From the NCBI GenBank assembly GCA_965197585.1, contig OZ240215.1, forward strand, positions 2,880,001 through 2,944,000: 64,000 nt of DNA, written 5' to 3'. Every line of letters begins with the position of its first letter. The stretch's first letter is position 1. Under the pieces are notes generated by a model. That model had not been told where the DNA came from. It did not search any database and saw only the letters and a program-made list of their open reading frames with translations. Source of the DNA: Dehalococcoidia bacterium. GTDB taxonomy: Bacteria; Chloroflexota; Dehalococcoidia; Plut-88900. Positions 1 through 64,000 of the stretch are shown one piece after another. A program made the translations under genes and the position numbers.

Positions 1-104
1 CGGATTCCGGAGGAGGTCGGGGCTGATGGCACGGTTGTATGTGAGCGAAATAGGGGAATCGGGGTAAGGTTGACCGGTGTAGAGGGTGGGGGTAGGGTGG
101 GCGG

Positions 105-1784
105 ATGAAAATCGTGTCAGTGGCGGCTATGACGCTGCTAGTTGCACTTGTTGGGTGCTCCTCCCCTGTGGAAGTCTCCCCTCCCACCCCTAACACGGTC
201 AGGGCCGCGGAGACGGCGATGGCAGAGGCGCAGCCTACTGCAACGCCCACCGCACCGATTGATGTCAACGCTACGATAGAGGCAGGGGTGGCGGCGACAA
301 TGGTTGCCGTTCCGCTTACGCCAATTCCCGCACCCACGCCGGTTCCAACGCCAGCGCCAACAAGCACACCTGATCCTACAGCTGTGCCTTCTCCGACACC
401 CATACCTACACCTGTGCCTACGCCCACTCCCATACCTACTCCAATCCCTACACCGACTCCGACCCCTATACCAACGCCCGTCGTGCCCCCTACCCCAGCC
501 GACTTAGTTAGACGGGTTGAGGATGGTGTAGTCAGGGTGACTGCCGGGCGCAAAGGGGGGTCAGGATTCATCTTTGATACCGAAGGAAATACTGCCTTTG
601 TGGTCACCGCCCATCATGTTATAGAAGATGAAGATGCAATAGACGTGCTGGTAGAGAACTCCCGTACGTACAAGGCCACCCTTTTGGGCTACGATTCGGA
701 CGAAGACGTAGCCGTAATGTCGATATGCTGCAGTTCCACTTTCCAAGTCCTTTCATGGGACTCCGGGGCTTCCGCCGAGATGGGTGATCAGGTGGTGGCA
801 GTTGGATATCCCCGCGGCTCCTCAACTATGGTCACGGCCACTATCGGCCAAATGAAGAACGATTGGGTCGCTGACGTAGTTGCAAACATTGCCCACAATG
901 CTCCCCTAAATCCGGGAAACAGCGGCGGGCCTCTTTTCTCGACAAAGGGAGAGGTGTTAGGTATCAACACTGCCTCATCAACAAGGACGGAAGGGCTATT
1001 CTACGCGGTCCCATACATAGCCATTGCACACAAAGTCGCCGATTGGAAGTCCCGCTTAGTAGTCACAGGAGAACCTTGGCCAACCCCAACGCCCACACCG
1101 GTACCCACACTCACACCTGTCCCCACCCCTATCCCCGTCTGTCCGTCAGGACCCAGCGAACGTAATAAAACGACATTCTATAGTCTTACGGGAAATTCAA
1201 TGGCTGCACAAATGGCTTGGGATACTGGTGTTTTTATTGCTACTCAGTTGGGCATAAAAGAGAACATATGCGAATATGTTGATGCCATTAATTCGGCGCA
1301 GCTTTTGGCGCTCAAGCAGGCAAGACTATTTAACATCAATGACTTATATACATTCGCTAACATGCTCTCACCACAATTCCATACATCTGAAAATCTGGAT
1401 CACCTACTCTGGCCGTTTAGCAACTCATTACCCACGTACCTTGGCGGCAATCGCCCTAAAGCAGAAGCTTTTCTATACTCAGAGGGAGGGACGAAATCAA
1501 GGGGGTGGATCAGGCTTACACTAGATCATAAGGTGGTGAGTCATCTATCAATATTCAGGATGCGGAAATTTAGCAGTAGAGCAGACTACGCTAGTCGAAT
1601 TGGCCCATCCTTAGATTACATCGTAGCGGGGTACACAACCAGCGCGGAGAGCGTGCCTTATGGTATTCCTGAAGATATTGTAGGCATTGTACTAAATGAG
1701 GAAGAGTCAGTCCTATACATACATGAAGATAATTGGAATGAGGGCAATGTGTTAGAAATAGGCTATGACGCTCTCCTTGATTAA
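105..1784 (+). CDS. Trypsin-like (S1C) serine protease lipoprotein with Pro/Thr-rich linkers and an unknown C-terminal domain
   Basis: Lipobox LVGC; PTPTP repeats; catalytic motifs TAHHV, DVAV and GNSGGP. Confidence 0.88.
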
Positions 1785-1851
1785 GTCCCTTTATTTTTAA
1801 TTGCTTTATGCCTGACAGATTTTCGGGGGAGAACCCCACCTTGTTTCAATT

Positions 1852-1886
1852 GAGACATCAAAAATGCGTTGCATTTTTGATGTCTC
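1852..1886. repeat. Perfect 16-bp inverted repeat (hairpin, possible terminator)
   Basis: GAGACATCAAAAATGC-GTT-GCATTTTTGATGTCTC downstream of the protease gene. Confidence 0.7.
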
Positions 1887-2216
1887 TTTACCAAGTGGAG
1901 AGGGCATAAATTTTCTCCGCACCCAAAAAGAATCCTCTGTCGCTAGAAAGTGATGGATAAAAAAATTTTGGAGGGAGCGAATTTTACCGAACTTTTTGCT
2001 CGCGCAAAGAACTTTTCGCAAAGGCGACAAATTCTGGGCAATAACTGAACTGTGCAAAACTTTTTTTACACGAATTTGACACCCTGCCGATACATGATAG
2101 CCTCGAATGGATAGCCCAGTATGAAGAGGCTTGACATGCCCTTCTGCAGAGAATCCAAAGCCGTGAACCGATGAAGGCTGACCGCAGAGAAAGATGCAAC
2201 GGAACAGGAAAAACAC

Positions 2217-2669
2217 ATGGTTAGGGGAACACCATCGCAACATAGTTGGGAGGAAGAGTATCAAGGAATCATCCTGCACTTGGAAACCGTGCGTCAAAAG
2301 GAAGCTTGGGAATCCCTATCAGCTAGGAAAATGAAGGGAGTTCTCTATGATGCCCAGTGTGCTGTCGAAGAGTCTGAGAAATCAGGCAAGAAGATGGTGA
2401 TCTGTGGTGGCTGTGGTAGAGTGCTTGAACCAGAGTACATGGAGTTGGATCACATAACCCCAAAAGCACAGCGTGGCAAGCACGACATTACCAACCGGAT
2501 TCTGCTTTGTCGGCCATGCAATCTACGCAAAGGCACACACCTTACTCTGATAGGATTACTTAAAGAGAACAAGACGCGGAGATGGTTGCAGGACGAGAAG
2601 CTAGCTAAACTTGCACAAGACAGGGCTTGGGCCATAGCCGACATAGTGCGAGATATAAACTTCCACTAA
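2217..2669 (+). CDS. HNH endonuclease (zinc-binding, McrA-like)
   Basis: CGGC...ELDHITPK...N...LCRPCN motif. Confidence 0.82.
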   Translation: MVRGTPSQHSWEEEYQGIILHLETVRQKEAWESLSARKMKGVLYDAQCAVEESEKSGKKMVICGGCGRVLEPEYMELDHITPKAQRGKHDITNRILLCRPCNLRKGTHLTLIGLLKENKTRRWLQDEKLAKLAQDRAWAIADIVRDINFH

Positions 2670-2742
2670 ACTGTAAGTGTTATTAACAATTTAGCCTACT
2701 CAATGCCCCTAATTCGGTGCGGGAGACGGAGGGACCCCGCCC

Positions 2743-2770
2743 CAGATTCCTCGCGGGGCCTCGGAATAAC
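2743..2770 (-). repeat. Family C palindromic repeat (GTYATTCCGAGGCCCCGCGAGGAATCT)
   Basis: Same motif at 18574, 20032, 20151 and 60826. Confidence 0.75.
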
Positions 2771-2833
2771 AGTAAAGTAATCGGGCGGCTGGATTGTCCA
2801 GCCGCCCGATTGTTCTTACCTTGGAAGGGGAGA

Positions 2834-2876
2834 TTTCACCCTCACCCTAGCCCTCTCCCGTCAAGGGAGAGGGGAC
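2834..2876 (+). repeat. Family A repeat (TTTCACCCTCACCCTAGCCCTCTCCC..GGGAGAGGGG)
   Basis: Near-identical copies at 4061, 12672, 13094 and 63321, plus an inverted copy near 40276. Confidence 0.85.
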
Positions 2877-2886
2877 GGGAAAGAGT

Positions 2887-4020
2887 CTACAGGCCTATGG
2901 CGTCTGCGACTTTTTCTTTGTGGTAGTCGGCGTCTCCGAAGAAGAGCTCGGCCTGCTTGGCCCTTCGGAAGAAGAGCTGCATGTCGTGCTCCTTGGTGAA
3001 GCCGATGCCACCGTGTACCTGGTGTCCCAGCGCTGCAACCCGGCGGCAAGCTTCGCTTACCCAGGCCTTGGCCATCGAGACCTCGCGGTCGCACTCCAGG
3101 CCCTCGCTCATGCGCCAGGCGGCCTGGTAGGTGATGAACCGAGACCCGTCAACGTCGGTGGCCATGTTGGCGCAGTGGTGCTGGACGGCTTGGAAGCTCC
3201 CGATGGGCCGACCAAACTGCACCCTGTTCTTGGCGTAGTCGACGGCTATCTCCAGCACCTGCTGGGAGTTGCCGACCATCTCGGCGCACTTGCCGACGGC
3301 GCCCCTGCGGAGGGCTTGCTCGACTATCGGCCAGCCCTCGTCGACGTCGCCCAAGACGTTGGTCCTCGGCACCCGGACGTCATTGAGCTCGACCTCGCAC
3401 TGCTTGTCGGAGGCGATGGTCTTGAGGACTTCGTAATTGATTCCCGCGCTCTTGGCGTCGACGATGAACGCCGTTATACCCTCGTTCGGGTCGTCGGACT
3501 CCTTGGTGCGGGCAGTGACGATGAGATAGTCGGAGACGTGGGCGTCGGGCACGAAAAGCTTGACGCCGTTGAGGATGAAGTCGTCTCCGTCTGCAACGCC
3601 GGTGACCGAGACGCCGCCCGCGTCCCAGCGGCCGCTGGGCTCGGTGTGGGCCAGTGTCATGATGGCCTGTCCCTCGGAGATCTTGGTCAGGTACTCCTGC
3701 TTCTGCTCCTCGGTTCCGGCCTCGTTAATTGCCATGCCAGCCACGACTACAGTGTAGAAGTAGGGGCCCGGGACCAGGGCCCGGCCAAACTCTTCCACGA
3801 GCACCATCAGGTCCAGGAACTCGAACCCTGCGCCGCCGTACTTTTCGGGGAAGGGCAGGCCCATGAATCCCTGTTCGACGAGCTTCTGCCACAGCTCCGG
3901 CGAGTAGCCTTTTTCATCTTCTTCCATGTCCCGCACCAGGGTCTTGGGACACTCCGCTTCGAGCATCTCCCGTGCGGTCCGCTTGAGCATTTCCTGTTCT
4001 TCGCTAAGGCCCAGGTCCAT
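2887..4020 (-). CDS. Acyl-CoA dehydrogenase, FadE27-like (beta, non-catalytic partner type)
   Basis: ACAD motifs, RVQFGRPIGSFQAVQH and HQVHGGIGFT; lacks the ..FER catalytic motif of the paralogs. Confidence 0.88.
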   Translation of the reverse strand: MDLGLSEEQEMLKRTAREMLEAECPKTLVRDMEEDEKGYSPELWQKLVEQGFMGLPFPEKYGGAGFEFLDLMVLVEEFGRALVPGPYFYTVVVAGMAINEAGTEEQKQEYLTKISEGQAIMTLAHTEPSGRWDAGGVSVTGVADGDDFILNGVKLFVPDAHVSDYLIVTARTKESDDPNEGITAFIVDAKSAGINYEVLKTIASDKQCEVELNDVRVPRTNVLGDVDEGWPIVEQALRRGAVGKCAEMVGNSQQVLEIAVDYAKNRVQFGRPIGSFQAVQHHCANMATDVDGSRFITYQAAWRMSEGLECDREVSMAKAWVSEACRRVAALGHQVHGGIGFTKEHDMQLFFRRAKQAELFFGDADYHKEKVADAIGL

Positions 4021-4060
4021 CTTGCTTCCTCCTTGCCGGTTATGGACGTATGTGTTTCCG

Positions 4061-4102
4061 TTTCACCCTCACCCTAGCCCTCTCCCTTGACGGGAGAGGG
4101 GA
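4061..4102 (+). repeat. Family A repeat
   Basis: TTTCACCCTCACCCTAGCCCTCTCCCTTGACGGGAGAGGGG. Confidence 0.85.
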
Positions 4103-4128
4103 TAACGGGTGGTTATTTGCCTATTCGA

Positions 4129-4533
4129 TTATTTTGTGGGGCTCACGATTTCGGGTCGAGTCAGGATGTCCAACAGGATCTTAACTTGGCCGACCTCGTA
4201 CTTGATTGCGCTCAGGGGAGTTGCGTCTATGTAGTAGTTCCTGTGGAGGCCGTTGGCGAGGGCAAATAGAATGCGCACCTTCTCAGGGTCTTCTGTCTCT
4301 TTGGCGAGTCTTTCCACAATGCCGTAGACCTGCACGTGCTTGTCGTACTCCCATCTCCTACGGTCGGCGATGGCCTTGATTTGATGGGCTACGGCGCCCC
4401 AAGCCTTTTCGGAGGCCTGCAGCCTGTCTCCCTTGGCCAACTCCTCTTCGGCGTGTTCCATTAACCGTCGGCTGTGGGTGGTGTACGGCTCTATGGGAAC
4501 GGCGCCCGGGGACGTGGTCTGCTGTGTAGTCAT
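4129..4533 (-). CDS. PaREP1-like HEPN-superfamily protein
   Basis: GDRLQASEKAWGA...LHRNYY motif. Confidence 0.78.
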   Translation of the reverse strand: MTTQQTTSPGAVPIEPYTTHSRRLMEHAEEELAKGDRLQASEKAWGAVAHQIKAIADRRRWEYDKHVQVYGIVERLAKETEDPEKVRILFALANGLHRNYYIDATPLSAIKYEVGQVKILLDILTRPEIVSPTK

Positions 4534-4613
4534 GATTAGTTTATCTCGGTAGTTGAGTGTGGGTCCTATATTCTACTTTATGATTCCCGCGAAGACGGGA
4601 ATCATGGGCGGGC

Positions 4614-5000
4614 TTATTTTTGAGCGAGGGACTCGGCGTCCCGGATGAAGTCGGCGGTCTCGTGGATGAGGCGTTCGGTCTCGTCAGTGGGATCGCACAG
4701 CCCCGTGTAGAAGCATTCGCCATGCAGGAGCGCCTGCCTAGTGAAGTAACGGTCATGCAATGACCGAGTCTGCGGGTCAGCGGCCGCCAGCCGACGCAAG
4801 CCCCTGCTTGTATCCGGTGACCTTGGGGGAAGCTTGCCGGTGCGCGTAAGGATAAGGGCCTCGGCGGCGCGGAGAGTGGCACACCAGGCTTTTTCGGCAG
4901 CGTCCCGGATGTCATCGTCGGCCATGCGGGCCAGTGCCGCGCTGTGCATGCGCCGGGCATCGTCGAATATGATGTGAGGGCTAGCCTCGGTGGTGGTCAT
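4614..5000 (-). CDS. PaREP1/HEPN-like protein
   Basis: DIRDAAEKAWCA...LHGECFY motif. Confidence 0.7.
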   Translation of the reverse strand: MTTTEASPHIIFDDARRMHSAALARMADDDIRDAAEKAWCATLRAAEALILTRTGKLPPRSPDTSRGLRRLAAADPQTRSLHDRYFTRQALLHGECFYTGLCDPTDETERLIHETADFIRDAESLAQK

Positions 5001-5353
5001 GGGTCGGATTATAGCACGGGGGGATTCACACTACGACGAGGGCGGGCCCACCATAGGCGGATGTGCCACAGCGACAGCATGGGTGGTGGGTGGGGATGGA
5101 TAACGGCGGAGGCAGGAATGCGGCGACACCGCAGAAAGGTTAACTTAACGCATCTGAGGCTTCGTGAGTGAATCAAACCAAACTTGGGTTTGGAGAGGAT
5201 TGCATTGAGCCGACGTAGATTGCCAAATCCAAGTCTTGTTCTAAATTGCGGTTTCAGGAATAGTTCTCCCATACTTGTGGGATGTCCCGGTGGTTTGACT
5301 AGACTTAAACAATATGCGAGCCTTACCGTGGCATCGACATAGGAGATGAATGT

Positions 5354-6535
5354 ATGACCATGAGGAATTCGAATACTCTGAGATTGCCCGATAGCATCAA
5401 AACCACCAAGGCGCGAGCGGTAATTCTCCTTGTTGGATTGTTCACCCTATGTTGGATAGTCATTGGACTGATATCACTCCGGTTTGAACTAACAGCGGAC
5501 TGGGCGGCCCTGCTCTACACGCAATTGATTATCTTAGGAGTTGTTTTCACCTTCTTAGCTAATGCGCATGTCATGAAATCGGGCGGTTTCAACAGAGGTC
5601 GGCCTGGGACAGTATGGCAAGTCACCTCATATAGTCCTGTTTTGTGGGCAGGGATTGCCATCGTCGGTTTGTTGATGGTCATATGGCCCGTGTGGGTATC
5701 CTTCGCTAGCGCAGAGCCTAAGGTACTACTAAAAGTCATGTTTTCCCTGATCACCATCGGCATAGGCGGCACCTACGCCGGGTTCGTGTCTTTAGCGAAT
5801 GCAAAAGGGCCACATCAAAGGTACCAGCGGTATATCTCGTGGTTGACGTATGCATTGATTGTCCTCGTAGCAGTGGAGGTGCTAGACACCCTATGGATAC
5901 AGGCAGGAACACTCTCGGGTGAGGATATTGGTGAGAGGTTTGGCTGGATCGGGTCGGCAGTAGTACCGACGGTAGTCATTTATGGAATAGTTGGATACGC
6001 TATGGCACGGGGAGTAAAGACCGAAAGATCCCGCACCATCGCACTTATCTGGTATTTTCTTGCCGGAGTTGCCGGATTCACTCTGGCAACTTGGTCGCTA
6101 TGGGATACTCTCGGAGCAAGTGCATTTCGCCTGGTCCTGGGCGCAACTGTCCTTCTTGTTATCTGCAGCGTCGGCCTATCATTACTAAATTATTACAACT
6201 CCAGAAAACCAGAGCAGGCGTTGGGAGTCCCCGCCAGCCCTTCCCCAAATGAGGAGCCCCTGGCTCTATATCGCAAGCGTCCAACGCCAGTTGTCGCCGC
6301 CAGCCCCTCCCCAAATGAGGAGCCTCCGACTCGCGAGCCCAATCTGGACGACCCTTACAGCCCGGAAAATCCTTACAGTCCGCATCACCACCAGAGCGGC
6401 GAATCCGGACAGGTCGGAACACAAGAACGAACAGCCACTTCTGAAGCGGTGAATTGTCCGCGTTGTAATGCCTTGGTTTCTCCTACGGCAAACTTCTGCC
6501 GCTCCTGTGGCACTAGAATTGCTGAAAAGGAATAA
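5354..6535 (+). CDS. Multi-pass membrane protein with C-terminal zinc ribbon
   Basis: About 8 hydrophobic segments; CPRC..FCRSCG; internal ASPSPNEEP duplication; RBS AGGAG. Confidence 0.75.
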   Translation: MTMRNSNTLRLPDSIKTTKARAVILLVGLFTLCWIVIGLISLRFELTADWAALLYTQLIILGVVFTFLANAHVMKSGGFNRGRPGTVWQVTSYSPVLWAGIAIVGLLMVIWPVWVSFASAEPKVLLKVMFSLITIGIGGTYAGFVSLANAKGPHQRYQRYISWLTYALIVLVAVEVLDTLWIQAGTLSGEDIGERFGWIGSAVVPTVVIYGIVGYAMARGVKTERSRTIALIWYFLAGVAGFTLATWSLWDTLGASAFRLVLGATVLLVICSVGLSLLNYYNSRKPEQALGVPASPSPNEEPLALYRKRPTPVVAASPSPNEEPPTREPNLDDPYSPENPYSPHHHQSGESGQVGTQERTATSEAVNCPRCNALVSPTANFCRSCGTRIAEKE

Positions 6536-6737
6536 GGCGCGTTTCCTCTGCTGGAGCGACGGCAGGACAGGCAAGGGGTGGCCGTTCCATGACCGGTGTT
6601 ACCTGGCCGTTGCGAGTAAGCAATATGCAACGTAACCGGCAAGAGCACCAGGTGACGAGTTCCAGTCAGCACACCAAGTATAACGGTGCGACTACCAACG
6701 CCCCGAATATGCCGATTCAGGCGATTAGTGAGGACAC

Positions 6738-7352
6738 ATGAATTTTACGGAATCAATTAAGGTGTGTTTCTCAAAATACGCTGTCTTCAGCGGGAGGGCA
6801 CAGCGTTCGGAATTCTGGTGGTTCTTCCTCTTCTCAGCTGTTTCATCGGCCATCGCTGGCATTGTTCCCGTTATCGGTCAGATTTATCCGCTGGTCTTGC
6901 TCATCCCGTCTCTGTCAGTGTCGGCGCGACGGCTACATGACACTGGCCGTTCTGCCTGGTGGCTCCTGCTATACTTCGGCTCCATCCTGGCGATTGGAAT
7001 AGCAATTGCAGCATTCGCCGTAGCAGCGGTCTTTTCGTTCGACACGGGCAATGATGGAGCGGCCTCGAGCATTGCCTTGATAGGAATAGTCAGTTTATTC
7101 ATTGCCCTGGGATGCTCAATAGCGCCGCTAATCTTCTATATTCTTCCGGGAACCGTCGGACCCAACCGGTACGGACCAGATCCACTGCATCCGGAGCCAG
7201 GGGTATGGAGCGCCGGCGAAGCTGCCCGCTACTCGGCACCATTAGATCCGATGTCGAAACCAGCACCCGAGGGAACGTTGTTCTGCTCCCAATGTGGGGT
7301 CCTCCTGCCAGGAGACTCGGGTTTCTGCCCAAGCTGCGGCACGGCGGTTTGA
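6738..7352 (+). CDS. DUF805 (YhaH-like) membrane protein with zinc ribbon
   Basis: FSGRAQRSEFWWF, RRLHDTGRS and GPNRYGPDP motifs; C-terminal CSQC..CPSC. Confidence 0.88.
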   Translation: MNFTESIKVCFSKYAVFSGRAQRSEFWWFFLFSAVSSAIAGIVPVIGQIYPLVLLIPSLSVSARRLHDTGRSAWWLLLYFGSILAIGIAIAAFAVAAVFSFDTGNDGAASSIALIGIVSLFIALGCSIAPLIFYILPGTVGPNRYGPDPLHPEPGVWSAGEAARYSAPLDPMSKPAPEGTLFCSQCGVLLPGDSGFCPSCGTAV

Positions 7353-7513
7353 TGCGTCGACACCCATTCCACTCTTGAGACCCCCTTCGACGGGTTCGGC
7401 GCTGACCTATCTGGGGAATGCGGGAGAAAGCCTTGGGTTCAGGTTGGTGGTGAAGTACGGGTCGGGTGCCGGGGTTACCTCGGAGGCGGTGTCGGTCACC
7501 TGGCCGTAGGGGG

Positions 7514-8692
7514 CTAAGCGCCCCTGGGGAGGCCGAGGCCCCGGGTGGCGATTATGTTCTTCTGTATCTCGCTGGTTCCGCCGGCTATATTAACGCCAAT
7601 GGTTTCAAGGTACATATGCCTCATGCCGCCTTCAAGCGCTGCGTACTTGGAATCGGCTCTCAGCTGGCCGGTCAGGCCCATTACCTGCATGCCGGTTTCG
7701 CTGAATCTCCTGAGCATGGCCGTGCTGTAGACCTTGGCGATGGAGCCTGCGTCGTCGGGGGAGTGGCCCTGGGTGGCAAGCCAGGCGACCCGGTAACAGA
7801 GCATACGCGAGACCTCGATGTCGATGGCGGCGTCGGCGAGCTTGTTCCTGACGCGGAGGTCGTCTATCAGCCGTGAGCCGTTGGACCGGGTCTCCTTGGC
7901 GTAGTCGATAAGCTCTTCCAAAGCGCGTCGGGCGGCGGCCGGCCACTCGACGGTGGAGCGTTCGAAGCCGAGAAGGGTCATGGCCACATACCAGCCTCGG
8001 TTCACCTCGCCAACGATTTCCGCCTTGTTGACGCGGACGTTGTCGAAGAAGACCTCGTTGAAGGAGTGTCGGCCCGTGGCGCTGACGATGGGCCTGACCT
8101 CGACGCCCGGGTCGGACATGTCACCGAGAAAGAAGGTGATGCCGCGGTGCTTGGGGGCCTCGGGATTGGTGCGGGCGAGCATGAAGAATCGGTCGGCATG
8201 GTGGGCACCGCTGGTCCATATCTTCTGGCCGGAGATCACGAAGTCGTCACCATCCTCGACGGCGCGGGTCTGGAGGGAGGCGAGGTCGGAGCCTGAGCCC
8301 GGCTCGCTGAAGCCCTGGCACCAGTTGATCCGGCCCTCGGCGATGGCGGGGAGGTACTTGCGCTTCTGCTCCTCGGTGCCGTGCATCATCAGCGCGGGCC
8401 CGAGCATGCCGATGCCGAAGGCGTCTTTGCCCGGGGCTCGGTAGTAGGCCATCTCCTCGTTGAAGACGAGTTGGGTAATGGGCGAGGCGTCCTGACCGCC
8501 ATATTCCTTGGGCCAGCCCATAGTGAGCCAGCCGCGGTCGGCGAGCTTGCGGCGCATGGCCCTAGCCACATCCGAGTCTTCGTCCGCCGTCTCGATGAGC
8601 CCGTAACGCCACTTGCGCGGCAGTTCGGCCTTGAGGAAGTCTCGGAGTTCTTGTCGGAAGGCCTCTTCTTCTTTTCCGAATTTGTATTGCAT
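7514..8692 (-). CDS. Acyl-CoA dehydrogenase, FadE26-like
   Basis: WCQGFSEPGSGSDLASL, FER and GGTSEIQKNIIATRGLGLPR motifs. Confidence 0.92.
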   Translation of the reverse strand: MQYKFGKEEEAFRQELRDFLKAELPRKWRYGLIETADEDSDVARAMRRKLADRGWLTMGWPKEYGGQDASPITQLVFNEEMAYYRAPGKDAFGIGMLGPALMMHGTEEQKRKYLPAIAEGRINWCQGFSEPGSGSDLASLQTRAVEDGDDFVISGQKIWTSGAHHADRFFMLARTNPEAPKHRGITFFLGDMSDPGVEVRPIVSATGRHSFNEVFFDNVRVNKAEIVGEVNRGWYVAMTLLGFERSTVEWPAAARRALEELIDYAKETRSNGSRLIDDLRVRNKLADAAIDIEVSRMLCYRVAWLATQGHSPDDAGSIAKVYSTAMLRRFSETGMQVMGLTGQLRADSKYAALEGGMRHMYLETIGVNIAGGTSEIQKNIIATRGLGLPRGA

Positions 8693-8975
8693 GGGTTGTT
8701 CCTATTCTTTCACATTGGGCACGTTGTGGCGGAATCCACGAGGAAGGGGGTCCAACTGCAAATTCGACACCCTAGGCTCTCGATATTAGCTGACATTAAA
8801 AGTTATGCAAAGGTCTCTTGACATGAGAGGGTCAGGGTTGAAAATGTGCCTTTGGAAGACTTACCTCCGGCGAACCACTGTGATCCCCGTCTTTTGTCAC
8901 TTCTCTTGCCTCAAAGTTCAACGAGATTCCAAACAGAGTTTTCATGTTCGACCAGCTATGTCAGAATAATGGTCT

Positions 8976-9677
8976 ATGAGAATCTTGGTCGCGCTTGCCG
9001 TGTCTCTATTGCTTGCGGTCGGTTGTGAACAAGGAATACTAGCCCCATCGCCAACTCCCACGACGGACATAGAGGCAACAATCGAAGTACGGGTAGCCGC
9101 GACTATAATAGCAGTCCCTACGCATACTCCCGCACCGATGCCTGTTGCCACTGCAACACCGACGCTAACTTTCACTGCGACACCGACCTATACGCCCACG
9201 CTGACGTCGATGGTAAGCGACCGCGAGATCCTAGTAGCCCTTTACATTGCCACGAATGGCCTGAACTGGACTGACAATACCAACTGGCTTAGTGACGCGC
9301 CCTTGGACGAGTGGTATGGCGTGACCACGGATTCTGGCGGACGAGTCACTGAGCTGGAACTCAGCAGCAACTTGTTGAACGGGGAGATACCGGCTGAACT
9401 AGGCAGCCTCTCCAACCTGCAATTGCTGTCGCTCTGGGGTAACCAGTTGAGCGGGGAAATACCGGCTGAACTAGGCAACCTGTCCAACCTGCAATTGCTA
9501 ACGCTCATCGATAACCCTGGACTTTCCGGTTCCTTGCCCGGCTCGTTCACCGGTCTGAGTGCGCTCATATGGTTGTATCTGTGGGATACAGAATTGTGCG
9601 CGCCCCGGGACTATGAATTTCAGGTATGGCTGCTTGGAGTCCCATCCACGGGTGGCGTCATAAACTGCGATTCTTAG
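8976..9677 (+). CDS. Leucine-rich-repeat lipoprotein (plant-receptor-like LRR)
   Basis: Lipobox AVGC; PT linker; LSGEIPAELGNLSNLQLL 24-aa repeats. Confidence 0.88.
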   Translation: MRILVALAVSLLLAVGCEQGILAPSPTPTTDIEATIEVRVAATIIAVPTHTPAPMPVATATPTLTFTATPTYTPTLTSMVSDREILVALYIATNGLNWTDNTNWLSDAPLDEWYGVTTDSGGRVTELELSSNLLNGEIPAELGSLSNLQLLSLWGNQLSGEIPAELGNLSNLQLLTLIDNPGLSGSLPGSFTGLSALIWLYLWDTELCAPRDYEFQVWLLGVPSTGGVINCDS

Positions 9678-9688
9678 AGGCGGCTATC

Positions 9689-9727
9689 CCCCCGCTCATA
9701 CTTCGACGGGGCTCAGCACGAGCGGCC
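9689..9727 (+). repeat. Family B repeat (CCCCGCTCATACTTCGAC..GCTCAGCACGAGCGG)
   Basis: Related copies near 13143, 14871, 14955, 15030, 29385, 40335 (reverse), 51744, 54670, 56740, 62200 and 63940. Confidence 0.82.
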
Positions 9728-9753
9728 CCACATCTGCTCAATTGACCGTGAGT

Positions 9754-10245
9754 TTACACCTTCGAAGACACGCATATGGCGATGCCTTCAGATTTCTCAA
9801 AATCTGCATCTGGGAGCCTGTGTATTAGTAAGGTCTTAAAGTTTGAGTCATCGTAGTTCCAGAGTTCAATTTCTTCGAATTCCGTCTGAGGGGTGGAAAA
9901 GAGGCCAGCGGCAATAGCATCGAGGATCGGTTTAATGTAGTTCTCGACATCAAAATAGTAGCTGTGGATGGCAGGGAAGAAGCTCAGTCCAATCGATATG
10001 GAATACTCGCAATGCGGGTTCCACGGCTCTTCCCCGCGCAATTTCATAACTGCTAACGCTATTTTGGCTTTCCATAATTGTTGTTTTTTCCTTCCAGTTA
10101 CACCCTCAACTATGGCGTTTACTATTGTTCCAAAAACATCCACGCATAAAGAGGATTGTAACGGATCAGTGAACTCGAGAGTGTGGATGTCCCAGACTCC
10201 GATTCGCCTTCGATTATGTGTTAAGCCACTTTGATTCTCGTTCAT
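9754..10245 (-). CDS. RusA-like endodeoxyribonuclease
   Basis: DVENYIKPILDAI...DD resembles the RusA DxDNxxKxxxDAL motif; lower GC. Confidence 0.65.
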   Translation of the reverse strand: MNENQSGLTHNRRRIGVWDIHTLEFTDPLQSSLCVDVFGTIVNAIVEGVTGRKKQQLWKAKIALAVMKLRGEEPWNPHCEYSISIGLSFFPAIHSYYFDVENYIKPILDAIAAGLFSTPQTEFEEIELWNYDDSNFKTLLIHRLPDADFEKSEGIAICVSSKV

Positions 10246-10249
10246 TCGA

Positions 10250-10333
10250 TTAACTCCCTTTCGGGAGGCCGAGGCCCCTGGTGGCGATTATATTACGTTG
10301 TATCTCCAACGTGCCTCCTCTGACGGGCTCGCT
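10250..10333 (-). pseudogene. Orphan acyl-CoA dehydrogenase 3' tail
   Basis: Translates to SEPVRGGTLEIQRNIIATRGLGLPKGS* with no upstream ACAD body. Confidence 0.85.
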
Positions 10334-10425
10334 CTCAATTCGTCCCGTCACCACTTGCTTGACGTGACTACTTCCAGGTCAGTAGGGTAGCTCTATCCGA
10401 CCGGGGAAAGACTTGTGGCATCACA

Positions 10426-10833
10426 ATGAACTACGAGAGTTTGAATGTGCTGAGAAGACCACTCGCCGTGCTTCTGGGGCTGACGGCCACCTATGCGTTG
10501 GTTCACTTCGCATTCGACTCCCTCTACGACGAAACCCCCCTGATGCTGGACATCCTCGGATACATAATGGCTGTTGGGGCCACCTTCTTCGTTGTGCTCA
10601 CCTACATCCACCGGCGTCGTTCGGAAGAGCCGAATCTCGGCGCGGCCTGCGCTTTCTACGCGGCGGTAGTTCTCGCAATCCTTTTCTTCGGTAACTGGAT
10701 CGACTCCCTAAACGACTATGTGCACCTGTCTGAGCAGACGACCAACAACGTATGGACTGTGGTAGACGTCATGTTCGTCGTGGTGGGATACACGGTGAGT
10801 GCCCGACTCTGGCAACAGGATCCTGCCAAGTAA
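10426..10833 (+). CDS. Four-TM hypothetical membrane protein
   Basis: 135-aa ORF with four hydrophobic helices and typical codon usage. Confidence 0.65.
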   Translation: MNYESLNVLRRPLAVLLGLTATYALVHFAFDSLYDETPLMLDILGYIMAVGATFFVVLTYIHRRRSEEPNLGAACAFYAAVVLAILFFGNWIDSLNDYVHLSEQTTNNVWTVVDVMFVVVGYTVSARLWQQDPAK

Positions 10834-10867
10834 GCGAACTGTTACTGGAGAGGATACGGTTCAGAGC

Positions 10868-11023
10868 CTAAGTCCCCCTCGGCAAACCCAACCCCCGCGT
10901 GGCGATTATATTACGTTGTATCTCGGACGTGCCTCCGCCTATCATGTCGCTCGCGGCAAACAGATACAGTTTGCGAAGCCAGCGTATGAAGATGCCAACG
11001 GGGGAGAAGAGACGGGAAAGCAT
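10868..11023 (-). pseudogene. Orphan acyl-CoA dehydrogenase 3' tail (51-aa mini-ORF)
   Basis: MLSRLFSPVGIFIRWLRKLYLFAASDMIGGGTSEIQRNIIATRGLGLPRGT*. Confidence 0.85.
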
Positions 11024-11059
11024 CCCCGTCGTCTGAAGCAGAAATCGAGCAGTGGGGTC

Positions 11060-11425
11060 TTAGCTATCGAGGAGGGTGTCGAGCTTGGCGATGAATCTTT
11101 GCACTTCAGAGAGGTATTCCCTGACCATACCTGCCTCGAAAGCGTCCTCGTAGAAATTGGTGTGGAGATAATTGCAGATGGAGAAGAGACGGTGGATTTC
11201 CGGGTCGCCGGATTCGCTGGTGAGGTCTCTGACGGCGAAGAAGAGGCCGCGGTGGGAATCGTGCTCCCAGCCTCGGCGCTGGGCAGCGGCCTTGACCATT
11301 TGGGCTGCGGCGCCCCAGCCCTTCTCCGAGGCCTGTCGGAGATCTCCGGCCTCGAGTTCAGTGCGTGCCTGGGTGAGCAGATGGAGGCTTGCTTCGCGAT
11401 AAGTGACAGTTTTAGATGTGGTCAT
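11060..11425 (-). CDS. PaREP1-like HEPN-superfamily protein
   Basis: GDLRQASEKGWGA...LHTNFYE motif. Confidence 0.8.
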   Translation of the reverse strand: MTTSKTVTYREASLHLLTQARTELEAGDLRQASEKGWGAAAQMVKAAAQRRGWEHDSHRGLFFAVRDLTSESGDPEIHRLFSICNYLHTNFYEDAFEAGMVREYLSEVQRFIAKLDTLLDS

Positions 11426-11480
11426 GGGATGATTCTAGCATATAGGTGTTGATTCCGATACGCTATCGACATGCCTTGGT

Positions 11481-12659
11481 CTAACCACCCCTAGGGAGCC
11501 CGAGACCTCTGGTAGCGATTATATTACGTTGTATCTCCGACGTGCCGCCGCCTATGGTCTCGCTGACGCTCCACAAGTATAAACGGCGCAGTTTGCCCCT
11601 GAGGGGAGCCCACTTGGAGCCCTCGACCAGCTGACCCATCAGGCCGAGGACCTGCATCCCCGTGTTGGCGACCCTCAGGAGAAGCTCGGTGCTGAACATC
11701 TTGGAGATGGAAGCCTCCTGCTGAGGCTCGAGACCCTGGTCGACCATCCAGGCTATCCGGTAGGCGAGCAGGCTGCTTACCTCGGTCTCCAAGACCCTCT
11801 CTGCGAGGCGGTGGCGCAGGGCCGGGGAGACCGCTGAGTCGCACCCGTTGGCCCGAGCCTCTTTCAAAAGGTCGATGAGCATGTCGAGGGGCTTTCGGGC
11901 CTTGGCGGTATACATCGTCCCGTCGCGCTCGAAGTTCAGGGTGGTCATGGCTACGTACCAGCCTCGGTTGAGCTCCCCGACAATGTTCTCCGCCGGGACC
12001 CGGACGTTGTCGAAATACTCCTCATTGAAGTGGTGATCGCCGACCATGTTGATGATGGGCCGCATGGTTATGCCGGGCGTCTTCAAGTCGACGACGAAGA
12101 AGGTGATGCCACGGTGCTTTGGGGCCTCGGGGTCCGTGCGGGCGAGTAGGAACATCCAGTCGGACAGATGGGCGCAGCTGGACCAGATCTTCTGGCCGGT
12201 GATCAGGTAGTCGGAGCCGTCCCTAACAGCCTGGGTCTGTAGGGAAGCGAGGTCGGAGCCCGACTCAGGCTCGCTGAACCCCTGGGCCCAGGACACCTCC
12301 CCGTTGGCGATGGGCAGCAGGTACTTGCGCTTCTGCTCCGGCGTGCCGTGGTGCATGATGGCCGGGGCCAGCATCCCCACACCCCAAATATCCTTGCCGG
12401 GGGCCTCGTGGTACATCATCTCCTCGGCGAAAATGGCCGACTTCACGCTGGAGGCGTCCTGGCCCCCGTACTCCCGGGGCCAGGCCATGGTGAGCCATTC
12501 CTTCTCGATGAGGCGTCGGCGCATGTGCCGTTCGAAAGCTACGTCGTCGGTACGGCCGTCCTCGTCGGTGCCCTTCCAGTCGGGGGGGAGCTCGGCCTTC
12601 AGGAACTCGCGGAGGTCTTGTCGGAAGGAGGTTTGCTCGGGTGTGAAGGTGAAGTGCAT
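11481..12659 (-). CDS. Acyl-CoA dehydrogenase, FadE26-like
   Basis: QGFSEPESGSDLASL, LNFER and RGLGLPR motifs. Confidence 0.92.
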   Translation of the reverse strand: MHFTFTPEQTSFRQDLREFLKAELPPDWKGTDEDGRTDDVAFERHMRRRLIEKEWLTMAWPREYGGQDASSVKSAIFAEEMMYHEAPGKDIWGVGMLAPAIMHHGTPEQKRKYLLPIANGEVSWAQGFSEPESGSDLASLQTQAVRDGSDYLITGQKIWSSCAHLSDWMFLLARTDPEAPKHRGITFFVVDLKTPGITMRPIINMVGDHHFNEEYFDNVRVPAENIVGELNRGWYVAMTTLNFERDGTMYTAKARKPLDMLIDLLKEARANGCDSAVSPALRHRLAERVLETEVSSLLAYRIAWMVDQGLEPQQEASISKMFSTELLLRVANTGMQVLGLMGQLVEGSKWAPLRGKLRRLYLWSVSETIGGGTSEIQRNIIATRGLGLPRGG

Positions 12660-12671
12660 GGGTTGATCCTA

Positions 12672-13136
12672 TTTCACCCTCACCCTAGCCCTCTCCCCTC
12701 AAGGGAGAGGGGACCGGACCTCCCCCGTGCCCCAATTCGGTTAGTATGCTCTCCTGCACGGACTCTATCTCTTTCAAGACCTGATTATTCCAAAACCTCA
12801 GAACTCTATACCCCTCACACCTTAGCCATTTACTACGCTCTTCGTCATAGCCCGCTTGCTCCTGGTGGTGTCCCCCGTCTACCTCAACGACTACCTTCGC
12901 ATCGAGGCAGACGAAATCAACGATGTAATTTCCAATGGGGGCCTGTCTGCGAAACTTCCAGCCGCGAAGCCGGCGATTTCGGAGCGATCCCCACAGCTTG
13001 TTCTCGGCTTCCGTAGAGGTCTTTCTGAGGGTTTGTGCTCTGAGCTTACGGTTCATGCTGCGTGCTCAGTTTATCGGAGTCTTTTCACTCACGTTTCACC
13101 CTCACCCTAGCCCTCTCCCCTCAAGGGAGAGGGGAC
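12672..13136. mobile_element. DUF559 cassette bounded by identical 43-bp family A direct repeats
   Basis: 12672-12714 and 13094-13136 are identical and flank a single nuclease gene; mobility is inferred. Confidence 0.55.
12685..13056 (-). CDS. DUF559 (Vsr-like) endonuclease
   Basis: TEAENKLW..LR.R...KFRRQ.PIG.YIVDF...VEVDGGHH...VLRFWN. Confidence 0.9.
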   Translation of the reverse strand: MNRKLRAQTLRKTSTEAENKLWGSLRNRRLRGWKFRRQAPIGNYIVDFVCLDAKVVVEVDGGHHQEQAGYDEERSKWLRCEGYRVLRFWNNQVLKEIESVQESILTELGHGGGPVPSPLRGEG

Positions 13137-13219
13137 AGGACCCCCCGCTCATACTTCGAGGGCCTCAGCACGAGCGGCCCCACGGGGATGGGTTCCGGCT
13201 CGGGGGCCGGAATGACGGC

Positions 13220-14398
13220 CTAAGTCCCCCTCGGGAGGCCGAGGCCCCTCGTGGAGATTATGGTGCGCTGGATTTCGGAGGTGCCGCCGCCTATGGGCTC
13301 GCTGATGCTCCAGAGGTACATGCGGTGCAGTTTGCCCTTCAGCAGGGCCCACTTGTCGCCCTCGGCGAGCTGGCCCATCAGGCCCAGGACCTGCATCCCC
13401 GTGTTGGCGACCCTCATCAATAGCTCGCTGCTGATGAGCTTGGATATCGACGCCTCGTGCTGGGGCTCGAGACCCTGGTCGACCATCCAGGCGATCCGGT
13501 AGGCGAGTAATCTGCTCACCTCGGTCTCCAGGACTCTCTCGGCGAGACGGTTACGCAAGGCCGGGGACATCGCCGCTCCACCGCCATTGCCCCGGGCCTC
13601 TTTCAAAAGCTCGATGAGCATGTCCAAGGGCTTGCGGGCGCGGGCGGTGTACGTCGTGCCTTCACGCTCGAAGTTGAGGGTGGTCATGGCGACGTACCAG
13701 CCCCGGTTAAGCTCACCGATTATGTTCTCCGCAGGGACCCGGACGTTGTCAAAATACTCCTCGTTGAAGTGGTGGTCGCCGACCATGTTGATGATGGGCC
13801 GGACGGTGATGCCGGGCGTCTTCATGTCGACCAGGAAGTAGGTAATGCCCCGGTGCTTGGGGGCGTCGGGGTCGGTGCGGGCCAGGACGAACATCCAGTC
13901 GGCGAGATGAGCGCCGCTGGACCAGATCTTCTGGCCTGTAATCAGGTAGTCGTCGCCGTCCTTGACGGCCCTCGTCTGCAGGGAGGCGAGGTCGGAGCCC
14001 GACTCAGGTTCACTGAAACCCTGGGCCCAGGTCACCTCACCATTGGCGATCGGTGGCAGATACTTAAGTTTCTGCTCCGGGGTACCGTGGCGCATGACGG
14101 CCGGGGCCAGGAGCCCGACACCCGAGCCGTCCTTGCCGGGGGCCTCGTGGTACATCATCTCCTCGGCGAAGATGGCCATCTTCACGTTGGAGGCATCCTG
14201 CCCGCCGTACTCTCGGGGCCAGGCCATGGTCAGCCAATCTCTCTCGATGAGGCGTTGGCGCATATGGCGCTCGAACACTACGTCGTCGGTGCGGCCGTAC
14301 TCGTCGGCGCCCTTCCAGTCGGGGGGGAGTTCGGCTTTCAGGAAGTCGCGAAGGTCTTGTCGGAAGGCGGTCTCGTCAGGTGTGAAGGTGAATTGCAT
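13220..14398 (-). CDS. Acyl-CoA dehydrogenase, FadE26-like (close paralog of 11481..12659)
   Basis: Same motifs; long stretches identical to the neighbouring paralog. Confidence 0.92.
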   Translation of the reverse strand: MQFTFTPDETAFRQDLRDFLKAELPPDWKGADEYGRTDDVVFERHMRQRLIERDWLTMAWPREYGGQDASNVKMAIFAEEMMYHEAPGKDGSGVGLLAPAVMRHGTPEQKLKYLPPIANGEVTWAQGFSEPESGSDLASLQTRAVKDGDDYLITGQKIWSSGAHLADWMFVLARTDPDAPKHRGITYFLVDMKTPGITVRPIINMVGDHHFNEEYFDNVRVPAENIIGELNRGWYVAMTTLNFEREGTTYTARARKPLDMLIELLKEARGNGGGAAMSPALRNRLAERVLETEVSRLLAYRIAWMVDQGLEPQHEASISKLISSELLMRVANTGMQVLGLMGQLAEGDKWALLKGKLHRMYLWSISEPIGGGTSEIQRTIISTRGLGLPRGT

Positions 14399-14461
14399 GG
14401 GCTATTTCGAGGGAATCGTCATTATATATGATCGCCTCCTGCTGAGCCGTAGAAAATGGTG

Positions 14462-14490
14462 TTGACAAGGATATACATGATCACTATTGT
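14462..14490 (+). promoter_or_regulatory. Sigma70-like promoter
   Basis: TTGACA-17 nt-TATTGT. Confidence 0.5.
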
Positions 14491-14630
14491 TATATTAGTA
14501 TCACACTCATGAACTAATTTGCATACATCAAAGGCAGGCATGGGTACTAGCGGGCTGTCCCTAGCCTAGCACTTGGAGGAGTCGTCACGGTGGACAGTAG
14601 GTGTGCCAAGACGATCTCCCAAAGGGATGT

Positions 14631-14658
14631 TTGACAAAACGACCGTTAGGGCTATATT
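14631..14658 (+). promoter_or_regulatory. Sigma70-like promoter of the 60-aa gene (near-leaderless)
   Basis: TTGACA-16 nt-TATATT, ending 9 nt before the ATG at 14668. Confidence 0.55.
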
Positions 14659-14667
14659 GAGGGCAAT

Positions 14668-14850
14668 ATGACCACCGCTGAGCATCCCATAACACGCTCA
14701 GAGCTTCGCAAAGAGCTTGAGCACTACGCTACTAAAGAAGACTTGGCCAAGCTTGAGACCCGGCTAATCAAGTGGATGGTGGGGCAGATGATGGCTGCTA
14801 TTGTCGCAGCGTCTTCCGTGGCAGTAGTCATTCAGCAGGTCTTGAACTAA
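14668..14850 (+). CDS. Small DUF1640/CCDC90-like coiled-coil membrane-anchored protein
   Basis: ATKEDLAKLETRLIKWMVG followed by a C-terminal TM helix. Confidence 0.72.
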   Translation: MTTAEHPITRSELRKELEHYATKEDLAKLETRLIKWMVGQMMAAIVAASSVAVVIQQVLN

Positions 14851-15135
14851 GGCGGGTTCCTCCACATGGACCCCGCTCATACTTCGACGGGCTCAGCACG
14901 AGCGGCCACCCCACTCCTGCCCATTCTTACCATTCCCCCTGATCCGTATTCACACCGCTCACCCTGAGCTTAGTCGAAGGGTCGAGCGGGGACTCGCAGA
15001 CCTGGCGGCTTTAACAGACCTTCCTCACACCCCGCTCATACTTCGACGGGCTCCCGCCTCGGCGGGTCTTCGACAGCACGAGCGGCCTCACGGGGATGGA
15101 TTCCTGCTCCGCAGCAATGACGGACAACCCTCCGC

Positions 15136-16311
15136 CTAAGCGCCCCTGGGCAGGCCGAGGCCACGGGTGGCGATGATGTTCCGCTGGACCTCGCTGGTGC
15201 CGCCGGCTATGGTGCGGCTTATGGCGTTCAGGTACGTCCGCTCCACGTATCCCTTGAAGGGGACCCACTTGGACCCCTCCACAAGCTGTCCACGCATTCC
15301 CAGCAGCTCCATTGCCAACTGAACGCACTGCTGGGCCATCTCCGCGCCGAAGGCCTTGGCCACCGACGCCTCGTAGTTGGGCACCTGCCCGATGCTCTGC
15401 AGCCACATAACCCGGTAGGAGAGCATCCGGGAAATCTCGGAGTTGATGCGCATCTCGGCCAGCTTGGTAGTTGCCGACGGGTTCTCTGCGAGGGCGCCGC
15501 CGTTCCAGGGGGTCTCCTTGGCGTAGTCGACCAGGTCGTCAACCATCCTTCGGACATCGGCGGAGTTCTCAATCCCCGTCCGCTCGAAGTCGAGGGTGGA
15601 CATGGCGGCGTACCAGCCCCGGTTCACCTCGCCGATTACGTTCTCCTTGGGCACGCGCACGTTGTCGAGGAATATCTCGTTGAAACGGTGGTGTCCCGTG
15701 AGATCGGTAATCCCGCGCACGTCCACGCCGGGGGTTTTCATGTCGATGAGGAAGTAGGTGATGCCACGGTGCTTGGGGGCGTCGGGGTCAGTGCGGGCGA
15801 GAAGGTGGCACCAGTCCGACTGATGAGCGCCACTGGACCAGATCTTCTGCCCGGAGATCACGAAGTCGTCGCCGTCCTCGACGGCTCGAGTCTGGAGGGA
15901 AGCCAGGTCGGAGCCCGACTCCGGCTCACTGAAGCCCTGGCACCATGTAACTTTGCCCTCGGATATAGGCAACAGGTGCTGTCGCTTCTGCTCCTCCGTG
16001 CCATGGATCATGAGGCACGGCCCAATAAACCCTACGCCCTGTATGTCTTTGCCGGGGGCCCGCTTGTAGGCCATCTCCTCGCTGTAGATCATGGACTGTC
16101 CGGGGGAAGCGTCCTGACCGCCGTACTCCTTGGGCCACGATATAGCCAGCCAACCCTTCTCCCCGAGCTTCTTTCTCATCTCCAGGGTGAAGGGCCACAC
16201 GGTGTCGTCGTAGGCCTCCTCACCCCACCAGCCTTCGGGAAGTTGGTCGTCAAGGAAGGTGGTCAGATCGGATCTAAACTGGCGGTCTTCTTCGCTGAAA
16301 CGGAACTGCAT
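15136..16311 (-). CDS. Acyl-CoA dehydrogenase, FadE26-like
   Basis: WCQGFSEPESGSDLASL, LDFER and RGLGLPR motifs. Confidence 0.92.
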   Translation of the reverse strand: MQFRFSEEDRQFRSDLTTFLDDQLPEGWWGEEAYDDTVWPFTLEMRKKLGEKGWLAISWPKEYGGQDASPGQSMIYSEEMAYKRAPGKDIQGVGFIGPCLMIHGTEEQKRQHLLPISEGKVTWCQGFSEPESGSDLASLQTRAVEDGDDFVISGQKIWSSGAHQSDWCHLLARTDPDAPKHRGITYFLIDMKTPGVDVRGITDLTGHHRFNEIFLDNVRVPKENVIGEVNRGWYAAMSTLDFERTGIENSADVRRMVDDLVDYAKETPWNGGALAENPSATTKLAEMRINSEISRMLSYRVMWLQSIGQVPNYEASVAKAFGAEMAQQCVQLAMELLGMRGQLVEGSKWVPFKGYVERTYLNAISRTIAGGTSEVQRNIIATRGLGLPRGA

Positions 16312-16330
16312 GAGATGCTCCTGTACTGTA

Positions 16331-17437
16331 TTAGACGGGCCTCTGGCCCAAATAGTTCAAGCCTGATATCAGGGTCCTGTGCACTTCGGAGGCGCCTAAA
16401 TATATGGATGCGGCAGCGGCCTCAAGGTAGATGTGCTGCACGAGCCTATTGGCGCCCTGCCCGTGCAACCCGATCGTGTTTATCGTCGTCTCCGCGACTC
16501 TCTGAAAAACCTCTGAACTGAAAAGTTTGGCGATGGATGTCTGACGCCTATTCTGGGCACTGTCGCGCCCAGGCCAAAGGCTGCGATAGGATAGCAGACG
16601 GGCAACTTCGATGTCCACAGAAGCCTCGGCCAGCCGATACCTCCGCCCTGCCCCACCCCCTCCCGACTCCAGGGCCAAATCAAGCATCCTCCTGGCCCAG
16701 CCGATGTGCTCGAAGCCGGGACGGGCCTCGATGAGGAACTCGTCCACAATGTCCCACCCCCGCCCCCGTTCCCCAAGGATAGCCGACTTCGGAACAACCA
16801 CATCGTCAAGAAAAATCTCGGCGAAGACTCGGCCCGTGGTGTACTCGACAGGGTTGAGGAATAGGCCGGGGGTCGACATGTCCAGCAGGAACCAGGTCAG
16901 CCCATCTCGCCCCGTCGAGGCTCTTTCCGTCCGGGCGAGCAGGTGGCACCACCCCGAGAGTTGGGCCCATTCGCCGTAGTCCTTCTGACCGGTCAGGACG
17001 AAGCTGCCGTCCCGCGCTACGGCTCGGGTCTTTATGTTGGCCAGGTCGCTGCCAGCGAGGGGCTCAGTGAAACCGACACACCACCATTCCCGGCCCTCGG
17101 CGAGGGGTCCAAGGTGGCGCTCTCGCTGTTCGGGGGTCCCGTGTCTCAGGAGGAGGGGCCCGGTCAGGTTGGTCCCGTGGTCGTTGGCCCGAGGCACGAG
17201 GTGGTAGGCCATCTCCTCCTGAAGTATCGCAGCCATGACCGGAGAAGCCGGGCCGTATGGCGGCTCCCAATTGAGGCTCAGCCACCCTCTCTCCCCCAAC
17301 CCTTCCCTCACGACTCGGGCGCGGGCCTGGTATTCCTCATCGTCGAGATGGATATCCCAGCCGCGCGTGACTTCTTGGAGGTAGGCGCGGGCCCCAGATT
17401 GGAAGGTGCGGGCCTCGGGGGTGGGGAGGAAGTTCAT
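16331..17437 (-). CDS. Divergent acyl-CoA dehydrogenase, FadE26-like
   Basis: WCVGFTEPLAGSDLA and GASEVHR; FER motif altered. Confidence 0.82.
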   Translation of the reverse strand: MNFLPTPEARTFQSGARAYLQEVTRGWDIHLDDEEYQARARVVREGLGERGWLSLNWEPPYGPASPVMAAILQEEMAYHLVPRANDHGTNLTGPLLLRHGTPEQRERHLGPLAEGREWWCVGFTEPLAGSDLANIKTRAVARDGSFVLTGQKDYGEWAQLSGWCHLLARTERASTGRDGLTWFLLDMSTPGLFLNPVEYTTGRVFAEIFLDDVVVPKSAILGERGRGWDIVDEFLIEARPGFEHIGWARRMLDLALESGGGGAGRRYRLAEASVDIEVARLLSYRSLWPGRDSAQNRRQTSIAKLFSSEVFQRVAETTINTIGLHGQGANRLVQHIYLEAAAASIYLGASEVHRTLISGLNYLGQRPV

Positions 17438-17517
17438 GGGAGTATAACGAGACTTGGCAGGCCTTAATCAAGCCTCGGGCGTATGACTAAGGAAAGCACG
17501 TCATTAATTGTCATTCC

Positions 17518-18573
17518 TGTGGATGTCAGGTAATTCGTTGACAGAATTAGGTGGATTTAAGGGTCTCCAAAGGGGTCTTTCCGTCCATTGCCTGGTGGGG
17601 TCTCTGAGTATTGTAGTAGATCAGGTATTGCTGAAGCTCGTCCTTCAGTTCCGAGACCGATTCGAAGGTTGTCCCCTCCAGCAGGTCCTCGTTCAAGGTT
17701 CTCCAGAACCGCTCTATCTTCCCGTTGGTCTGGGGCCTATAAGGGCGGGTGTAGCGGTGCTTTATGCCCAGCTCATTGAGCATCCGTTCCATGGGGTGGC
17801 CCTCGGTGTTCCTTGGGGAGGCCATCTCGGGGCCGTTGTCGGTGAGGATGGCCTCGAATTGGATGCCGTACTCCACGTTAAGGAAATTGATGGACTTCAG
17901 AGTAGCAAACATAACGGAGAGACTCTTGATGTCTCCGACCACTTCGGCCCAGGCCAGACGGGTGTAGGCGTCGATGAGGCCCACCAGGTAGTAGCGGTGC
18001 TTGGTGCCCACGATGGTATCCCGGCTGAGGTAGTGGCTGTCCAGGTGGCCCAGCTCTCCTGCCCGGGTCTTGATGATCTTGCGCTTCGACTGCTGCATCG
18101 GCTTTGTGAGCCTATTGAAACCGTGGCGTCTGGTGATGGCGTAGATGGTGGAGGGCTTAGGGGTGTTGTGTTTAAGGATGGGTTTGAGTATGGCATAGAT
18201 CTCGTAACGGTTGGTACCGTTAAGGCGCTCGTTGATGACCTTCTGCTCAATGTAGGGCAGGGTGCGGCGGGACTTCCACCCGGGACCCCGCTTACGGGGG
18301 AGGAAGGCGTTGTCGGAGGGGGAAAGGAGGAACCGGTTGTAGTACTTGGCGAAGGTCTGACGGCTAGTGCCGTGGAAGGAGTAGAAGTCCTGGGCGAAGC
18401 GGAAACGGGGATGCTTCCCTGCCTTGACCAGTTGATACTCATGGATGAGGAACCGCCACTTCTGAATGTAGTTCCGCTCAAGGGTGAGGTCCTTGCTATT
18501 GTCTCGCATTCTCGCCTCCAGATTGGTGTTGGCCTCTTATACCAATCTGTCAACGAATTACCTAACACTTACA
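17518..18573 (-). mobile_element. IS481-family insertion sequence
   Basis: 28-bp imperfect TIRs (TGTGGATGTCAGGTAATTCGTTGACAGA / TGTAAGTGTTAGGTAATTCGTTGACAGA); 5-bp TSD ATTCC at 17513-17517 and 18574-18578. Confidence 0.88.
17547..18509 (-). CDS. IS481-family (rve integrase core) transposase
   Basis: HLD...DAYTR...TDNGPE...PQTNGKIERFWRT...YNTQRPH. Confidence 0.92.
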   Translation of the reverse strand: MRDNSKDLTLERNYIQKWRFLIHEYQLVKAGKHPRFRFAQDFYSFHGTSRQTFAKYYNRFLLSPSDNAFLPRKRGPGWKSRRTLPYIEQKVINERLNGTNRYEIYAILKPILKHNTPKPSTIYAITRRHGFNRLTKPMQQSKRKIIKTRAGELGHLDSHYLSRDTIVGTKHRYYLVGLIDAYTRLAWAEVVGDIKSLSVMFATLKSINFLNVEYGIQFEAILTDNGPEMASPRNTEGHPMERMLNELGIKHRYTRPYRPQTNGKIERFWRTLNEDLLEGTTFESVSELKDELQQYLIYYNTQRPHQAMDGKTPLETLKST

Positions 18574-18607
18574 ATTCCGAGGCTCCGCGAGGAATCTAAC
18601 GCGTCGG

Positions 18608-18916
18608 TTAGCAACTCTCATACCAACCCGATGACAGGTCTTTCCATTCCGGATTCATCACATCAACCAACTCCACCTTCTTCTCTCGACGCCATGCTTT
18701 TATCTGCTTTTCCCGAAATATCGCCTCTCTGATGTCGCCGGTCTGTTCGTAATAGACAAGCCATTCTACGTTGTACTTCTTTGTGAACCCTTCAATCCGT
18801 TTCTGCTTGTGTTGATAGACCCTTCTAACCAAATCGTTAGTGACTCCAACGTAGAGGGTCCTGGTCGCGTTGGAGAGGATGTAGACGTAGTATTCCGGAT
18901 GTGGCTTTCTGGGCAA
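18608..18916 (-). CDS. GIY-YIG nuclease (UPF0213/YhbQ-like)
   Basis: YYVYIL...LYVGVTNDLVRRVYQHK...REKQIKAWRR; likely TTG start at 18916 (ATG in the duplicate at 20143). Confidence 0.88.
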   Translation of the reverse strand: MPRKPHPEYYVYILSNATRTLYVGVTNDLVRRVYQHKQKRIEGFTKKYNVEWLVYYEQTGDIREAIFREKQIKAWRREKKVELVDVMNPEWKDLSSGWYESC

Positions 18917-18921
18917 GCGCT

Positions 18922-20033
<1,112 letters not shown>

Positions 20034-20102
20034 ATTCCTCGCGGGGCCTCGGAATGACATGTAATAACGGAGGTGGGCATGGAGGGATGTGAGTGCGGAG
20101 AG

Positions 20103-20178
20103 GTGATGTAGACGTAGTATTCCGAGTGTGGCTTTCTGGGCATTCGCTTTAGATTCCTCGCGGAGCCTCGGAATGACA
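20103..20178 (-). pseudogene. Duplicated family C repeat plus truncated 5' end of the GIY-YIG gene
   Basis: Repeat followed by MPRKPHSEYYVYI, nearly identical to the start of 18608..18916. Confidence 0.8.
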
Positions 20179-20327
20179 CACAAGGGGGTCGGTATGCGAG
20201 GAGAAATGTGGACTATGAAAGCGCGCGGAGACGGTAGAGAAGCCTGTTTCCGCATTCAAAACCAGGGCTTGCGGTTTTTGACGTAGGTCTCTTCGAATTC
20301 GAGGTGACGCCCCCCGTCGGATTTTCC

Positions 20328-21503
20328 CTACGTCCCCCGAGGCAGCCCCAGCCCCCGACGCGCGATGATCCCTCTCTGAACTTCCGATGTGCCCGAGTAG
20401 ATGGCTCCGGCGACGACGTTCAGGTAGAAGTCCGGGATGACACCTTCCATCGGAGCGTGTTTGGAGCCCTCGGTAAGCTGGCTCCCGAGACCCAGGATGT
20501 GCGTGAAGGTGTTCGCCACCCGGATCCACATCTCGGAGCCGTACAGTTTGCCTATCGAGGCCTCGTGGTTGGGGACCAGGCCCGCACCCTGCATCCATGC
20601 GATGCGGTAGCACAGGAGCCGGCTCACTTCGATGTCGATGGCGCACTCGGCCAGTTTGCCCTGCACACCCGGCTCTTCGATCAGGGTCTTGCCGTTGACC
20701 TTCGTTTCCTGGGCGTAGCGTGTCACGTCTTCCAATACTTTCCGGGCCCGGCCCGGGTACTCGATGCCCGACCTCTCAAAGTCCAACGCCGCCATCGCCG
20801 CGTACCAGCCCCGGTTCTTTTCGCCAAGCATGTTCTTTTTCGGGACGCGGACGTTGTCGAAGGTAACCTCGTTGAAGTGGTGCTGGCCCGCCATGGTGAT
20901 CAGGGGGCGTATGGATATGCCCGGCGTGGCCATGTCCAGCAGGAAGTAGGTGATGCCCCGGTGCTTCGGGGCGTCGGGGTCGGTGCGGGTGAGGATGTGC
21001 ATCCAGTTAGCCAGGTGGGCGAAGCTCGTCCAGATCTTGCGGCCGTTGATTACATAGTCGTCGCCATCCTCAACAGCGCGGGTCTGCAGGCCGGCGAGGT
21101 CCGACCCCGCCTCGGGCTCGCTGAATCCCTGGCACCAGAAGGCGTCGCCTTTGGATATGCGGGTCAGGTGCTCTTTTTTCTGCTCCTCGGTCCCGTGGAT
21201 GATGATGGTCGGGCCTATGAAGTCGATGCCCTGGTCCTCGACCTTCTGGGCGCCACGGTGGCTGACCATCTCCTTGAAGATAAGCTGCATCACCGGCGTG
21301 GCCGCCTGACCGCCGTACTCCTTGGGCCAGGCCATGGTGCGCCAACCCTTATCGCCGAACTTGCGGCGCATCTCCATCTCCTGCCTGCCGACGGCATAGA
21401 TGTCGGGCTGAGGGTCGTCCCAGCCTTCGGGCATCTCGTTTTCCAGGAAGCCAGCGAGCTCTTTCTGAAAGGCTATTTCCTCGGTGGTGAGTGCGAAATC
21501 CAT
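20328..21503 (-). CDS. Acyl-CoA dehydrogenase, FadE26-like
   Basis: ATG at 21503 (MDFALT) after RBS AAAGGAG; LDFER and RGLGLPR motifs. Confidence 0.92.
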   Translation of the reverse strand: MDFALTTEEIAFQKELAGFLENEMPEGWDDPQPDIYAVGRQEMEMRRKFGDKGWRTMAWPKEYGGQAATPVMQLIFKEMVSHRGAQKVEDQGIDFIGPTIIIHGTEEQKKEHLTRISKGDAFWCQGFSEPEAGSDLAGLQTRAVEDGDDYVINGRKIWTSFAHLANWMHILTRTDPDAPKHRGITYFLLDMATPGISIRPLITMAGQHHFNEVTFDNVRVPKKNMLGEKNRGWYAAMAALDFERSGIEYPGRARKVLEDVTRYAQETKVNGKTLIEEPGVQGKLAECAIDIEVSRLLCYRIAWMQGAGLVPNHEASIGKLYGSEMWIRVANTFTHILGLGSQLTEGSKHAPMEGVIPDFYLNVVAGAIYSGTSEVQRGIIARRGLGLPRGT

Positions 21504-21721
21504 GACGGCTCCTTTACGTCGGGCCCCGCGGCCCGAGAACGGACTACTAAATAACGGTGCTTCACCCGCAATTCTATGCGGAAGGGGTGGGGTGGGGCAA
21601 ACGGGGGGGGTGGGGTGGGGCAAACGGGGGGGGAGGGGGGGATTATTGACAGACGGAACAGCGATTACGTAGTCTGAACGCTCGTATGTGCACCATGCCG
21701 AGGGCTTGGGAGGACTAAGAG

Positions 21722-21928
21722 ATGAAACTGAACGTAACTATCGACCGAGATGAAGACGGTGTCTGGATTGTCGAGTGCCCGTCGATTCCGGGTTGCGTGA
21801 GCCAGGGCGCTACGAAAGATGAAGCGCTGGTTAATATACGCGAGGCCATAGCCCTCTGCATGGAAGTGCGCGCCGAGCAGGGGTTGCCGTTGACCATAGA
21901 GACACAGCAGGTGGAAGTGGCGTTGTAA
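21722..21928 (+). CDS. hicB: HicB-family antitoxin (short form)
   Basis: DEDGVWIVECPSIPGCVSQGATKDEALVNIREAI. Confidence 0.9.
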   Translation: MKLNVTIDRDEDGVWIVECPSIPGCVSQGATKDEALVNIREAIALCMEVRAEQGLPLTIETQQVEVAL

Positions 21929-22023
21929 TGCCCCGCCTGCCGGTCCTGAGCGGCGAGGCTACGGTGCGGAATTTTGAACGCTTCGGCTGGATCGTGGCTC
22001 GGCAGCGGGGCGCTCTTTATTGA
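21928..22023 (+). pseudogene. hicA: Truncated HicA toxin
   Basis: TAATG coupling to hicB; MPRLPVLSGEATVRNFERFGWIVARQRG breaks off before the GSH motif. Confidence 0.82.
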
Positions 22024-22472
22024 GTTTCTGTTACGCCCTGCAGCAATAGCTGTGATTGTTTAGGGTCACGTTTCGACTCAACAAGTGCTTCGTCTAGAAA
22101 GCTTTTGAGCCTATCCTCTAAATCAAGCCCACGTTCTATTTCACACTCCCAAACGATCAGCGTTTCCCATCCTGCCTCGCTAAGTGCCTTCAAGTTTTTC
22201 AGGTCACGTGCCATATTCCGTTGAAGTTTAGGTTGCCAGTATTCGATATTCGACTTGGGAGTGTGTGCTTTTTGGCAATTGTGAACATGCCAGAAGCATC
22301 CATGCACGAAAATGACTTTTCGGCGGGAACCGAATACTAAATCAGGTTTTCCGGGCAGGTCCTTCTTATGTATCCGAAACCGGTAACCTAGCCTGTGCAC
22401 AAGACTTCGCACCGAGAGTTCGGGCTTCATGTCCTTACTTCGGATCGCCCGCATGTTGGCACTACGGTCCAT
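22017..22472 (-). CDS. vsr: Very short patch repair endonuclease
   Basis: RSANMRAIRSKD.KPE...LPGKPD...FVHGCFWH...VWECE. Confidence 0.93.
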   Translation of the reverse strand: MDRSANMRAIRSKDMKPELSVRSLVHRLGYRFRIHKKDLPGKPDLVFGSRRKVIFVHGCFWHVHNCQKAHTPKSNIEYWQPKLQRNMARDLKNLKALSEAGWETLIVWECEIERGLDLEDRLKSFLDEALVESKRDPKQSQLLLQGVTETQ

Positions 22473-22479
22473 CAGGCTG

Positions 22480-23055
22480 TCATGACTCCAACTTCTGCTT
22501 TAACCACTCAAGAGCAGCCTTCTGGTCATCGATTTTAGCCCGGCGAATCTGGGACAGAAGCCAGATCCGAGTCGGCGGTTCCTGCACCAGATTCTTGGCC
22601 CCTTGATTACAAGCACTGCACAACGCGCGAAGGTTTCCCAGTTCATCCAAGCCGCCGTGGCTCCGGTCAATAATGTGCCCGATGTGGAGGCGCACGTTGC
22701 GGCCAGGGTTTTGGTCGTCCGGTTCACCTGCGCCCGCGCCGCACATTTGGCACGTGTAACCATTCCGTTCAAGCACTTGAGCACGAATCCTGTGTGAAAC
22801 AGGCTTCTCGAACTTGTAGACACCTTCCGGGGGCGGATCACTTGCCAAGATGTACTCTCCTGGCTTTAGCGACGAAAGGTCGTTGTGTGTCTTGATATCC
22901 CAGCCTTCGGAGCGTAGGTCACGGATACGGCGCGCCCACTCGGCAGCACCGCCTGATGCTTCTTGCAGTTCCCGTGACCCCAACACCTTGCCGACGCGAG
23001 ACCGGAAGTATGCGGTGAGCTTCGCCTTTGAACCTATTCGCTTCCGTTGAGGCAA
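22480..23055 (-). CDS. HNH-type restriction endonuclease (KpnI-like architecture)
   Basis: wHTH-like N-terminus EWARRIRDLR; CQMC..HIGH..CSACN; lies between MTase and vsr. Confidence 0.75.
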   Translation of the reverse strand: MPQRKRIGSKAKLTAYFRSRVGKVLGSRELQEASGGAAEWARRIRDLRSEGWDIKTHNDLSSLKPGEYILASDPPPEGVYKFEKPVSHRIRAQVLERNGYTCQMCGAGAGEPDDQNPGRNVRLHIGHIIDRSHGGLDELGNLRALCSACNQGAKNLVQEPPTRIWLLSQIRRAKIDDQKAALEWLKQKLES

Positions 23056-23963
23056 TGAGATACTCGTTGGGCAACGGCATACGCCAATCGCGGCGGAAGA
23101 GCATTGCCGATCTGGCGATAGCGGTGTGTCTTGGTACCAGCCAGCTTCCAGTCGTCAGGAAACGTTTGAAGCCGCGCTGTCATTTCCACCGTCAGCCTAG
23201 GTAAACCTTGGAACCCGGGAGGAGGCGGGGCGTCTGCCAATCCAAGGCCGTCCACCCCAAGCTTGGCCCACTGCTTACGGGCACGGGTAGGTCCCAAATC
23301 CGGCCCTCCATGCTTTTTGGAACCGCCAACTAATGTAGGTGCCGGTTGACTGGCTTTCTGGGCCCACGCATCTGCGTAGTGCCATCCATTTGAGGCCATC
23401 AGGTCTCCGATGGCCTCTCCCACTGTGCGGATGTTGAAGTCAGGTGCAGGCCAAGAGAAAGCTACATCCCTACGGAATGATACTAGGAAAGTACGCTTAC
23501 GAAACTGGGGCACATCGTAATTTACAGCGTCTAAGAGGATCCATTGAGCCGCTCCAAATCCGAGCTGTGTAAGCTCTTTCGCGATGAGTTCGCGGTAGTC
23601 ATTGAACCGATTCGATAGTAATCCACGAACATTTTCAACTATCACCGCTCGGGGTTGGGTCTGGGAAAGAATCTCAAACAATGATGGAAACAGATCGCGC
23701 TCGTCATGCATACCAAGCTGCTTGCCTGCTATTGAGAATGGTGGACAGGGAAGCCCCGCCGCCACCACGTCCACCCCGTGCCAATACGATGCGTCAAATC
23801 GTTCTAGATCAGCCTCAATCACATTCCAGTAAGGGCGATTCATACGGAGTGTCGCACAAGCGTGCGAGTCGTTGTCGACAAGTCCCACATGCTCGAAACC
23901 AGCCGTCTCAAACCCGATTGCCTGCCCACCCGCCCCAGCACAAAGTTCTAAAACGGTAAGCAT
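23034..23963 (-). CDS. DNA (cytosine-5) methyltransferase (M.NaeI/M.NgoMIV-like)
   Basis: ELCAGAGG, PCPPFS, ENV, PQFRKR and QIGNALPP; TRD PTLVGGSKKHGGPDLGPTRAR. Confidence 0.93.
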   Translation of the reverse strand: MLTVLELCAGAGGQAIGFETAGFEHVGLVDNDSHACATLRMNRPYWNVIEADLERFDASYWHGVDVVAAGLPCPPFSIAGKQLGMHDERDLFPSLFEILSQTQPRAVIVENVRGLLSNRFNDYRELIAKELTQLGFGAAQWILLDAVNYDVPQFRKRTFLVSFRRDVAFSWPAPDFNIRTVGEAIGDLMASNGWHYADAWAQKASQPAPTLVGGSKKHGGPDLGPTRARKQWAKLGVDGLGLADAPPPPGFQGLPRLTVEMTARLQTFPDDWKLAGTKTHRYRQIGNALPPRLAYAVAQRVSHCLNGSE

Positions 23964-24226
23964 CTATTTTCCAGTAGAGAATTCATCGAAAAGATCACAT
24001 TGTCCTTAATTACGCCGCCGCTTACCGTAGGTCTCGCCCTCACATCGCTAAACATCTGGACATTCATCTACATGTCGAAACACGCCCAAACCAGACTGCT
24101 TCTCGGTGCTTGCTCCCTGCTCGTCCTTTATGACAGATTCTATCGGAGCTCTTTCGAACATTCAAGCGAGTTTGAGCTTACCTGACAGGTGGATGTCAAG
24201 ATAATGCAAGTACTTTATATCACCCC

Positions 24227-25405
24227 CTAAGCCCCCCTCGGAAGCCCGAGGCCCCTTGTTGCGACTACGTTGCGCTGGATCTCCTGGGAGCCCGACTCTA
24301 TAGTGTAGGGCACCGAGAACAGGTACTGGTTCGATATGAAGCCCTGGATCTCGGCGTATTTGGAGCCCTTCTCCAGCTGACCCTTCAGACCCATCACTTC
24401 CATCCCCACGCGGGCCAGTTTCTGAGACGTCTGGGTGCTTATCAGCCTGAGTAACGAGGCCTCCATGTTGGGCACCATGCCCTCGCCCTGCATCCAGGCG
24501 ATGCGATAGGCCATCATCCGGGAAGTCTCCAGGGACACCGCCACGTCGGCGAGCTTGTGTCGGATCCGGGGGTCGGCGGCTAAGGGCTTGCCGTTGTGGC
24601 TCGTTTCTTTGGCGTACTGAATTAGAAGGTCGAGTATGCGCTTGCCCCCGGCTGGGTGGTTTATCCCGGTCCTTTCGAAGTCCAACAGGGTCATAGCCAC
24701 ATACCAGCCCCGGTTCACCTCGCCGAGCACGTTCTGCTTCGGAATCCGGACGTTGTCGAAGAACTCCTCGTTGAAGGAACTCTCGCCGCTCATCTCCTGG
24801 ATGGGCCGCACGGTGATGCCGGGGGTGTCCATGTCCAGAAGGAGGAAGGTTATGCCCCGATGCTTCACGGCGCTGGTGTCCGTGCGGGCGAGAAGGAACA
24901 TGTGGTCGGCGTACTGCGCGTAGCTCGACCATATCTTCTGTCCGTTGATCACGTATTCATCACCGTCTTCCACAGCGCGGGTCTGCAGCGACGCAAGGTC
25001 GGACCCCGAGCCCGGCTCGCTGAACCCCTGGCACCACACCACCTCGCCCCTGGCTATGTCGCCGAGGTAGGCCCTCTTCTGCTCCTACGTGCCGTGGACC
25101 ATGAGGGTCGGGCCCAGGAGGTTGAGGCCGAAGGAGTCGAGGCCCGGGGCGCCGCGGTATTCCCACTCCTCATTAAAAATGAGCTGGGTCATGGGAGATG
25201 CGCCCTGGCCGCCGTACTCCTTGGGCCAGCCAATGGTGTTCCAGCCCTTTTCGGCCAGCATCTTCCGCCACTTCATCTCCGTGGCATGATCGACGTTGGC
25301 GAAGGATATGGGGCCGCCAATCCAGTCGGAGGGCAGCTCCTTGTCGAGGAAGTCTCTTATCTCCTGGCGAAAGGCAACTTGTTCTTCAGTCAGGTGCAAG
25401 TCCAT
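24227..25405 (-). pseudogene. Acyl-CoA dehydrogenase with a single in-frame TAG
   Basis: MDLHLT...HGT*EQKR; TAG at 25085-25087 where paralogs have Glu or Pro; both halves are in the same frame. Confidence 0.85.
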
Positions 25406-25434
25406 GTTTTCTCTCCTTGTGTGGCGGGAATAAC

Positions 25435-26580
25435 CTAGAGATTGTAAAGCCGGATGGCGTTTTCTCCCAGTACCTTGGCCTGGTCGGGCTCCGGGAGGGG
25501 GCTGAGGGTCTGCCTGATCGTATTCACGGGGTCTGAGTGGCCTTCCGAGTGGGGATAGTCCGACGCCCATACGAACCGGTCGGCCTGGAGCCTTTCGATC
25601 ATTGGCAGCGCCAGGTCCTCGTCGGGGTCCATGGAGATCCAGCACTGGTTTCGGAAATACTCGCTGGGCATGAGCTTCATGGGAGTGGTGAAGTGGAACT
25701 GCTCGGATGTGTGGTCCATCCGCTCCAGCCACCAGGCTATCCAGCCGCAGCCGCTCTCCAGAACCGCCACCTTGAGGTCCGGGAACCGATCAAAGACTCC
25801 GCCTTCGAACAGGGTGGTGAAGGCAATCATCACGTTTCCGGGCGCCATGACGTTGGTGAACCACCAAGGGGTAGGCGGGTAGTCCGGCGACTCTGGGATG
25901 GGGTAGAGGTGGCTGCCGGGAAAGCTGGGGTCGCCGACAACGTGCAGGCCGATGGGGATCCCCCGGCCCTGGGCCTCGGCCCAGAAGGGGTCGAAGTAGA
26001 CGTCGCCGTAGGGTCGGCCGTTCACAGAGTTCGCGCTCAGCATCATACCCTTTGCCCCAAGACCCCCTGCCCGAGCCAGTTCGGAAACCGCTCCCTCCAC
26101 CTCGATCATGGAAATCATGGCCACGGGTATCAATCGCTGGGGGTAGGGTCGGCAAAAGTCGAACAGCCAGTCGTTGTAGGCCCGGCAGTAGGCCTCGGCG
26201 ACGTCTGCCTGCCGGCACTCGGCCTGCCAGCTAAGTCCAAGCGAGGGATACAGGACCGCCACGTCTATGCCGTCCTCGTCCAGCACCTTGATCCGCTCGT
26301 GGGGGTCCACGGCACCCTGCACGATGCCCTCTTCATAGGTAACCATTCCCGGAGTGAGGAGGGGGACCAGGTCCTGGTCGATGGAGCAGATCCGGCCCAG
26401 GGTGCCGCCCTGAAGGAGCAGTCCAACCGGCTTTTGCCCGTTAACCGAAAGGTATTCCAGGCCCTGGTCGTCCTTCGTCAACCGCATGGCCAGATGACGG
26501 TACTCGGGATCGATGTGCCGCTCCCAGAGGTCCGAGGGCTCGGTCACGTGGGCGTCGGCGTCTACTATCGTGGTATTCAC
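25435..26580 (-). CDS. Amidohydrolase_2 family protein
   Basis: DADAHVTEP, GLH, LESG and WASDYPH motifs. Confidence 0.9.
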   Translation of the reverse strand: MNTTIVDADAHVTEPSDLWERHIDPEYRHLAMRLTKDDQGLEYLSVNGQKPVGLLLQGGTLGRICSIDQDLVPLLTPGMVTYEEGIVQGAVDPHERIKVLDEDGIDVAVLYPSLGLSWQAECRQADVAEAYCRAYNDWLFDFCRPYPQRLIPVAMISMIEVEGAVSELARAGGLGAKGMMLSANSVNGRPYGDVYFDPFWAEAQGRGIPIGLHVVGDPSFPGSHLYPIPESPDYPPTPWWFTNVMAPGNVMIAFTTLFEGGVFDRFPDLKVAVLESGCGWIAWWLERMDHTSEQFHFTTPMKLMPSEYFRNQCWISMDPDEDLALPMIERLQADRFVWASDYPHSEGHSDPVNTIRQTLSPLPEPDQAKVLGENAIRLYNL

Positions 26581-26669
26581 ACCTTTGACCTGTATATCGA
26601 CAACATATGGCTCGACGCACCGGCGAAGTGGCCGGTCCGTGAAGCGGCGGACAGCGGTCCGCGCGTTCG

Positions 26670-26909
26670 CTAGGGCAAGGACACTGCGAGACAGGTCACG
26701 GTCTTGACGACACTGCCGACGGCGTGGACCTTGTTGGTAACCAGCTCGCCTATGGTGTTGACGTCCTCGGCTTCCAGGACGACTATCACGTCGTATGGCC
26801 CGACCACGGCATCCACTGACGTCACACCAGTGACATTCCTCAGGTTTTTGACGACGGTGTTGGTGGTTCCGACTGCAGTCTCGATGAGAACGAAGGCCTT
26901 ATTTGCCAT
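26670..26909 (-). CDS. Lrp/AsnC ligand-binding domain protein
   Basis: MANKAFVLIE...VVGPYDVIV...TVTCL; start at 26909 after GGAGGGG. Confidence 0.85.
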   Translation of the reverse strand: MANKAFVLIETAVGTTNTVVKNLRNVTGVTSVDAVVGPYDVIVVLEAEDVNTIGELVTNKVHAVGSVVKTVTCLAVSLP

Positions 26910-27087
26910 TTGCCCCTCCCCTTGGGCTCGGGGCCAGCGCCCCTGTAGGTGTCCGCATTCTATTCCGTACGGAAAAATGGTGTCAAACGGCGCTTGTCCG
27001 GTCACCATCCACACCTGTGCTCAAAGTTGCAGACAGCCCTCGCACGTGAGGCTAAGAATTCGGTAGAGGAATACGCAAGGGCTTATA

Positions 27088-28260
27088 ATGAATGTCGAAC
27101 ATGAGGATCATCGAACAGGGGTCAATGTATTACACAATCACGGGAACACTCCATTGAGAAACCGTCTGGAAAGTATAACTCTCAAGGGCTTCAAGACCAT
27201 AAAAGCCCTTGAGAACTTCGGCCCCAACAACCTTTCAGTTCTTATTGGACCGAACGGCGCAGGCAAGTCCAATTTTATATCCTTCTTTCGCATGATGAGT
27301 TGGATGTTAGCCGACCCTGAAAATTTGCAAGTTCACGTTGCCGAACAAGGTGGTGCCGGGAGATTGCTGCATGACGGCCCGGATAGAACCCGTGAAATCG
27401 AAGCAGAGCTGACCATTCGAACCGATGCCGGAGAGAACCAGTACGCCTTCCGACTATTCTTTGCAGCCGGTGATGTCTTGATCTTTGCCGATGAGCGTTA
27501 TCGGTTCTCCAGAGAAGGCTATGGCACAAAAGCGTCTTGGACATCAATCGGTGCTGGACATCGCTCGCCCGGTCTCCTAGGCAGAGACAACGTAGATATT
27601 ACAGCAGGCGTCATATTAAGCATTTTGAAGAGGATTAACGTATACCAGTTTCACAACACGTCGGCCACGGCCCGCATCCGTGGCAAGTGGAACGTTTTCG
27701 ACAACCGATACCTCAAAGAAGATGCCGCCAACATAGCTCCGGTTCTCTATCGCCTGAAGATGGAGGAAGGCGCACATTATCAACGGATTGTGGGCAACAT
27801 ACGTCTTGTACTACCGTTCTTCTCCGATTTTGAATTGGTTCCCTATTACGACAGCCTGCTCCTCAGTTGGCGCGAAAGAAACAGTGATCAGGTCTTCAAC
27901 GTTTCACAGGCCTCGGATGGTATGCTGCGCGTGATTGCGTTAGTCACGCTTCTCCTTCAACCCGAGATCGACCTACCGGACGTACTGATACTTGACGAGC
28001 CTGAACTTGGACTTCACCCTTACGCCATCAATGTGATTAGCGGGCTAATACGCGCCGTGTCTACCAGGGCACAAGTTATTATCGCCACACAGTCGGCGGC
28101 ATTTGTCGATTGTTTTGAGCCTGCCGACGTAGTCGTAGTAGAGCGAAATGGCCGAGAATCTTCCTTCCGCCGGCTCGATGAGAAAGACCTAGCCTTTTGG
28201 CTTGAAGACTATTCTCTCTCCGAGCTTTGGGAGAAGAATGTGCTCGGAGGAAGTCCTTAG
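27088..28260 (+). CDS. AAA_21/ABC-type ATPase
   Basis: GPNGAGKSN, SDGMLR, LDEPELGLHP and ATQS motifs. Confidence 0.92.
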   Translation: MNVEHEDHRTGVNVLHNHGNTPLRNRLESITLKGFKTIKALENFGPNNLSVLIGPNGAGKSNFISFFRMMSWMLADPENLQVHVAEQGGAGRLLHDGPDRTREIEAELTIRTDAGENQYAFRLFFAAGDVLIFADERYRFSREGYGTKASWTSIGAGHRSPGLLGRDNVDITAGVILSILKRINVYQFHNTSATARIRGKWNVFDNRYLKEDAANIAPVLYRLKMEEGAHYQRIVGNIRLVLPFFSDFELVPYYDSLLLSWRERNSDQVFNVSQASDGMLRVIALVTLLLQPEIDLPDVLILDEPELGLHPYAINVISGLIRAVSTRAQVIIATQSAAFVDCFEPADVVVVERNGRESSFRRLDEKDLAFWLEDYSLSELWEKNVLGGSP

Positions 28261-28952
28261 TGGAGATCAGGCTCAACTTCATCGTAGAAGGACAGACTGA
28301 AAGGACTTTCGTTAAGCAAATCCTTAAACCTCACCTCGCTGATATTTCGATCTGGGCTTCGGCACGCTGCGTTGAGACGAAGCGTTCAAGGAATCGCAAG
28401 TTCAGTGGAGGCATTCAAAAATATAGTCTTGTAAAGAAAGACATTCAGAATTGGATGAAAGAGGACCAAAATCCCAACGTTCGCTTCACTACCATGCTCG
28501 ATCTTTATGCGCTTCCGGCTGACTTCCCTGGCTACAAAATTGCTAAAGGAGTAACCGACCCCTATCAGCGAGCAAGAACACTAGAGGATGCTCTTGAAGA
28601 GGATATTGCCGACAACAGGTTGATTCCTTACATTCAACTACATGAGTTTGAGGCATTGTTGTTGGCTGATCCACTCAAACTCGGCACGGAGTTTCTCAAT
28701 AGCGAGACGGGGATACGCGAACTCGTTAGCCTAACTTCCCAATATGAGTCCCCGGAACTCATAGATGATGGGAGCAACACTGCCCCATCAAAAAGAATCA
28801 TTGCTGAAATACCTGAATATGAAGGAAGGAAGCAGTCCGCGGGGCCGAACGTCGCCGATAAGATAGGCTTGTCAACGTTGCGATCAAAGTGCACTCATTT
28901 CGATGGATGGGTGCGCACATTGGAGCTTCTTTCTGCTAATTACGCCGAATAG
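28227..28952 (+). CDS. DUF4276 family protein (TOPRIM-like)
   Basis: VEGQTE...TTMLDLY...HEFEALL...PSKRI...CTHF; start probably GTG near 28260. Confidence 0.85.
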   Translation: MGEECARRKSLVEIRLNFIVEGQTERTFVKQILKPHLADISIWASARCVETKRSRNRKFSGGIQKYSLVKKDIQNWMKEDQNPNVRFTTMLDLYALPADFPGYKIAKGVTDPYQRARTLEDALEEDIADNRLIPYIQLHEFEALLLADPLKLGTEFLNSETGIRELVSLTSQYESPELIDDGSNTAPSKRIIAEIPEYEGRKQSAGPNVADKIGLSTLRSKCTHFDGWVRTLELLSANYAE

Positions 28953-28970
28953 TAGTCAAAGCAAAACTAA

Positions 28971-29381
28971 GTGGAGGAATACAACATGGGAATTTCCCTG
29001 GCAGAAGCCAACAAGATGTGCGAAGTAGCCATGGCCAAGGCGGACGAGCTGGGCATAAAGATTAGCGCCGCCGTCTGCGACTCGGGAGGACGACTTATCG
29101 CCTTCAACCGGATGGACGGAGCGTTCTGGGCCAGCGTTTACGGGTCCCAGGGCAAGGCGACGGCCTCTACGGCATTTGGCCGGGCCAGCGTGCAGCTGAT
29201 GGAGCGAGCCGACCACCCGACCATCCGAGGCATCATCGCCGCTGACGACGGTCGCATGATCCCGGGCCAAGGCGCGATACCTGTCATCAGGAACGGCGTC
29301 GTTGAGGGTGCCTGCGGAGTCGGGGGCGGCACGGGTGAAGAGGACGAGGTCTGCGCCCAGGCTGCCGTGGACGCACTGTAA
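28971..29381 (+). CDS. GlcG/HbpS (DUF336) heme-binding protein
   Basis: AVCDSGG...RMDGA...KA.TA...GACGVGGG..EEDE. Confidence 0.88.
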   Translation: MEEYNMGISLAEANKMCEVAMAKADELGIKISAAVCDSGGRLIAFNRMDGAFWASVYGSQGKATASTAFGRASVQLMERADHPTIRGIIAADDGRMIPGQGAIPVIRNGVVEGACGVGGGTGEEDEVCAQAAVDAL

Positions 29382-29426
29382 AACCCCCGCTCATCCTGAG
29401 CTTAGTCGAAGGGTCGAGCGGATGCT

Positions 29427-30338
29427 TTAGTCGGCTAGATTCAACGGCAGACCCTGAAGTTGCCCCACCCTCGCCCGAGCGTGTTCAACATATGCCGGGT
29501 TGATTTCGTAGCCGACATACCGGCGGTTGACCTGCACTGCCGCCTCGGCAGTCGTGCCAGAGCCCATGAACGGGTCCAGCACGATGTCTCCAACAAACGA
29601 GTACAGTTCGATCAGTCTCAGCGGAAGCTCGACGGGGAAGGGGGCGGGGTGGTTGGCCTTTTTCGCACTGGCCGCGGGAAAGCGCCAGATGCTCTTGGTG
29701 TATTCCAGGAACTCGTCCCGGCCTACGCTGTTCTCACCCGTCACCCGACGCTTGTACGCATCCTTGCAGAAGACCAGGATATATTCGTGGACGTCTCGCA
29801 AGACCGGATTGCTCGCCGACCTCCAGCTCCCCCATGCGCAGGACGAGCCTGCGCTAGCGCCCTTGTCCCAGATGATCTCGCCCCGCATCTGGAACCCGCA
29901 CTCACGAGCGATGTCCGTCAGGTAGGCGTGGAATGGTATGTAGGGAGTCCGCCCGACGTTGGCTATGTTGACACACGCGCGTCCGCCCCTCACGAGAGTA
30001 CGGTAAGTCTCCTTCAAGACGTGGGCCAGCATGTCCAGATATTCAGTCAGTGAAAGGTCGGCGTCATATTCCTTGGTTGCGCTGTAGGGTGGAGACGTGA
30101 TCATCAAGTGAACGGAGTTGTCGGGGAGGTGGTGCATGTCGCGGCTATCGGCGCAGTGGATGACGTCCAGCCGATCAGGGATGTTTTCTTGGTAGTTGGT
30201 CTGACTTTTGTCCGCGTCTCGCAAGCCTTTGTAGAGGGGCTGGTCATAGAAAGCCCGGGAGTCGTGGCCCTCCCGGCTCACCGTGCCGAAGGAGGAGGTT
30301 TTGCTGCGTTTTACAGTGCGTCCCATAGACCTATCCAA
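29427..30338 (-). CDS. Beta-class N4-C/N6-A DNA methyltransferase
   Basis: TSPPY, HPAPFP and VLDPFMGSGTT motifs. Confidence 0.92.
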   Translation of the reverse strand: MDRSMGRTVKRSKTSSFGTVSREGHDSRAFYDQPLYKGLRDADKSQTNYQENIPDRLDVIHCADSRDMHHLPDNSVHLMITSPPYSATKEYDADLSLTEYLDMLAHVLKETYRTLVRGGRACVNIANVGRTPYIPFHAYLTDIARECGFQMRGEIIWDKGASAGSSCAWGSWRSASNPVLRDVHEYILVFCKDAYKRRVTGENSVGRDEFLEYTKSIWRFPAASAKKANHPAPFPVELPLRLIELYSFVGDIVLDPFMGSGTTAEAAVQVNRRYVGYEINPAYVEHARARVGQLQGLPLNLAD

Positions 30339-30964
30339 CGATCATACAAGGCTCGTTCCACCAACAGTGACTTGTCTCGCTTCCAGTCTATAGTTAACGA
30401 TTGAGTGTCCTGATGGGTTTGTAGGAGATGCATCGCTGTCTTTGAGAATTCCACTCCCCGAGGATTCGTTCCCCTGGGGGGCACTTTTGCGTAGTTGATA
30501 ATCGTCAATCGTTCTAATACCGTTCGTTGCACGTGTTCAGGGATCAGAAAGAAACTTCCCGTCTTGCCCCAGATTATGTTGATATAGAGTAGATGGCTGG
30601 TTGGCAAGTAAGTCTTAAGAAAGGCTTCGATCTTGTTCCAGTCCACCGTCCAAACCAGCTTTACTCCAGTGAGGCCCTTAGATGACTTCGTCTTTATTGA
30701 TAGGGGTTGGTTGTTGACCAGGACGTCTAATTCCGGTGAATTGCTTGGCGGAAATTCCACGCTCTTAGAGCCATACACATACATGAACAGTGCTATGAGC
30801 ACCCGCTCCCGCGCAGTCCCGACCTCCATCCCCAGCTTATTGCCCCGCCTGTTCTCCAACTCTACCATGTTAAACAGAGTCGGCAAAACCTTCTGAATCT
30901 TCTCTTTGTAGGGAGAGCAAAACAGCTCATGCCCAAATGGGAGAGTGGAGTTTTGCGTTTCTAT
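30311..30964 (-). CDS. ThaI-family type II restriction endonuclease
   Basis: GMEVGTARERVLIAL..DV...SIKT...VKLVWTVD; the frame is open upstream of TTG 30886 to an ATA at 30964. Confidence 0.75.
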   Translation of the reverse strand: METQNSTLPFGHELFCSPYKEKIQKVLPTLFNMVELENRRGNKLGMEVGTARERVLIALFMYVYGSKSVEFPPSNSPELDVLVNNQPLSIKTKSSKGLTGVKLVWTVDWNKIEAFLKTYLPTSHLLYINIIWGKTGSFFLIPEHVQRTVLERLTIINYAKVPPRGTNPRGVEFSKTAMHLLQTHQDTQSLTIDWKRDKSLLVERALYDRWIGLWDAL

Positions 30965-31050
30965 TGTCTATCCCCCATATGTGAGCAAGCAGCCTTCGGA
31001 TCACCCTCACTCTAGCTCTCCCACATCAAGGGGAGCACCCCCCACCCCCC

Positions 31051-33798
31051 CTAAGGCCGGAGCACGGAACTCATCGCCCGAGGCCCCTTCCTCACCCTCC
31101 TTGGGGAGGACTTGGGCTCGATGCGGACGGCGCAGACCTTGTACTCAGGTATCTTCGCCGAGGGATCGAAGGCCCGGTTGGTCAGGAAGTTGGCCGCCGA
31201 CTCCCGAAGCTTCACGAAGGGCACGAATATCTCGCCTTCCCGCACAGCCTCCGTCAACGCGGCCCGACCCTCCAGCTCACCCCTCCTGGACTCCACCCGC
31301 ACCTCTTCCCCGTCTCCGATACCCGCTCTTTTGGCGTCCCTGGGGTGAATGGATATCTCAAGGTCCGGGGCCCGTGCCATCAGCCCTTCCACCCGCCGGG
31401 TCATGGTGCCGCCGTGCCAGTGGTACAGCATCCTGCCGGTGTTGAGTATCAACGGGAACCTGCGGTTGGGCATCTCCGCGGCGGGCTCCGTCTGCTCCAC
31501 GGGCACGAACTTGCCTAGGCCCCTGGGGAAGCTGTCCTCGTAGAGGATTGGGGTGCCGGGGTGGTCGGGGGTGGGACAGGGCCATTGAATGCCGCCCTCG
31601 GCGTCCAGCCTCTCGTACGTTATGCCCGAAATTATCGGCGTGAGGGAGGCCATCTCTTCAAATATTTCCTTCGGGTGGCCGAAGTCGAACTGAGACTCGT
31701 CGAGACCCAGGCGCCGGTACACTCGACGCGAGAGATCACATGTGATATCCCAGTCGGGCCTGCTCTGCCCGACGGGCTTGATGGCCTTGCGCACCCGCTG
31801 GACCCGACGCTCGCTGTTGGTGAAGGTGCCGTCCTTCTCGGCGAAGCTGGTCGCAGGGAGCACCACGTCGGCTATTTCTGCAGTCTCGTGGAGGAAGATG
31901 TCCTGCACGACCAGGAACTTGAGGTTCTCCATGGCCTCGCGGGCGTGGCGGAGGTCGGGCTCGCTGAGAAGGGGGTTCTCCCCAACGACGTACATCGCCT
32001 TCAGGCGACCCTCCTCGGCCTCCTTCATCATGTCCGTGACCACCATCCCCTCTTCTTCGGGAATGCGTCCGCCCCAGGCCCGAGCGAACTTCTCCAGCGA
32101 CTCGGCGTCAAAGTCCTGGTAGCCGGGCAGGTTGCTGGGTGTGCAGCCGGCGTCGCCGCAGCCCTGGACGTTGTTCTGGCCCCGCAGCGGCGAGATGCCG
32201 TTCCCGGGCTTCCCCATCTGCCCCGAGACCAGCGCCAGGTTCAGCACGGCGTGGCAGTTGGCGGTGCCGTTGGTGTGCTGCGTGAGCCCCATGCCCCAGA
32301 CGAAGCACGAGCCGCTGAAGGGAGGGCTAGCGTAGATACGTGCCGCCTCTATCATCTGCTCTTTAGGCACACCTGTTATCGACTCGACGAAGTCGGGGGT
32401 GTACTTGTCGAGGGACGCCTTCCACTCCTCGAAGCCCTCGGTCCGTTCGGCTACAAAATGCTCGTCCGATAACCCCTCGTCGAGGATCACCTTTGCCATG
32501 CCGTTGAAGAGCGCGACGTCGGTTCCCGGGCGCTCCCTGAGCCAGAGGTAGGCGTAGTCACAGAGGTCGATGCGCTTGGGGTTGATGACGATGAGCTTGG
32601 CGCCGTACAGGTCTACGGCCTTGCGGAAGCGGGTCGCGGCCACCGGATGATTGGAGCTCGGGTCACAGCCTGCGATGATCAGGCAGCCCGCCTTTTCGTA
32701 GTCCAGATAAGAGTTGCTGGTCGCCCCGCTCCCGAGAGACCTCAGCATCGCCTCAACCGACGGCGAGTGGCACAGCCGAGTGCAGTGGTCGATGCTGTTG
32801 GTGCCCAACGCCATGCGCATGAACTTCTGGAGGATGTAGCCGTCCTCGTTGGTCGCCTTGGCGGAAGCCAGGGCGGCGGTGGCTCCCCGGTGCTCGACCA
32901 GCTTTTCGGCGGTCAGGTCCAGGGCCTCGTCCCATGACGCGGGCGTGAGCTTGCCGTTCTTACGTATGAGGGGCGTGGTCAGCCGGTCGCCGTGGTTGAC
33001 GAAGGTCACCCCGAACCGGCCCTTAACGCACAGCTTGCCGAGGCTCGACTGGTTGTCAGGGTCGTCGTCGACCCAGAGGACCTTGTCATTGGCATCGGTG
33101 TTCAGCACGATCCCGCACCCGACCCCACAGTAGGGGCACACCGTAGAGGTCTGCTTTACGGCGTTGGCGGGATTCAGCTTCGGCTCGATCGCTCCCGTCG
33201 GGCAGGCTGCCACGCACGAGCCGCAGGACGTGCAGATAGACTCGGCGATGGGCTCGTCGGCGTACGTGCCTATGAACGCGTCCTGCCCCCTGCCAAGGAT
33301 GGCAATGGCCCCGATCTCCTGCAGACTCTGGCACGCCTCGACGCAGCGGCCACACATAATGCAGTCGTCCATCTCCACCGAAAAGAATGGGTTGCTGGCA
33401 TCGGTGTGGTCCCGGGCACGGGTCTCGTAACCGGGGGATAGCAGGTCGTGGAACTTGGAGGCGGTTTTCAGCTCCTTGTGCTCGGCTAGGGGTTCGCCGG
33501 GGGTCTCGGTGGGGAGCATTCCGAGAGTCAGGTCGAGGATGCCCTGGCGGATGCGCCGGACCTCGGGGCTGTTGGTTTGTACGACCATGCCCTCGGAGGC
33601 GGGAGTGTGGCAGGAGGCCGGGAACCCGCGTCGGCCCTCGACCTGCACAAGGCACGTCCGGCACGCCCCGATGGCGGGCATGGCCGGGTCCTTGCACAGC
33701 TGAGGCACATACACCCCGGCGGTGTTTATCACCTCCAGGATGGAGTTCCCCTCCCGTGCCTCGACGGCCATCCCGTCTATTGTGAGGTTTATGGTCAT
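31051..33798 (-). CDS. fdhA: Formate dehydrogenase alpha subunit (Cys-type, N-terminal Fe-S domains)
   Basis: CPYCGVGC, CTRLCHSPS, LRGQNNVQG, TNSERRVQ and PEYKVCAV motifs. Confidence 0.93.
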   Translation of the reverse strand: MTINLTIDGMAVEAREGNSILEVINTAGVYVPQLCKDPAMPAIGACRTCLVQVEGRRGFPASCHTPASEGMVVQTNSPEVRRIRQGILDLTLGMLPTETPGEPLAEHKELKTASKFHDLLSPGYETRARDHTDASNPFFSVEMDDCIMCGRCVEACQSLQEIGAIAILGRGQDAFIGTYADEPIAESICTSCGSCVAACPTGAIEPKLNPANAVKQTSTVCPYCGVGCGIVLNTDANDKVLWVDDDPDNQSSLGKLCVKGRFGVTFVNHGDRLTTPLIRKNGKLTPASWDEALDLTAEKLVEHRGATAALASAKATNEDGYILQKFMRMALGTNSIDHCTRLCHSPSVEAMLRSLGSGATSNSYLDYEKAGCLIIAGCDPSSNHPVAATRFRKAVDLYGAKLIVINPKRIDLCDYAYLWLRERPGTDVALFNGMAKVILDEGLSDEHFVAERTEGFEEWKASLDKYTPDFVESITGVPKEQMIEAARIYASPPFSGSCFVWGMGLTQHTNGTANCHAVLNLALVSGQMGKPGNGISPLRGQNNVQGCGDAGCTPSNLPGYQDFDAESLEKFARAWGGRIPEEEGMVVTDMMKEAEEGRLKAMYVVGENPLLSEPDLRHAREAMENLKFLVVQDIFLHETAEIADVVLPATSFAEKDGTFTNSERRVQRVRKAIKPVGQSRPDWDITCDLSRRVYRRLGLDESQFDFGHPKEIFEEMASLTPIISGITYERLDAEGGIQWPCPTPDHPGTPILYEDSFPRGLGKFVPVEQTEPAAEMPNRRFPLILNTGRMLYHWHGGTMTRRVEGLMARAPDLEISIHPRDAKRAGIGDGEEVRVESRRGELEGRAALTEAVREGEIFVPFVKLRESAANFLTNRAFDPSAKIPEYKVCAVRIEPKSSPRRVRKGPRAMSSVLRP

Positions 33799-33831
33799 GG
33801 TGTCACCTAGAAGTCTCCGGATTGACGCAAA

Positions 33832-34575
33832 TCAGACTGTACGAGCAGATTCCGCTGCTATATGTCCTGCCAGCTTCGACACGAACGCCCTCAACCCAGT
33901 TGAAAGACTTAGTTCCTGATACGCCCCTGTCTTTGAAGCGCTACGGGGTGACAGTATAAGGGTTGCCGCTGAATATATTTGTTCCAAAACCAATTTCTGA
34001 CAAAGCAAATGGTAACGTTCGGCGTAAGAAGCGCTTTGAAATTCGGGGAATACGGGATAATGAGGCGACGCTTCTTTAACAGGTGCTCGGGACCCGGAGG
34101 AATCTTCTAAGAGCATCAAAAATCCAACAAATGGGAGTGACGCTCCTTCACCGAACGCCCCTTCTCGAAAAGCCTTCCATAAGTCTACGGCATTACCTAT
34201 AGCTTCCTCCACCCGATTATTTGCATTGTTACCGAAAGAAGGACCTACCTGAGATTTGAACTCTATTACTGCAACCAAGTGCCCTTCATTGAGGACCAGT
34301 AGATCCCACTGCTTGGTAGGGCGAAAATATCCAGGCAAAGTCAAAAGCCGCCGACCACGCATAATTGTGGCGTCTTTAAGGCCATTAGCTTCTACTAAGC
34401 GAGTAACCATAGATGCAAAACCGTCCATATTCTTTCCGGCAGTAACGCTGGAACGTTCACCCTGATCCGATATCCCGCCTCGTTGTTGTTTTTGCCTTGC
34501 GATATCTCGGCTTTTCCAGAACGCCCTTACAGCTTGCCGAGCTTGCTGTTCGTAACCCTTAAGCCTTAGAGCCAT
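33832..34575 (-). CDS. XhoI/PaeR7I-family restriction endonuclease
   Basis: [13 protein letters not shown]...[23 protein letters not shown]. Confidence 0.88.
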
Positions 34576-34646
34576 CTCGCCTAATCACCCTAATCGTCGT
34601 CTTTAAGCAAAGTGATGACCAAAACAGAGTTGCCGCTCAAAATCAT

Positions 34647-35651
34647 CTAGTTAGCTTGCATCACCCTTGCAAGTGGGAGATGTGTTGCAAGACGGAATCT
34701 TGCACCTTCCAAGAACTGGGGTTCAATGTCTATACCCAGGCCGTGACGACCCCATGAGCCAGCTGCCAACAAGGTCGTGGCGGTCCCGCAAAAGGGGTCC
34801 AACACCGTATCTCCAACGAACGAAAACATGCGTACAAGACGTTCCGCCAATTCGAGTGGGAAGGGAGCCGGATGGTACTTCAGAGACTCGCCGCGTATAT
34901 TCCAGATAGACTGGAACCATTGGTGATGGCGATGCTCAGGTATAATAGATAGCACTCTTTGGGCATTCGTGGGCGAACGATAAGCTCGGGCCCCCTTCTG
35001 CCCCGGTTTCCGCTGTTGCAAAATGAATTCGATATCGTTCTTGATTATCGCATTGGGTTCGTACGGCTTGCCTAGAAATCCGCCACGGCCTTCTGATTCA
35101 TAAGATGCGTTAGCCGTCTTGTGCCATATTATCGGTGTCAGGTTGTCAAACCCCATCTTTCGACAGCTTTCCTGTATGCTTGCATGTAGCGGCATGGTTA
35201 CGTGGCGACCGTAGACTCTCCGCTTCAGACTGACGTCTCCCACCACTATCACAAGGCGACCCCCGTCAACTAACACACGGTGGCTTTCTATCCATACTTG
35301 GGATAGATTTTCTACAAATTCATCGTAATCATCTACGTGGCCTAGCTGTCCCTCCCGTATTGGATATTTTTTTAGGATCCAATAGGGTGGGGAGGTAACT
35401 ATCAGATGGACGCTCGCATCCGGTACAGTCGACAATAATCCTCTCGCGTCTCCGAGTAGCAAGGACTGTGTGGTTGGAATGCGACGCACGTGGTCTTCTA
35501 TTTCATCTGACAACTCTTTTGATTTGGCAATACGGGGGAAAAACGTTTGCGTGGAAATAACGTTACAAAGTGAAGCCGGGAGGAAGTCGTTCAAGGTTTC
35601 CACCCAATTCGGATCAGCTGTTACAACAGTTTGAGGCACTCGGTATTCCAC
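34647..35651 (-). CDS. Beta-class N4-C/N6-A DNA methyltransferase
   Basis: VTSPPYW, HPAPFP and VLDPFCGTATT motifs. Confidence 0.92.
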   Translation of the reverse strand: MEYRVPQTVVTADPNWVETLNDFLPASLCNVISTQTFFPRIAKSKELSDEIEDHVRRIPTTQSLLLGDARGLLSTVPDASVHLIVTSPPYWILKKYPIREGQLGHVDDYDEFVENLSQVWIESHRVLVDGGRLVIVVGDVSLKRRVYGRHVTMPLHASIQESCRKMGFDNLTPIIWHKTANASYESEGRGGFLGKPYEPNAIIKNDIEFILQQRKPGQKGARAYRSPTNAQRVLSIIPEHRHHQWFQSIWNIRGESLKYHPAPFPLELAERLVRMFSFVGDTVLDPFCGTATTLLAAGSWGRHGLGIDIEPQFLEGARFRLATHLPLARVMQAN

Positions 35652-35657
35652 TCTACT

Positions 35658-37268
35658 TCAACCCCTCCCCACCCCCACCGCCTCCTCAAAAGCCTCTTTG
35701 AAATGGGCCAGCCCCGACCGCACGGGGCCCGGGGCCATCTGCCCGAGGCCGCATAGGGACCCGAAGCCTACCACGTCGTTTAGATAGGCCAGCTTCTCCA
35801 GCCCCGACCTCCCCTCCTCGCCCCTCTGCACCGCGCCGAGCAGTTCCAGCATCCGCTTCGTGCCCTCCCGGCAGGGTGTGCACTTGGAGCACGACTCCGC
35901 CGCATTGTACGCCGTCAGCCTCCTCACAACCTCCACCGGTGACACGCTGGTGTCCAGCACGGTAATCCCCCCCGACCCCAGGACCGCACCCTCGGGGTCC
36001 AGCATTCCGGGGCCGATGGGCACGTCCAGCATCGACTCATTGAGCAGCCCGCCCGACGGACCTCCTGCCACCACACCGATGACCTCACACCCATCCGGCG
36101 GCCCGCCCCCGATGTCAAACACGATCTCCCGGACGGTGGCCCCCATTGGCACTTCCACGAGTCCCGGCCTCCGCACCCGCCCGCTAAGCGATATCAGCTT
36201 TGTTCCGGGCGAGGGCTCGGCGCCTGGGTTGGACAGCAGCATCGGGAGATTGCACAGGGTCTCGACGTTGTTAATCACCGTCGGCTTGCCCCAGAGCCCC
36301 GACTCCACCGGGAATGGGGGTCTGGTCCGCGGCACGTTGCGCTGTCCCTCGATGCTGTTCATCAGCGCGCTCTCTTCGCCGAGAATGTATCCCCCCCCAC
36401 CCCGCCGCACCTCGATGTCCAGGTTGAAGTCCGTACCCAGCACGCCTTCACCGACGAGGCCAAGGTCTCGGGCCTGCTGCAAGGCGGTCTCGACACGCCC
36501 GGCAGCAGCGTTGGCCTCGCCGTTGACGTAGAGGTAGGTCTTGTCCGCGCCTATCGCGTAGGCGGCTATTGCCAGCCCTTCCAGGATCAGGAACGGCGAG
36601 CCTTCCATCACGTGCCGGTCCTTGTATATGCCCGGCTCACCCTCCTCGGCGTTGACTATCAGGTACCGGGGCCCGGGCCCCGCTGCCCGCGCTCCCTGCC
36701 ATTTGCGCCCCGCCGGGAAGTAGGCCCCACCCCTCCCTCGAAGGTCGGCCCTCAAGACCTCTTCGACGACCTGCTCGGGGGTCATGGAGTGGAGGACCTC
36801 GTTAAGGGTTGCGTAGCCGCCTCGGGACACGTAGTCGTCGATGTTGCCGGGTTCCATCGCCCCGACGTGCTCCATTACCCGCCGCTCCTGACCCTTCCAG
36901 AAACCGGGAAGGTCGCCGGTTGGAGGCCAGAGGACGGGCTTCCCCTTCCAGGTCGAAGAGGCGTCGGCCTGACCCGCTAGCCAGAAGCTAAGGATCGAGT
37001 TCACGTCTGCGGGGCCGACGTTGGTCAGCCGATAGGTCAGCCCTTCAGCCATCTCCACTATGACCACCGGAGCCTCGTGGCACGCGCCGTCGCACCCTGC
37101 CACACGCACGGGGGTCATCAGCCCCTGCTTGGCGACCGTGGCCTGCAGCAGGGACAGCACCGCCCCCGCCCCGACCGTGCGCGTGCAGCCGCCCAGCTGG
37201 ACCAGGGCCCTGGGAAAGCGGGTCCTCGCCTCACGGTCGGCGTTCGACTTGAGTTCCGAGTATCTCAT
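35658..37268 (-). CDS. NuoF-like NAD(H)/FMN-binding subunit of formate dehydrogenase
   Basis: LRGRGGAYFP, NAEEGEPG, GEESAL, ESCSKCTPCREG and SLCGLG motifs. Confidence 0.9.
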   Translation of the reverse strand: MRYSELKSNADREARTRFPRALVQLGGCTRTVGAGAVLSLLQATVAKQGLMTPVRVAGCDGACHEAPVVIVEMAEGLTYRLTNVGPADVNSILSFWLAGQADASSTWKGKPVLWPPTGDLPGFWKGQERRVMEHVGAMEPGNIDDYVSRGGYATLNEVLHSMTPEQVVEEVLRADLRGRGGAYFPAGRKWQGARAAGPGPRYLIVNAEEGEPGIYKDRHVMEGSPFLILEGLAIAAYAIGADKTYLYVNGEANAAAGRVETALQQARDLGLVGEGVLGTDFNLDIEVRRGGGGYILGEESALMNSIEGQRNVPRTRPPFPVESGLWGKPTVINNVETLCNLPMLLSNPGAEPSPGTKLISLSGRVRRPGLVEVPMGATVREIVFDIGGGPPDGCEVIGVVAGGPSGGLLNESMLDVPIGPGMLDPEGAVLGSGGITVLDTSVSPVEVVRRLTAYNAAESCSKCTPCREGTKRMLELLGAVQRGEEGRSGLEKLAYLNDVVGFGSLCGLGQMAPGPVRSGLAHFKEAFEEAVGVGRG

Positions 37269-37738
37269 CGTTGCAATGGCATGTTTCGAGGCACGGACTG
37301 GAGGCGAGTCACCGCGTCCTCGGGGGTCAGCTTTCCGAAAGTCCCGCCTTCAAGCTCCATTGTCGGGGCCATGGCACATACGAAGAGGCAGGGCGCTTCT
37401 TCCAGAGTCAGCGCACCGTCGTCGGTCGTCTCCCCGACCCCGATACCCAGCTCACCACTGACCGCATCCAGGACCCGGGTCCCGCCCTGCAGGTAGCAGG
37501 CCAGGCCAGTGCAGACTCTCAATACGAAACGTCCCGGCTCCTTCAGCCGCAACTCCGGGAAAGAGGACGCTACGCCGTGCACCTCGCTCTTGGGGACCCG
37601 AAGGTAGGCCCCGATCTCCTCCATGGCCCACGCGGGTATCCAGCGCAGCCCTTCCTGGACGGCACACAAAGCCGGCAGCAGATAGGTCCTGTGTCGGGGA
37701 AAGCGGCCGAGAATCTCTTTTGTCTCTTCCCTGTCCAA
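37265..37738 (-). CDS. NuoE-like 2Fe-2S subunit
   Basis: VCTGLAC...CLFVC; 4-bp overlap with the NuoF-like gene. Confidence 0.88.
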   Translation of the reverse strand: MDREETKEILGRFPRHRTYLLPALCAVQEGLRWIPAWAMEEIGAYLRVPKSEVHGVASSFPELRLKEPGRFVLRVCTGLACYLQGGTRVLDAVSGELGIGVGETTDDGALTLEEAPCLFVCAMAPTMELEGGTFGKLTPEDAVTRLQSVPRNMPLQR

Positions 37739-37766
37739 AGCCCCTCCCAGCAGGGAATGGGGCCGA

Positions 37767-39557
37767 TTATACAGGTGTTTCGTTGGGTATGTTCAGGCCG
37801 AGCCCACGCACCGATTCCCGAGAGGGCAGCCCCTCCTCACCCCACCCCCGAGCCCCGTAATAGCCCGCAACCGTCTCTGCGAGACCGGACTCAGTCACCG
37901 CGCCGCCCTCGAAAACGCGGGATGGCAGGGTGTCGTCGTCCTGTTTCCAGCCCTCGCGAACGTTGAACGCCTTGCGGACCAGGTTTATCCGCTCCCCTGC
38001 TTTCCTCAAGCCCTCTGCGCCGATGTCGTGGCCCGTGGCCAGGCGGTAGACGTGGGCTGCTTCAGGATAGAAGTCATCCAGTGCTCGACGCACGAACTTG
38101 GACAAGACCAGTGAGTCGAGCACCGCGGCAAAATCTTCCGCCTCAGCGACCGCACGCCCGATCTCCGAGGCATCCGCCCGTTGCGCTGCATCGTCGCTCA
38201 GGTCGAAATCGTAGGCCGACGCCTTGTTGTGGCACGCGCCCCGTGGGCTGACCGCCAGGGCCAGGGCCAGGTGTCTCAGCCTACCCGGGTGATAGCCGGG
38301 CATCTCCAAGCCCTTGACGTGCATGGCCCACGACTCGGAGCCGTTCCCCGTGAGCGCCGAAGCCATCCGGCTACCTTCCCACAGGAGCTCCCCGACACCC
38401 TCCTTGCGACCTATCTGTTCTATAACAGCGAGGAGCTCAGGGCCTTGCCCGAAGCGCAGGTCCAGGCCGTTGGTGTCGGCGGGGGTGAGGATTCCTCGCT
38501 CGAAGGACTCCATTGCCCAGGCTATCGTGCCGCCTGCGCTTATGGTGTCGATACCGAGCTGATCGCTGAGCCCCGCGGCCCGGATCACGATGTCGGGATC
38601 ATCGATCCCGCACAGCGGCCCGAAGGCGAACAGGCTCTCGTATTCCAGCCGAGATTTCGTCCTCCCCCCCTTCGCCGAGTAGACGTGCTCCCACTCCCGT
38701 GACATATCCGACCCCGACTCCCGGCTCCGCCTCCGCTCCAGGCTCTCGACACTCAGGGACTCAGCGCCTTCGAAGGTGTACTGCCGGAAGTTGTAGGCCG
38801 GGAGCGCACCCGCCGCGTTGAGCTTCGCCAGGTTAGCCACGGTGCCCGGGCCCCGGTACTTGGCCGTCGACCCCGATTGCATTGCCTTTTCCAGCTTTGC
38901 AATAAGCTCGGCGAGCTCGGGGTCTGGTGGAGGTTGTGCCGTGGTCCCAGTGAAGGCGATGGCCTTCAGATTCTTGGCCCCCATCACCGCACCCGCGCCC
39001 GTCCTCCCCGCCTGCCGACCCCCGTTGCTTATACAGGCAAACCTGACCAGCGCCTCGCCCGCCGGGCCTATGGCCGCGACTTTGGCGTCGGAGTCGCCGA
39101 GAAGTGAGCTTATCTTCGCTGCCGTCTCCTGAGCAGACAGGCCAACTAGTGACGCTGCATCCAGCACCCTAACCGACTCATCGTCGATATACAGAAAAAC
39201 AGGCCCCGACGCCCGACCTTTGATCACCAGGGCGTCGAAGGGCATCCGGGACAACTCTTCCGCCACGGGCCCCGACGACAGGGAGTCGCCTACGAAACCT
39301 GTGAGAGGTGATTTGCAGGCCACCGCCATCTTCGAAGACCCCGGCACCCCTGCCCCGAGAAACGGGCCACGGGTGAAGATGAGTGGGTTCTCGGGGGAGA
39401 GGGGGTCGACGCCCGGCGGGCAGTGCTTGTAGAGCAGCCAGGCCCCCAGCCCCGCCCCACCTATGAAGGAGACCTGCTCCTCCATCGTGAGCGGCTCGAA
39501 GCTCGACTTGCCGCTGGCGAGGTCGATTACGAGAATTCGGCCATGATAGGCATGCAT
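37767..39557 (-). CDS. Aldehyde:ferredoxin oxidoreductase (AOR/WOR) family protein
   Basis: KSPLTG, GRTGAGAVMGAKNLKA, EYES, DQLGIDTIS and RGACH motifs. Confidence 0.88.
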   Translation of the reverse strand: MHAYHGRILVIDLASGKSSFEPLTMEEQVSFIGGAGLGAWLLYKHCPPGVDPLSPENPLIFTRGPFLGAGVPGSSKMAVACKSPLTGFVGDSLSSGPVAEELSRMPFDALVIKGRASGPVFLYIDDESVRVLDAASLVGLSAQETAAKISSLLGDSDAKVAAIGPAGEALVRFACISNGGRQAGRTGAGAVMGAKNLKAIAFTGTTAQPPPDPELAELIAKLEKAMQSGSTAKYRGPGTVANLAKLNAAGALPAYNFRQYTFEGAESLSVESLERRRSRESGSDMSREWEHVYSAKGGRTKSRLEYESLFAFGPLCGIDDPDIVIRAAGLSDQLGIDTISAGGTIAWAMESFERGILTPADTNGLDLRFGQGPELLAVIEQIGRKEGVGELLWEGSRMASALTGNGSESWAMHVKGLEMPGYHPGRLRHLALALAVSPRGACHNKASAYDFDLSDDAAQRADASEIGRAVAEAEDFAAVLDSLVLSKFVRRALDDFYPEAAHVYRLATGHDIGAEGLRKAGERINLVRKAFNVREGWKQDDDTLPSRVFEGGAVTESGLAETVAGYYGARGWGEEGLPSRESVRGLGLNIPNETPV

Positions 39558-39606
39558 TCGGGTTACTCTCGTGTGCCGGGCCCCGACGTATCTAGTTGTC
39601 GTTCGG

Positions 39607-40230
39607 CTAGGCTTGCGCCTCGAGGGACAGGGCTTTGTCCAGGTCTTCCTGGGTGTTGACGTTGAAGAAGCTCAAGTGGTGCGGGTCTATGAGATCGACG
39701 TCATCTTCTTCTACGAAGGCGACCCTGACCTCATCGAAAAACAGGGCGATTTTCAGGTCATTGCGTTTAAGCCGCTGCTCGATTGGCTCAAGGCAGCTCT
39801 TCGAATATATGGCGTGGAGGGGCTCGGGCCTGCCATTCAGCCTCGGGACCACGACGTCATAGTCGGGGGCCATGTCCAGCATGAAGCGGAGCAGGTCGGT
39901 GTTCAGGAAGGGCATGTCGCAGGCAACCACAATTCCGTAGTCGCCCCTCGCCGCCGAGAGGCCGGTGAATATGCCGCCGAGGGACCCGCTTCCCGGGTAG
40001 ATGTCGGCGGCGGTCCTGACCCAGGGTGGGAGGTCCAGGGCCTCGGCCCTCGACTCCTCGGCGACGACCACAATCGTCTCTGAGCTTACCTGGGAGAGCC
40101 TGCCGACCACCCGCTCGATCAGCGATTCCCCGCCAATCTTCTCGACGGCCTTGTTCCTCCCGAGCCGCCTGCTCATTCCCCCCGCCAACGCCACGCCGCT
40201 AACCTTGTCAGTCTGCCTTCCATTTAGCAT
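39607..40230 (-). CDS. mobA: Molybdenum cofactor guanylyltransferase
   Basis: LAGGMSRRLGRNKA, GSLGGI, ACDMPF, EPLHAIY and NVNTQED motifs. Confidence 0.9.
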   Translation of the reverse strand: MLNGRQTDKVSGVALAGGMSRRLGRNKAVEKIGGESLIERVVGRLSQVSSETIVVVAEESRAEALDLPPWVRTAADIYPGSGSLGGIFTGLSAARGDYGIVVACDMPFLNTDLLRFMLDMAPDYDVVVPRLNGRPEPLHAIYSKSCLEPIEQRLKRNDLKIALFFDEVRVAFVEEDDVDLIDPHHLSFFNVNTQEDLDKALSLEAQA

Positions 40231-40385
40231 AACGAGGTCATTATAGCGACGGGGAGGGTGTCGGGACAAAGAAATCCCCTCTCCCTCGATGGGAGAGGGA
40301 TAGGGTAAGGGTGATTCCCTCGGGACGTGGGGCTGCTCGTGCTGAGCTTAGTCGAAGTATGAGCGGGGGGGGGGTGGCTACAAGG

Positions 40386-40730
40386 TTACGGGTGCCACCG
40401 CCCATCATTCGTACTGTTGTGTCTCGGATTACGTCCGTATCGTTTGCGAAAAGAGGCTAACTTAGCACTTTCAACGTTTTCGGCGGACTTTTGAGGAATT
40501 GCCCTTGTCTCGACTACTAGCCTGTCCCTCGGCCCTAGCTTACCAGCCTTGGAGTGCTCGACAGCCCGGCGGGATGGATTATTGGTAGTGCCAATATATT
40601 TGGTATAGCCCCTCGAATTCTTTATGGAATACTGGACCTTCTTCCCCGACCTTACCTGCCCTCTTCTTTTAGCAGCGCTTCCACTGCCCCGTCGAGAACT
40701 CCCTCGGTTTCCTCTATATCCCGTTGCCAT
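40386..40730 (-). CDS. Small basic GIY-YIG-like protein
   Basis: QYSI...KYIGTTNNPSRRAVEH...E...PRHN with an Arg/Gly/Ser-rich N-terminus. Confidence 0.62.
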   Translation of the reverse strand: MATGYRGNRGSSRRGSGSAAKRRGQVRSGKKVQYSIKNSRGYTKYIGTTNNPSRRAVEHSKAGKLGPRDRLVVETRAIPQKSAENVESAKLASFRKRYGRNPRHNSTNDGRWHP

Positions 40731-40828
40731 CTATTGCTCCCCCAGATTGACTCTACAACTGCATTTATCCTACAAGCCAGACAACAAATATTCTACGCCA
40801 AAATATCCTCTCCATCGAGGGGCGAGTG

Positions 40829-41641
40829 CTAAGGCGACCGTGACTCCCCCACCCCCATCACCTCCCCGAGACCCGCGCTCAGAACCTCATCCACCCCCAG
40901 CCCCTCCCGAGGCCTGAACCTCAGTGAACGCCCTTCCCACGACAGCACATAGTCCTGTCTGCTGCCCGTGTCCAAGCGCCCGTTGCCGGAGGTTGCGCCG
41001 GTTATGGCCTGGAGAGCGTCGTTGATGCATCCATCGGGGCCCCAGGCGACCCTCAGTGCAGGCTCTTTCTTGGCGATGCCCCAGTGATGTATCGCCTGGT
41101 CGACCATCCGGGCCCCGAGGGCCGCACCCACACACCGCTCCCCATGAAAGTTCTCAGCCTCGAAAAGCATGTCCCGCAGAAACGACGCCTGATTTCGGTT
41201 CCCCGGGTGCTCAGTGTCCCTTGCCGTTCTCGCCGAGAAGATCGAGTCCCAGCCCGGCGAGTACCGCTTGATGTCGACTATCGGGGTGCCGTCTATCATG
41301 TCGAGGTGATCAAGCCTAACCACCCGGCCCTCGACTCCCAGCACCCGCGCCGAGGTGAGCCCTACCGGGTTCGGCCTGCCCGGCGACCTCATGCCGAACA
41401 CCCCCCTCCCCCGGCCCCCGTGCCTCGAAAGGCTCAGGCTCGTCCTGTCCGCCCTGTGGAACCAGCCCAGCACTATCAGGTGCGTGTTCGACTCTATTCC
41501 AGCCAGCCCAGCCTCGTATTCGGGATATATCTCGATGGACGCAGGTACGCCGTCGATGGGCATTTCATCCCCCTCCCCAACGGACGAGACAACCTTCCCG
41601 ATTGGCGTGACGCTGTACGTTCCGGCGGTCTCGCTGGTCAT
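40829..41641 (-). CDS. TrmO/TsaA-like SAM-binding domain fused to an FmdE-like domain
   Basis: GVFGMRSPGRPNPVG, DGTPIVDIK; FHGERCVG...GCINDALQAITG. Confidence 0.8.
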   Translation of the reverse strand: MTSETAGTYSVTPIGKVVSSVGEGDEMPIDGVPASIEIYPEYEAGLAGIESNTHLIVLGWFHRADRTSLSLSRHGGRGRGVFGMRSPGRPNPVGLTSARVLGVEGRVVRLDHLDMIDGTPIVDIKRYSPGWDSIFSARTARDTEHPGNRNQASFLRDMLFEAENFHGERCVGAALGARMVDQAIHHWGIAKKEPALRVAWGPDGCINDALQAITGATSGNGRLDTGSRQDYVLSWEGRSLRFRPREGLGVDEVLSAGLGEVMGVGESRSP

Positions 41642-41645
41642 GTTT

Positions 41646-42830
41646 CTACTGCCCCTTCCAGAAGATCCGGTAGATCGTGCCGCTGCCGTAGTCCGCGACC
41701 AGCAGAGACCCGTCCGGGGCCTGTGCCACGTCCAGAGGCCTATCGATGCCTAACGCGAAGTCCGACACCTCCGTCCTGTAAGACTCCCCTTCCCTCTCAA
41801 GTTCCACTCGCACTATCTTCCGCCCCGTGTCTCGAAGGTGTGATCCCCACTGGGCGATGAACAGGCTGTTTGTGTATTCCGCCGGGAACATGGAACCCGT
41901 GTAGAAGACCAGCCCGTTCGCCGATGAACGCTCCTCCATCTCGGCGATGGGCGGGAGTGTACCCTCGCAGTTCGAGCCCTGCCCATCGCCCCAGCAGTCG
42001 GGCCAGCCGTAGTTCCCGCCGTCCACCAGCAGGTTTAGCTCCTCGGGGACGTGCAGCTCCAGCTCGTCTCTCCCGTTGTCCGCCCCAAACAGCGTGCCGT
42101 CTTCGGGATGAAAGGCGATGTCATATACGTTGCGCAGGCCGCTGGCGTAGACCCGGCGCCCGGTGCCGTCGGGGTTGATCTGCAGAATGGTTGCGCTCAG
42201 TTCGCTCCTCTCCCGGCAGGCGTTGCAAGTCGACCCCAGGGTCAGGTACATCTTCCCGTCGGGCCCAAAGGCCAGGCCGTTGTTCTGGTGTATCCCCGTC
42301 GGCAGCTCCGACACAATGGTCTCGACATCATCGGGCTGTCCGTCTCCGTCCGAGTCACGCAGCGCGGTCACCGACCCTCTGCTCGATACGTACAGCGTGT
42401 CTTCCCGGTGCGCCAACCCCAGCGGTGCGGGAAAACCGCGCGCGTACAACCCCACTGCGTCCGCCTCCCCGTCCGAGTCCATATCCCTCAAAGCAGCAAT
42501 CGTACCGTCCTGCTGACTCACGTAGACGACCCTGTCATCCGACACGGCAATGCTGGTCGGGTTGGAAAGCCCGAGAAAGAACACGTTGGCCCCGAAACCG
42601 GGCGGCACCGCCAGCCCCGCACCTCCCGCCACGAGACCTACGTCCTCTTCCACCATCTTCTCCATAGTTGGAGTGGGCTCTGCGGTCAGAGTTGGCTCCG
42701 CGGGTTTCTCGGTGGGAATCGGAGTGGCAGTCGTGTCCGATGCCCCGCACCCGATTACCACGACCGCAATAAGCAGCAGAACGAGAGCTACCGCTTGTAG
42801 AACTGTGAATGTTGGAAGTCTAGCTGCCAC
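41646..42830 (-). CDS. PQQ-dependent sugar dehydrogenase-like beta-propeller lipoprotein
   Basis: FGPDGKMY..GSTCNAC, GLRN, DNGRD and NYGWP motifs; lipobox VIGC. Confidence 0.85.
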   Translation of the reverse strand: MAARLPTFTVLQAVALVLLLIAVVVIGCGASDTTATPIPTEKPAEPTLTAEPTPTMEKMVEEDVGLVAGGAGLAVPPGFGANVFFLGLSNPTSIAVSDDRVVYVSQQDGTIAALRDMDSDGEADAVGLYARGFPAPLGLAHREDTLYVSSRGSVTALRDSDGDGQPDDVETIVSELPTGIHQNNGLAFGPDGKMYLTLGSTCNACRERSELSATILQINPDGTGRRVYASGLRNVYDIAFHPEDGTLFGADNGRDELELHVPEELNLLVDGGNYGWPDCWGDGQGSNCEGTLPPIAEMEERSSANGLVFYTGSMFPAEYTNSLFIAQWGSHLRDTGRKIVRVELEREGESYRTEVSDFALGIDRPLDVAQAPDGSLLVADYGSGTIYRIFWKGQ

Positions 42831-42985
42831 AAATAACCTTCGGATTGCGCATCCCCAAAGGCCATTCTACCAACTATCCTGGGCGTCTATGTACGAGCAT
42901 TGGTTGAAGGGAACTCGAAGTGGAAGGCGCTTTCCACCGCCTAAGGTCTTGTCGGAGCCCCCACCGCAAGGGCCTGTATTCGCAC

Positions 42986-43609
42986 CTAGCAGCCGATGGG
43001 TTTCGTGAAGTCGCCCTGGGCGTCGGAGAGTGTGCCGGGGAACAGGCTTGCGCTTAAGGGACCTCGGCGTAGCGGTCTGTACCAGGAGGCCGCATCGTGC
43101 AACTCGAAGCTCCGTCTACGGCTTGGGTCAAAGACCCCTATTTGCTTCCCCAACTTGGTTCGAGCCATCATGATGGGAAGCAGGAGGTCGGAGTCGTTGG
43201 AGATTACCACGGCCATTTCGTAGTCATTTTCGAAGCCGTCCATCAACAGGTAGGATGCGAGATTGACGTCGGAACCCTTCTCCTCGGTGTTGAGTATCTC
43301 GACAGTGCGCGGGCCGGTTTGAGGGTGCTTCGCCAAGGGTCTCCACTTGGTATTCACAAGGAAATATCCGTAGTGAATGCTCAGGTTTGGAACCGTTTGT
43401 AGAGCGCGAAGATAAGTCTGCTGGCGCTGCTGCTGCGTGGGGTCTCCAGGGCGGTTGACTACAAGGGCGGTGAAATAACGTATCCGGCCTATGTCGTGCT
43501 GGGGCAGCAAGAGCGCCGCCAGCTTCCCGACATCCAGCCAACGATATGGCGTACCCCGCAGGGCTCGATAGTAAACATTGAAGCCGTCAATATAGACGTT
43601 GGTGCGGAT
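42986..43609 (-). CDS. NYN (LabA/DUF88, PIN-like) RNase domain protein
   Basis: VYIDGFNVYY, EEKGSDVNLA and ISNDSDL motifs; start uncertain (ATC at 43609 aligns with the usual Met). Confidence 0.88.
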   Translation of the reverse strand: MRTNVYIDGFNVYYRALRGTPYRWLDVGKLAALLLPQHDIGRIRYFTALVVNRPGDPTQQQRQQTYLRALQTVPNLSIHYGYFLVNTKWRPLAKHPQTGPRTVEILNTEEKGSDVNLASYLLMDGFENDYEMAVVISNDSDLLLPIMMARTKLGKQIGVFDPSRRRSFELHDAASWYRPLRRGPLSASLFPGTLSDAQGDFTKPIGC

Positions 43610-43624
43610 GAGTGAATGTGTCCA

Positions 43625-43656
43625 AATAAAAGCTAAGGCTGCCTTTCGGCAGCCTT
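43625..43656 (-). terminator. Intrinsic terminator-like hairpin directly upstream of the NYN gene
   Basis: AAGGCUGCC-GAAA-GGCAGCCUU followed by AGCUUUUAUUU. Confidence 0.7.
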
Positions 43657-43692
43657 GCGCCCCGCCGCCGAAGCGCACGGGGGGAGTACACA
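43625..43692 (-). ncRNA. Candidate small structured leader or antitoxin RNA
   Basis: Lies between a TTGACA promoter and the terminator; CCCCGUGCGC-UUCG-GCGGCGGGG hairpin. Confidence 0.45.
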
Positions 43693-43696
43693 GACA

Positions 43697-43725
43697 ACTT
43701 TATAGCACGTCTAGATGTCTGTCAA
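43697..43725 (-). promoter_or_regulatory. Sigma70-like promoter
   Basis: TTGACA-17 nt-TAAAGT (overlapping TATAAA). Confidence 0.6.
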
Positions 43726-43769
43726 CCTGCAGCGTGACACACAGGCTTGGGTAGACTCGCGTTCTCCTC

Positions 43770-46700
43770 CTACTCTTCGACGGTAGGAATTGGCTTTGCA
43801 GGGGGCTCGGAACTGAGCCGCCCCACCACCCGACCCAATAGCCTCGGAATACTGTCGTTGAAGAGCATGTAGACAATTGGCAGTACCAGCAGCGTCAATG
43901 CCGTGGAACTGGTCAGACCCCCGATAACCACGGTGGCCAGCTCGGCGCTGATCAGGCCGCCGTTGCCCCCGGTTTCCACGGCCAGCGGCAAAAGCGCAAA
44001 ACTGGTGGTTATGGCAGTCATCAGGATAGGCCGCAGCCGCACCCGAGCCCCGGAGATAAGGGCGTCGTAGACTGTCAGGCCCCTGGCACGTTGCTGCTCG
44101 ACAAAGGAGATGAGCACTATCGCGTTGGTAACCACGATGCCGATGAGCAGCAGGACGCCCATCATGGCCGCAAGGCCGAGGGCCCGGTCCGTCACCGTAA
44201 GCGCTACCATCACGCCAACAAGGGCGAGGGGCAGCGTCAGGATGATGACCAACGGGTTCCGCAAGCTCCCTAAAGCCGCCACCATGACGAGGTAAACAAG
44301 GATGATTCCGACGGCCATCGCGGTGAATATGGCCTGGAAGCCTTCTGCAATGTCCGCGAAGATGCCGCCGCTGTTGACGGCGACTCCCGGCGGCAAGTCC
44401 AGCGCCGCAATCCTTTCGTCCACCAGGACGCCCACCGCCTGCGTGTCATCCGAGACGATATCCGCAATGATGCTGGCCGACCGACGTCCGTCCGTGCGGC
44501 TGATCGATACGGGCCCTTCCCGCAATACCGGCTCGGCCAGATCACCGAGGGGAGCCGCTCCGCCCGGTCCGACAATCATCAGAGAACCTAGCTGGTCGAC
44601 GCTGCCGGTGGATCGGGGGTCGCCGGTGAGTACAACGTCCACTGCTTCCCCATCTACATTGATCGATGTCACGCGCTGGCCGATTGTGTACTGGCTTATC
44701 TGAAGCCCGACCTGACGTGTGGTCAGGCCAATGCTGCCCGCCTTTTCCGGGTCCACCTCTATCGCCACTTCAGGCCGAGCCTCCGCCACGTCGCTTTCCA
44801 GGTTTACGATTCCGTCAATGACGCCTATGGAGGCTGCCAGTTCCTCGGTCACCTCGGAAATGTGGTTGTAGTTAGGACCCGTGACGAAGATCTCAACGCC
44901 TCCGGCGGGCGGCCCATCAGCTATCTCGGATATGCGCAGCGTCCGACCCGGCTTCTCGAATTCATCCCGCAGCGTTTCGGCTATGCCTTCCGGAGCGTCT
45001 CCCGAAAGCCGTATGAAGAAACTGGCCTGCTGCAGGCCCATGGGCCCGCCGGCCTCACCGGGACCGGTAAAGTCACCTCCGCCTATGATCACTGTGTACA
45101 CGTCGGACAGTTCGTCTACTCGAGTCTCGATCTCGGTAACGGCTTCCACGGTCTGCTCCACGCTGGAGCCGGGCGGCAGACTCAACTGGATCTGCAAGAA
45201 GCGGTCCCCGTCGCCGCCGAAGAGGTTAACCGGAATGGTGGCCATCAGGCCCAGGCTCCCGACGGTGATGACAGTTGCAGCAAGTAACGTCACCACACGA
45301 TGTCCCAGCGCCCACTTCAGGACGGTGAGGTATGTACGTTGCAGCCAGGTATCCTGTTGCGGCAGGTCTCCCTCGTCGCCTGCGCCCTCGGGCAGGTCGC
45401 CGGGGCGCAGGAGGAACGCTCCCAGGACTGGCACTGCGGTCAGCGCAACCAGCAGGGAGGCAATCAGCGCGAAGCTCACCGTCAGGGCGAAGGGCAGGAA
45501 GAAGGAGCCGACCAGCCCTTGAATGAAGGCCAGAGGCACAAAGACTACAACCGTGGTCATTGTCGAAGCGAAGATCGCAGGGCCGACCTCCCTCGTAGCC
45601 TCCAGCGCTGCCCGCCATCGCTCACGACCCCCCTGTATGTGACGATAAACGTTCTCCAGCACCACGATGGAGTCGTCCACGACCCGGCCCACGGAGATGG
45701 CCAGGCCTCCCAGCGTCATGAAGTTCAGGGTCATGTCCTGCCAGTTCATCAGCAGGATGCCGGTGAACACGCTCAGGGGTATCGACAGACCGATGACAAC
45801 GGTGGGGCGCAGCGTGTTGAAAAACCCACGCACGACCGTGGGGCGGATGGTCAACATGAAGGCAAAGACAACCGACACCGCAAATAGGAACCCGAACGTG
45901 CCCTCGCGGACAAGGTTGTCTATCTGGCCCTGGATTTCGGGGCCCTGGTCGGTCACTACTATTACGTCGACGTCGTCGGAGATGCCGTCCAGGTTGGCAA
46001 TGACATCGTTGACGGCGTTGGTGACGTCAACGGTGTTGGCTTCCGGTTCTTTTGACACGCTGACCGAGAGACCCGGTTTGCCGTTGGTTCGGGAGATGCT
46101 GGATGTCCGACCCGAGCCGAATGTAACGTTCGCCACGTCCGAGAGCCGCACCGGTCCTTCCTCGTTCACACCCACGACCAGGTTCCGCAAGTCGTCCACC
46201 GACTCCAGGGAGTGGGTGGTCTTTGCTATCACGGCCTGAGTCCCATCGAAGAGCAGACCGGCGGGGAGGGTCACGTTGTTGTCGCGAAGGGCGGAAGAGA
46301 CCTGGAAGAGGGATATGCCGTTGGCCGACATCTTTTCAAGGTCCGCAGTGACAATGAAGTTGCGGTCAACGTCCCCGACCAGCTGGACCTGCGTGACCCC
46401 CTCAATGTCCTCGATCTCCGGGATGATCAGGTCTTGCACCAGCGCCTGCACCTCGACGAGCGGCCTGTCAGACACCACGCCGAACTGGATCACGGGAAAG
46501 GCGTCAGGATCGAAGCGGCCCACGGTGGGGTCATCCACGGCGGCCGGGAAGTTCACGCCATTGAGGGCATTCTCAATAAACGCTTCGGCTGCGGCCATAT
46601 CCGTGCCGTATTTGAATGTAGCAAAGACCGCGGTGTTGCCTTCGGAGGACGTGGATTGAACGGTCTCCAGTCCATCGGCGCCCGAGATAGCCCGCTCAAT

Positions 46701-46901
46701 CGGGTCAGTGACATCGCGGACCACGGCCTCGGGGTCGGCGGACGGATAAGACGCAAATACCGTGACCAGTGGAAACTCGATTTGCGGGAACAGTTCCACC
46801 TGCATCGAGCGATAGGAAATCACGCCGGAGACCAGGACAAGAATGATCGCCAGAAGGGTAACGGTCGGGCGGCGCAAGGCGAATGCGGTAAGGAAGGTCA
46901 C
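43770..46901 (-). CDS. RND efflux permease (AcrB/SwrC-like)
   Basis: 1043 aa; GRVVDDSIVVLEN, GIVVTNAIVL and RLRPILMT motifs. Confidence 0.94.
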   Translation of the reverse strand: MTFLTAFALRRPTVTLLAIILVLVSGVISYRSMQVELFPQIEFPLVTVFASYPSADPEAVVRDVTDPIERAISGADGLETVQSTSSEGNTAVFATFKYGTDMAAAEAFIENALNGVNFPAAVDDPTVGRFDPDAFPVIQFGVVSDRPLVEVQALVQDLIIPEIEDIEGVTQVQLVGDVDRNFIVTADLEKMSANGISLFQVSSALRDNNVTLPAGLLFDGTQAVIAKTTHSLESVDDLRNLVVGVNEEGPVRLSDVANVTFGSGRTSSISRTNGKPGLSVSVSKEPEANTVDVTNAVNDVIANLDGISDDVDVIVVTDQGPEIQGQIDNLVREGTFGFLFAVSVVFAFMLTIRPTVVRGFFNTLRPTVVIGLSIPLSVFTGILLMNWQDMTLNFMTLGGLAISVGRVVDDSIVVLENVYRHIQGGRERWRAALEATREVGPAIFASTMTTVVVFVPLAFIQGLVGSFFLPFALTVSFALIASLLVALTAVPVLGAFLLRPGDLPEGAGDEGDLPQQDTWLQRTYLTVLKWALGHRVVTLLAATVITVGSLGLMATIPVNLFGGDGDRFLQIQLSLPPGSSVEQTVEAVTEIETRVDELSDVYTVIIGGGDFTGPGEAGGPMGLQQASFFIRLSGDAPEGIAETLRDEFEKPGRTLRISEIADGPPAGGVEIFVTGPNYNHISEVTEELAASIGVIDGIVNLESDVAEARPEVAIEVDPEKAGSIGLTTRQVGLQISQYTIGQRVTSINVDGEAVDVVLTGDPRSTGSVDQLGSLMIVGPGGAAPLGDLAEPVLREGPVSISRTDGRRSASIIADIVSDDTQAVGVLVDERIAALDLPPGVAVNSGGIFADIAEGFQAIFTAMAVGIILVYLVMVAALGSLRNPLVIILTLPLALVGVMVALTVTDRALGLAAMMGVLLLIGIVVTNAIVLISFVEQQRARGLTVYDALISGARVRLRPILMTAITTSFALLPLAVETGGNGGLISAELATVVIGGLTSSTALTLLVLPIVYMLFNDSIPRLLGRVVGRLSSEPPAKPIPTVEE

Positions 46902-47123
46902 TTGGCAGCTCCTGCTGTTCTGTCCTCTGCGGCAGAGGGTCGGTTGTGTAGGGTTATAAGACCGGGGGACACAAAGGAGGGTTGGCAGAACTTTGTGAAA
47001 TTCTTACCAATATTTTAGCACGATGTTGTAGCACAAGGATGGCCCGACTCTGAAACCTCAGCCTATCCTGGTTCCCGCCGAGTCCGTTGCCGTCATGTAT
47101 AATCCCAACGGAGCCTTCTCACC

Positions 47124-48119
47124 ATGACTTCCAACTACAACGGCAACCCCATGAAGGTCCGCATCGGCATTGGCCTTGGGTCCTGGCCCTTCGGCGCGAT
47201 CACCCCCGCCTCCGTCTTCGATTTCATAGACCGCTGCGAGGCCCTGGACATCGACTCCCTATGGCTCAGCGACCGGATCGCAGGCAGGGATGACATCATG
47301 GAACCTGTCACCTTCATGGCCTTCATGGCCTCCCGATTGCGGAACATGATGTTCGGCACCAGTGTTATCGTCCTCCCGGTGCGACACCCGGTCGTGCTGG
47401 CCAAGGAACTCGCCACCCTGGACCTGCTATCCGGGGGCCGGCTGCTCCCCGCCGTGGGCATCGGCCCGCCTACATCTGAGGACTTCCGGGCCACGGGCAT
47501 CGAGCAGAAGGGCCGGGGGCGTCGCACCGACGAAGCCATCCGCCTGATGAAGCGCCTCTGGACCGAGGACAGCGTCACCTTCCACGGCGAGTACTACTCC
47601 ATCGAGGACATATCCGTCACCCCCAAACCCGCTCAGGTCGGAGGCCCGCCCATCTGGATCGGGGGCAGGTCCAAGGCCGCATATAGACGGGCCGGCACCC
47701 TGGGAGACGGCTGGCTGTCGTCCAGCATAACCGTCGAGGAGACCCGCGAGGGAGTGAAGGCCATCAAAGGCTACGCCGCCGAGGCCAACCGGGAGGTCCC
47801 CGAGGACCATTTCGGCATCTACCTCCCCTTCCTCTTCACCGACAACCGTGCCCGAGACCTCGACATCGCCAGGCCCTTCCTTCACGGCAGGCCCGACGTA
47901 CCCGACTCCGCAATCTCCGCAGTCGGCAACCCGGACGAGGTGCGGGCTCGGGTGCAAGAATACATCGACCAGGGCGCTACCAAGTTCGTCATGCGGCCCG
48001 CCTGCCCCGGCAGCATGTGGTTCGATCAACTGGAGACCCTCGCCCGCGAGGTCATCCAGCCCATCCAGACCCCCTTCAGCGTTCGTGAGCGACAGAAACG
48101 GGCAGCCGCCGCCGGTTGA
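47124..48119 (+). CDS. LLM-class flavin/F420-dependent oxidoreductase
   Basis: SLWLSD, RHPVVLAKELATLDLLSGGR and PPIWIGG motifs. Confidence 0.9.
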   Translation: MTSNYNGNPMKVRIGIGLGSWPFGAITPASVFDFIDRCEALDIDSLWLSDRIAGRDDIMEPVTFMAFMASRLRNMMFGTSVIVLPVRHPVVLAKELATLDLLSGGRLLPAVGIGPPTSEDFRATGIEQKGRGRRTDEAIRLMKRLWTEDSVTFHGEYYSIEDISVTPKPAQVGGPPIWIGGRSKAAYRRAGTLGDGWLSSSITVEETREGVKAIKGYAAEANREVPEDHFGIYLPFLFTDNRARDLDIARPFLHGRPDVPDSAISAVGNPDEVRARVQEYIDQGATKFVMRPACPGSMWFDQLETLAREVIQPIQTPFSVRERQKRAAAAG

Positions 48120-48212
48120 CCCCCGACATGCCCTTTCCCTTCCATTGGAACCCCATAATAGAAGCTAGGATTTAGACAAACGCGGGCCGAAACCCGCACC
48201 CGGAGGTGTAAC

Positions 48213-49040
48213 TTGCCCTACGAAAACGTGCTATATGAGACCGACGGCCGCGTCGCGACTATTACGATGAACCGGCCCGACAAACTAAACGCCCTCAGCG
48301 AGGGGCTCATCGACGACATCGTCGCCGCAGCAGAAGAGGCGGAAGCCGACCGCGAAGTCCGCTCGATCATCCTTAAGGCCGCCGGCCGGGCCTTCTCCGC
48401 AGGCTACGACATTTCCCCAGGCGCACACGGCGACGGCTCCGACGACCTATACGGCGAGCTCATGCGCTTCCGCAAGACGAACATGCAGTGGGGCAAGCTC
48501 TGGAACCTCTCCAAGCCCATCATCGCTCAGGTCCACGGCTACTGCCTCGCAGGCGCCACAGACCTCGCTACCTCCTGCGACATGATCATCGCCGCCGAGA
48601 ACAGCACCTTCGGCCTCCCCGACGTCCGGGGCATCGAGTCGGTCGAAAATCACATGTGGACCTATCTGGTCGGGCCTCAGTGGGCCAAGCGCATGATGAT
48701 GACCGGCGACCCCATCGACGGCAAGACCGCCGAGCGTATCGGCCTCATCATGCAGGCCGTCCCCGCCGACGATCTGGACGCAGAAGTGAAACGCCTCGCC
48801 GGTCGGGTGGCCAACATCCCCCTGGAGCTTCTCGCCCCTCACAAGTCGTTGATCAACAAGGTCATGGGCCTCATGGGGCACGCGGTCGCCCAGCAGCTCG
48901 CCTTCGACACCGTGTCCATCACCCACTACTCGGACTCCCGCAAGAACTTCACCGCGATGGCCGAAAAAGAAGGCCTCCGAGCCGCCCTCCTCAACCGTGA
49001 CGGCCCCTTCGGCGACTACACCGCCCGGCCTAAGAAGTAG
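48213..49040 (+). CDS. Enoyl-CoA hydratase/isomerase
   Basis: NRPDKLNAL, AFSAGYDI and KPIIAQVHGYCLAG; TTG start after GGAGG. Confidence 0.9.
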   Translation: MPYENVLYETDGRVATITMNRPDKLNALSEGLIDDIVAAAEEAEADREVRSIILKAAGRAFSAGYDISPGAHGDGSDDLYGELMRFRKTNMQWGKLWNLSKPIIAQVHGYCLAGATDLATSCDMIIAAENSTFGLPDVRGIESVENHMWTYLVGPQWAKRMMMTGDPIDGKTAERIGLIMQAVPADDLDAEVKRLAGRVANIPLELLAPHKSLINKVMGLMGHAVAQQLAFDTVSITHYSDSRKNFTAMAEKEGLRAALLNRDGPFGDYTARPKK

Positions 49041-49078
49041 AGCCGATTAGAACCTACGCTATTCGCCCTTCGGCGAAG

Positions 49079-49115
49079 AAACACCGGCAATGCGTTGCAT
49101 TGCCGGTGTTTTGGC
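49079..49115. terminator. 15-bp perfect hairpin, probable terminator
   Basis: AAACACCGGCAATGC-GTT-GCATTGCCGGTGTTT between convergent genes. Confidence 0.72.
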
Positions 49116-49300
49116 TTTTCTCTAGGGTTGTGGGGCCACTCGTGCTTAGTCCGTCGAAATAGGAGCATCGAGACCAGACTTTGCCTTCTTAAGTACTAGG
49201 GCAAACTATAGCAATTGCACCAATTGTTGCTTAGTCAGTAAGTTATTGGCCTGACTTTAAGAGCATCCCTTAATGCGTATCTCGTAGCAATCATATTTGT

Positions 49301-50314
49301 CTAGACTTTATTTCTGGTCAAAAGGGTCAAGTCATTCCTAATGTGGAGTGTTGGAGTTTCGAACTTTGAGGGGTCTACACCTTCTACTTGAATCTGTTCT
49401 GGGGTGGCGACATTGGCAAACACAGCCCACGTTAATTTCGACTCAGTCTTTGCCTCGTAATACAAATACCGTTCCAAAGGTATGTGTGCTGTCAATCCGC
49501 CTTGATGCCTTGTCCACAGTTCCTTAACTAGCTCTCCAAATGGAGATTCCGCTCGGGCTGGGTGAACCAGATGGGGAAGTACTCTTTTGGCACGCGTTGG
49601 CGTGTACTGCTCAGACGCGGATATCGTTTGTGGGAGCAGCAGAGTACCCTCAAGAAACACAACTAGATCGGGACACAATACATCGTTGTTTATGTTGGCT
49701 ATGTTCTTTACATAGTGTCCTAGCAAAGTTGCTTTCGGGCCAGACTTGTGTGGCACCGATGGGTCTGGAAGAGTTATAGCCACGCTAGCTCTATCCGCCA
49801 AGACGAATCCGAAGATATCACCCTTATTGGTGTGGTCGCGGTGGAAGCCATGTACTGACCCAGACCCGTGGTCGCCATACCTTCTTCCGACATAGACCCC
49901 GTCTTTCGTCGTCACATAAGCCCTTTGTAACGCCTTCACTGATCGGATTTTCTCGAAGGAATCAGCCAGTTCTCGTTTTCCGATTGTGCTTTTAACTTCC
50001 CCCACTGCCAATACGCCTTCGGCAGGATAGTAAGTGGTTTCAGGGCTGTTGTTGATGCAGAACACGGGGCACAAATCCCTTTCGTAAAGAACGACATCCA
50101 TCTGCCGACTAGTGCCCCCTTTGGTGTCGATCACGCAACCGGAACCTACGCCAATCCCTCTGGGCAGTATCTGTTCGAGTCGTTCTCGAACGGGTTCCTC
50201 CATCGCATCCCCAACAAGCTCAGGCGTGGTAGCTTCACGAGCATTGTCGAACGCTCGGACGAGATCAAGGCCAATTCTTCTAACGAATTCAGCCGGGTCG
50301 AAAGTAGATTTCAT
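49301..50314 (-). CDS. DUF6602-like PD-(D/E)xK nuclease-domain protein
   Basis: GDAME...SRQMDVVLYE...YPAEGVLAVGEVKS. Confidence 0.7.
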   Translation of the reverse strand: MKSTFDPAEFVRRIGLDLVRAFDNAREATTPELVGDAMEEPVRERLEQILPRGIGVGSGCVIDTKGGTSRQMDVVLYERDLCPVFCINNSPETTYYPAEGVLAVGEVKSTIGKRELADSFEKIRSVKALQRAYVTTKDGVYVGRRYGDHGSGSVHGFHRDHTNKGDIFGFVLADRASVAITLPDPSVPHKSGPKATLLGHYVKNIANINNDVLCPDLVVFLEGTLLLPQTISASEQYTPTRAKRVLPHLVHPARAESPFGELVKELWTRHQGGLTAHIPLERYLYYEAKTESKLTWAVFANVATPEQIQVEGVDPSKFETPTLHIRNDLTLLTRNKV

Positions 50315-50424
50315 ATTATTGGTCCTCTTACTTCCTTCTCAGATGCCGCCCGGAACCTGGGCCGCCTTGTGGCCAAGTATATAGTTTTCTAAAATACTGC
50401 ATGGAGATGGCACCCGCGTTCGCG

Positions 50425-50453
50425 TTGACTTGCCCCCATGCGGTTGCTATATT
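50425..50453 (+). promoter_or_regulatory. Sigma70-like promoter of guaB3
   Basis: TTGACT-17 nt-TATATT. Confidence 0.55.
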
Positions 50454-50507
50454 TCCCCCCAATTCCCGCACAGGCCGTAGTGTAGGCTAACCATAACCGG
50501 AGGCTGA

Positions 50508-51662
50508 ATGTACCTTCCCAGGATCAAGGAATTGCGTAGGGCCTACGGGTTCGAAGAAGTAGCCATCGTTCCGGGAGAGGTCACCATAAATCCGGAGCTC
50601 GCCAACACCACCTTCTCCCTTGGCCCCCACTCCTTTTCCATTCCCCTGATCGCCTCCGCCATGGACGGCGTCGTTGATCCCAACATGGCCATTATGATGC
50701 ACGAGTTCGGGGGGCTGGGAGTGCTCAACCTGGAAGGCATCCATGGCCGGTACGAAGACCCTGAGGACATACTTGAGGAAATATCCCACGCCTCCGAAGA
50801 CGACATCACACCCCTATTCCAGAAAATCTACTCCTCACCCATAAAAGACCAGGCAATCGCCGGCTGCATAACCCGCATCAAGGACTCGGGCGCGGTCTGC
50901 GCCGTCTCCGTCACACCCCAGAACACCAAGAGGGTCGCTCCCATCGCCGTCGAGGCTGGCGCCGACATCCTCGTAGTCCAGTCGACAGTCACTACTGCTC
51001 GACATGTCTCCCGCAGCTACAAGGGCCTCATATTCCAGGAGCTATGCCAGCAGCTTTCGATACCGGTGGTCGTCGGCAACTCCGTCGGGTTCAACACGGC
51101 CCTGGAGCTTATGGAGACAGGCATTGCCGGTCTGCTGGTGGGTGTCGGACCCGGCGCCGCGTGCACCAGCAGGGAGGTGCTCGGAATTGGGGTGCCTCAA
51201 ATCACCGCAACCCTCGAATGTGCCGCCGCCCGAGATGAGTACGTTCGCAGGACGGGACGAGACGTCGCCATCATCACCGACGGCGGCCTCAGGACTGGTG
51301 GCGACATCTGCAAGGCCATAGCCTCCGGCGCCGACGCCATAATGCTCGGCACCCCCCTCGCCCAGGCCCACGAGGCCCCCGGCCGAGGCTACAACTGGGG
51401 CATGGCCAGCCCCCACCCCGACCTCCCCAGGGGCACCCGGATCAAGGTCGGGACCCGGGGCTCGCTGAAAGAGATTCTCCTTGGCCCATCATCCGTCGCC
51501 GACGGCACCATGAACCTGGTCGGGGCCCTGCGCACGGCCATGGGCATGTGTGGCGCCCTGACCATCAAGGACATGCACCAGGCCGAGATGATCATCGCCC
51601 CCTCCATCAAGACCGAGGGCAAGGTCTTCCAGATGCAGCAAAGGGCCAACTCCCGCAACTAA
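50508..51662 (+). CDS. guaB3: GuaB3-type IMP dehydrogenase family protein
   Basis: RRAYGFEEVAIVP, SAMDGV, GVGPGAACTSR and DGG motifs; no CBS domains. Confidence 0.88.
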   Translation: MYLPRIKELRRAYGFEEVAIVPGEVTINPELANTTFSLGPHSFSIPLIASAMDGVVDPNMAIMMHEFGGLGVLNLEGIHGRYEDPEDILEEISHASEDDITPLFQKIYSSPIKDQAIAGCITRIKDSGAVCAVSVTPQNTKRVAPIAVEAGADILVVQSTVTTARHVSRSYKGLIFQELCQQLSIPVVVGNSVGFNTALELMETGIAGLLVGVGPGAACTSREVLGIGVPQITATLECAAARDEYVRRTGRDVAIITDGGLRTGGDICKAIASGADAIMLGTPLAQAHEAPGRGYNWGMASPHPDLPRGTRIKVGTRGSLKEILLGPSSVADGTMNLVGALRTAMGMCGALTIKDMHQAEMIIAPSIKTEGKVFQMQQRANSRN

Positions 51663-51816
51663 TATCCGACCCCGTAATTCCCGGCTCCGGTCGGGCTGAA
51701 AGTCCGCCTTCGGCGGAGCGTGAATCCATTCCCCGGGCGGGGCCGCTCATCCTGAGCACCGTCGAAGGGTCGAGCGGGGGGAGGTATCACTAACGAGACC
51801 CACCAGGAGACCCACA

Positions 51817-52338
51817 ATGCGCGAAAGGCTCCTCCAAGGCGACCGCTTCCCGAAAATCAAGCTGGACCTGACAGACGGCTCGACTATCACACTCCCCGAC
51901 GAGGCCCCCGGACGCTACTTCGCGCTCCTCTTCTACCGCGGCGAGTGGTGACCTTACTGCAGGGTGCAGTTGGTCACCTATCAGAAAAGCATGGCCGAGC
52001 TGGAACAGCTTGGCGTGTACGTCATCGGGGCGACCATCGAAGACCGGGACACGGCGGCTCGTATGGCCGAAGAGGAGGGCATAACCTTCCCCATTGCCTA
52101 TGGAGTCACGCAAGAGAGCATCGGACCTCTCGCCCCTTTGTGGGGAGAAGAAAAGGGCTACGGCCTCACCGTCGAGCCCATGGAGTTCCTCGTGCGTCAC
52201 AACTTTGTAATCGGCTCCATGTACGCCTCGGGGCCGGTCGGGCGGATGGACGTCTCCCAGCTTATCCATTTCATCAAGCTCCGGGAGAAATCACGGCAGC
52301 GGGCCTTACACAGCACGGCTGCGTCGCGCGAACCTTGA
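51817..52338 (+). CDS. Selenocysteine-containing peroxiredoxin-like (AhpC/TSA redoxin) protein, UxxC
   Basis: RBS AGGAGA and ATG 51817; FYRGEW-TGA(51949)-PYC in frame with ORF 51964..52338. Confidence 0.85.
51948..51977 (+). promoter_or_regulatory. Bacterial SECIS-like hairpin
   Basis: GUGACC-UU-ACUGCA-GGG-UGCAGU-U-GGUCAC starting at the UGA, with a G-rich apical loop. Confidence 0.7.
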
Positions 52339-52432
52339 TCGGATTGTTGAAGAAATGAATAAAGCGCCCTTCTTGGACGCTTTCAACTCTTGATTGAGGA
52401 GATGTGTGTTTGCTTCTTGGATTGCCAGCAGA

Positions 52433-52813
52433 TTAAAACGGTCTCCCACGTAATCGGCGTGGCAGCAGTTTCTGCCCCACTGGATCCACCATTAGGCCAA
52501 ACTCCTCCAGCGCCAAGGCTCCCAAAAGTGGCTCGCTATCCTCACCAAAAACCACCTGGCACACTTCCTCGCGGCCATCATAGGACATGAGCGCTCTTCC
52601 GATGGGATACTCCTTCAATGACCCATCGGCCATCTCCATCACTTCGCTCTTATATGGCTTGACCCCCGCCTTCTGCAATACAGAACTCGGGATCAGCGAG
52701 TAGTGAGCACCCGTATCTACCGTGGCCTTCACTCGTTGAAATGCGTTGCCTTCAATGTTAGCCACACCTATTGTTACCGAGAACATTCCCATAATTGTTG
52801 CCTTTTCCCTCAT
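52433..52813 (-). CDS. Clan AA (retroviral-like) aspartic protease
   Basis: ATVDTGA and PLLGALALE motifs. Confidence 0.85.
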   Translation of the reverse strand: MREKATIMGMFSVTIGVANIEGNAFQRVKATVDTGAHYSLIPSSVLQKAGVKPYKSEVMEMADGSLKEYPIGRALMSYDGREEVCQVVFGEDSEPLLGALALEEFGLMVDPVGQKLLPRRLRGRPF

Positions 52814-53067
52814 TATAACCGACTACATCTAATAACATAAAGTAATTAGCAGTTGCGTACTAGTTAAGGAAGCCTCTGCCACATACAATCCCTCTTCATT
52901 GTTCTGTCCTCCCTCCTCCCCAATTACTGAATTAGGGGCACAAGCATGCGCCAAGGTGTATGTGTATGCCCCTATTCATCTCTCCCCCTCTCCCTTAGGG
53001 ACTTTAAGGGAGAGGGGGATCAAGGGGGAGAGGGTTCCCTGCTGGCGATGGCAGGTGTGAAGAGTTG

Positions 53068-53097
53068 TTGACACCCCGACACCCCCCTCCCCATAAT
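53068..53097 (+). promoter_or_regulatory. Sigma70-like promoter
   Basis: TTGACA-18 nt-CATAAT. Confidence 0.55.
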
Positions 53098-53138
53098 CAC
53101 CGCGTCCCATCTCCCCCGCCCAGCCAAGGAGGTCCAGC

Positions 53139-54125
53139 ATGTCCCCTTCCCAAAAAATGAAGAAACTCGTAGTCGTTGACGACGGTATCAGCACCATAAA
53201 AGTGGACGGCCTCGAGCCCTACGCCCGCACCCTCGCCGACGAGTTTGTCATCCACCGCGACGCCCCCGCCGACAACGAAGACCTCATCCAGCGCTGCCAA
53301 GGCGCCGACGCCGTGATTAACATCCTCTCCACCTCCGAGTTCACCCGAGACCTTATGACACGCTGCCCGGACCTGCGTGTCGTTTCCATATGGGCCGCAG
53401 GGGTCAACAACGTCGATCTGGACGCCGCCCAGGAGTTGGGCGTAACCATCTGCAACACCCCGGGTTACGGCAACTTCGGTGTGGGAGAGCACACGCTGGC
53501 CCTCATGCTGGCCGCGGCCCGCAACATGCACCAGGTCGACAGGCGGATCCGCCAGGGCGAGTGGGTCAAGGAACCCCTGGTGCAGCTTTACGGCAAGACC
53601 CTCGGGGTCCTGGGCGCGGGTCCCATAGCCCAGCGAGTCATGGAGCTAGGCCGGGTCATCGGTATGGACGTCATCGCCTGGACCCTGAACCCTTCACCCG
53701 AGCGCGCCGCCAAGTACGGAGTCGAATTCGTGGACGTAGACACCCTTTGCGAGAAGGCCGACGTGGTAGCCGCCATCATCGCCCTTTCGGACAAGACTCA
53801 CCACGTCATCGGGCGCAAGCAGCTGGAGATGATGAAGCCGAGCGCCATTGTCGTGAACACAGGCAGGGGCGCCCTCATCGACGAAGACGCTCTCTACGAG
53901 TTCCTGCGCGACGGCAAGATAAAGGCCGCGGGCCTGGATGTCTTCTCGACCGAGCCCCTCCCCGCCAAGCACCCCTTCACCGAGCTTGACAACGTCATCC
54001 TCTCGTCCCATGTCGCCGCCCACACCCCCGAGACCACCCTGGCCGGCGTCAAGATGTCCCTGGACAACATCGCCACCTTCCTCGAAGGCACCACCCAAAA
54101 CGTATTCTCCCCCGGCTTCCGGTAG
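53139..54125 (+). CDS. D-isomer-specific 2-hydroxyacid dehydrogenase
   Basis: LGVLGAGPIA, NTGRGALIDE, AGLDVFSTEP and SSHVA motifs. Confidence 0.9.
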   Translation: MSPSQKMKKLVVVDDGISTIKVDGLEPYARTLADEFVIHRDAPADNEDLIQRCQGADAVINILSTSEFTRDLMTRCPDLRVVSIWAAGVNNVDLDAAQELGVTICNTPGYGNFGVGEHTLALMLAAARNMHQVDRRIRQGEWVKEPLVQLYGKTLGVLGAGPIAQRVMELGRVIGMDVIAWTLNPSPERAAKYGVEFVDVDTLCEKADVVAAIIALSDKTHHVIGRKQLEMMKPSAIVVNTGRGALIDEDALYEFLRDGKIKAAGLDVFSTEPLPAKHPFTELDNVILSSHVAAHTPETTLAGVKMSLDNIATFLEGTTQNVFSPGFR

Positions 54126-54228
54126 AAGAGGCGTTTATCCGTCATTCCGGCCACCGAGCCGGAATCCAGGGGTGGGGTGGGAGGGTCGCTTTCCGCCCTT
54201 CTACTCCACGTGGTAGTCTAAATATGTC

Positions 54229-54558
54229 ATGAACGACGCCATCGTCTTCGACAGCCACCGATTCGTCAGGAACCTCACTGCCAGCGGCTTTACCGAGCGC
54301 CAGGCCGAAGCGCTAGCCAACGAGCAGGTCCAACTCCTCAACGGAAACCTCGCCACTAAGACCGACCTCGCATCGGCTCAGACCAACCTTGAAGCGAAGC
54401 TCGCAGGCGTCAAGGCCGACCTCGAAGCGAAGAGCGCAGGCGTCAAGGCCGACCTCGAAGTGAAAATTGCAAACGTCCAAACCAACCTGTTGAAGTGGAT
54501 GTTCGCTGCCCTCATTGCCCAGGCCAGCGTAGTCGTGACGCTAATCAAGCTGCTCTAA
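54229..54558 (+). CDS. DUF1640/CCDC90-like coiled-coil protein
   Basis: FDSHRFV..L..SGFTERQAE, LATKTDL, 11-aa repeats VKADLEAK and a C-terminal TM helix. Confidence 0.82.
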   Translation: MNDAIVFDSHRFVRNLTASGFTERQAEALANEQVQLLNGNLATKTDLASAQTNLEAKLAGVKADLEAKSAGVKADLEVKIANVQTNLLKWMFAALIAQASVVVTLIKLL

Positions 54559-54725
54559 CAGCATCCAAGCCCCACCCTTCCCGACCCCCATCCCTACCTT
54601 CCGTCATTCTCGTGCCTCGACACGGGAATCCAGAGTCACCCACTCACGCGTCCACCCTCCAACCCCCCACCCGTTCACCCTGAGCCCCGTCGAAGGGTCG
54701 AGCGCACCGAAGCACGCACAACCCC

Positions 54726-55559
54726 CTACCCGAACAGCGCCCTCCCCACCTCTCCCACCCCCTTCAAGTCGAAGGGCGGGTAGATGTCTAGGACGATCCT
54801 GTCGATCCCTTCCTCCTCCATCCGCGCCACGTAGCCCCTAGGATCGGATAACACGGCTTCGTCCAGCCTGTCGGAGATGGATATCTCGAACTGGTCCCTG
54901 GGCCGCCCGACTCTCGCCAGCTCTTCCAGCACGATTGGCCTTAGCTGCTTGAACTTCGGGTTCTCCTCGCCATCCCATCCCCGAGGCGCCTCGCAGTTCC
55001 ACCCGACCCCCACTCTCACAGCGTTCCTCGCCGACATCGGCCCCAGCCCTGCCACCATAACCGGGGGCACTGGCTCGGGGGCGGGAGTCGATAGGACGCC
55101 CTTAGCGCTGTAGTATTTGCCCTGGTAGCTGACCCGCTCGCCCGTCCACATGAGCCTCATCAGTTCCACGGCCTCCCCCACCCGTTCCACCCGCTCCCTC
55201 CCTGCCGGGAAGGGCCTGTTGAACCCGACCTGCTCCTTAGGTCTCGCCCCGGCGCCTATGCCCAGTTCGATTCGACCCCCGGAGATCTGTTGCACGGTGG
55301 CGACTGTTTTCGCCAGCACGTCCGGCGCCCGATTCAATACGTTGGAAACGAAGCTTCCCAGCTTGACGCGCTGAGTAGCCTCGGCCAGGGCAGCGAGGAG
55401 TGTCCAGCATTCCAGGACCGGCTCATCGTCGTCTTTGAAAGACAGTAGATGGTCCCACGTCCAGACCGACTCGAAGCCCGACGCCTCTGCGGCCAGCGCC
55501 GCCTCCCGGCACTCGAGGTACGTCGTCCCAAACGGCACTATGCAAATCCCGATTTTCAT
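54726..55559 (-). CDS. LLM-class F420-dependent oxidoreductase
   Basis: GFESVWTWDHL, ECWTLLAALA and ISGGRIELGIGAG motifs. Confidence 0.88.
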   Translation of the reverse strand: MKIGICIVPFGTTYLECREAALAAEASGFESVWTWDHLLSFKDDDEPVLECWTLLAALAEATQRVKLGSFVSNVLNRAPDVLAKTVATVQQISGGRIELGIGAGARPKEQVGFNRPFPAGRERVERVGEAVELMRLMWTGERVSYQGKYYSAKGVLSTPAPEPVPPVMVAGLGPMSARNAVRVGVGWNCEAPRGWDGEENPKFKQLRPIVLEELARVGRPRDQFEISISDRLDEAVLSDPRGYVARMEEEGIDRIVLDIYPPFDLKGVGEVGRALFG

Positions 55560-55672
55560 TGATGGCCTAGTCTCCTATAACTCCGACCGACTCTTACCTA
55601 ACTGTCATTCCCGACTCCGATCGGGAATCCAGGGGCGGGGGTAGGGTCTCCTTCCCGGGGCGGGGCCACGCA

Positions 55673-56662
55673 TCACTTCGAAGGAAACAGCACGGCCAAC
55701 AAGTCAATAATCAGCTTGGCCGTAAACCGAGTCGTGGTCTCCGAGTGATCATACGGCGGGGCCACCTCCACGAAGTCGCACCCGACAATGTTCACCCGCT
55801 TCGCCAGCGCTATCAGCGCATCCCGCATCTCGAAGTAGTAGAGCCCGCCGGGTGCAGGGGTGCCCGTGCCCGGCATCTGCACCGGGTCCATCGCGTCGAT
55901 GTCGACGGTCAGGTAGACTTTGCCACCCGCAGGCACCTCCGCTATCGCCGCCTCGGGGCCCATGGCCCGGAACTGGTCAGTCGTGACTATCTTGACGCCC
56001 TTGGCTATGGCGTCCTCATACACGTCGGGCCGAGCCATGCGTATGCCCAGCGACGTTATGTTCCTCACGTTCGGCAGGTCGAAGCAGCGGCGTATCGGGC
56101 AGCCGTGGTGGTAGAAGGTGCCCTGGAGCTCGTGGCTGAAGTCTATGTGCGCATCGAAGTGGACCACGTCCAGATCGGCATAGCTGTCGAACCCCCGCAC
56201 TGCGGGAAAGGTGATCGAGTGGTCTCCCCCGACAATCACCGGAAAAGACCCCCGAGCCACTATCTGCCTCACTGCGTGGGTTGTCTTGGCATAGTTGTTC
56301 TCGACGTCCGACGGGATGATAGTCACGTCCCCGCAGTCGGCCATGGTGACGCCGCGGAGCATCATCTCCTTCCGGTCGATATCAAAGTAGCCCTGGGCCT
56401 CCTTGTCCTCGAAGGCGTCCATGTAGTCATAGATGCGGTTGACGTAGCGGATGCCGTTGGGCCCGAACCGGGCCCCGGGCCGGGCGTAGGTGCCCTGGTC
56501 GTACGGCACCCCCAGGAAAGCGACATCCGCATCCAACTCATCGATATTATTCACGAGCGGAGTACGGAAGAACGACATCGGCACCGCCCGAGTCGCGGGC
56601 CACGGCCCATCCCAAGTATCCTTCAGTTCGAGAGATCGGTTAGGCTCATGCTCGGCAGTCAT
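55673..56662 (-). CDS. Agmatinase/arginase-family ureohydrolase
   Basis: GGDHSIT, DAHID, DIDAMDP, GTGTP and EVAPPYD motifs. Confidence 0.9.
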   Translation of the reverse strand: MTAEHEPNRSLELKDTWDGPWPATRAVPMSFFRTPLVNNIDELDADVAFLGVPYDQGTYARPGARFGPNGIRYVNRIYDYMDAFEDKEAQGYFDIDRKEMMLRGVTMADCGDVTIIPSDVENNYAKTTHAVRQIVARGSFPVIVGGDHSITFPAVRGFDSYADLDVVHFDAHIDFSHELQGTFYHHGCPIRRCFDLPNVRNITSLGIRMARPDVYEDAIAKGVKIVTTDQFRAMGPEAAIAEVPAGGKVYLTVDIDAMDPVQMPGTGTPAPGGLYYFEMRDALIALAKRVNIVGCDFVEVAPPYDHSETTTRFTAKLIIDLLAVLFPSK

Positions 56663-56998
56663 ATATCACCTCCGCGTCAGTCGGGGCTAGGGGTGGGGAT
56701 TATACCTTGTGGGGGTGGGGGGTGGGGGAGGGGCAGGGGCCGCTCCCCCTGAGCAGCGTCGAAGGGTCGAGCGGAAGGGGAAGATGTTAACCATACAAGT
56801 ATGTCGTACAATCAACGAACAACCCTTGGCTCCATGCCCCGACAAACCGAACCCAACGTCAATAACGCCCTCGCCAACCTCCTGGAGACTAGTGTTTGAC
56901 TTTGCTCAATTAGGTCATGTACAGTGATAGACCCCTTGAGCATAAAATGATGATTGAGCAACTCAACACGCGTATGGCGCGAGCACAATAGATTGTAG

Positions 56999-57775
56999 GT
57001 GGGGGGACAAATGAATGAGCCCTCGTTGACTCACATATTTGGTGAGTGGAGTGTTGAGAGTCTTCGCTTAACTACCTTTCACGGGGTAAAGTCGCCGCCA
57101 CAGGGTTTATGGAGCGAGCTCATGGGGATAAACCCTGAATCGCAAGATTCCAGACCACGTGAGCAGTTTACTAGGGAACAAGGGGGCTTAGGAGAAAATC
57201 GGCTACTTTTGGAGACCCAAAGACAGCGCTTGGATTGGAAAGTCGTACCGTCTCCACCCCCATCTGTGAGCAACGGTGATAGTGACGTCCCCAATCTTCT
57301 AGCAGTAGAACAGGGTGTCGAGCTACTGCAAAATGCACTAACCGTCACTCTGAAACACATTTCACTGGTTAACAGGTTGGCCCTGGGGGTTGTCTTATTG
57401 AAGCTTGCCATGGATCCAAGCGAGGGAATAGCCACAATCGTGAAATACGTCCCTCATCTGGCATCAGCCTTACACGGGACATCTGACCTGATATATCAAA
57501 TTAACCGGAAGCGACGCTCCAGAGTGGCTCCTCATGTGGAGATAAACAGACTATGCAAGTGGACATTGGAGCAGTATCAAGGTGGTGCTTTACTTATATC
57601 GCCTTCTCAGGACCCGGTATTTCAACCTGACAAAACGCGATTTATTGCTAAGGCATCGCTGGATATCAATACAGTTCCTAGCGATACCGCAATCTCTACA
57701 AAGAGAATGCCAGCACTATTAGGGGAATTTATCGAATTGGCCCGTGAAGTTGCCATTAAAGGAGACATTTCATGA
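56999..57775 (+). CDS. Hypothetical protein, TIGR04255-like
   Basis: RLDW...NRLALG...YQINR...INRL.KW...LDINT pattern; lower GC. Confidence 0.6.
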   Translation: MGGQMNEPSLTHIFGEWSVESLRLTTFHGVKSPPQGLWSELMGINPESQDSRPREQFTREQGGLGENRLLLETQRQRLDWKVVPSPPPSVSNGDSDVPNLLAVEQGVELLQNALTVTLKHISLVNRLALGVVLLKLAMDPSEGIATIVKYVPHLASALHGTSDLIYQINRKRRSRVAPHVEINRLCKWTLEQYQGGALLISPSQDPVFQPDKTRFIAKASLDINTVPSDTAISTKRMPALLGEFIELAREVAIKGDIS

Positions 57776-58509
57776 CCTTGGCAGAAGCTGGGCCTGGCAC
57801 ACTTAATCGTGGTCGAGGGCGCGATGACCATATGTTGCGTGCTTGGTACACGAACAAAATTCCATTTAACGGCGGTAATGTCTATGAGGTTGTACGCAAG
57901 TTGGAAAACAACGTAGTTGGGACATTGCCCTCGTCTCAGCAGGGTGACCAGCAGCAGGCTGATTACCGGGTAGTCGGCGAAATCTTGGCACATGACTTTA
58001 TAGTCCCGGTGCATTCGGGCACTATTGAAACTGAGCTCGAAGTCCGGGAATACCATGACATGGGGCGCACTTTCGTCATAGTTGACTTCATGGAACCCGA
58101 AGATGAGTTCCCATACGAATGTCAGGAAGTGATTCGGGAATTACGTGACAACGGGCGGCCTATCCTAGCGGACACCCTGCTCGACATGGTGCGAGAGATG
58201 CAAGAAGAGCCCCTTGACAGCGATGTAGTTATTGTCTCTTTGCGCGATATGGCCCGGTTCCTCATCGAAGAGCGTACAGTAGTAGACCCCATTGTCGGAC
58301 CCGACGGGAAGGGGGTTATGTACGCTCAATGGGAGATCACTGACGGTGGTGATCTAATTTTGGGTTTTCCAGGTTATGGGGAAGTCATTTTGGTCGCACA
58401 GAGGGATGAAGGCCCTAACGTCGAAGAGTTGGATATCAGTGACCGCGGCTTCCAAGAACGCATACTAGAGGAATATGGCTACCTCGTACCCCGCCGGTCT
58501 GCCTCCTAA
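57772..58509 (+). CDS. Acidic hypothetical protein (candidate antitoxin)
   Basis: ATGA overlap; C-terminal PIVGPDGKGVMYAQW..LILGF domain. Confidence 0.6.
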   Translation: MTLAEAGPGTLNRGRGRDDHMLRAWYTNKIPFNGGNVYEVVRKLENNVVGTLPSSQQGDQQQADYRVVGEILAHDFIVPVHSGTIETELEVREYHDMGRTFVIVDFMEPEDEFPYECQEVIRELRDNGRPILADTLLDMVREMQEEPLDSDVVIVSLRDMARFLIEERTVVDPIVGPDGKGVMYAQWEITDGGDLILGFPGYGEVILVAQRDEGPNVEELDISDRGFQERILEEYGYLVPRRSAS

Positions 58510-58930
58510 AACCCCTCTGCCAGATTCTGACGATGTAGTCAGATATTGTTCACCTAGCAGATATGACCACAAAAACAATCGCCCCAAGGTAGGGGCGTTT
58601 ATTGCCGAGGGAAGGCCCCCTGAGCTATCTGTAAACCATCTACAGCATTACAAAGGTTTAAGCAAACCTACTGCAATGGCGCACGTCAGGGCCGAGGTTG
58701 ATGGCTACCTAACATTGAAACCCAAGGGGCGTTTCGTAATGTTTAACGTGGCGGCTATTAAGAACGAAGATCGCCGTCACAGCGTCGATCTCACCGTCAT
58801 ATACACACCAGAGCGTGATAAGCCATCGCACTCTTCCATTTATGTGCACCTGGATGAGGACGTGCCTAGGGTGGCGACTCTGTTAATGAGGCTGACGACT
58901 CGAGCCAATACGTGCCCAGCTGTAACCTAG
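58475..58930 (+). CDS. Hypothetical protein with ADP-ribosyltransferase-like R-S-H pattern
   Basis: VVRY...AF...LSVN...PSHSSI; overlaps the upstream gene. Confidence 0.55.
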   Translation: MATSYPAGLPPKTPLPDSDDVVRYCSPSRYDHKNNRPKVGAFIAEGRPPELSVNHLQHYKGLSKPTAMAHVRAEVDGYLTLKPKGRFVMFNVAAIKNEDRRHSVDLTVIYTPERDKPSHSSIYVHLDEDVPRVATLLMRLTTRANTCPAVT

Positions 58931-59248
58931 GCACACGGTTCACAAACCATGGCTAGGGACCCCGTTTATCTTTAAAGTGCCCTACTGTTAGCAAGTTGCC
59001 CTGTGTTGGAGTCCGGAATCTTACTTCCCTGAAACTACACAGGACACGACGCTTTCGGCAGATCTGTCTAGTGTCACGGCCCCGACCCTCCGCTCACTAT
59101 CCATCAAACTATGTATTGCCCTACTCAAGAAAAGAGCCCACGCGGCCCCACCCCCCACGCGCCCGAGGCCGCGCTGCACGAAATCATCGCAAAGCGCGGC
59201 CTTGGCATACTGTGAGGGCGAGGCTAGGTTGTTGGAGTCCTTCGCCCC

Positions 59249-59911
59249 CTATGCGCCCAACCGGAAGGGCGGATACCGGTCCGTCGTCAGCAGGAAGGCG
59301 TAGGCGCCGACGCGATAGCTCCACCGCATCACGCCAACCACGAACTCGAACATTCCTTGGGGATACCGGCCTGTGACCAGGATCAACAGCCAAGCCAGTA
59401 TCGTGACCAGAATGGCCAGGACCCCAAGAACGGCGAGAATTATGTAGTGCGGAATGGCCAACAGCCACTTGAAGATGGGCAGGATCCGGTTCAGATCAGT
59501 CTCGGCGTTCGGATACTCGATCCGCAGATGCACCGACTGCTCTTCGTCCGTGGAGGGATACTCGTCCCGGAGCACCAACAGAAACGACTCAATCCTCGCC
59601 GTGAACCGGCTCAACTCCAGGTTCCAGTCGAACCACCACTTGGGATACTTCTTGCGGAACACTATCATCAACAGCGGCCCGATAAACAAGATGCCGCCGA
59701 CAGAGATGGGCAGCAACGCCTCGTTCAGTTCCGGGCTCCCCGTGTCGAAGTAGCCACCTATGAAGGCACTCACCACGAGAATTGGTATCGACAGGATGAT
59801 TCGCAGCAATACCGACAGCCGGTTCCTCGACGCCTGATAATCGACGGATAACTGCACCGGATAGTCGGAACCCCCACCCCCCATATTGGAATTCGCTTCA
59901 CTCTGCGCCAT
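59249..59911 (-). CDS. DUF4389 membrane protein
   Basis: Duplicated RKKYPKWWFD..DEYP and GRYPQGMF..DRYPPF modules. Confidence 0.88.
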   Translation of the reverse strand: MAQSEANSNMGGGGSDYPVQLSVDYQASRNRLSVLLRIILSIPILVVSAFIGGYFDTGSPELNEALLPISVGGILFIGPLLMIVFRKKYPKWWFDWNLELSRFTARIESFLLVLRDEYPSTDEEQSVHLRIEYPNAETDLNRILPIFKWLLAIPHYIILAVLGVLAILVTILAWLLILVTGRYPQGMFEFVVGVMRWSYRVGAYAFLLTTDRYPPFRLGA

Positions 59912-60083
59912 GAAAACCTCCCAAATTGAAATTCACACTCCCAGCCTCCAGGTCCATTCGCCGAGCATAGCAGAAAGAGGTCGCCCCGTTTTTCACCGTT
60001 CATGGCTGCGGAATAGCCCAACGGCTCCCTTGAATCTCACCCTCAGGCCTCTTACTCGACCACCGTCAACGACTCGTAGAACC

Positions 60084-60482
60084 CTAACCCCCCACCAACA
60101 CCACCCCCCGCATCCGAGCCAGTCTCCGGTCGAATGTGTAAAGAGGCGCAGCTCCCACCCGTTCCGCAGCCGCAAGAATCATCAGGTCCGAAAAACCAAC
60201 GCCTCCCTGCCGGTAGCGGTGCGCCGCCGCAACCACGTCATCCGCATTCTCGACTACGAGACTATCCGAAGCAGTCAGGTCCATCAACACCTCGGCAATC
60301 CGTGCACGAGGGAACCGGTAGCTACGCTCCAGCACCCATGCAGCCTCGATCACTACCTCGCGGCAAATGAAGCCTGGGGTGTCGGGAGTCAACTGCTCCA
60401 GCAGCGAACGGGCGGCCTCCGACTGTCCCGGGTCGTCCGCCACCAGGTAGCGTACGATCACGTTGGTGTCGACCGCCGTCAT
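60084..60482 (-). CDS. vapC: VapC (PIN) toxin
   Basis: AVDTNVIVRYL...E...GFSD...TFD. Confidence 0.9.
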   Translation of the reverse strand: MTAVDTNVIVRYLVADDPGQSEAARSLLEQLTPDTPGFICREVVIEAAWVLERSYRFPRARIAEVLMDLTASDSLVVENADDVVAAAHRYRQGGVGFSDLMILAAAERVGAAPLYTFDRRLARMRGVVLVGG

Positions 60483-60712
60483 CCTTCACTCGCCCCCTCT
60501 GCGATGGCCTTGTCCATATCTTCCAGGCTCACCGACGGACCGCCGTACTTCAAGCTGCCGAACAGACGGCTCGTGGGCCGGACCGGCATTATCAGCACTC
60601 CCTCATCCAGGATCACGTAGCGCACCTTGTCCCCCGCCTTCACCGACAGAGATTCCCTCACCGCTTTGGGCAGCGTCGTCTGCCCCTTCACCGTTATGCT
60701 GGATTCAAACAT
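60479..60712 (-). CDS. AbrB/MazE-type antitoxin
   Basis: ITVKGQTTLPKAVRESL; 4-bp overlap with vapC. Confidence 0.9.
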   Translation of the reverse strand: MFESSITVKGQTTLPKAVRESLSVKAGDKVRYVILDEGVLIMPVRPTSRLFGSLKYGGPSVSLEDMDKAIAEGASEG

Positions 60713-60747
60713 GAAATCACCCCTTCACATGGCAGTATGAGAAATGT

Positions 60748-60792
60748 CCTTACATTATAAACAATAGCAATGCCTTACGCTTAATTGTAAGG
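60748..60792 (-). promoter_or_regulatory. TA promoter/operator
   Basis: TATAAT on the minus strand at 60754-60759; CCTTAC twice and inverted GTAAGG. Confidence 0.5.
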
Positions 60793-60859
60793 TTATCTTT
60801 TAACAGAGGGTCCGCTTACCCAGCCATCCGAGGCCCCGCGAGGAATCTGGGCCGGGGTC

Positions 60860-62134
60860 TGTACGACCGGGGACATGGGTAACAGTTAGACCGAGGACAT
60901 AGGTAACACTTTGACTGGGGTTTTGTCGACCCTTCTGGTGGGGTCATCAAGGAGCCCGATGATGAGGGGCCCGAACTGTATGGACCAGGTTCGTTCGTCT
61001 ATCTGGACCAGGCCGATGGGTTCGCCCCTGAGGGACTCGCTCACGTAGAGCATATCTCCCTTCCACTTGATCTGTCCGTTGCTGCGGACACTACGTACGG
61101 TGACACCGGCGTGGTACTCGGGCGAGCTGATACGTGTGGATAGGGTCTGATTGAGGGCGTGTACAGCCAGCTTGGTGGATGCCGACCCAGGGCCTCATGT
61201 GGCCTCTCGAAGTTGTAGGTGTGCCTGAAGCGTTCTAGGGCTCGCCGTTGTCGTCTCCAGTTGGCCTTTGGAGGCGAAGCGGCCTCGGCCTTGAGGGTTC
61301 GGTGAAGGCGCTCGATGCGTCCATTCTGTTCGGGGTGACCGGGCTCGATGCGTTCGGGTACGATCCCCAGCTTGACCCACCATGCGGATAGTGGCGAGAG
61401 GCTGCCCAGACCCACACCGGCGAAGGGTGGACCATTGTCGGTGCGTATGGCCCGAGGGGTGCCGTACTCTCGGAAGGTTCTCTCCAGAGAGCGCTTGACT
61501 TCCGGGCCGGCAGGGCAGTCGAGAGGGTCGCATACCAGTAAGTAGCGGGACATGGCGTCCTGGGCTGTCAGGGGGTCTATCCGCATTCCGTCATCCGTGC
61601 GGAACCAGCCCTTCAGGTCGATGGCCCACAAGTCATTGGGGCGCCGGGCATGGGCGAAGGGCTCACCCCAGCGTGTAGCCCTGCGTCGCCGCTTGCGCCG
61701 CCTCACCAGACCCACACGGTCCAGTATGGCGCCTGCAGTGCTGGAGGACGGCCAGGGCACGTAGGGCTCGATGGAATGCAACCAGGCGACGATCTTCTTC
61801 GGGCCCCATGTGGGGTGGGTGCGCTTCGCCTCGACGATACGCTCAGCCACCTTTGTGGGAGTGGCGTTGGGATGGCTGTGAGGAGCCCGGCTTAGGTCAA
61901 GTAGACCGTCATCACCATACGCCTCGTATCGGCCGATTATCTTGTAGCCGGTCTTGCGGCTGATCCCGGACTGGCGGCACAGCTCAGCGACAGTCTCCTC
62001 TCCCGCAGTGTGACGCTCGATAAACTGCAACCGCTCCGATTCTATGCTCGTGTCTTTCCAAGGCAACACATCTTCCTCCTCTGAGATTGCCTAATACAAT
62101 CCCACGATGTGTTACCTTTCTGCCCGGTCTGTAC
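60860..62134 (-). mobile_element. IS481-family insertion sequence
   Basis: Ends TGTACGACCGGGGACATGGGTAACA (with a second tandem copy) and TGTTACCTTTCTGCCCGGTCTGTAC. Confidence 0.8.
60886..62069 (-). pseudogene. IS481 transposase with a C-terminal frameshift
   Basis: MPWK.., DLKGWF, TDNGPPF and PEQNGRIER; conserved tail (RSVRSNGQIKWKG..) continues in another frame from about 61135 to TAA 60886. Confidence 0.8.
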
Positions 62135-62247
62135 CCCCCCAGCCCTCTCCCATCGAGGGAGAGGGGATAAGGCGGCCCCACACCACTGCCGCTCTTGAGA
62201 CCCTTCGACCCGGCTCAGGGCGAGCGGAATGCCCAACCCTGGATTCT

Positions 62248-63279
62248 CTAGACTCACAAACGAAGTGCAACACTTGGTTAAGGTGTTGTCATGGGAAAGA
62301 GTTATGGACATGTCACCATTGAAGAGCGATGTGAAGTGGCCCGACTACAAGCCGCGGGATACTCAGTCCGCCAAATCGCGGCAAGTCTGGATCGCTCGCC
62401 ATCGACAGTTGCTCAGGAGCTGAAGCGCAATGGTTCAAGAACCCAGGGATACGAGCCCAGGTATGCGTACCAACAGGCGCATGCCCGGCGATGGAGCGGG
62501 TCCCGGTTGGAGCGGGACAGGGGTCTGCGGGAGCAGGTGCTCTGTCGGCTCAAGCAGGGCTGGTCTCCGGAGCAGGTGGCGGGTCGGCTGGCGATGGAGT
62601 CAGGCAAGAGGGTCATCTCCCATGAGAGCATCTACCGCTTCATATATGGCCAGATGGCTCGTAAGAAGGAGTATGGGTGGAGACACTACCTTCCTCGAGC
62701 CAAGTCGAAGCGGGGCTGGCGAGGGCGCAAAGGGGGCAGTCCTGCCTCCTTCATGGCTATGCGGCGCCCGATTGCCGAGCGTCCGCAGAGTGCTGCCGAC
62801 CGCCGGACTCCCGGGCACTGGGAGGCGGACCTGATGCTGTTCAGGACATATGAACATGCGGTGCTGACCATGCACGAACGCTATTCCCGCATCCTCATAG
62901 CGCTCAGGCCCCCTGGCAAGGCATCCAGGCCCATCGCAGGGGCCATGTCGCAGGTGCTGGGTCAGTTGCCGCCTGAATGGCGACGGACGGTGACCTTCGA
63001 TAACGGGACCGAGTTTGCACTCCATTACCGGCTCCACGAACTGGGCATCGAGACCTTCTTCTGCGATACCCACTCCCCCTGGCAGAAGGGCGGGGTGGAG
63101 AACGCTATAGGCCGGTTGCGGCGAACTCTGCCCCGCAAGACGGACTTGGCGGCGTTGCCGGAGAAACGGTTTACGCAGCTGATTCAAGCGTACAACAATA
63201 CCCCGCGCAAGTGTCTGGGCTACAGGACCCCGGCAGAGATCTTTTTTGAAAGCGTGTTGCACTTGAAATGTGAATCCAC
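62248..63279 (+). mobile_element. IS30-family insertion sequence
   Basis: Imperfect TIRs CTAGACTCACAAACGAAGTGCAACAC / GTGTTGCACTTGAAATGTGAATCCAC; ends approximate. Confidence 0.8.
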
Positions 63280-63301
63280 ATTCCTGCCTCCGCAGGAATG
63301 A
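62291..63301 (+). CDS. IS30 transposase
   Basis: WSPEQ, GHWEAD, TFDNGTEF, SPWQKGGVEN and PRKCLGY motifs. Confidence 0.95.
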   Translation: MGKSYGHVTIEERCEVARLQAAGYSVRQIAASLDRSPSTVAQELKRNGSRTQGYEPRYAYQQAHARRWSGSRLERDRGLREQVLCRLKQGWSPEQVAGRLAMESGKRVISHESIYRFIYGQMARKKEYGWRHYLPRAKSKRGWRGRKGGSPASFMAMRRPIAERPQSAADRRTPGHWEADLMLFRTYEHAVLTMHERYSRILIALRPPGKASRPIAGAMSQVLGQLPPEWRRTVTFDNGTEFALHYRLHELGIETFFCDTHSPWQKGGVENAIGRLRRTLPRKTDLAALPEKRFTQLIQAYNNTPRKCLGYRTPAEIFFESVLHLKCESTFLPPQE

Positions 63302-63384
63302 CGGTTATGTAAGAGTGGGATCACCCTCACCCTAGCCCTCTCCCGTCGAGGGAGAGGGGATAAAGCGGCCCCTCGCAACCCCGC

Positions 63385-63867
63385 CTAGGCCCGGGCGTTG
63401 TAGAGCTGGATGGTTAGCTCCATGTGGCCGATGTGCTGGGAAAGCTCGTCGATGGTGTGGACGAGGGTCCACCTTTTGAGTCGGGGCCCGAGGGTGTCGA
63501 CGGCGCTCTGCTCGGTGAGGGATGCGGGGTCCAGGTTGGCTAGGACGTCGGCGGCGATGGAACGGGTCTCGGAGATGACGTCGGCGATGGTCCTGCGGGC
63601 GCCCCAGAAGTTGATCTCACCGTTGGCGTCGACTTGGGCCACGAACTCTGTGTCCCGCTGCCGGCCTACTTCCTTGCCCGTCAAACCCTGGGCCACCCAC
63701 CATCGGACGACGCCGCACATGTGGGCGGCTAAGGCCGCGACGGAGTTGGTGTCGGCGTCCAGGGGTTCCCAGTTGACGGCGTCGGCGGAGAGAGAAGCGG
63801 CGTGTTCGTCCGCTTTCTTCAGCAGCTTGTCTATGAAGTGGGCGTAGCCTTCAATTTCGGGGTTCAT
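63385..63867 (-). CDS. DinB/DUF664 family protein
   Basis: NSVAALAAHM...R.RDTEF...HTIDELSQHIGHME. Confidence 0.85.
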   Translation of the reverse strand: MNPEIEGYAHFIDKLLKKADEHAASLSADAVNWEPLDADTNSVAALAAHMCGVVRWWVAQGLTGKEVGRQRDTEFVAQVDANGEINFWGARRTIADVISETRSIAADVLANLDPASLTEQSAVDTLGPRLKRWTLVHTIDELSQHIGHMELTIQLYNARA

Positions 63868-64000
63868 GGTTGTACCTCCAAGTGCTCTTTAGTAAGTGTA
63901 TCTTGCATCTCTTGTGCGATCCAAATCAACTAACCACCACCCCCGCTCATACTTCGAGAGCCTCAGCACGAGCGGCCCCGGCCCCTCCAACAGAGTCTAT

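Follow-up and report, generated by a model that had tools for sequence, protein, structure and literature searches.

A structured small RNA gene accompanies a HEC-09-family NYN nuclease gene in a candidate type III-like toxin-antitoxin module

Introduction

Type III toxin-antitoxin systems, which include ToxIN, CptIN, TenpIN and AbiQ-antiQ, comprise a promoter, a structured RNA, an intrinsic terminator and an endoribonuclease. They have no protein antitoxin and are borne by plasmids and prophages, and the hallmark of their antitoxins is a tandem-repeat RNA array that is processed by the toxin and inhibits it by direct binding. The locus described here lies in a 64,000-nt stretch of contig OZ240215.1 from a Dehalococcoidia bacterium, referred to below as the window. 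It resembles the type III systems in its order of promoter, RNA, terminator and nuclease, in the absence of a protein antitoxin, in the carriage of its relatives by plasmids and prophages, and in the presence of a repeat array in one branch of E. coli plasmids. It differs from them in three respects. The window and 80 related loci carry a single RNA unit that needs no processing, and in this the non-repeated RNA of the window is unlike all described type III antitoxins; the nuclease has an NYN/PIN-like fold, unlike ToxN, CptN and TenpN; and a convergent gene order occurs.

Bacterial proteins with an NYN domain (PF01936) are listed as 'function unknown' in the consulted part of Matelska et al. 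2017 (PMC5499597). One NYN family, HEC-09, has been put forward as a candidate defence gene embedded in Hma systems (Payne et al., bioRxiv 10.1101/2024.01.29.577857). In the consulted parts of that preprint HEC-09 is described as a MARF1-like NYN in which three aspartates are conserved and is treated as a single protein gene, the main text containing neither 'ncRNA' nor 'non-coding', and a representative carrying its native promoter region gave no protection against the coliphages tested. Our literature search found no RNA partner described for NYN proteins, including in the context of type III toxin-antitoxin systems.

Results

Small RNA gene of the window

All of the features described below are encoded on the minus strand. 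A promoter scan of the window revealed a sigma-70-like promoter at 43725-43697. Its -35 hexamer, TTGACA (43720..43725), is followed by a -10 region, TATAAAGT (43697..43704), that can be read either as TATAAA at 43704-43699, with a 15-nt spacer, or as TAAAGT at 43702-43697, with a 17-nt spacer and 10 of 12 matches together with the -35 hexamer. The small RNA gene, of about 60 nt, occupies 43624..43687, with a probable start at about A43687 and a probable end at about 43624. From 5' to 3' the RNA comprises a C-rich tail, hairpin H1, hairpin H2, which is also the terminator, and a U tract. H1 (43660..43682) has 9 bp with one bulged G in the minimum free energy fold and is closed by a UUCG loop at 43672-43669. 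H2 (43632..43658), detected by a terminator scan, has a stem of 11 bp, in which an A bulges out close to the base, and a GAAA loop; its core, AAGGCUGCC-GAAA-GGCAGCCUU at 43656-43635, is extended to 43658-43632 by two G-C pairs across the bulged A. The tail 3' of H2 is UUUUAUUU, up to about 43624, and H2 together with UUUUAUUU forms an intrinsic-terminator-like hairpin. The promoter, RNA, hairpins, terminator and NYN gene that an earlier note had read from the sequence are all present on the minus strand where it placed them.

The fold of the window RNA has a z-score of -3.1, and none of 200 shuffled sequences was equally stable. We regard the structure as exceeding chance mainly because it is conserved in relatives. 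No tandem repeats were found at 43400-43900 of the window; the window RNA is a single unit. A search of the window for a second copy gave only weak matches, at 59150-59216 (16.9 bits, E 0.02) and 19151-19223 (E 0.19), which were taken as chance. Rfam 15 has no match at the window RNA (E <= 10), nor any RNA match in 10 diverse related loci (E <= 1).

Conservation and covariation of the RNA

Two covariance models were used, both with the window included in the seed: R1 for the small RNA and R2 for H1 only. The sources analysed were 81 in number, namely the window and 80 loci fetched out of 581 confirmed stretches. As a seed member, the window scores 72.8 bits with R1 (match at 43622-43686) and has an R2 match at 43655-43686 (E 3e-7). 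R1 also matches in all 28 loci outside the seed, with E values from 1e-22 to 1e-6. In the model-fitted alignment of 82 R1 matches (78 distinct), 94.3% of the cells are paired and both-side changes occur at 18 of the 20 pairs. This alignment holds 199 compensatory cells, compared with 49 +/- 5.5 in shuffles, none of which (0/500) reached as high a count, and with 17-43 in slid controls. Across the family, compensatory changes occur at 8 of 9 pairs of H1 and at 10 of 11 pairs of H2, where 98.6% of cells are paired. In an alignment made by MAFFT alone, the H2 pairs have 12-14 double changes and no broken ones. The RNA is a widespread structured family, absent from Rfam 15 and strongly supported by covariation; its E. 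coli plasmid copy is missing from the RefSeq annotation.

Alternative pairings fared differently from H1 and H2. An antiterminator pairing of the H1 3' arm with the H2 5' arm was considered and rejected: 75% of its cells are paired, but 138 of 500 shuffles scored as high. The UGCGC/GCGCA alternative pairing put forward in the earlier note has no covariation support either, with 314/500 shuffles as high.

Linkage to the NYN gene in two gene orders

An R1 match adjoins the NYN gene in all 81 sources, 79 times with E < 1e-9, the remaining two loci being L059 (3e-8) and L022 (1e-6). When all open reading frames were clustered all-against-all, NYN was the only family present in 81/81 loci, and no conserved second protein gene was found; the next real family is a tyrosine integrase, in 5 loci. 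The pairing of small RNA and NYN spans many bacterial phyla, plasmids and one prophage, and the promoter-RNA-terminator-NYN layout is kept across phyla, in support of the earlier note's reading.

Two gene orders are observed. The RNA and its terminator lie upstream of NYN on the same strand, as in the type III systems, in the window and altogether in 66 of the 81 sources. The other 15 carry the RNA only downstream, on the opposite strand, so that the two genes converge, the distance from the NYN stop to the 3' end of the RNA being -6 to +17 nt. Further convergent copies occur on a Paenarthrobacter plasmid and in the Mycobacterium prophage prophiGD43A-1. Of 80 distinct regions upstream of RNA copies, 35 contain a -35/-10 pair at the same distance (29 of 64 tandem and 6 of 16 convergent copies), against none of 80 control regions. 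The -10 element of the relatives ends 6-11 nt ahead of the conserved A(U/C)CCCC 5' end. Supporting decay patterns are few: extra RNA copies exist in four loci (L024, L070, L072 and L079), and L020 has a frameshifted NYN beside an intact RNA, which may be an assembly error.

Since the convergent copies have their own promoter, the RNA is a separate gene and no 5' leader. This bears on a highly improbable reading in which the RNA acts in cis as 5' leader of the NYN mRNA, either riboswitch-like or a protein-dependent attenuator with a switchable H2. In the tandem order, H2 stands between promoter and NYN, so that transcription of NYN must be attenuated by it, as it would be by such a leader. Neither candidate alternative pairing did better than shuffles, however, no Rfam riboswitch matches the RNA, and the convergent order in 15 loci, one plasmid and one prophage largely refutes the leader reading.

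The convergent loci could also be read in terms of a type I-like or antisense RNA that base-pairs with the NYN mRNA and does not bind the protein. The 3' half of the RNA abuts or overlaps the NYN 3' end in these 15 loci and would therefore be complementary to NYN transcripts that run on; pairing is also conceivable between the C-rich tail and the G-rich ribosome-binding sites just past the U tract. In the 66 tandem sources, however, RNA and NYN are on the same strand and so are not antisense to each other, the two gene orders share no conserved complementarity, and the C-run is mostly paired within H1. We consider base-pairing with the mRNA very unlikely.

NYN protein

The NYN gene (42986..43609) comprises 207 codons and a TAG stop. 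Its product matches PF01936, the only family given by Pfam, with an E value of 1e-7 and 33 bits against a gathering cut-off of 24.2. The AF2 model has a pLDDT of 95.3. Its Foldseek matches are all NYN/PIN proteins, the nearest folds being 2qip and the MARF1 NYN domain, and the aspartates D7, D113, D138 and D140 do not vary among 63 sequences. The window protein is thus predicted to have an active nuclease fold with intact catalytic aspartates. No NCBIfam family covers the protein, and a PDB sequence search with it returned nothing significant. LabA/MARF1-type NYN proteins (PF01936; PDB 2qip, 5yaa, 6fdl) have the same fold and acidic active site but only 11-16% sequence identity to the window subfamily, which is further distinguished by its dedicated RNA gene and by a conserved extension, about 50 residues long, at the C-terminus. 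In the NYN tree the phyla are intermixed.

The PADLOC profile HEC-09 (PDLC04163) matches the window protein with an E value of 7e-37, residues 1-199 aligning with profile positions 3-194 of 203. This full-length match places the window NYN in the HEC-09 family, from whose published description it differs in that the linked RNA gene is new here and in that the window copy lies outside Hma. Its neighbours encode an AcrB-family pump and a sorbosone-dehydrogenase-like protein; the neighbourhood is of housekeeping type, with no defence island.

Start codon of NYN

The proposed NYN start in the window is a near-cognate ATC (43607..43609), at a position where relatives have ATG, GTG or TTG. The window, L001 and L003-L010 have ATC or ATT there, and AUC, AUU or AUA is found in 12 of the 81 sources, non-AUG starts of this kind being confined to one clade (Dehalococcoidia) and two isolated loci. 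Upstream in the window, GTG 43678, within H1, is the only canonical start in frame. In five relatives (L003, L005, L006, L009 and L048) the frame is closed by a stop 8-9 codons upstream, and a canonical start is lacking; L004 and L007 have no canonical start whatever upstream of the ATC/ATT position. The five relatives with upstream stops indicate that ATC/ATT at the start position is real. Translation from GTG 43678, which would have refuted the earlier note, fails as an explanation for the family as a whole. A conserved N-terminal peptide was likewise rejected, since the leader is read in two different frames and relatives have stops, or no start, upstream. Throughout one clade the NYN gene is mis-annotated by gene callers, owing to its AUC/AUU start and to the RNA gene, which can be read as an open frame.

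The AUU start of infC is a known case of non-AUG initiation that holds protein output low. The NYN genes resemble it in having AUC/AUU at the start with a G-rich stretch 9-14 nt ahead of it, and differ in that their non-AUG starts are limited to the one clade and the two loci. The non-AUG starts and the terminator before NYN appear to favour low NYN output.

The same region could be explained with no functional RNA at all, H2 being the terminator of the AcrB-family gene and the rest a longer NYN N-terminus from GTG 43678. H2 lies about 115 nt past the AcrB-family stop codon, the frame is open from GTG 43678, with PF01936 profile position 1 at residue 25 of that ORF, and gene callers give versions of 229-237 aa in relatives. 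In addition to the upstream stops, missing canonical starts and differing frames of the relatives, this explanation conflicts with the upstream gene, which differs in nearly all loci (the window flanks are common to L001 and L004 only), and with the covariation, which is of the RNA base-pair kind. It is hardly credible.

Mobile carriage and a repeat array

Homologues of the NYN gene are present in 441 plasmid records, including plasmids of 3.4-4.6 kb such as the 3,461-bp NZ_CP091696.1 of E. coli from river water, and the HEC-09 profile matches 11 of 11 plasmid and prophage homologues tested. The prophiGD43A-1 copy sits between the integrase and the immunity repressor, and integrase-flanked elements are also found among the NYN carriers. 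Of 8 plasmid loci, 6 have a terminator whose end lies 19-30 nt ahead of the NYN start. Neither R1 nor R2 gave a match on six HEC-09 plasmid loci that are more distant (L086-L091).

Upstream of NYN, the E. coli plasmid NZ_CP122630.1 has a tandem array of about four units, for which TRF gives 2.6 copies of period 33 at 96% and 3.3 copies of period 29; after the array come a terminator, GGAG and a TTG start. The array stretch was found in 17 plasmid records and is confined to the branch of 4.6-kb E. coli plasmids, whereas the 80 fetched loci have a single RNA unit. R2 gave no match on the array with default filters and weak matches with filters off: the units gave 12.3 bits at E 0.043, then E 0.16, 4.1 and 6.1, and the strongest R2 match in the whole plasmid is a repeat unit. 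Because these matches are weak, homology between the array units and H1 is suggestive rather than established.

Discussion

The computations reveal a small RNA with a conserved structure and its own promoter, linked to NYN in two orders, with no other partner, and carried by mobile elements. We lean slightly towards the view that the RNA and the predicted NYN endoribonuclease form a two-gene type III-like toxin-antitoxin or abortive-infection module, which would work like a type III system while not being a member of ToxIN, CptIN or TenpIN. The earlier note's proposal of an NYN toxin under an RNA antitoxin is borne out in part: the RNA gene is independent and NYN-linked, no protein partner is conserved, the NYN protein belongs to a candidate defence family found on mobile elements, and one enterobacterial branch has a repeat array like that of ToxI. 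The single RNA unit of the window and the fold, which is not ToxN-like, set the module apart from ToxIN, CptIN and TenpIN.

For RNA-NYN binding, inhibition, NYN toxicity and the trigger, we infer the following course. A strong constitutive promoter would produce the RNA of about 60 nt, ended by H2 as its own intrinsic terminator. The window NYN begins about 15 nt past the U tract, which leaves no room for a promoter of its own, so NYN would be expressed only via read-through of H2, and it would be translated from a weak AUC codon. Read-through and the weak codon together imply that the RNA should be in large excess over the NYN protein. The RNA would bind NYN in trans and hold it inactive. When the RNA supply drops, because phage infection shuts off transcription or because the plasmid or element is lost, unbound NYN would cut cellular or phage RNA, and growth arrest, abortive infection or post-segregational killing may result.

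Strict co-occurrence of RNA and NYN would be no less likely for an RNA that served as an obligatory cofactor. The RNA might thus be no inhibitor but a partner that the nuclease needs as cofactor, scaffold, guide or sensor; in one version its C-rich 5' tail would pair with G-rich Shine-Dalgarno-like sequences and so steer NYN. The 81/81 co-occurrence and the two gene orders fit such a partner as well as they fit an antitoxin, and the sequence of the 5' tail A(U/C)CCCCCC and of the H2 base is more conserved than pairing alone would demand. The failure of the HEC-09 representative to give defence in a foreign host, in the consulted parts of the preprint, is also consistent with it. However, a layout in which a terminator intervenes and the NYN starts are weak or non-canonical favours RNA in excess over a minimum of protein, a stoichiometry typical of antidote and toxin and unneeded for a 1:1 ribonucleoprotein. 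A guide would have just 3-5 unpaired tail bases, which is very short, and the repeat array (L082) has a precedent in type III antitoxins. Overall, we judge a required partner unlikely. Quite unlikely, too, is that the RNA acts as the specificity or sensing subunit of a mobile ribonucleoprotein nuclease and not as an antidote. The RNA would then use its exposed C-rich 5' end to recognise either ribosome-binding sites rich in G or invader RNAs at their 5' ends, and this recognition would direct or license cleavage by NYN. Were this true, it would be a minimal RNase defence of a new, RNA-dependent kind, with no relation to CRISPR, Argonaute or type III toxin-antitoxin systems.

With the linked RNA gene, HEC-09, a 'single-gene' candidate with no phenotype, becomes a two-component RNA-protein module, and this gives a concrete reason to re-test HEC-09 with and without the RNA. 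The copies on E. coli plasmids of 3.4-4.6 kb make the antitoxin hypothesis directly testable. If the RNA is an antitoxin, type III systems would extend to the PIN-like/NYN superfamily and to a non-repeated, self-terminated RNA, with a range of at least a dozen phyla, enteric plasmids, Leptospira plasmids and a mycobacterial prophage.

Architecture of the window locus

The window locus lies on the minus strand, where an AcrB-family gene (46901-43770; PF00873, E 3e-208) has its 3' end at 43770. Downstream of it are a perfect -35 hexamer, TTGACA (43725-43720), and a -10 region (43704-43697); a promoter scan scored 10 of 12 matches for the pair. The small RNA begins with a C-rich stretch, read from the sequence as starting at A43687, and folds into a 9-bp hairpin with a UUCG loop (H1, 43682-43660) and a 9-bp GAAA-capped hairpin (H2, 43656-43635, or 11 bp across a bulged A, 43658-43632), followed by UUUUAUUU. 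The fold of a 101-nt stretch of this region has a z of -3.1. The ORF downstream of the RNA harbors a PF01936 NYN domain (E 1e-7) that starts at residue 25 of the longest ORF. On alignment with relatives, their start-codon position is occupied by ATC (43609-43607), and the sole in-frame canonical start in the window is GTG 43678, within H1. An earlier note had described this promoter, the RNA hairpins, the terminator, the NYN gene and the ATC accurately, and all elements were recovered. An Rfam RSV_PBS match inside the NYN ORF (43145-43205, minus strand, E 0.21) is weak and was taken as chance. Elsewhere in the window, between a TrmO/FmdE-like and a MobA-like gene, a small 114-aa ORF (40386-40730, minus strand) matches the GIY-YIG nuclease profile below threshold (E 5e-4; 20.8 bits for a cut-off of 22.6).

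Conservation and covariation of the small RNA

Of 602 stretches from a search for related loci, 581 were confirmed, and 80 loci were retained. A two-hairpin element with evident compensatory changes is found upstream of NYN in most of them. RNAalifold, applied to 53 aligned RNA copies (a 54th, from L022, was omitted for its long H1 insert), gave H2 pairs with 12-14 double changes and zero broken. Aligning the regions upstream of NYN homologs, the check proposed in the earlier note, bore out a conserved, covarying structure: R1, a covariance model of the whole RNA built on a 20-pair structure, has a match adjoining NYN in all 81 sources (the window and the 80 loci), including all 28 outside its seed. 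The E-values are below 1e-9 in 79 sources, 3e-8 in L059 and 1e-6 in L022, and no NYN without the RNA was seen among the 81 sources with R1. In the model-fitted alignment of 82 matches (78 distinct), which leans towards the model, 94.3% of cells are paired and 18 of the 20 pairs are changed on both sides; compensatory cells number 199, against 49 ± 5.5 in shuffles (none of 500 as high) and 17-43 in a slid-partner control. Conservation at the sequence level is seen in the 5' tail, A(U/C)CCCCCC, at the closure of the C(UUCG)G loop and in the H2 base, GCGAGG...CCUC, with a bulged U or A and then GC. Rfam 15 gave no family match to the RNA in the window or in 10 diverse loci. Two further R1 matches in the window, at 59150-59216 (plus strand, 16.9 bits, E 0.02) and 19151-19223 (plus strand, E 0.19), are weak and were taken as chance. 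Two candidate alternative pairings, one of them put forward in the earlier note, score no better than shuffles.

The small RNA is a separate gene

Fifteen loci lack the element upstream of NYN and carry it immediately 3' of the gene, on the opposite strand, with the RNA 3' end -6 to +17 nt from the stop codon of NYN. These convergent loci are mostly from Actinomycetota, with a Terriglobales locus and one unclassified. L070 has two RNA copies, one upstream of NYN and one convergent downstream, with a copy at 3738-3804 (minus strand). The convergent order is also observed on a Paenarthrobacter plasmid (R1 E 4e-12) and in the Mycobacterium phage prophiGD43A-1, in which NYN is gene 6, the RNA is at 3965-3894 (E 2e-17) and the module sits between the integrase and the immunity repressor. 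A promoter rule (-35 with at least 5 of 6 matches, spacer of 15-19 nt, TAnnnT ending 6-11 nt before the RNA 5' end) holds for 35 of 80 distinct upstream regions, comprising 29 of 64 tandem and 6 of 16 convergent copies, and for 0 of 80 control regions located 300 nt farther off. Neither a cis-acting leader nor a riboswitch can account for convergent copies with their own promoters, and the small RNA is a separate gene, not a NYN leader.

On a NYN tree of 63 sequences (L001 and L006 omitted as near-duplicates), the convergent loci fall into three groups, and the convergent order could have had a single origin. Phyla are intermixed on this tree, which indicates horizontal transfer. A second RNA copy lies in tandem in L079 (2835-2901, plus strand) and L024 (2984-3041, plus strand), back-to-back in the latter. 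The NYN gene of L020 (1801-2410) has one frameshift near codon 17 beside an RNA of 76.9 bits, reflecting either toxin-first decay or an assembly error. In L072, a direct repeat of about 230 nt (914-1140 and 2784-3057), spanning promoter, RNA and the opening six codons of NYN, flanks about 1.9 kb with three or four unrelated ORFs; it could stem from insertion into the module or recombination at it.

The NYN protein family and its start codon

At least 7,886 protein relatives were found at E <= 0.001 among 8,000 candidates scored. When the window protein was aligned with 38 of 120 listed proteins, picked for length spread, the NYN core was strongly conserved and the predicted N-termini formed a patchwork: some are truncated, others carry short extensions, and two longer "peptides" represent one DNA stretch translated in two different frames. 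Annotated extensions of relatives run through the RNA gene, and the database entry for the window protein (P0008, 42986-43510, minus strand) has 174 aa from an internal start codon, without the first catalytic Asp. This truncation and the read-through extensions would arise because the start is ATC or ATT. In a census of the window and the 80 loci (65 by script, 16 by eye), the start-codon position, fifth before a Y(I/V)D(G/A) motif, holds ATG, GTG or TTG in most of the 81. The window, L001 and L003-L010, all from Dehalococcoidia or Chloroflexota, have ATC or ATT there; outside that clade, L048 has ATT and L056 ATA, for a total of 12 of 81 with ATC, ATT or ATA. CTG is found in L045, L038, L047 and L067, of which L038 and L047 have additional canonical starts upstream of it, and no start codon was evident in L002 and L063. 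An in-frame stop lies 8-9 codons upstream in L003, L005, L006, L009 and L048, with no canonical start between, and L004 and L007 have no canonical start across 33-36 open codons upstream. These features argue for AUC or AUU initiation, which would be the only consistent reading for the Dehalococcoidia/Chloroflexota clade. Given such relatives, GTG 43678, where initiation would have spoken against the earlier proposal, is not the start of the family.

The AlphaFold2 model, built on the alignment that also supplied the NYN tree (pLDDT 95.3, pTM 0.89), has as its closest solved folds VPA0982 (2qip, E 3e-8), the NYN domains of MARF1 (5yaa, 6fdl) and the PIN domain of Regnase; a PDB sequence search with the window protein returned nothing significant. 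D7, D113, D138 and D140 show no variation across 63 sequences, indicating selection on the active site. The window protein is a full-length match to the PADLOC candidate defence gene HEC-09 (E 7e-37), and HEC-09 also matches 11 of 11 plasmid or prophage homologues tested. The main text of Payne et al. (bioRxiv 10.1101/2024.01.29.577857) presents HEC-09 as a NYN resembling MARF1 and embedded within Hma systems, with zero protection against the phages tested, and contains neither "ncRNA" nor "non-coding". Neither the RNA family nor its coupling to HEC-09 appears to have been described in the literature searched or in Rfam 15. Members on some plasmids are labelled "6-hydroxy-3-succinoylpyridine 3-monooxygenase (nicB/HspA)" and one "antitoxin Xre/MbcA/ParS toxin-binding domain" (members so labelled at plasmid matches H39, H41, H61 and H63 and at L087 1471-2433). 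The nicB/HspA label was probably carried over from a fused protein of P. putida, a case taken up in PMC5499597.

Mobile context

When ORFs of 80 aa or longer from the 81 regions were clustered all against all, NYN was the only family present in every region, the other big clusters being overlapping frames of NYN. The next real shared family is a tyrosine integrase, in five loci (L036, L018, L051, L067, L078). A tyrosine integrase also lies by the module in a Mycobacterium prophage (L085, 181-1449), and in L036 a tRNA gene is beside the integrase (587-659 and 1439-3001). Since integrases adjoin it, the module is cargo of integrative elements. The window flanks, with housekeeping-type genes, are common only to L001 and L004. 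By tblastn, homologues are found in 441 plasmid records, including enterobacterial plasmids of 3.4-4.6 kb, and in 3 phage records. R1 further matches ahead of the NYN gene of a Leptospira interrogans plasmid (E 4e-11) and of NZ_CP091696.1, a 3,461-bp E. coli plasmid (E 5e-8); at the E. coli plasmid copy, RefSeq has no RNA annotation. NZ_CP091696.1 is ColE1-like (RNAI, 1113-1214, minus strand, 93.8 bits) and carries a lone "antitoxin VbhA family" gene (1967-2167, plus strand), with no annotated toxin.

A repeat array and other upstream structured regions

The mobilizable E. coli plasmid NZ_CP122630.1 (4,568 bp) encodes a NYN protein 36% identical to that of the window, with a TTG start near 1756. 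Reading towards this start, a promoter-like site comes first, then about four tandem units, a terminator hairpin of 9 bp followed by a U8 tract, and GGAG. The units (1589-1710; TRF period 33, 2.6 copies at 96% match, or period 29, 3.3 copies) comprise a C-rich tail and a hairpin with H1-resembling arms. R2, an H1-only model built from 68 of 74 distinct copies (six length variants omitted), was run with filters off and gave its plasmid-wide best match at unit 2 (12.3 bits, E 0.043), with E 0.16 for unit 3, 4.1 for unit 4 and 6.1 for unit 1. The likeness of the units to H1 is thus suggestive and not significant per unit. The array stretch is present in 17 plasmid records, and an annotated 274-aa CDS running through it is probably an artefact.

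In five HEC-09 plasmid loci of greater divergence (one each from Xanthomonas and P. syringae, a 5 kb E. coli plasmid and two from Klebsiella; L086, L087, L089, L090, L091), R1 and R2 gave no match, yet each has a strong terminator that ends 19-25 nt before the NYN start. The order promoter, structured RNA, terminator and then NYN therefore seems to hold family-wide, the RNA falling into several sequence classes. The HEC-09 genes of plasmids L086-L091 (Xanthomonas, P. syringae, M. avium, E. coli, Klebsiella) have structured regions upstream that are unlike those above. A GCGATTAAGTT element is common to L090 and L091, with two copies in L090. L088, the one of these six in which a terminator scan found none before the NYN start, instead contains ACGTAAAG-like units arranged as a long inverted repeat.

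Interpretation

The earlier note had proposed an RNA-antitoxin-controlled NYN toxin. Compared with ToxIN, CptIN and TenpIN, the NYN nuclease has a different fold and the window RNA is without repeats; on these membership tests, the module is not a member of any of the three. The main rival to an antitoxin is an RNA that serves as a required cofactor or guide of the nuclease, and the co-occurrence data do not separate these two readings. Architecture, linkage, the mobile and defence context and the one-branch repeat array make a putative type III-like toxin-antitoxin or abortive-infection system the best-supported reading of the module. In such a system the RNA would be abundant and self-terminated, terminator read-through and weak initiation codons would hold nuclease levels low, and the NYN protein would be neutralised in trans by the RNA.
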